24,934 bases of DNA from a virus (Duplodnaviria > Caudoviricetes). The number at the start of each line of letters is the position of its first letter. The stretch's first letter is position 1. Location: the IMG/VR virus record IMGVR_UViG_3300016263_001525, positions 1-24,934 of that record. One strand, written 5' to 3'. The translations under genes were made by a program, and so were the position numbers. Of this stretch, positions 1-24,934 are shown in pieces. The notes below the pieces were generated by a model that saw nothing but the letters and a program-made list of their open reading frames with translations, ran no database searches and was not told where the DNA came from.

Positions 1-841
1 ATAATTCACTATGCCAGTATAGCCCACAATATTCAATAGCAATATTTAATTCAGGTATCCAAATATCTAATTCGTAAGGTGTTATCTGTGTTCGGTCTCC
101 CATCTTAGCCAAGGGATAATGTGTCTGTATCTGTTCAAAAATTTCTTTTTCAGCTTGGCTGTGATGGATATTCACTACTTGGCAATTGGGGCAAAAATCT
201 TTTCGAAATTTTTTATCCTGCAAATTCTGCAGAGATTTTTCAAATTTGTAATCGCAATTTTGACACAGAAAAAACACAGTGGATCCATCGCGACCAGTAA
301 TACTAATTCCAATAGTGTCTAATTTTGGCTGATAGTTCTCAAGGGTCTGTTTTTTTTGTTTTTCTCTATGATCAGCCAGGGAATTTTTGATTTTTTGTTT
401 TAGTTCTGGTGATTGTTTCCATCCTTGACGATGCGGTTTTGTTCCAGTTTCCGCGTTGACTCTGCGTGTGTTATTGGCTTTGGTTACCCATAGCTTGACC
501 TGTTCTGGATGGTCCTGAGCGTATTGTTTTCTTTGTTGAGAAGTTTGTGATCTTTGATCAGCACTAAATGTTCTGCTGGATCTAACTAATTCTCCATTTT
601 GATATTTCTGTTCTCTTTGTTCAAATGATTTCTTGAGTTTTTCTATGTGTTCAGCAGATAGTTTTTTTCCACGGCGATGAGTTTGTTTTTCCTTTATATA
701 CTTTTTCCAATCAAAATCCGGAGACCAGTTGAGACCATGTTGTTCACGATATTTGGTCACTGTGATTTTGTGTTTGGCCAGATGCTGGTAAGGAATAATG
801 TTTTCAAATTCCTCACCACAAATTTTGCATGTAATTGGCAT
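1..841 (-). CDS. Hef-like putative homing endonuclease (PD-(D/E)XK/Vsr-like nuclease), 3'-truncated by window edge
   Basis: Not in the ORF track; translated by hand from ATG at 841: MPITCKICGEEFENIIPYQHLAKH...CQNC...CPNC...SQAEKEIF...DRTQITPYELDIWIPELNIAIEYCGLYWHSEL. It is open to the window edge. The ELDIxIP..IAIExxGLYWHSE motif is shared with 15070..16851 and 24056..24934. TAAATA lies at 864-869. Confidence 0.8.
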   Translation of the reverse strand, partial: MPITCKICGEEFENIIPYQHLAKHKITVTKYREQHGLNWSPDFDWKKYIKEKQTHRRGKKLSAEHIEKLKKSFEQREQKYQNGELVRSSRTFSADQRSQTSQQRKQYAQDHPEQVKLWVTKANNTRRVNAETGTKPHRQGWKQSPELKQKIKNSLADHREKQKKQTLENYQPKLDTIGISITGRDGSTVFFLCQNCDYKFEKSLQNLQDKKFRKDFCPNCQVVNIHHSQAEKEIFEQIQTHYPLAKMGDRTQITPYELDIWIPELNIAIEYCGLYWHSEL

Positions 842-888
842 GTTGTTATTACTATCGCAAAGTTATTTAGCGTCTGATATCAGAATTC

Positions 889-920
889 AAAAAAATAGCA
901 GGGGTAAACCCCTGCTATCT
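889..920 (-). terminator. Rho-independent terminator after tail sheath gene
   Basis: ATAGCAGGGG-TTTA-CCCCTGCTAT hairpin followed by a T-run on the minus strand, 20 nt downstream of the gp18 stop. Confidence 0.85.
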
Positions 921-940
921 TGTTTATGGTTTTATTGTCA

Positions 941-3900
941 TTAGAGGCCAGCTTGGATATCACCAGTGTTCTTGATACGCACTGGGATGTACACAAACTC
1001 AACAGCCTTTACGGGCTCCACCGCTATGTCCACCCATAATTCATTTCTGTCAACCCTGTCTGGTGTGTTGTTGCTGCTATCACATACCACAGCATAATCG
1101 TATAATCCACGGTTCACTTTGACACTGTTCAGCTCTTTTTCAATCTGATTCTTGATTTCACGACGAGTGATTTCGTCATTGGGTTCAAAAATGTACTGAC
1201 GAGCAATCAGGTCCAGCTGACGACGCAGGTAAACAATCAATCTGGCAACGTTTACACGATCCAGCGCACTGGTTGTGGCGCTGCGAGTCTTCTGGCCGTA
1301 AATTGTGATACCGCTGTCGCTCAGCACGCTGATGGGGTTCACTTTGCCATTGTACAACACATCTCTGAGGTTGTTGCTTACTGCAATGCTCTGGAACAGG
1401 CCAGTTGCTGAATCAATATAGCCAATTGCTGTTGCGTTATCCACAGTACCTCTGCGAGTTCCTGCAGGTGCAAACCATACATAACTCTTCTGATCACTGC
1501 GGATCATGCTACGCAGAACCATGTGGCTAGCAGGCACCACAGCATAGTTACCATCCAGGTCACGAGTGAAACCTGCAGGGTAGTAACCAGCCATGTATTC
1601 ATAGTAGCTCACAAAGCCCTGTTCATTGTTGTCCACAGCCAGGTTCAGGTTACGTGACCAAGCATCCAGTGTGTTGCTGTCTGACTCCAGTCTGAGCGGA
1701 CTGTCCACAATAATAAATGCCGTTTCCTTGCGGTTCACATTCAGTGTGGTCAATGTGCTGGTGAGTTCTGGATATCCAGGAGCACACATCAGGTTGAAGT
1801 TGCGAACTTCTTCCACAGCTTCTACACTGTTGCCTACAGAAGCGGCCATCTTGGCAGCAACTAAAGCTCTTTGAGCTCTGCGACCCATATAAGCAACACC
1901 ATATTCATTGCTGCCGCTGGCGCTGACCCAGGCATTCAGGTATGCAGGAGGATTTTCATAACCAGCAAAATGATCCACCACAAACTGCTTGACGTTCATA
2001 CCGCTTCTGCGAGTATTGAACAGCAGAATGCCTCTGGGATATTCTGCATAGCTAGGGCAATCAGGATCAGTATAGTCTTCATTCAACAGGTCAGCAATAG
2101 CTGGTTTGTCGTCAGTGATAATATCTTCTGTTCCGTCGATTCCCCAACGAGCATCAACAAAGATAATACCATCGCTACTGGTGCTGTCAGTGTTGTCAAG
2201 CAGAGTCCAGGTGCCCAATGCAGTGCTGTAACGATAGATTTTGGGGAAATCGTCAAAATTATCAGTGTTGATCCACAAATCACCACTGACCAGAGCAGTA
2301 CCGTCACTCTGCAGGGTGGGCTCGCTTGCACTCACAATGGGACCTGCTGGGTCAGTGTTGGCCAGGTTGAAACCACGAGAATCAGTACCACCATTTAGGT
2401 AGCCTCTCCAACCAGTACCATCATTGATCATGATGTCATATTCAGTGGGTTCGTTATAGTACCAGTAGGTTCCGTCTGCAGGATCTGCACTGGGTTCATT
2501 GTCATCCACTGTGTAGGTGGGTTGCTGCCAATTGCTGACCCAGATTGCGCTGGCTGTAACGTCACTCAAACGAGCATTTACCGACGAAGTAGTAATTCCA
2601 GCATCTGCCAGCGGAGTACCACTCGTGTCCTTGAGTTCCAGTACACCACCCAATGCGTGAGTGATGGTGATTGCACCACTGGTTTCAATGCCAGCACTGA
2701 CATTGGGAATGTTAGCACTGTTCAGTGAGGTTACAAAAGCCGCTGCATTGGTGCCACCTGCGATGGTTACTGTGGTAGGACCCTGTAAACTGGCATTACC
2801 AGCAACAGTATAGCTCACTGTGAAAGTTTCAGTGAGCACAAAGGAGGGGCTCACATTGCTACCAGTCACGCTGGTCACACCAGCTTTGCGATTGAACAGC
2901 TTGAATGTGAATGTGTCATTGGCATTGACATCACTCTGTATATAGGTTTTACCAGCAGTGATTGCCAAACCGCCACTGGTGGGATCCAGTGCATAGATTG
3001 CACTGGCGTCGTTGGGGTAAACTGGAGTAACCAACTCGGTCCAGGTCTCACTGGTGCTGTTGTAGCGTTTTACCACAAAGCTAGCACCATTGTTGGGACT
3101 GGTGGTCTTGAACCATACAGAGCCAGTGGGTCTGGGGTTGCTACCGTTAGTCAACCATGTACCTCCTGCAGGTGCCTGTGTATGCTTGCTGTCCACAAAT
3201 GCTGGGCAATTGTAAGCCACGTTGGCGCTGATACCCAGGGTGGTTAGTGGAGTACCAGTGACATTCAGGAATGTCACATTGCCTGCATTGGCATTGCAAT
3301 AAACACTGAGTTGCCCACTGACTGTGGCAGCAGCTTTGATATTGGATGCGTCCACTGCATTGATGTTGGCCACTGTGGTGGTTAGGTTAGCGCCCACAGT
3401 GACATTGGATCCATTGATGCTGAAAATATTACCAGTGATGGTGGCAATATTTGCAGTGGCAGTTCCAGTCACTGCTGGCCATCCCAGTTCCCAATCGCTG
3501 GAACCAACCTGGGCCCATTGTCCGTACAGAGCATAACTGGTGGGTCCACCAATCTTGTAGAACACCGGATTGTCCACATCAGTGAGGTCAATAGCGTAAT
3601 CGCCGGGTTTGCCCACGGTGCTCAGTGGCTCACCACCGCTGATTTCAGCCGAATCAGTGATCAGGTGCAGTTTAGCACTGCCTGTTACATTGGTAGTGGT
3701 AACCTGGCTGAATCCTGGTGTATTTTGATTCCATTCAAAAATACCAAATTTAGTAGCAGCCACGTCCAACCACAAGGTATTGTTGGCCACTCCGCCAGTG
3801 GGGCGAGCAGATGATCCAATCAGTTGGTCTAGGTCAACGTCTGCACGGATGATGTAGGCTGCATTGCTTACACCCAGGGCACTGTAGGCAGCAAACAAGC

Positions 3901-4171
3901 CATGTTCATTGAGTTCATAACCATGAATAGGTGTGCCTGCACTTACCAGATAGTTGGGTTTGCCATACTTACTAATCAATTCTCTCTGTGAAGTAACCAG
4001 GAAAACCTTACCAGCATTGGCTGCTGTGGTGTACTCCGCCAGATCCCCGTTGGGATTGGTTTTGTCTTGGGCGGTTGCAACCACGATGAAAGGAACTGTT
4101 CCTGCTGCCGCAGGAGTATAGTTACTTTCATCGATAATTGTAACTTGTGCGCCGGGTGATGTAAGGGCCAT
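941..4171 (-). CDS. gp18: Contractile tail sheath protein (T4 gp18-like), 1076 aa
   Basis: N-terminal MALTSPGAQVTIIDES. C-terminal sheath motifs WFAPAGTRRG, GQKT...SALDRVNVARL, FEPNDEITR, VVCDSSNNTPDRVDRNELWVDIAVEPVKAVEFVYIP. AGGAG RBS and TAAATA at 4253-4258. Confidence 0.95.
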   Translation of the reverse strand: MALTSPGAQVTIIDESNYTPAAAGTVPFIVVATAQDKTNPNGDLAEYTTAANAGKVFLVTSQRELISKYGKPNYLVSAGTPIHGYELNEHGLFAAYSALGVSNAAYIIRADVDLDQLIGSSARPTGGVANNTLWLDVAATKFGIFEWNQNTPGFSQVTTTNVTGSAKLHLITDSAEISGGEPLSTVGKPGDYAIDLTDVDNPVFYKIGGPTSYALYGQWAQVGSSDWELGWPAVTGTATANIATITGNIFSINGSNVTVGANLTTTVANINAVDASNIKAAATVSGQLSVYCNANAGNVTFLNVTGTPLTTLGISANVAYNCPAFVDSKHTQAPAGGTWLTNGSNPRPTGSVWFKTTSPNNGASFVVKRYNSTSETWTELVTPVYPNDASAIYALDPTSGGLAITAGKTYIQSDVNANDTFTFKLFNRKAGVTSVTGSNVSPSFVLTETFTVSYTVAGNASLQGPTTVTIAGGTNAAAFVTSLNSANIPNVSAGIETSGAITITHALGGVLELKDTSGTPLADAGITTSSVNARLSDVTASAIWVSNWQQPTYTVDDNEPSADPADGTYWYYNEPTEYDIMINDGTGWRGYLNGGTDSRGFNLANTDPAGPIVSASEPTLQSDGTALVSGDLWINTDNFDDFPKIYRYSTALGTWTLLDNTDSTSSDGIIFVDARWGIDGTEDIITDDKPAIADLLNEDYTDPDCPSYAEYPRGILLFNTRRSGMNVKQFVVDHFAGYENPPAYLNAWVSASGSNEYGVAYMGRRAQRALVAAKMAASVGNSVEAVEEVRNFNLMCAPGYPELTSTLTTLNVNRKETAFIIVDSPLRLESDSNTLDAWSRNLNLAVDNNEQGFVSYYEYMAGYYPAGFTRDLDGNYAVVPASHMVLRSMIRSDQKSYVWFAPAGTRRGTVDNATAIGYIDSATGLFQSIAVSNNLRDVLYNGKVNPISVLSDSGITIYGQKTRSATTSALDRVNVARLIVYLRRQLDLIARQYIFEPNDEITRREIKNQIEKELNSVKVNRGLYDYAVVCDSSNNTPDRVDRNELWVDIAVEPVKAVEFVYIPVRIKNTGDIQAGL

Positions 4172-4320
4172 TATTTTTCTCCTAAAATTCCATATAGCCT
4201 TGGTGAATCATCTGAGCTATAGATGTTGATCGAGCGGGTGATCCATTGCTGGTATTTATGGACTTCTGGGTTTTTTAGCTGGTTCAGCACACCTTTGAAA
4301 GGGTTTGGGTAAATAATCAC

Positions 4321-4665
4321 ATGAGACCACTGTGCAAAACCTGTAAAACCCGACCCTGCGCCGTGAATTATCACAACGGTGAACGAATCCACTATCGCAG
4401 TCGATGCGAACGTTGCTGGAAGCAGAAGCGACAGCAGTCCTATTCCAAACCTGTCTGGCAGCTCAGAGGCTATCAGAAGAAAAACACCTGTGAACGTTGC
4501 GGATATCGCAGCAACATATCACAGGTGTTTGGTGTTTATTGCGTGGACGGTGATCTAAAAAACGCTCAGCCCAATAATCTCAGAACAGTATGTGCTAACT
4601 GTCAGATCCTGCTGAGTGTCAGTAATCAGGGCTGGACCAATGCTGAGCTGGTCAGCGATTATTAG
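4321..4665 (+). CDS. Small Cys-rich zinc-binding protein with degenerate HNH-like motif
   Basis: CKTC, CERC, CERC and VYCVDGDLKNAQPNNLRTVCANC (HNH pattern with the first His replaced). TAAATA ends 5 nt before the ATG. Confidence 0.7.
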   Translation: MRPLCKTCKTRPCAVNYHNGERIHYRSRCERCWKQKRQQSYSKPVWQLRGYQKKNTCERCGYRSNISQVFGVYCVDGDLKNAQPNNLRTVCANCQILLSVSNQGWTNAELVSDY

Positions 4666-5326
4666 CCACAAATGAATCCAGTACTCGATGCAGTTGCTCC
4701 ACAGTGCCAGAGTTATCAATCACCTGGTCCACTGGCAAACCCACCCAGCTCCACTCACTGGGATGCACTTCAGGATACCGGACCTCCATGACTTGTCCCT
4801 GCTGTTTGAGGTCAGCTAACTCTGAGGCTGACGCCAAGTTTTGGCGTTGAGCACAAACCGCCCAGGGCAGTGTGTCAGCAGAGGCTCCACGTCTGATTTC
4901 AATCAGTTTTCCGCCCTGATCTCGAATCATTTGCAGTTCGTTGGCAAACCGACAATCACTTATCACCACATTGACACCAGAATTCAAGCTGGCTGCTACC
5001 TGACGCTCAGTGGCTGCTATCCAGATGTCAGTGTGAAAGTGATTGCGTAACACATTGGTGCCCAGATATTGCAACACCCATCTGGGCGTGAGATCAGGGA
5101 GACCCAACCGGTGTGCCCACCAGGGATCCACCTGATCTCGCCAATAACGACTCTGATCTGTGTGTCCTTCCAGGAAATCACGAGGCCATCCAAAAATCAT
5201 CGACACTGCATCTTTCAGTGGCCCAGCAAAACTCAAGCGTTTCCAGCCCCGAGCATCTGCTAGATATCGGGCTGCTGTGTCTTTGCCACTGCCTATGCTG
5301 CCCACAATACCATAGAGTTGAGACAT
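4652..5326 (-). CDS. Deoxynucleoside monophosphate kinase (T4 gp1-like)
   Basis: P-loop GIVGSIGSGKDTAA, SFAGPLKDAVSMIFGW, TPRWVLQYLGT, VISDCRFANE, HPSEWSW, IDNSGT. Start placed at MSQLYG (5326) rather than the track's 5386. Confidence 0.9.
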   Translation of the reverse strand: MSQLYGIVGSIGSGKDTAARYLADARGWKRLSFAGPLKDAVSMIFGWPRDFLEGHTDQSRYWRDQVDPWWAHRLGLPDLTPRWVLQYLGTNVLRNHFHTDIWIAATERQVAASLNSGVNVVISDCRFANELQMIRDQGGKLIEIRRGASADTLPWAVCAQRQNLASASELADLKQQGQVMEVRYPEVHPSEWSWVGLPVDQVIDNSGTVEQLHRVLDSFVANNR

Positions 5327-5372
5327 AATTACTTCAGTATCTAGCAGGGCAGAGATAGTATTGGAGGAAAAA

Positions 5373-6392
5373 TCAATTAGTTTCAACTTTGCAATTTGTA
5401 AAATGATGCCTTTTCATAACTGGCCCTTTACCTACCTTGCCGCATTGGGGGCATTGATGAACTTCCAACAGATTACTAGTACCGTCTGCCAATCTTTTTT
5501 TGGCCATCCCAACCAAGTTATGTGTACCTTGTTGGTATCTACGTTTCTGAGAGAGGCTATTTCCATTAGAGGAAATTGCATATACTTTGTTTAGAGATAG
5601 GGCAGCATCGTCTATCAATTGATCCAGTGTTTTATCACAAGCCATGCCTTTTTTACTATTTTCTACTAATGTTATCAATCTCAAATTAGTCCAATGCCCC
5701 AGCCAGCACGGCGGTACTCCCTGATTGAATCCCTCTTGAACGCTAAAAATATGATCTAATGCCATTTCACTACGATTCAATCTCTGTGGATTGATCTCAT
5801 GGAAGAATTCACGCCAACTTTGCTCAGTAAATCGCCACACTGCTTCATGATACAGCTTGCGATCAGTCCTCAATTCTATTGGAGTAGCACCGTTCTGAAT
5901 TCGTGCCTCAGATATTTTTCTTTTGATGTCAGGATGCTTACTTGGATTATCTACACCATAATTTTTTATAAAAGTTTCTTTCATTTTTCTTTTTTGATTT
6001 TTGGTATATGATGCTTTATTGCGATATTTTCTTCCTTCACGCACAGCTTTTAGATTTGACTGTCTTCTTTTTTCATTGATTTCTGGGGTATGACTATTTT
6101 TGAAATCTCCCCTTATTTCCTGTAGTTGGCGTCTAGCTTTGTGGTTTTTAGTTTCAAGATACCGATTTTCACACCATTTGACCATGTCCCCAGTAACAGG
6201 ACATCTAGGTATTTGCCAAACATCTTTGAGTATGTGCCAAACTCTCTGTTTGGGCTTTGCTCTTTCTGGTAAAAATTCTGTCAAAATCAATATTTCCTGC
6301 CAGAGGTCAGGATGGGTTTTATGTAGATATCTAGTTACTGATTTATTATAGGATGTATCAGTTTCAATGAGTTTTTCTAGTATGTCTTTCAT
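5373..6392 (-). CDS. Free-standing HNH-family homing endonuclease (putative)
   Basis: LDHIFSV...GHWTNLRLITLVENSKKG (HNH/HNN core), KNYGVDNPSK repeat unit, C-terminal CPQCGK...RHHFTNC zinc finger. AT-rich relative to its neighbours. Confidence 0.75.
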   Translation of the reverse strand: MKDILEKLIETDTSYNKSVTRYLHKTHPDLWQEILILTEFLPERAKPKQRVWHILKDVWQIPRCPVTGDMVKWCENRYLETKNHKARRQLQEIRGDFKNSHTPEINEKRRQSNLKAVREGRKYRNKASYTKNQKRKMKETFIKNYGVDNPSKHPDIKRKISEARIQNGATPIELRTDRKLYHEAVWRFTEQSWREFFHEINPQRLNRSEMALDHIFSVQEGFNQGVPPCWLGHWTNLRLITLVENSKKGMACDKTLDQLIDDAALSLNKVYAISSNGNSLSQKRRYQQGTHNLVGMAKKRLADGTSNLLEVHQCPQCGKVGKGPVMKRHHFTNCKVETN

Positions 6393-6427
6393 ACTTTTAT
6401 TTATGCAAACTCACCCAATAACGAACG

Positions 6428-7183
6428 TTATCCAATTATGAAATGCAAGGGTTGTGAACCATCTATATACAATTTCAGATCTTCCATCAGCTTTTCCATC
6501 TCTTCCTTGGCTTCATTTTTCAATGCTTCACCATTCAGTGTTGTTCCGCCCTGAGGCCCCGCAATCTGGCCAAACTTGCTGCGAGCTTCACCCAGGGTGT
6601 ATTTGGCCATGCTGTAAGTGTAATCCCGGATCCAGTTGCTGGTACGATAATCACTGAGTAACTGGATTTCGGGCTTCATGTTGAATGTCCAGAGCAAGAA
6701 AGTTTCACCAGAATTCTGTGGACGACGCACAATAATCAGCTTCTTGGTGACCGGATTGAACGTATAATTCACATAACCACCAAACATTCTGGCAGTCATT
6801 TCCTGGTACTGAGTATATAATTCATAGCTGAGCAATCCACCAGTACGACCCACTTTGAGCAAGTAGGTGTTCAAGTAGCCAGCTTCAAAGGGTTCGAACT
6901 GATTGCCTGCACTCTGCCCAGTGCTGCCAATGGTACGTCTGAATATTTGTCTCACAGTGGTGACTTCCTGAGGCAGAATGTATTCCTGCTGATCTTCCAC
7001 CAGATCCAGAAATGCATAGCTTTCTTCTTCGGAATTCTGACTACGAGCTCGGTATGTCTGCACAGCTTTGGCATAGGACATCTCGTAGTGCTCTGGGTCA
7101 AGTTCCACGGAAACCATCCCATCGCCCAAACGTAATCTTACATAATCAAAAACACCCTGTTTCAATTCGTCCAAAGATGGCAT
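6428..7183 (-). CDS. gp13: Neck / head-tail adaptor protein (T4 gp13-like)
   Basis: VFDYVRLRLGDGMVSVELDPEHY; WIRDYTYSMAKYTLGEARSKFGQIAGPQGGTTLNGEALKNEAKEEMEKL, typical of the gp13 C-terminus. AGGAG RBS, TAAATA at 7207-7212. Confidence 0.85.
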   Translation of the reverse strand: MPSLDELKQGVFDYVRLRLGDGMVSVELDPEHYEMSYAKAVQTYRARSQNSEEESYAFLDLVEDQQEYILPQEVTTVRQIFRRTIGSTGQSAGNQFEPFEAGYLNTYLLKVGRTGGLLSYELYTQYQEMTARMFGGYVNYTFNPVTKKLIIVRRPQNSGETFLLWTFNMKPEIQLLSDYRTSNWIRDYTYSMAKYTLGEARSKFGQIAGPQGGTTLNGEALKNEAKEEMEKLMEDLKLYIDGSQPLHFIIG

Positions 7184-7192
7184 CTGGCTCTC

Positions 7193-8140
7193 CTAATCTG
7201 TCTGTGTATTTATGCTCTTACAGCGACTTCCGTGGCATCGAGTGAATATTGAAATATCTATGACTTTCTTACAAAACTCGCATTGGATTTTTCGTCTATT
7301 CCGCGAAGTTTCACTTATTTTAGCTCTCTGTGCTGGAGTCAGATCCAAAGTCTTTTTCTTTTCAATTGGTTTCAAACTTTTGCAACGATCACCATGCCAC
7401 CGAACATATACTGCTATATCTATAGTTTTACCACAATGCTCACACTGAACTCGAGCTCTGTTACGTGATTTCTCGCTGATCTGCTCTCGTTGTTCTGGTG
7501 TTAGATTTCTTTTCTTACCCAAATTAGGGTTGGGGTGATTTTTATTATATTCTCGAACTCGTTCACTTATTTTAGCTCGCTCGTCATGAGTTTTAGGCAC
7601 GCCTTTGTTCCAAGCTGATTTTCCTTTCCGTTTTTCAGAAAGTTTTTTCCTGGTTTCTAATGAACGCTTCTTACCCAAATGCCAATTACCATTTTTATTC
7701 AACGCTTCTTTTTTAGCTACACTCATCTTGGCTTTTTCTTGTGATGTTCGAGGTATTCCTCGATTCCAAGCAGGCTTACCTTTTCTAGCTTCGGCTAGTA
7801 ATTCACGATTTTTTTGATATTCTGTTCCTGATATTTGATATCTTTGATTCTGTGTATTGGTATTGGTCATTCGCCACAGTGCATAAATCATGAGATATCT
7901 GTTGCGACCTTCTGTGAATTTAGTCAGCAACTTATGGCAGATATAATGCTCTCTGGCTGTTAGTATAACTAAATTTTCTGGAACATCTGGATCACTGGTT
8001 AGATTATTGCAGGATTGACGAAATAACGAGCGTGGGATAATGTGATGAGTTTCAGTGTAACCTATTGGAGTTGATCTGTTTATCGCCTGGGTTATCAGAG
8101 CCGAATACCACTGTAGGTATTTGTTGTCAATAAATAGCAT
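7193..8140 (-). CDS. Free-standing HNH homing endonuclease with NUMOD3-like repeats and two C-terminal zinc fingers
   Basis: GYTETHHIIPRS...ENLVILTAREHYICHKLL; PAWNRG / GKKRSLETRKKLSE repeats; CEHC...HGDRC and CEFC...HGSRC. Start placed at MLFIDNKY (8140), 9 nt after AGGAGG. Confidence 0.9.
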   Translation of the reverse strand: MLFIDNKYLQWYSALITQAINRSTPIGYTETHHIIPRSLFRQSCNNLTSDPDVPENLVILTAREHYICHKLLTKFTEGRNRYLMIYALWRMTNTNTQNQRYQISGTEYQKNRELLAEARKGKPAWNRGIPRTSQEKAKMSVAKKEALNKNGNWHLGKKRSLETRKKLSEKRKGKSAWNKGVPKTHDERAKISERVREYNKNHPNPNLGKKRNLTPEQREQISEKSRNRARVQCEHCGKTIDIAVYVRWHGDRCKSLKPIEKKKTLDLTPAQRAKISETSRNRRKIQCEFCKKVIDISIFTRCHGSRCKSINTQTD

Positions 8141-8210
8141 TGCTGGTGTCCTCCTAGACATTAGAGTGGTTGGGGAATTGCAGTCCCGCGAACCACATTT
8201 TTATTTATAC
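8141..8210 (-). promoter_or_regulatory. Structured 5' leader (copy A) with upstream TATAAATA promoter
   Basis: Minus strand GTATAAATA-AAAAT-GTGGTT-CGC-GGGA-CTGCAAT-TCCC-C-AACCAC-TCTAATGTC-TAGGAG-GACACCAGCA-ATG; homologous to 10341-10410. Confidence 0.75.
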
Positions 8211-8244
8211 ATCCTCTGCATAAATAATCATGGAGATTGTAACA

Positions 8245-9558
8245 GTGCCCAGAATATCACTTTGGCAAGAAGGCCGCCACTCAAATGATTACAAATTTTT
8301 TGATCAGCAAATTAGAGAATCAATTTCTATAGGTGGTACTGCATGCTATATTCACAAATATCTGGGGCCTGCAGATAACACTGTGAGCCTGAACACCAGC
8401 AACATCACTGTGACTGGCAACAGCATATTGAGATTCAGCAACACCAGCAACGTCAGCGTGGGCCAGTTTGTGTTTGGGACCAATATTCCCAGCAACACCA
8501 AAGTGGGTGCCAAGACTGCCAACACAGTGACCCTGACCAACAGCGTGAGCAACACCGTGGTTACTGGTTCTGCTATCAAATTCAGCGCAATCAACGATGC
8601 CACACAACCAGTGTACACCAATCAGAGTGCAGTAAACATCCAGGATCTGTTGCTGTTGGAAAATCGTGATAGAAAATACGATACCAATGTGTACAACCTC
8701 AGAGGCATATACAATGTACAGGATCTGGACTTTGATCTCAGCCAGTTTGGCTTGTTTTTACAGAACGACACTGTGTTTATCACTTTTCATCTGAATGAAA
8801 TGGTTCAGAGACTGGGACGCAAAATCATCAGCGGTGACGTCATAGAGCTGCCGCATCTGAAAGATTTTTACAGTCTGGACGAAACTGTGCCTGTTGCGCT
8901 GAAACGTTTCTATGTGGTCAAGGATGCCATACGCAGTGCAGAAGGATACAGTCCCACTTGGTGGCCGCATCTGTGGCGCATCAAGGCCACGCCCTTGGTG
9001 GACAGTCAGGAATACAAACAGATTCTGAATCAGATCCAGGCTGGCACAGCCAACACCACACTGAAGGATCTGATCAGCACAGTGGACAAGTCCATACTGG
9101 CCAACGAAGCCATCATTGATCGCGCTGAACAACTGGTACCTGAAAGTGGTTATGACGTAACTCCTTACTGGATACCGCCCATGAGCGATGGCACAAAATA
9201 CGGTACTCCGTTGCCACCCGATGCCAGTCCAGTGGAGCGTTTTGAAGGTTATTTGGTGGGTACGAGTTCTGCTCCCAACGGCCGACCAGTTACCACTGGC
9301 ACTGAATTCCCTGCCAATCCCAACGCTGGAGACTTCTTTCTCAGGCTGGATTTCTTTCCCAATCGACTGTTCCGTTATGATGGAAACCACTGGGTCAAAG
9401 TACAGGACGATGTTCGCACGCCGCTGACTCGTGGGCTGGGAGAAACTCAGCAGGATCGATTTATCAATGACGATACCACATTTACCAACAGTGAAGGCCA
9501 GACAGAAACCACACTGCAAGACCTCAGCACTCTGTTGAGGCCCGATAGCGATTACTAA
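8245..9558 (+). CDS. gp14: Neck / head completion protein (T4 gp14-like)
   Basis: PRISLW...NDYKFFD, IQDLLLLENRDRKYD, DFDLSQFGLFLQNDTVFITFH, LGRKIISGDVIELPHLKD; lies between gp13 and gp15. Likely GTG start at 8245 (GGAG at 8232-8235); the track start is 8230. Confidence 0.75.
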   Translation: MPRISLWQEGRHSNDYKFFDQQIRESISIGGTACYIHKYLGPADNTVSLNTSNITVTGNSILRFSNTSNVSVGQFVFGTNIPSNTKVGAKTANTVTLTNSVSNTVVTGSAIKFSAINDATQPVYTNQSAVNIQDLLLLENRDRKYDTNVYNLRGIYNVQDLDFDLSQFGLFLQNDTVFITFHLNEMVQRLGRKIISGDVIELPHLKDFYSLDETVPVALKRFYVVKDAIRSAEGYSPTWWPHLWRIKATPLVDSQEYKQILNQIQAGTANTTLKDLISTVDKSILANEAIIDRAEQLVPESGYDVTPYWIPPMSDGTKYGTPLPPDASPVERFEGYLVGTSSAPNGRPVTTGTEFPANPNAGDFFLRLDFFPNRLFRYDGNHWVKVQDDVRTPLTRGLGETQQDRFINDDTTFTNSEGQTETTLQDLSTLLRPDSDY

Positions 9559-10341
9559 TTATGAGTTACCAACAGCATTTCTGCTCTCAAGGCTTTTCTT
9601 ATACATAGTTTGTTTACTAACTAACCCTGCTTCTTTATTGGCTTTTCTTGTAGCCACCCTTTTTGCAATGGTCTCAGCTGACTGTTTCTCCCCACGTCTA
9701 GCTTTACTAATTTTATTCTTAGTATCGATTGATCGAGGTCGGCCAATTTTTCCTAATCTAGATTTGCTTAGGTTTTGCCGATGTGCCTCAGTAAAAACTT
9801 TTCCCTTATGTGATTCACTCATTTTTAGTTTAGTTTCTTCTGTATGTTTGAAATCTTTTTTGATTTTGCTAAGTTTACACCGAGTTTCTGCTGTATGTTT
9901 TTTGCCCATTTGAGACTTTCTCATTTTAGTTTTAGTTTCAAGAGTTCTTTTTTGACCAGTGTTACTTTTTCTTCTTTTTTCTATCACTTCTTTACGAAAA
10001 TCAGTAGTCCAGGATTCAATTTTTTCCTTTCTCTTTTGTAAAGTAGTGTTAGATACTTTTATACCAGAACTACCCTCGCCGCCATTTGTTCTATTTCTAA
10101 GAATACCTGTGCCAAGATCTACTCGACCCAATCTGGATATTTCAGAAATTTCTAATTCAAATGCCTCGTTCTCTGTAAGGTTAGCCGCTATAATTACAAT
10201 ACAATCGTAATCCTTAGGTTTATTTTTTCTCGTTTGCCAAGCACGATTGTTACAACCTTTTCCCACATAGTATGGTGTTCCCGCAGGAGCAATATCAGAA
10301 TCTTTAGATCTTAGATAATAATATACATAATAAATATTCAT
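9559..10341 (-). CDS. Free-standing GIY-YIG homing endonuclease with NUMOD3 repeats
   Basis: YYVYYYLR...PYYVGKGCNNRAW...EAFELE...ILRNRTNGGEG, then multiple GKKHTAETRCKLS / HTEETKLKMSESHKGK repeats. Start placed at MNIYYV (10341) after GGAGG. Confidence 0.9.
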   Translation of the reverse strand: MNIYYVYYYLRSKDSDIAPAGTPYYVGKGCNNRAWQTRKNKPKDYDCIVIIAANLTENEAFELEISEISRLGRVDLGTGILRNRTNGGEGSSGIKVSNTTLQKRKEKIESWTTDFRKEVIEKRRKSNTGQKRTLETKTKMRKSQMGKKHTAETRCKLSKIKKDFKHTEETKLKMSESHKGKVFTEAHRQNLSKSRLGKIGRPRSIDTKNKISKARRGEKQSAETIAKRVATRKANKEAGLVSKQTMYKKSLESRNAVGNS

Positions 10342-10410
10342 GCTGGCGCCCTCCACGACGCTAGAGTGGTTAGATATTACAGTATCGTGAACCACACTAA
10401 TATTTATACA
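10341..10410 (-). promoter_or_regulatory. Structured 5' leader (copy B) with upstream TATAAATA promoter
   Basis: Minus strand GTATAAATA-TTAGT-GTGGTT-CAC-GATA-CTGTAA-TATC-T-AACCAC-TCTAGCGTC-GTGGAG-GGCGCCAGC-ATG; homologous to 8141-8210 with compensatory changes. Confidence 0.75.
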
Positions 10411-10424
10411 CCATAAATAGAATT

Positions 10425-11822
10425 ATGTATCAAAAGTACCATTCCGACGATCAGATCAAAAGATTTATTGTGCAGGTGATCCGAGCCCTGAGTAATTTTC
10501 AGGTACAATTTGGCGATGGCACACTGTATCGAGTACCAGTAACCTATGGTGACAGCAGCCGTCAGGCCGAAGCCATTGTAAATCGCAACAGTGAAAACAG
10601 CATCCCCAGTTGTCCACTGATCAGTGTGTACATCACTGACCTCAAATACGATCGCACCAGAATTCAGGACCCCACATTCATTGACAAAATCAGCGTCAGA
10701 ACTCGAGCATATGATCCAGTTACCGACAGCTATCTGAATCAGCAGGGCAATGCTTATAGCATCGAACGTCAGATGCCAGTGCCCTACAAACTCAATGTAA
10801 AAGCTGACATCTGGACCAGCAACAGTGACCAGAAGTTTCAGCTGCTGGAACAGATTCTGGTGCTGTTCAACCCGGCTCTGGAAATACAGAGTACCGATAA
10901 CTATATTGATTGGACCAGCTTGAGTTACATGGAGCTCACTGACAGCACCTGGAGCAGTCGTAGCATACCTCAGGGCACTGATGATCAGATCGATATCAGC
11001 AGCGTGAGCTTTGAAATCCCCATCTGGCTCACCGCACCGGCTCGAGTCAGAAAGATGGGTGTTATACACAAGGTAGTGGCTGGAATATTCAATCCCACTG
11101 GCGACCTGGCTGAATTTGTGGCCAGTGATGATCTGTTGTTGGGTACTCGGCAGGGTATCACATTTCAGAACTATGGTATCTGGGTCAACAACGGAGAAGT
11201 AAAACTGCTCAAATACAATCCAGTAAAGACTCAGCCCAGCAATTCAGACATTGAAACCGAAGTGGTATTGGGCACCAGCAAGGACTGGCCAGCTGCACTG
11301 GAAAAATACGGAGTAATTCGCAATGGTATCAGTCAGCTCAGATTGATCCTGGGTACCCAGGATGGCTTTGATAGCGGTACCGAAATTGTGGGCACCATTG
11401 CACTGGATCCCACTGATGATCGCACATTGTTATTCACAGTGGATACTGATACTCTGCCAGTCAACACACTATCACCAATCAATGCTATTATTGACCCCAC
11501 CAGAGTCCATCCGGGATACGGAGGATTACCAGCGGCTGCTGCTGGCCAGAGATATCTGCTGCTCAAAGCCACCGGCAATGCTGATGATGCTGAAAGTGCA
11601 CCAGGATGGACTTTCAACAGCCAGGAAACCATTGCTAATGCCAATGACATTATTCAGTACAACGGAACTCAATGGGTTGTGAGTTTTGACAGTTCAGCTG
11701 CCACCACCACTCAATACGTTTCCAATCTGACCAGTGGTCGTCAATATAAGTACTCACAAGCATCATGGACAAAAAGTTGGGAAGGCGAACATCGGCCTCT
11801 AAATTGGCGGCTAATTCTGTAG
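10425..11822 (+). CDS. gp15: Tail terminator / sheath stabilizer (T4 gp15-like) with C-terminal extension
   Basis: DDQIKRFIVQ...RVPVTYGD, MPVPYKLNVKADIWTSNSDQKFQLLEQILVLFNP; follows gp14. Confidence 0.85.
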   Translation: MYQKYHSDDQIKRFIVQVIRALSNFQVQFGDGTLYRVPVTYGDSSRQAEAIVNRNSENSIPSCPLISVYITDLKYDRTRIQDPTFIDKISVRTRAYDPVTDSYLNQQGNAYSIERQMPVPYKLNVKADIWTSNSDQKFQLLEQILVLFNPALEIQSTDNYIDWTSLSYMELTDSTWSSRSIPQGTDDQIDISSVSFEIPIWLTAPARVRKMGVIHKVVAGIFNPTGDLAEFVASDDLLLGTRQGITFQNYGIWVNNGEVKLLKYNPVKTQPSNSDIETEVVLGTSKDWPAALEKYGVIRNGISQLRLILGTQDGFDSGTEIVGTIALDPTDDRTLLFTVDTDTLPVNTLSPINAIIDPTRVHPGYGGLPAAAAGQRYLLLKATGNADDAESAPGWTFNSQETIANANDIIQYNGTQWVVSFDSSAATTTQYVSNLTSGRQYKYSQASWTKSWEGEHRPLNWRLIL

Positions 11823-12247
11823 TTACAGGTGTGGGTGCATTGTTCTATTCAGTGGCCACACAGCGTTGCCTGTATCTGTTGCGTAGCCAGAAACAGCGTG
11901 GTACCTGGGGTCTGGTGGGCGGAAAACAAACACCAGGAGAGTCGGTACAGACCACACTGTATCGGGAGTTCACAGAAGAAATTGGCGATGTGCCTCAGCC
12001 ACATCGCCTGATTCCGCTGGAAACATTTACCAGCGATGATCATTATTTCAAGTTTATAACCTATGCCTGCATAGTACCTGCTGAATTTACCCCAGTTCTA
12101 AACGCCGAACATCATGGTTATTGCTGGGTGCAGATTGGAGAATTTCCTCGTCCTCTGCACCCAGGGCTGTGGAACACCATGAACTTCAGTGTGATACAAA
12201 CCAAGATCAATACCATCTGTTCAGTGTCTGACTGGGATTTTTACTGA
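11765..12247 (+). CDS. Nudix hydrolase
   Basis: Nudix box GGKQTPGESVQTTLYREFTEEIG; LNAEHHGYCW, PLHPG. True start uncertain (possibly TTG at 11804). Confidence 0.85.
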   Translation: MDKKLGRRTSASKLAANSVVTGVGALFYSVATQRCLYLLRSQKQRGTWGLVGGKQTPGESVQTTLYREFTEEIGDVPQPHRLIPLETFTSDDHYFKFITYACIVPAEFTPVLNAEHHGYCWVQIGEFPRPLHPGLWNTMNFSVIQTKINTICSVSDWDFY

Positions 12248-12249
12248 TC

Positions 12250-12582
12250 CTAGACCTGAATCCAGGGAGCAGGCTTATTCTCCACTGGTGGATTCTGCTG
12301 TTGTTCCAGATTGGCAGCCAGATTGGCGTCATACTCTGCTATGCGTTCTGGAGTTAGCACAGCCGTCACCCAGTCAGTAACCTGCTGTTCGGTTATCTGC
12401 TCAAACGGAGTAAAATTGCCTGGGTCTGGTGCAGTCAGACTAACCTGACCGTATATGTTAGCAGAGTAGGTGTCTGCCTGAGCTATGCGGCGCCAATCCA
12501 CAGTGATTACCACATCAGTTAGTGTATCCTGAACTTTTTGAACTTTGAAATTGTTGAACACCCAAGTGTAAATTATATCCAT
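12250..12582 (-). CDS. Hypothetical phage protein, 110 aa
   Basis: Clean ORF with AAGGAG RBS, same orientation as and 12 nt downstream of the upstream gene; no function recognised. Confidence 0.75.
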   Translation of the reverse strand: MDIIYTWVFNNFKVQKVQDTLTDVVITVDWRRIAQADTYSANIYGQVSLTAPDPGNFTPFEQITEQQVTDWVTAVLTPERIAEYDANLAANLEQQQNPPVENKPAPWIQV

Positions 12583-12594
12583 GTAATTCTCCTT

Positions 12595-12957
12595 TTATTC
12601 GGCGTCAGCCAACCAGGGAGTAAAAAACATCAGATCACCCGGAGTGATCTGAATGTCGCCCAGGTCTTCTAACTGGAACTTGATTTCTGGAATCTCCACT
12701 GTTTCCTGTAGCAGAGCAGTCAGATCCTGCGTGAATGCTTCAACATTTTCGGTCAGGATGGTTTTGCTACCATCTGATTGAAGTTCACCGTATTTGTCGA
12801 ATAGCTGAACACGATGCTTTTCAAAATTTTCCAGATCTTTAGCCACAGACTCAATGATCTTGGTGATTCTGAAACTGGTCTTGATGGGCAGTGTCTGAGT
12901 CATCAGCTTAGATAACACTGGCTCAGCATTTTTGATTTGCGAAACTGTGATTGTCAT
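12595..12957 (-). CDS. Hypothetical phage protein (~120 aa)
   Basis: AAGGAG RBS upstream of ATG at 12957 (MTITVSQI) and TAAATA at 12975-12980. The track start of 13044 lies upstream of the promoter and is unlikely. Confidence 0.75.
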   Translation of the reverse strand: MTITVSQIKNAEPVLSKLMTQTLPIKTSFRITKIIESVAKDLENFEKHRVQLFDKYGELQSDGSKTILTENVEAFTQDLTALLQETVEIPEIKFQLEDLGDIQITPGDLMFFTPWLADAE

Positions 12958-13049
12958 TGTCATCTCCTTAGTGATATTTATAGACTGTAGTGATCTAAAA
13001 TTAATTTCCAGGATCAGTTCACACCAGGTGAAAATTTCAGGCACCAGTC

Positions 13050-13080
13050 AAAAAAGTGGGGCAACTGTAAAGTTGCCCCT
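13050..13080 (-). terminator. Rho-independent terminator
   Basis: GGGGCAACT-TTAC-AGTTGCCCC followed by ACTTTTTT on the minus strand. Confidence 0.85.
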
Positions 13081-13112
13081 GAGTTATTTGTCCAAGTTTC
13101 CCGTACTCTTAT

Positions 13113-13141
13113 AGTATAGCAAACAGGATACTTTATAGCAA
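13113..13141 (-). promoter_or_regulatory. Sigma70-like promoter candidate
   Basis: Minus strand TTGCTA-N17-TATACT with extended -10 TG. Confidence 0.5.
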
Positions 13142-13156
13142 ATACAATGTATTCAA

Positions 13157-14050
13157 TTAGTTGCTGGGCAACTTAACTGTTTCATTTATAGTGGCTGCAT
13201 CCAGTGTCCATCTTACACGAGCATTACCAGCACCTGGCAAGCCAAACTGTGTGCCGGTTCCGGCCACCACAGTGGCCACGTGACCGCTGATTTTCTTCAC
13301 ATAGTATGTACCACTGGCGCTGTCGGTTGCAGTGATTCTCATCTCACCACTGACTGGACTGGTGGTGACCAGGTTAGCACGACCCACATTGCCATTGGCA
13401 GTCTGGATATAAAAGCTCTTGCTGCTGATCTGGCGGATAATGTCAGCTGCACTGGTGTCGCCACCGATGTTGCTGCTGAAGGTAATGGCGTTGCTCACAC
13501 TGCTGGCAATAGCTGCCAGAGTCACTGTGCCCAATACGCCAGTACCAGCGTCGTAGAATACTGCATTTCCGCTGATGTTAGCGGTGTTTACCAAACTCAG
13601 AATCACATTGCCAGCATTCACTGTGGTGACACGAGCACTGGTGTTGGCACCTGTCGCTGCTACCTGCATACCCACTGAAATTCCAGTGGTTGAACTGGTG
13701 ATGGTGATCACATTACTGCCGCTGGTGCCGCTAACATTGGCACTGAGTACTGTCACGTTGGCTGGCTTGACCAGGGTGGCTGTGGCGCTGGTGTAACCAG
13801 AACCAGATTCTATGATACCCACACTGCTCACATTGCCGTTGGCGGTGTAGATGCTGATGTTGGCTGTGGCTGAAACACCTGTGGGAATGTTGGGTGTGCT
13901 GATAGTAACTGTGACACCCTGGCTATATGCTGTGGCGTTACCAGCTGCAACTGCACTGATTTTCTTACCGCCGATTCCGTAATCGTCAGTGGTGGGTGTT
14001 GCACCCACGTTGCGATTTCCGAAATATTTTGATTGAAGTGGTCTGCCCAT
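13157..14050 (-). CDS. Putative virion structural/decoration protein (MGRPL N-terminus), 297 aa
   Basis: Thr/Ser/Ala/Gly/Asn-rich beta-strand composition, AAGGAG RBS, late motif TAAATA at 14127-14132. Function inferred from composition and context only. Confidence 0.6.
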   Translation of the reverse strand: MGRPLQSKYFGNRNVGATPTTDDYGIGGKKISAVAAGNATAYSQGVTVTISTPNIPTGVSATANISIYTANGNVSSVGIIESGSGYTSATATLVKPANVTVLSANVSGTSGSNVITITSSTTGISVGMQVAATGANTSARVTTVNAGNVILSLVNTANISGNAVFYDAGTGVLGTVTLAAIASSVSNAITFSSNIGGDTSAADIIRQISSKSFYIQTANGNVGRANLVTTSPVSGEMRITATDSASGTYYVKKISGHVATVVAGTGTQFGLPGAGNARVRWTLDAATINETVKLPSN

Positions 14051-14068
14051 TTGTTTTTTCTCCTTGTT

Positions 14069-14121
14069 GGACGTTCTAGGTCCTTACGCGGTGGTGTCCG
14101 CATAAAATCCCCTCTGAGGAT
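14069..14121 (-). promoter_or_regulatory. Three-hairpin 5' leader candidate
   Basis: Minus strand ATCCTC-AGA-GGGGAT, TTATGCGG-ACACCA-CCGCGTAA and GGAC-CTAGAAC-GTCC between TAAATA and the RBS. Confidence 0.55.
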
Positions 14122-14129
14122 ATGATTAT

Positions 14130-14759
14130 TTAGCCCAACAGATGCAAAAAGTGATTATAATGTTTCATACGGTCGTCCAGACCTATGGTTCCACCATTTA
14201 TTCTCTTGGTGATAGTGAGCATATCACCAGCATCTGCAAAATCATTCAGTCCGCGACCCCACCAGAACCAGCAGGCACTGTAAATGGATCCATCTTTGCT
14301 ACACAGTTTATCAGGATCCTGCACCAGAGTATCATCTTCATACAGATCCTGACTGCATCTGGTATAATTGTCTCTGCCAGTGATCTGAATAATACCCCGA
14401 CCTCTGAATCTCCAGCCATCTCCAGTGGCTTCAGGACCGTTATTCATTCGTCCTCCGTATACACGATTGGCTATTTTTTCAGGTTGTCTGGCATATTGAT
14501 TGGCTAGCTCATCAGTGGGAAAATACTTGGGGAATATCTTTCTGAGCCCAGCTGCACTGTAGTTCAGATTTTCTTGCAACACAGTAAACTGCCCACTTTC
14601 ATGAGCACACTGAGCCATGAACGCTGCTACACGAGGAGCCGTGGTTACCTCATAATCAGGTAGAATCTGATCCAGATAGTAAAACCACTCGGAACATTCT
14701 TTGTTTCTGGGTAACATCTGCTTGAGTACGTCTTCAGTAAAATTACAATCAAAAGGCAT
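14130..14759 (-). CDS. Glycoside hydrolase family 19 (chitinase-like) endolysin
   Basis: AAFMAQCAHESG, ENLNYSA, IANRVYGGRMNNG, GDGWRFRGRGIIQITGRDNY, ITKRINGGTIGLDDR. Start placed at MPFDCNF (14759) after AGGAG. Confidence 0.92.
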   Translation of the reverse strand: MPFDCNFTEDVLKQMLPRNKECSEWFYYLDQILPDYEVTTAPRVAAFMAQCAHESGQFTVLQENLNYSAAGLRKIFPKYFPTDELANQYARQPEKIANRVYGGRMNNGPEATGDGWRFRGRGIIQITGRDNYTRCSQDLYEDDTLVQDPDKLCSKDGSIYSACWFWWGRGLNDFADAGDMLTITKRINGGTIGLDDRMKHYNHFLHLLG

Positions 14760-14781
14760 ATGGAAACTCCTGAGAATATTT

Positions 14782-14946
14782 ATGATAAATCTGATTATCA
14801 AACTGTCTCCACAGCAACAGTCTCAAAAATCCCGACTGAGTCGTTGGTTGCTTAATTTTGATCCTGGTCTAAGTGAAAGCCAGAATATGTTTGCCAATAG
14901 ATATCGCCGATACTGGGATTGTGGTAATTGGGTCTTGAAATACTAA
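14782..14946 (+). pseudogene. C-terminal remnant of a Hef-like endonuclease gene
   Basis: QQSQKSRLSRWLLNFDPGLSESQNMFANRYRRYWDCGNWVLKY* matches the C-termini of 15070..16851 (DPNLSEWAIMQSSGWDRVWDCG) and 24056..24934 (LTEWQIMQQLKYDRIWDCG). Confidence 0.8.
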
Positions 14947-14947
14947 T

Positions 14948-15019
14948 AAGAAAAAGCCGGCTCTCAGAGCCGGCTTTTGGGTTTGTTTTGCAGTTGCAGC
15001 TTAGATGAAGCTGATGTTG
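14948..15019. repeat. 72-bp direct repeat, copy 1 (terminator plus last 19 nt of gp23)
   Basis: 71/72 identical to 16866-16937 (single mismatch 14990 g vs 16908 a); contains the hairpin AAAAGCCGGCTCT-C-AGAGCCGGCTTTT. Confidence 0.97.
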
Positions 15020-15069
15020 AAGTCTGGATTTTATTTGTTCTGCATAAATACTTAGTGAGGAAGCAGAGT

Positions 15070-16851
15070 ATGTTAGAACAACTACAGCAAATAATACAGG
15101 ATCTAAATCCCAAAAGTTATACCAGAGTAATCAGTAGACATTCTGATTTATTGCATTGGATCATTGGTGAACAGGCTCGATTGGGTACACAAACCCTATC
15201 AGAAACGTTGTATTGCTTGCTTAACCTTTGTGAGCCAGTTCAATGTGCTTGCGGCAACCCTGCACTGTTCAACACTGTAACCAAAGGCTATAGAAAATTT
15301 TGTAGTCTGAAATGCCCGCAAAAAGGTCATCAGCACAGCAGCACTGTGAGATTCATGTGGGCCAACTCTGAGAAATTGAATAAGATGATCCAGACTCGCA
15401 AGAAAACTTGTCTGGAGAAATACGGTGTAGAAAACGCCGCACTAAATTCGATCGTCAAAGAAAAAACTCGCAAAACTAACCAACAAAGATGGGGAGCAAA
15501 TACTCCGTTGGAAAGTTCTCAAATCAAGCAAAAAATAATTCAGAAGAATCTACAAAAATATGGCGTAGAAATGCCTTTTCAAAGCAAAATTATTCAGCAA
15601 AAAGCTCGAGACACTTTTGAACGAAATCACGGTGCAGCCAATCAGATGCAACTGGCACGAGCGGCGTGGCAACAACAAAATGGCCCTGTGAATCCTTTTG
15701 AACTACCGCAAATACGACAAAAATCTTTTGACACTATGATTGAAAAATACGGAGTCAAATATGCATTTCAATCACCTGAACTGTATCAAAAACATGTAAC
15801 TACTCATTTAGAAACCTGGGGTCGTGCGAATAATGCGCAAATACATCTGACTGATGAGCAATATCAGTTGCTCACTAACCCGGATCAACTAAAACAAGCG
15901 TTAGAGCAAAAATCACTGAGTCAGGTTAGCATTGATACAGGCATCCGCAAGTCACTGATTCAAAATTATCACGATCGTTATCAATGGAATATTATTCCCA
16001 AAAACTCTCGTAGTGGGTTTGAAGACGAAATTGCAAAATTTCTGGACCAGAATAACATCACTTATCAACGCAACAACCGCAAATTGATTGCTCCACAGGA
16101 AATTGATTTCCTAATTGAAGATCAATTGGCTATTGAATTTAATGGATTATATTGGCACAGTGAAATTGCTGGTAAAAAGCACAGGTTGTATCATCAACAA
16201 AAAATGAAGGACTGCGCAGATAAAAATATCACTTTGATCACAATCTGGGACGATGAGTGGAGTGAAAAACCACACATTTGCCAATCAGTTATACTGAGCT
16301 TACTAAACAAAAATCAAAAAATTCCAGCCCGAAAATGCACAGTACACGAAGTATCCAACAGCGAAATAAGGCCATTTTTGAATCAGAATCATCTACAAGC
16401 TCACAGCAACGCCAGCATCAACATAGTGCTGAAATATCAGGATCAGATTGTGTGTGCAATGACTTTTGCAAAATCCAGATACAACAAAAAAACACAATGG
16501 GAACTGCTCAGAGCAGCATCACTGATAGGATGTTCTGTACAAGGAGGTATGAGTAAATTGTGGAGTTATTTTGTGAAAAATTATCAACCCCGTTCAGTGG
16601 TGAGTTATTGTGATCGCAGATGGTTCACTGGTAATCTGTATTCTGGTTTGGGTTTTGCACGAAAAGTGACAGGCTCTCCTACATACTGGTATACTAACCA
16701 TAAACAGAGATTTCATCGCAGTGGGTTTACAAAAAAATCATTGGTTGACCAAGGTTCAGATCCCAACCTATCTGAATGGGCTATTATGCAATCCTCAGGA
16801 TGGGATCGAGTGTGGGATTGTGGGCAGGATACTTGGATTTGGACCCAATAA
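15070..16851 (+). CDS. Hef-like putative homing endonuclease: KYGV repeats + PD-(D/E)XK/Vsr-like nuclease + conserved C-terminal domain
   Basis: SGFEDEI...EIDFLIEDQLAIEFNGLYWHSE...LITIWDDEW; ARKC...NHLQ...VVSYCDRRWFTGNLYSGLGF...RVWDCG. Start placed at MLEQLQ (15070), with GAGG RBS and TAAATA at 15045-15050. Confidence 0.8.
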   Translation: MLEQLQQIIQDLNPKSYTRVISRHSDLLHWIIGEQARLGTQTLSETLYCLLNLCEPVQCACGNPALFNTVTKGYRKFCSLKCPQKGHQHSSTVRFMWANSEKLNKMIQTRKKTCLEKYGVENAALNSIVKEKTRKTNQQRWGANTPLESSQIKQKIIQKNLQKYGVEMPFQSKIIQQKARDTFERNHGAANQMQLARAAWQQQNGPVNPFELPQIRQKSFDTMIEKYGVKYAFQSPELYQKHVTTHLETWGRANNAQIHLTDEQYQLLTNPDQLKQALEQKSLSQVSIDTGIRKSLIQNYHDRYQWNIIPKNSRSGFEDEIAKFLDQNNITYQRNNRKLIAPQEIDFLIEDQLAIEFNGLYWHSEIAGKKHRLYHQQKMKDCADKNITLITIWDDEWSEKPHICQSVILSLLNKNQKIPARKCTVHEVSNSEIRPFLNQNHLQAHSNASINIVLKYQDQIVCAMTFAKSRYNKKTQWELLRAASLIGCSVQGGMSKLWSYFVKNYQPRSVVSYCDRRWFTGNLYSGLGFARKVTGSPTYWYTNHKQRFHRSGFTKKSLVDQGSDPNLSEWAIMQSSGWDRVWDCGQDTWIWTQ

Positions 16852-16865
16852 ATTGTACTACACAA

Positions 16866-16937
16866 AAGAAAAAGCCGGCTCTCAGAGCCGGCTTTTGGGT
16901 TTGTTTTACAGTTGCAGCTTAGATGAAGCTGATGTTG
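16866..16937. repeat. 72-bp direct repeat, copy 2 (functional gp23 3' end and terminator)
   Basis: See copy 1; offset 1918 bp. Confidence 0.97.
16869..16896. terminator. Bidirectional Rho-independent terminator between gp23 and the convergent endonuclease gene
   Basis: AAAAAGCCGGCTCTCAGAGCCGGCTTTT: GC-rich stem flanked by A- and T-runs. Confidence 0.85.
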
Positions 16938-18103
16938 CTCATGGTGATTTCACCAACATAATCACCGGCATTACCCAGTGATGATGCTGTGTTGGTCAAT
17001 TCCACATATCCGTAACGAGTCATGAAGCTCACAACTGGTTCGAAGCTGCTGGGATCCAGCACAACACCACTGCTCATCAAAGGAATGTATGGGCAGTAGA
17101 ACGCAGCAGCATCGCTTTCGCTTGAGCCCTTGTAGCCAACCAGCACAGCGGTGTTATCGCTAGCATAGGTGTCCACATAAACCTTCATTGCACCGTTCAG
17201 TGTACCCACAAACTTGGTGTTGGTGGGAGCTTCAAAGGTGCCTTCGGTTGTGCGAGCAAATGCTGAAGTGGTTGCGCTCTGCAGCACAGTCAGTGCCTGA
17301 GGGCTAACCACTGCCCAGTTACCAGCACCACGACGGGTGCGCTGAGCAATCTTGTTGGCAACACGGTTGATCAGAACAGCCAATGCAGCGTGTTCGTCAC
17401 CCACGAATGTTGCAGTACCGCTAACATTCAACTGGTTGAATGTTTCTTCGGTTGCAGCCAGGGCACGCAGGCTACCCAGGATTTCCTGGTCGATTTCTGC
17501 AGTGATTTCCTGAGCCAGTGCTGCCATGATTTCGGCTTCCACGTCGATACCGTGCATAGCCTGTGCGTCCTGAGCAGCTTCGAATGTCCAGCGAGCACTC
17601 AGCTTGCGGGTCTTGGCTTCCACCATCTGCTTCAGGATCTGAACGTTCAGCTTGCTACCTGCAACACCTTCCAGTGCGCTAGTAGTAGCAGCCTTGCCAG
17701 TGGCAGTGCTGCCGCTGTAAGCAGTGGCGATCTTGAATGGGCTCAGTGCTTCGTCACCAGCAGTGGTGTCGGTGTCAAAGGGGGCGCTGGCAGTGCTGTT
17801 TACGCTTTCTGCGTAGCGAACACGCAGGGTGTGGATCTGACCCACAGGGCCGGTCATGGGCTGTACGCCAACGATTTCGTTAGCAATAACAGTGGGCATT
17901 ACACGACGGATAACTGGCAGGATCACGCGGTTCAGTGTGGCAATGTTGCCTGCGGCAGTTGCACCTGTTCCAGCAGTTTCCAGCAGGTTTCTGCGAGTGT
18001 TTTCCAGAATCACAGACATGTTGTTACGACGGGTTCCCTGCAAACCTTCCAGCAGGGCGTCCTTGGTGTCATTCCAACGACCTTCCAATAAAATGTTACT
18101 CAT
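16919..18103 (-). CDS. gp23: Major capsid protein (T4 gp23-like), 394 aa
   Basis: VIRRVMPTVIANEIVGVQPMTGPVGQIHTLR, EAKTRKLSARWTFEAAQDAQAMHGIDVEAEI, AFYCPYIPL, FMTRYG. Confidence 0.97.
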   Translation of the reverse strand: MSNILLEGRWNDTKDALLEGLQGTRRNNMSVILENTRRNLLETAGTGATAAGNIATLNRVILPVIRRVMPTVIANEIVGVQPMTGPVGQIHTLRVRYAESVNSTASAPFDTDTTAGDEALSPFKIATAYSGSTATGKAATTSALEGVAGSKLNVQILKQMVEAKTRKLSARWTFEAAQDAQAMHGIDVEAEIMAALAQEITAEIDQEILGSLRALAATEETFNQLNVSGTATFVGDEHAALAVLINRVANKIAQRTRRGAGNWAVVSPQALTVLQSATTSAFARTTEGTFEAPTNTKFVGTLNGAMKVYVDTYASDNTAVLVGYKGSSESDAAAFYCPYIPLMSSGVVLDPSSFEPVVSFMTRYGYVELTNTASSLGNAGDYVGEITMSNISFI

Positions 18104-18116
18104 TTTTTAATTCTCC

Positions 18117-19211
18117 TTAAGAATTCAGCCCTGCCAGACGTTTAATGTCGATAATGTTGTTCTTATCTTCATTGTTCTTAGCAGTCTTGTTGCCAGTGAC
18201 TTCAGTTTTGCCTTCAGTGATAACTGACTTCTTTGCAGTTACTTTTCGGGTTTCGTTTAGTACACTAGGCAGATATTTGTCGAAAGCAGTACGCAGGTTA
18301 TCTGTTTTTACACTTTCCAAGAGCTCTGTCATTACAGCTCTCTTTTCACGGTTCAGTGGTGCCAACAGTTCACTTAGCACTGTTTCACGTTCACGACGTT
18401 GATTGAGTACGCGAATCTCTTTCTGCTTGCTTTCCAGCACAGTTTCCTTTTCAGTAATTGTGCGTTGAGCTTCAGCTAGTCTTGCGTCCTTCTGTTTAAT
18501 TACATTATACAGCTTACGCAATTCAGCACTTTCGTTCAGCTGTGTGTTGCTGAACTCACTAGCAAATGCTTCGAAAATTTTACGGCCAAAGCTGTTATGC
18601 TTGGCTTCGGTGATGTCTTCTCTGAGTTGTGACAATTCACTCTTGAGTTGTCGGGTAACTGCTTCTTCCACAGCCTGGCTGCTGCGAGCAATAAACTTCT
18701 TCTTGAGACCATTCAGCTGAGTCTTGGCTTCAGCAATCAAACGAACTTTGGTTTCCACCACAGCACGCTTGTCCTGAGCAAACTCAGTGATTTCTTCAGC
18801 CAATGCCTGGAACACAAAGTTTTCCAACTTTGAGATAGCTTCCTGCATCTGCTTGCGGTCCTTGCGGAATTCTGTAATTTCTTCAGCCAACTTGGTGGTC
18901 AAAAACTGTTCAAAACGTGCGCTTTTGGTTTTCATTTCGTTCACAGCACGCACGCGATGTTCAGCAATGGCCTTCTTGTCGGCCTGAAATTCAGCAATTT
19001 CAGCCTGAAGAGCTTCTGTTACCATCCGGTCAAGAGCTTCAACCATCACACTCTTATCATGTTCATAACGGCCAGCAAATTCCTCACGGATTTCTGCACG
19101 AATCTGCTCACGTGCTTCAGTCAGCTTGACTTCCCAAGCCTCATTGATTGCACTGCGAGTTTCTTCGTTTAATACACCGCTATCCAGCAATGGTTTTAGA
19201 GCGTCTAGCAT
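18117..19211 (-). CDS. gp22: Prohead core scaffold protein (T4 gp22-like)
   Basis: Long coiled-coil, Glu/Lys-rich protein located between the prohead protease and major capsid genes. Confidence 0.8.
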   Translation of the reverse strand: MLDALKPLLDSGVLNEETRSAINEAWEVKLTEAREQIRAEIREEFAGRYEHDKSVMVEALDRMVTEALQAEIAEFQADKKAIAEHRVRAVNEMKTKSARFEQFLTTKLAEEITEFRKDRKQMQEAISKLENFVFQALAEEITEFAQDKRAVVETKVRLIAEAKTQLNGLKKKFIARSSQAVEEAVTRQLKSELSQLREDITEAKHNSFGRKIFEAFASEFSNTQLNESAELRKLYNVIKQKDARLAEAQRTITEKETVLESKQKEIRVLNQRRERETVLSELLAPLNREKRAVMTELLESVKTDNLRTAFDKYLPSVLNETRKVTAKKSVITEGKTEVTGNKTAKNNEDKNNIIDIKRLAGLNS

Positions 19212-19220
19212 GGTATTCTC

Positions 19221-19856
19221 CTACAATTTTAAATCTCGAATCAACTTCACTATTTCATTTTTGAAATATTTTTGTACTCTTGGGTCTTGCGCTGATTCTT
19301 GCGCCATACCCCACAAACGGTTTCCGCCATGCATGTTCATTAGGCCTTCATAGATGGCTTTGGGATATGCATTTGGCGCACTGGGTTGTGCTACCACGTC
19401 CACAGTAATGATTTCAAAGTCGCTGACATGTCCGTTGCCTTCGTTGACGTTACCACTACCGCGACTGCTAACACCCAGCTTTACTCCGGATTCCAACATG
19501 GTTTTTACCAGGTTGCCCATGGGCGTTGGCAACACTTTGAGTTTACCAATACCACGGCTACCTTCCATGTAAATTTCTGTAATCATGTGACTCACCCGAT
19601 CCAAATTGATTTTAAGATCGTTGGGGTGATCCAATTCACCCAGTACACCACCATGCTCTGATATTTGCTCTTTCAGAGTTTTTACAGCACTGGCAATTTC
19701 ACCAGCAGGATAAATTCTCTGATTAGCATTGCGAACATCCCCCTCAATGAAGATACCCTTCATATACAGAGTTTTTCCACCGTGAGTCTCATCAGCTTCC
19801 ATGGTAATATGGGCTGAGCTGGGATTCATATATTCATATAATGGTGTTCTGGTCAT
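19221..19856 (-). CDS. gp21: Prohead protease (T4 gp21-like)
   Basis: LYMKGIFIEGDVRNANQRIYP, GELDHP, INLDRVSH, LPTPMG, GVSSRGSG, DVVAQPSAPNA. Confidence 0.95.
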   Translation of the reverse strand: MTRTPLYEYMNPSSAHITMEADETHGGKTLYMKGIFIEGDVRNANQRIYPAGEIASAVKTLKEQISEHGGVLGELDHPNDLKINLDRVSHMITEIYMEGSRGIGKLKVLPTPMGNLVKTMLESGVKLGVSSRGSGNVNEGNGHVSDFEIITVDVVAQPSAPNAYPKAIYEGLMNMHGGNRLWGMAQESAQDPRVQKYFKNEIVKLIRDLKL

Positions 19857-19932
19857 TGTCTGAATCCTTTTACTGGTCAGGCGGTGTATATCAATACACC
19901 GCCCACTAGTACGAAATCACTGCGGAGTTAAA

Positions 19933-20745
19933 TTACTTCTTCTTGGTTTTCTTGGATTCCAACACGCTGCTCTTGTTGATACCAGATTCTTCTTTAGCAA
20001 CTGGCTTGGGAGCCTGACTCTTGAAAGCACTCTTACCAGCAGCCTTGGGGTCATTTACACCCATGGGCTTTGCGGAAGGAGCTGGACGACCCTTTGCTTC
20101 ACCGCCCTTGACGATGTTAGCAGTGGTTCCGCCCATGTCGTTCTTCTTGGCAACTGTGCTCTTCTTGTTTACTGAACCTTCTTCGGTGTGAACAGGAGCA
20201 GGAGCTTTTTCAGTATACTCACGGATCAGTCCTTCTTCCACTTCTTCATCAGCTTCTTCATCAGCTTCTTCATCAGCTTCTTCATCAGCTTCGTCGTCGC
20301 CTTCGTCAGCCATCAACTTTTCAAATTCAGCCTTGAGTTCTTCAATAGCGTCTTCCAGATCTACTACGCGATCTTCCAGCCCTTCGTCGTCGCCCATGTC
20401 GTCGTCGCCCATGTCCATATCCATGTCGTCGGCTTCTAGGTCGTCGCCCATGTCCATATCCATGTCGTCGCCCATGTCCATATCCATGTCGTCGCCCATG
20501 TCATCTGTTTCAGGTTCCATGTCGGCTTCCATGGTCAGGTCAGCAGTTTCGTCGGCTTCTACTTCATCAATGAAGTCACCAACACCCTCTTCCATTTCAT
20601 CTTCGCCGTAGGTTTCATCCATCTGCTCGAAGGATTCATAAATGTTGCGGCTCTTGCTTACAACAATTTCATGAAACAGTTTACGAGCACGGGTTTCATC
20701 ACTGTTAATGATGTACTCAATTAGCTTTTCAAAATTGCGTGACAT
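19933..20745 (-). CDS. Highly acidic putative prohead core protein
   Basis: D/E/M-rich low-complexity centre; lies between portal and protease, where T4 has core proteins gp67/gp68. Start placed at MSRNFEK (20745) after AAGGAG. Confidence 0.65.
   Translation of the reverse strand: MSRNFEKLIEYIINSDETRARKLFHEIVVSKSRNIYESFEQMDETYGEDEMEEGVGDFIDEVEADETADLTMEADMEPETDDMGDDMDMDMGDDMDMDMGDDLEADDMDMDMGDDDMGDDEGLEDRVVDLEDAIEELKAEFEKLMADEGDDEADEEADEEADEEADEEVEEGLIREYTEKAPAPVHTEEGSVNKKSTVAKKNDMGGTTANIVKGGEAKGRPAPSAKPMGVNDPKAAGKSAFKSQAPKPVAKEESGINKSSVLESKKTKKK
20241..20502. repeat. Coding tandem repeats (12-nt EEAD units; 24-nt DDMDMDMG units)
   Basis: (TTCTTCATCAGC)x4 near 20243-20290, and repeated GTCGTCGCCCATGTCCATATCCAT between about 20400 and 20500. 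Confidence 0.9.
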
Positions 20746-20832
20746 AGTTTCTCCTTGCAATGATTCGTAACATTATTTACATCAGACAGAAATAAACCAG
20801 CACTTTATGCTGAAAAACCGGTGGTTTTCAGA

Positions 20833-21045
20833 TTATGCTGCTGGTTTAGCACCGTACTGACGACGAATATCGTCCATGCGATGTTCTTCTTCAAATTTAC
20901 GAACGTCATTCATCATTCGCAAACTGTTGATATGAGCCAGTGTAAGTCTGGTTTTTCTGACATCACTGAGCTTGGGAACAGAGTTATCTGCACTGGGTTC
21001 GGTGAACCCAGGAGCTGGTTTATCATATATCTCTGTGAGTAACAT
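20833..21045 (-). CDS. Small hypothetical head-module protein, 70 aa
   Basis: RKTRLTLAHINSLRMM...RRQYG; TAAATA ends 5 nt before the ATG; directly follows the portal gene. Confidence 0.75.
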   Translation of the reverse strand: MLLTEIYDKPAPGFTEPSADNSVPKLSDVRKTRLTLAHINSLRMMNDVRKFEEEHRMDDIRRQYGAKPAA

Positions 21046-21053
21046 AAAACTAT

Positions 21054-24038
21054 TTATACTCCTGCTGTTATATCTACGCCACCGGCTGGAGCTGCTGCTG
21101 GTGCAGCTTCAGGAGCTGTTCCAGCACCTGCTTCAGCGCCTAGTTCAGGCGTTTCAGGTGCCTCTGGTGGAGTCAATCCAGTCAGATCAGTTTCAATACC
21201 TGCAGGGCTGATACCCACGTTGCGCAAATTGGTATCTGATTCCACAGCGTCTGCGGCTTTGAGATTTTCCTCACGCCATAACTGGGTGTTTTCCATCATT
21301 TCTTCTTCGCTCAGGCCCAGGAACCTCTTGAGCAAGAACCTCTTGCTCAAGTAAGGCACAGCTTCCAACTGACTGAAGCTGCTGATTTTAGCGCCGTCCA
21401 ATTCCACCTGCCGATACTTGGCAAAGTTTTGAGGCTCATTCATTCTGAGTTCAAACATGGTGTTGTCGATGTTGAGACCACGCCACTTCAGAAAAGCCTT
21501 GAATTCAGTATCCAGTACGCCACTGATCATGGATTGTAGTCGCTTACAATACTGATTGAAGCGATGTTCCTGAATCAATGCTGTGGCTACTTTGCCGTCA
21601 TTGTGAATAGCAGCACTGTCTTCTGCGCCTGTGGGCAAGTAGCTGCTGGGGATTCTGAGTCCTCTGAACAGCTTGTTGGTGAAGAACTTCAGGTCATCAA
21701 TTTCGCCCAGGTTCTGTCCACCAGGCAATGTTTCCACTTTGCTGCCACGGCCTTCGGCTGTCTGCGGGAAGAAGTAATCTTCATTGATTGAGTTTTTTAC
21801 AAAGATTCCAGATTCGATAGCAAAAGTATGATAATTGTGCCAACGTTCTAGACCATCAATAGTAATTGTGCCCACATCTCGAGATTCAACTTTGTCAATC
21901 GACACAATTCTGTGATTGAAATTATTCACTTCTTTCACAAAAGTTTTCCAATTTTTATATCCATACTGACGTAACAAACGATTCATCTTAGAATATCCAA
22001 ATTTAGATAAATCAATTTTATTTTGTGTTACATCAGCGTCAGAAGATGAATTTGATTCTCTCAAAATAGTCATTAATTCAGCATTGTGAGTACATAAATT
22101 CATTACTTCATTCTTATCTTTACTTTGAGTTTTAACTATTTCACTAACAATTTGTAGAATCCTAAAAGGCAGTGTCAAGGTTTGATTTGAAAATTTCACT
22201 CTTTTTTCTAAATTCTCACATAGTTGTTTGTGAAATTCTGGATTATTTTGAATATATCTCTTTCTAGAAATACCAGCATTTAATTTGTAAGAGTGCATAG
22301 CCTCAGGATCATTTTTTCTCATCCAAACTGACTTCTGTTGAGCTTTTCGTATATTGTACAGGGCTGTTTTCTTTGTGACGTCATCCATCTTAGTCCAATT
22401 ATCAACCAATGTTTGAGAAATTTTAGAGGTCATGTCGTCACGATATTCTTGAGTCATGTTTTGCCAAAATTCTTTTTTCTCAGATGCATGATACAACACG
22501 TGATCTCGTTTGTTCATGAATGTAAGGTTTCTGGGATCATTGTTGAATCTATCATAATCTCTATGATGAATAACTGTTTTCTCTGCTCCCTGATATTCTT
22601 CTAAATAAGTGAATTCCTGATGTTTGTTTTGATTGCGGAAGAAATCACCAACCATGCGATGTGTCCAAATCCATTTCTTAGATTCGTGGTCCCACACTTG
22701 TTGATAATCGTTAGTTTTTCCACCTGATATGCTACGATTTCTTGTGTTAAAAGATATCAAACTATCAGAAGCAGTCAAATGTTGAGCTTCAACAAATCCT
22801 TTCCCAAATACAGGAATTTTATGATCTGGTGTACAAATTAAACTGTGTCCATTATCCAACGTAATTTTTATCGCATCTGCATTTTTTCTAGTAATACCTG
22901 CCCAGTTAATCACGCCTGGTACAATTTTACCAGTTTCAGGATCACAACTGTATGCCCAATTTTCTTTTCCAGATTCAAATTCAGTAATCAATTGACGCAA
23001 TTCAACTATTCTTCCATCTAATAAAGGAATTTGAGTATCTAAATCTAAACACAACGGATTATATGTAGAATCCATGAAGTTTGAACCGCCACTTTGTGTG
23101 GGAATTCGGCGCTGATGAATTTCGTTCTTCACACGCTCCACAAATGCCATGGCCATGTGACTGGGCATGCTACCCACATCAATGTAGAATACCCGACGTT
23201 CAGGTGCACGTTGTACACGATAGATCACAATGGAATCTTCCAACAGTTCCTTCTGTTTGTACACTTTGAAGATGTTTTCCAGCACACTCTGACCAAAAGG
23301 CCAGTTGCTGTCCAGACCTTCAGTCAGGCTCAGGTGTACAATGTGCTGAGCCTCAATGGCTACTTCTCTGAGACCATGTTGAAATCTGCTGTTGGTGGTG
23401 TAGGGATTATTGGGAACGTTGTAGGCAGCAGCGCCATAACCAGCAGTGTTGGGCATGGTATGCCATACATTATCAGCAGTGACCTGAGTCACTGTGAGGT
23501 TTTCAAAGTTGGGATTGATGTTACGCAAGATATACTGTTCAGGTCGTTTACCATCACTTTCGTTCACAATGATCTTTACCACATTGGTCATGTCTACCCA
23601 GAACAGCTTGAATGTTTCAGGGTCACGCATAAACACCTGATCGCCGTATTTCAGCGTGTTTCTGAAGATCTTGAACATACGACGTTCCAGTTCATTCAGT
23701 GTACACCAGGCACTCAGCTGCTTCTTGATGATGTTGACTTCGGTTTCTGTGGGTTTTTCCTTGAAAAACAAGTCAAAGGGTGTGTTATTTTTTTCGTTGG
23801 CCTGAGTGCAAAACTCGCTGATGATGTCCAATGCGCTGTTGACTTCGCTATCCACATCCATGGCTTCGTATTGATTATATCTCTCCAGGCGATTGGGATG
23901 ACCCATATACACTTCGGGTAACAGATTGCCATAGTTCTGAAACTTGAAACTCTGTTGAGCAGCTACTGAACTGCCATTTACTGGGCTCAGGGTGCCGTTG
24001 GTGTTGGGTGCAGTTTTGAAATACTTTTTCCAAGACAT
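21054..24038 (-). CDS. gp20: Portal vertex protein (T4 gp20-like) interrupted by an intein
   Basis: YEAMDVDSEVNSALDII, LEDSIVIYRVQRAPERRVFYIDVG, EDYFFP...GRGSKVETLPGGQNLGEIDDLKFF...LRIPSSYL. ATG start at 24038. Confidence 0.95.
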   Translation of the reverse strand: MSWKKYFKTAPNTNGTLSPVNGSSVAAQQSFKFQNYGNLLPEVYMGHPNRLERYNQYEAMDVDSEVNSALDIISEFCTQANEKNNTPFDLFFKEKPTETEVNIIKKQLSAWCTLNELERRMFKIFRNTLKYGDQVFMRDPETFKLFWVDMTNVVKIIVNESDGKRPEQYILRNINPNFENLTVTQVTADNVWHTMPNTAGYGAAAYNVPNNPYTTNSRFQHGLREVAIEAQHIVHLSLTEGLDSNWPFGQSVLENIFKVYKQKELLEDSIVIYRVQRAPERRVFYIDVGSMPSHMAMAFVERVKNEIHQRRIPTQSGGSNFMDSTYNPLCLDLDTQIPLLDGRIVELRQLITEFESGKENWAYSCDPETGKIVPGVINWAGITRKNADAIKITLDNGHSLICTPDHKIPVFGKGFVEAQHLTASDSLISFNTRNRSISGGKTNDYQQVWDHESKKWIWTHRMVGDFFRNQNKHQEFTYLEEYQGAEKTVIHHRDYDRFNNDPRNLTFMNKRDHVLYHASEKKEFWQNMTQEYRDDMTSKISQTLVDNWTKMDDVTKKTALYNIRKAQQKSVWMRKNDPEAMHSYKLNAGISRKRYIQNNPEFHKQLCENLEKRVKFSNQTLTLPFRILQIVSEIVKTQSKDKNEVMNLCTHNAELMTILRESNSSSDADVTQNKIDLSKFGYSKMNRLLRQYGYKNWKTFVKEVNNFNHRIVSIDKVESRDVGTITIDGLERWHNYHTFAIESGIFVKNSINEDYFFPQTAEGRGSKVETLPGGQNLGEIDDLKFFTNKLFRGLRIPSSYLPTGAEDSAAIHNDGKVATALIQEHRFNQYCKRLQSMISGVLDTEFKAFLKWRGLNIDNTMFELRMNEPQNFAKYRQVELDGAKISSFSQLEAVPYLSKRFLLKRFLGLSEEEMMENTQLWREENLKAADAVESDTNLRNVGISPAGIETDLTGLTPPEAPETPELGAEAGAGTAPEAAPAAAPAGGVDITAGV
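21792..23051 (-). mobile_element. Intein (420 aa) with HNH endonuclease domain in portal protein
   Basis: Begins CLDLDTQIPLLDG after extein YNPL; block B LICTPDHKIP; ends YHTFAIESGIFVKN before +1 Ser (SINEDY). Internal HRMV...IHHRDYDRFNNDPRNL...H. The DNA is visibly more AT-rich than the exteins. Confidence 0.93.
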
Positions 24039-24055
24039 CAATGTTTTCCTATAGG

Positions 24056-24934
24056 TTATTTATGCCAAATCCAGCAGCTTTGACCGCAATCCCAGATACG
24101 ATCATATTTGAGTTGTTGCATGATTTGCCATTCGGTTAATTCAGCGCCGTTGTCAACCAGTTGTGATATACAGGATTTTTGAAACTGCATCCTGTTGTAT
24201 CTGTTTTTGTAATCAGTGTACCAATAGCCAACTTGAGTGGATTGATACTGGAATCCCATTTTTTTATAAACTCCACCATCACCCCAACTTTGATCACAAT
24301 AAGATACCACAGCAGACGGGTTATGAGTTCTGATAAAATGCTGGAACAACCTGCTGGCGGCGCCCGGCACAGATCCCAGTGAGGCAAATCTGATTATTTC
24401 CCAATCACAATGTTTGAGAAATCTGGGTTTTCTGAAAGTCATCACCGCAACCAATTGATCCTGGTGCATCAATCCCAAATGATGAGTAGCTGAAGTAGAG
24501 CCTTGTATATGATGATTGTGAATAAATTCAGCCGACTGATCTGATGTTATTTCCTGAATCTGACATTGTCTGGCTGCCACCGTGCGGTCTGCTGATTTCA
24601 GCAGATATCGCAGTCTGGCCTCACATTGCGATTGTTTAAACAGCCATTGATCTTCCCAGATAGTTATCAATCTGATCTGTTGTTTTTGACACTGCTGATA
24701 TTTTTCTGCATGATAATTCCGTGTTTTACCTGATGCCAACTCGCTGTGCCAGTACAATCCAGAGCATTCAATAGCCAAATTCAGACTGGGGACAAATATA
24801 TCCAGTTCCCTGCCAGCCAACACCGCGCGATCACTGTATACTGCACCCTGATATTGAGCCACATACTCTCTTACAGATTTTTCAAAACTGGAAATTCGGG
24901 GTTTCACAAACAGATGTTCTGCAGAATATCGTTT
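24056..24934 (-). CDS. Hef-like putative homing endonuclease, 5'-truncated by window edge
   Basis: Frame stays open to 24934. SSFEKSV...ELDIFVPSLNLAIECSGLYWHSE...ITIWEDQW, ARQC...HHIQG, VVSYCDQSWGDGGVYKKMGF, RIWDCG. Confidence 0.8.
   Translation of the reverse strand, partial: KRYSAEHLFVKPRISSFEKSVREYVAQYQGAVYSDRAVLAGRELDIFVPSLNLAIECSGLYWHSELASGKTRNYHAEKYQQCQKQQIRLITIWEDQWLFKQSQCEARLRYLLKSADRTVAARQCQIQEITSDQSAEFIHNHHIQGSTSATHHLGLMHQDQLVAVMTFRKPRFLKHCDWEIIRFASLGSVPGAASRLFQHFIRTHNPSAVVSYCDQSWGDGGVYKKMGFQYQSTQVGYWYTDYKNRYNRMQFQKSCISQLVDNGAELTEWQIMQQLKYDRIWDCGQSCWIWHK

What the first reader, a model, noticed from the sequence alone, without database searches (positions are those of the whole stretch)
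8141..10410. Conserved structured RNA leader shared by an HNH and a GIY-YIG endonuclease gene
Seen: two unrelated nuclease genes carry the same ~70-nt element between TATAAATA and ATG (8141-8210 and 10341-10410; 24/30 nt identical in the ATG-proximal part). The outer stem GUGGUU/AACCAC is invariant. The inner stem covaries (GGGA/UCCC vs GAUA/UAUC) and closes a CUG(C/U)AA loop resembling a T-loop. After a UCUA linker, a second stem covaries (UGUC/GACA vs GCGUC/GGCGC), shows the Shine-Dalgarno GGAG in a 6-nt loop, and is followed by CCAGC. Known: T4 homing endonucleases such as I-TevI are controlled by late promoters and RBS-sequestering hairpins, but those are gene-specific. Inference: a portable cis-regulatory or mobility-associated RNA module spread across nuclease families. 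Both copies sit back-to-back with a structural gene promoter. I do not recognise it as a described family.
Basis: partly seen in the sequence, partly recalled or inferred. Interest (0 to 1): 0.85.

Follow-up and report, generated by a model that had tools for sequence, protein, structure and literature searches.

The report
Antisense cassette heading phage homing endonucleases
The two look-alike leaders are copies of a portable ~80-base cassette that starts hundreds of unrelated DNA-cutting-enzyme genes in uncultured jumbo phages, and because its conserved fold fits the strand opposite the gene, between two facing promoter-like motifs, it likely makes a small antisense RNA that would hold the nuclease down.

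Summary
It is widespread in IMG/VR (about 1,600 stretches estimated), with 1-13 copies per genome, almost always before a GIY-YIG or HNH gene. Both hairpins covary strongly. The non-Watson-Crick pairs are A·C on the gene strand, i.e. G·U on the opposite strand (46:0 at one pair, 113:5 in the short hairpin). A second TAAATA faces inward from inside the nuclease's first codons, usually 5 nt from the core's conserved G, mirroring the gene's own promoter; it persists in all three reading frames. Best reading (~0.6): convergent late promoters give the mRNA and a ~57-70-nt antisense RNA whose loop exposes the anti-Shine-Dalgarno, as in IS10 RNA-OUT or IS200 art200. Related strains lack the whole GIY-YIG cassette, so it travels with its gene. 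No transcript was seen. There is no Rfam match and no description turned up in ten literature searches, but it may be among the unreadable candidate alignments of Fremin 2023. This scan already found this kind of cassette on other DNA (at least four earlier notes). New variant of a known kind.

The parts
8202..8209 (-). Late-promoter motif TATAAATA for the HNH gene; predicted start at G8196
8142..8198 (+). Copy A core, predicted antisense RNA: short hairpin 8143-8164 (loop holds anti-SD CUCC 8151-8154), long twice-bulged hairpin 8166-8196
8130..8136 (+). Inward-facing late-promoter motif ATAAATA inside HNH codons 2-4; 5 nt to G8142
7193..8140 (-). HNH-type homing endonuclease with NUMOD3 (an in-frame upstream ATG at 8161 lies inside the element)
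   Evidence: PHROG 655, E 2e-42; Pfam gave NUMOD3 only; HNH label from the sequence motif
10401..10408 (-). Late-promoter motif TATAAATA for the GIY-YIG gene; predicted start at G10395
10342..10397 (+). Copy B core, predicted antisense RNA: short hairpin 10343-10364, long hairpin 10366-10395
10330..10336 (+). Inward-facing late-promoter motif ATAAATA inside GIY-YIG codons 2-4; 5 nt to G10342
9559..10341 (-). GIY-YIG-like homing endonuclease with NUMOD3
   Evidence: PHROG 15526 and 314; NUMOD3; GIY-YIG label from the sequence motif
9581..10441 (.). Mobile unit B (nuclease, cassette, new promoter 10412-10419 and new first codons of gp15 from 10425), absent from related strains; the old gp15 start remains at 9561-9580
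   Evidence: joints 9580 to 10442/10445
7217..8217 (.). Mobile unit A (HNH gene plus cassette) between the divergent promoters of two neck/virion genes
   Evidence: joint 7216 to 8218 with unknown letters between, and lower depth of this branch; weaker than unit B

Best explanation
The element is a portable ~80-bp cassette, TAAATA-N5-core-N5-TATTTA, that heads many unrelated phage homing-endonuclease genes and likely encodes a small cis-antisense RNA that would damp translation of the nuclease. Shown: the cassette, its two covarying hairpins, G·U pairs on the strand opposite the gene, and two facing TAAATA motifs each usually 5 nt from a conserved G. Inferred: the phage late polymerase (gp55-like sigma) reads both motifs. 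One gives the nuclease mRNA, whose Shine-Dalgarno hairpin is weakened by A·C mismatches and so stays readable. The other gives a ~57-70-nt RNA complementary to the whole leader, with the anti-SD in a loop. Inferred further: pairing would start at the G/C-rich loops, spread through the bulged stem and cover the ribosome site; convergent transcription may add interference. Such control needs no contact with the protein, which explains why any nuclease family can sit behind it. The 3' end of the RNA is unknown.
For: Strand: the pair between the bulges is GC 121, AC 46, AT 16, GT 0 of 183 on the gene strand. Short-hairpin cells beyond the first three pairs are WC 778, AC 113, GT 5, other 14 (171 copies). 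The antisense fold is lower in 168 of 171. In a set anchored only on the 3' half (117 copies), outer-stem cells are 686 WC, 14 AC, 0 GT, 2 other. Covariation: 97.6% of cells paired against 79.8% shuffled and 32-47% slid; 14 of 19 pairs change on both sides. Promoters: gap of exactly 5 in 132 of 183 (sense) and 99 of 171 (antisense; 142 at 4-7), in frames 106/22/20. Codon test: Ile=ATT 102/111 against 26/66 internally; preceding codon ends in T 110/110; 0 of 7 element-less nuclease homologues and 25 of 521 other ORFs have TATTTA there. Start site: TAAATA-to-ATG gap peaks at 5 (10 of 28); purine after the gap 221/240 and 201/229; three leaderless window genes have TAAATA-N5-ATG. gp55-like gene in 5 of 5 carrier genomes tested. 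Anti-SD more open than the SD (0.77 vs 0.56). Loop G+C 0.58 vs 0.36; YUNR in 140 of 241 vs 71±7 shuffled. Precedent: IS10 and IS200 passages (PMC4513863).
Against: No transcript has been seen. The long hairpin alone folds equally well on both strands (85 of 171). Its loop-closing pair is U·G or C·A about equally on either strand. Copy B has one C·A in the antisense short stem, and neither window loop has a YUNR. The two bulged bases (C-R-C in 115 of 117) and the CUG/UAG-A-G junction stay fixed while the stems turn over, which plain antisense pairing does not require. No clear terminator: 4-6 U in the 9 nt after the stem, which may only mirror the promoter. Copies are related, so counts are not independent events. 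The gp55-like hits in the three largest genomes are weak (E about 1e-5 to 1e-6).
Confidence: 0.6

Rival explanations
1. It is a cis-acting mRNA leader: a 5'-terminal hairpin stabilises the message or binds a repressor, and the second hairpin gates the ribosome site.
For: The mRNA would begin at the hairpin's first G. The long hairpin folds equally on this strand. An SD-like word lies in the short hairpin in 241 of 251 copies. Hairpin control of T-even endonucleases is known (PMC2988022).
Against: A·C outnumbers G·U 46:0 and 113:5 on this strand. It does not explain the inward TAAATA. In T-even genes the late promoter lies inside the hairpin; here it lies upstream of both.
Confidence: 0.14
2. 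The antisense-strand RNA is made but works through a protein or tertiary fold (a shared binding site, or a trans-acting RNA for all cassettes), not mainly by pairing with its own mRNA.
For: Fixed bulged Gs and junction. Outer stems and spacers are more alike within genomes, across nuclease families (106 vs 78 and 46 vs 12.7 of 227 pairs; G022 variant). One copy with no ORF behind it (L099).
Against: No pseudoknot signal among the top mutual-information pairs. The catalytic domains behind it are unrelated. Its exact overlap with the leader and SD is most simply read as antisense.
Confidence: 0.13
3. The inward promoter and structure serve the neighbour: they supply transcription to the displaced divergent gene, or insulate the nuclease from it.
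For: Only 22 of 80 divergent neighbours have their own TAAATA within 260 nt. T4 endonucleases carry promoters for neighbouring genes.
Against: The same cassette occurs with tandem neighbours (47 of 166). Many divergent neighbours are replication genes that need no late promoter. Both window neighbours have their own TAAATA.
Confidence: 0.07
4. It is a single-stranded DNA hairpin read on one strand by a recombination or mobility enzyme (as recalled for IS200/IS605 ends, REP or attC).
For: Strand-specific G·T and extrahelical bases are also typical of such sites (recalled). The cassette lies 20-45 bp from one end of the mobile unit.
Against: The DNA energy bias is weak (124 of 171). No transposase or integrase sits in the unit. 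Promoter spacing and purine starts point to transcription.
Confidence: 0.06

Closest known systems
IS10 RNA-OUT/RNA-IN and IS200 art200 (PMC4513863, passages)
   Same: Mobile element with a small cis-antisense RNA over the leader of its toxic enzyme; G/C-rich loops start pairing; 30S binding blocked; RNA-OUT acts on all copies.
   Different: Those serve one transposase with host promoters and Hfq, and are shown by experiment. Here a phage late-promoter pair and one cassette head at least six nuclease clusters; no Rfam match.
Late promoter plus RBS hairpin of I-TevI/II/III, segB, Aeh1 mobE (PMC2988022, passages)
   Same: Homing-endonuclease expression limited by a late promoter and RNA structure at the ribosome site.
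   Different: There the promoter lies within a sense hairpin that forms only in read-through RNA, gene by gene. Here the promoter precedes the structure, the fold favours the other strand, and there is a second, facing promoter.
CfrI antisense RNA of cyanophage S-PM2 (Millard 2010; seen only through the review PMC2984593)
   Same: Antisense RNA to a homing-endonuclease gene in a T4-like phage.
   Different: About 225 nt, spans psbA and the endonuclease gene, one locus, function unknown; not a portable 5' cassette.
Hairpins before fractured-gene endonucleases (Dassa 2009, PMC2677866, passages)
   Same: Conserved hairpins with TATAAATA before endonucleases of different families in aquatic metagenomes.
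   Different: Described as sense hairpins that include the promoter; no antisense is mentioned. Their figure and motif supplement were not seen, so sequence kinship is untested.
Candidate viral RNAs of Fremin 2023, e.g. DNAVirus_1290 and DNAVirus_8080 (PMC10690425, supplement rows)
   Same: IMG/VR candidates upstream of both HNH and GIY-YIG genes; 1290 is 92 nt, all 15 sequences freshwater.
   Different: Only 15-29 sequences each, no functional reading in the parts read. Alignments were unreadable, so identity with this element is open.

Membership tests
Any Rfam 15 family | Covariance-model match | tested here: not met
   No hit on either copy at E<=1; none on the element in 18 homologous loci.
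Cis-encoded antisense RNA (RNA-OUT/art200 kind) | Own promoter facing the target gene | tested here: met
   As a motif only: fixed spacing, three frames, codon test; activity not shown.
Cis-encoded antisense RNA (RNA-OUT/art200 kind) | Conserved structure on the antisense strand covering the ribosome site | tested here: met
Cis-encoded antisense RNA (RNA-OUT/art200 kind) | Transcript detected with defined ends | tested here: inconclusive
   Four RNA runs, contigs only, no listed piece over either cassette.
Cis-encoded antisense RNA (RNA-OUT/art200 kind) | Represses target by base pairing | not testable with these tools
   Needs reporter and toeprint assays.
T-even HEG RBS-sequestering hairpin | Late promoter inside the hairpin, so late RNA cannot form it | tested here: not met
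   TAAATA lies 5 nt upstream of the first stem in 132 of 183.
T-even HEG RBS-sequestering hairpin | Very stable sense stem burying the SD | tested here: not met
   Mean -2.6 kcal/mol on the sense strand vs -5.9 antisense; SD unpaired probability 0.56.
tRNA / T-loop element | tRNA fold or conserved T-loop sequence | tested here: not met
   ARAGORN finds no gene in the window; 82 different loops in 183 copies.
HDV-like / theta or hammerhead ribozyme | Catalytic core with pseudoknot or CUGANGA/GAAA core (recalled) | tested here: not met
   No pseudoknot covariation, no Rfam hit, core words not conserved in alignment A2. Self-cleavage itself was not testable.
Fremin 2023 candidates upstream of HNH/GIY-YIG | Same sequence family | not testable with these tools
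   Zip and PDF supplements could not be read.

The most novel reading that the evidence does not exclude
An addressable antisense control system for selfish nucleases. A phage lineage keeps one shared RNA frame, possibly read by a phage protein at the invariant bulged Gs, in front of up to 13 unrelated endonucleases, while each copy carries its own loop as an address. The RNAs would silence their own gene, and also matching cassettes on co-infecting phages, giving an incompatibility-like immunity in homing conflicts. Any nuclease recombined behind the cassette would be tamed at once, which could explain the heavy endonuclease load of these jumbo phages.
Probability: 0.2. Interest if true: 0.8.

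Novelty: new variant of a known kind. Interest (0 to 1): 0.55.

Why it matters
How phages tolerate many toxic homing endonucleases is an open question; the known answers are gene-specific sense hairpins and autorepression. A single, family-independent antisense cassette with over a thousand natural, covarying variants would be a new answer. It can be tested with a short reporter in a T4 late-transcription system, and it gives a precise marker for active mobile nuclease units in uncultured jumbo phages.

Tried and rejected
Rfam at E<=1: nothing on the element. blastn against 50,697 phage records: only 24-nt chance hits or none. Model R1 in 10 cultured phages (eight with the closest kinds of capsid protein, two with GIY-YIG homologues): 0 of 10, without a positive control in that collection. 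GTDB genomes: 7 pattern hits; five are true-looking copies on MAG contigs of 1.7-30 kb, probably phage pieces, and two look like chance and gave no model hit. Protein-based locus searches were weak: 4 distant GIY-YIG relatives, none with the element, and no HNH relative. RNA runs (contigs only, small shares) showed pieces over structural genes but none listed over either cassette, and one holds the empty allele; this says nothing on strand or expression. The sigma-70 and terminator scan found nothing at the cassettes beyond chance. Loop 'addressing': identical loops within a genome 3 of 227 pairs vs 6.0 expected, P about 0.16, not significant; 16 loci were not parsed. A U-rich tail did not differ between tandem and divergent contexts (5.1 vs 5.1). 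T-loop, tRNA, HDV-like, hammerhead and attC readings were rejected (see membership test; the attC and ribozyme cores are recalled). No structure or complex prediction was run, since no binding claim is made.

Full report
Setting. The window is the whole held record: a virion-gene region of a T4-like jumbo myovirus. Its major capsid protein is 67-68% identical to those of Vibrio phage 2.275.O and Pseudomonas phage PA5oct. Near-identical DNA occurs in freshwater and aquatic runs. The two copies precede an HNH-type gene (8140-7193) and a GIY-YIG-like gene (10341-9559), both on the minus strand. Pfam gave only NUMOD3; PHROGs gave homing-endonuclease families; the two proteins share only short basic stretches.

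Observation. Only these two copies exist in the window.

Family. Two patterns on the long hairpin gave 106 loci and 125 shown of about 1,100 estimated (183 unique). A pattern on the 3' half alone gave 127 shown of about 1,600 (117 unique). In that set the long hairpin was not in the pattern, yet its outer stem pairs in 700 of 702 cells counting A·C, with many compensatory versions; the script chose the best of 20 registers. An ungapped alignment of 81 of 251 parsed copies (those of modal length; the parser required outer-stem pairing) gave 97.6% paired cells and 14 of 19 pairs with two-sided changes; RNAalifold returned the same structure. A model from it found 95 matches in 22 large contigs, each chosen for holding one copy, with 1-13 per contig. 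Of 233 downstream proteins of 80 aa or more, 160 are GIY-YIG-like, 58 HNH and 15 other by motif, in six large clusters. Element identity is 67% both within and between classes, and one GIY-YIG/HNH pair is 98% identical. Of 32 proteins scanned (30 picked for diversity plus the window's two), 29 hit PHROGs, nearly all nuclease families.

Strand. On the gene strand the non-Watson-Crick pairs are A·C, not G·U: 46 vs 0 at the pair between the bulges, 113 vs 5 in the short hairpin, and 14 vs 0 in the outer stem of the independently anchored set. These are G·U on the opposite strand, which folds lower in 168 of 171 copies. The difference comes from the short hairpin (162 of 171); the long one is even (85 of 171). 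Both window copies fold better antisense: -21.9 vs -16.7 and -17.5 vs -16.6 kcal/mol, z about -2.6 vs -1.3. Copy B does have one C·A in the antisense short stem.

Second promoter. TATTTA follows the core in 148 of 171 copies from searches whose patterns did not contain it, at exactly 5 nt in 99, in all three reading frames. Codon choice shows a DNA-level constraint: ATT in 102 of 111 start-proximal Ile-Tyr against 26 of 66 internal, and Tyr-Leu starts use TAT 20/20 and TTA 19/20 against TATTTA in 20 of 109 internal. Of 19 nuclease ORFs flagged as lacking the element, 12 were mis-called starts of element-bearing genes; none of the other 7 has TATTTA, and 25 of 521 other ORFs do. NATAAATA is the late promoter of T4-like phages (PMC2984593). 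Leaderless genes place the start 5 nt after it (10 of 28 cases; window 6405, 10412, 21058). A gp55-like gene was found in 5 of 5 carrier genomes tested. Each promoter motif thus points at a conserved G at one end of the core.

Mobility. Contigs from three of four DNA runs join 9580 to 10442/10445, one with at least 255 letters on its shorter side; one RNA run shows the same joint. The GIY-YIG gene, the cassette, a new promoter and new first codons entered gp15 at about codon 7, leaving the old start at 9561. A weaker joint skips 7217-8217, and one run has another copy of the element in the opposite orientation directly after 7216. The cassette therefore travels with its nuclease. Neighbours vary in orientation and function (95 of 127 neighbours scanned).

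Mechanism. Inferred: both promoters fire late. The antisense RNA covers the leader up to 2 nt before the AUG and shows the anti-SD in a loop. The long hairpin's 5-8-nt loops are G/C-rich, are enriched for YUNR, and occur as reverse-complement pairs (20 of 52 vs 7.7), as expected if either strand can offer the kissing loop; copies are related, so these shuffles overstate significance. The art200 paper shows loop-initiated pairing and a 30S block, and notes that bulges aid strand invasion. The CopA comparison and the YUNR rule are recalled (the source papers were seen only as reference entries). Unexplained: the fixed bulged bases and junction, genome-specific stems shared across nuclease families, and where the RNA ends.

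Literature. Ten searches gave no description of this cassette. Seen: passages of PMC2677866, PMC2984593, PMC2988022 and PMC4513863; a term search of PMC5737381 (no mention of endonucleases in the main text); one fifth of the text and table rows of PMC10690425. That paper's alignment zips and PDFs could not be read and may hold this motif (DNAVirus_1290 fits by habitat, length and neighbours). Subscription journals are mostly not covered. Earlier notes of this scan reached the same reading on other genomes. My reading was recorded before seeing them, and they are not counted as evidence.

Verdict. Real, widespread, well-supported structure on the antisense strand; function inferred. It works like IS10/IS200 antisense control but is not a member of those families, and it fails the T-even hairpin test. 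New variant of a known kind; interest 0.55.

Noticed in passing
window 14048-14123 (-): Rfam freshwater-2 (RF02980) match above the gathering score (52.7 vs 49.9 bits), directly after a TAAATA and ending on the ATG of the 297-aa ORF at 14050.
   Followed up: no
window 9561-9580 and 10412-10441: The GIY-YIG unit split gp15 near codon 7 and supplied a new promoter and leaderless N-terminus; the nuclease's last codons and stop lie in the abandoned gp15 start.
   Followed up: partly
window 7216 (run X3): A related strain has another copy of the element on the opposite strand at this intergenic site, which suggests an insertion hot spot.
   Followed up: no
window 21054-24041 (-): Portal protein gp20 with an intein holding a weak HNH_3 match.
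   Followed up: no
window 2-841, 5373-6392, 14977-16851, 24056-24934: Four more nuclease-like ORFs (DUF7487, MTES_1575, Mom-like matches below cut-off) that lack the cassette; 6392 is leaderless after TAAATA-N5.
   Followed up: partly
L099 279-336: Intact element with an extra hairpin and no evident ORF behind it: a possible orphan RNA gene.
   Followed up: no
G022 (L454, L457, L459-L463): Genome-specific outer stem shared by cassettes before HNH and GIY-YIG genes alike.
   Followed up: partly
L073 558-1475 (-): The ORF behind the cassette ends in a head-closure domain (PHROG 218), a possible nuclease-structural gene fusion.
   Followed up: no
L239, L333, L148, L241, L257, L305, L341: Cassette-led ORFs whose first 100 residues lack an HNH or GIY-YIG motif; possibly further nuclease families or decayed genes.
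   Followed up: no
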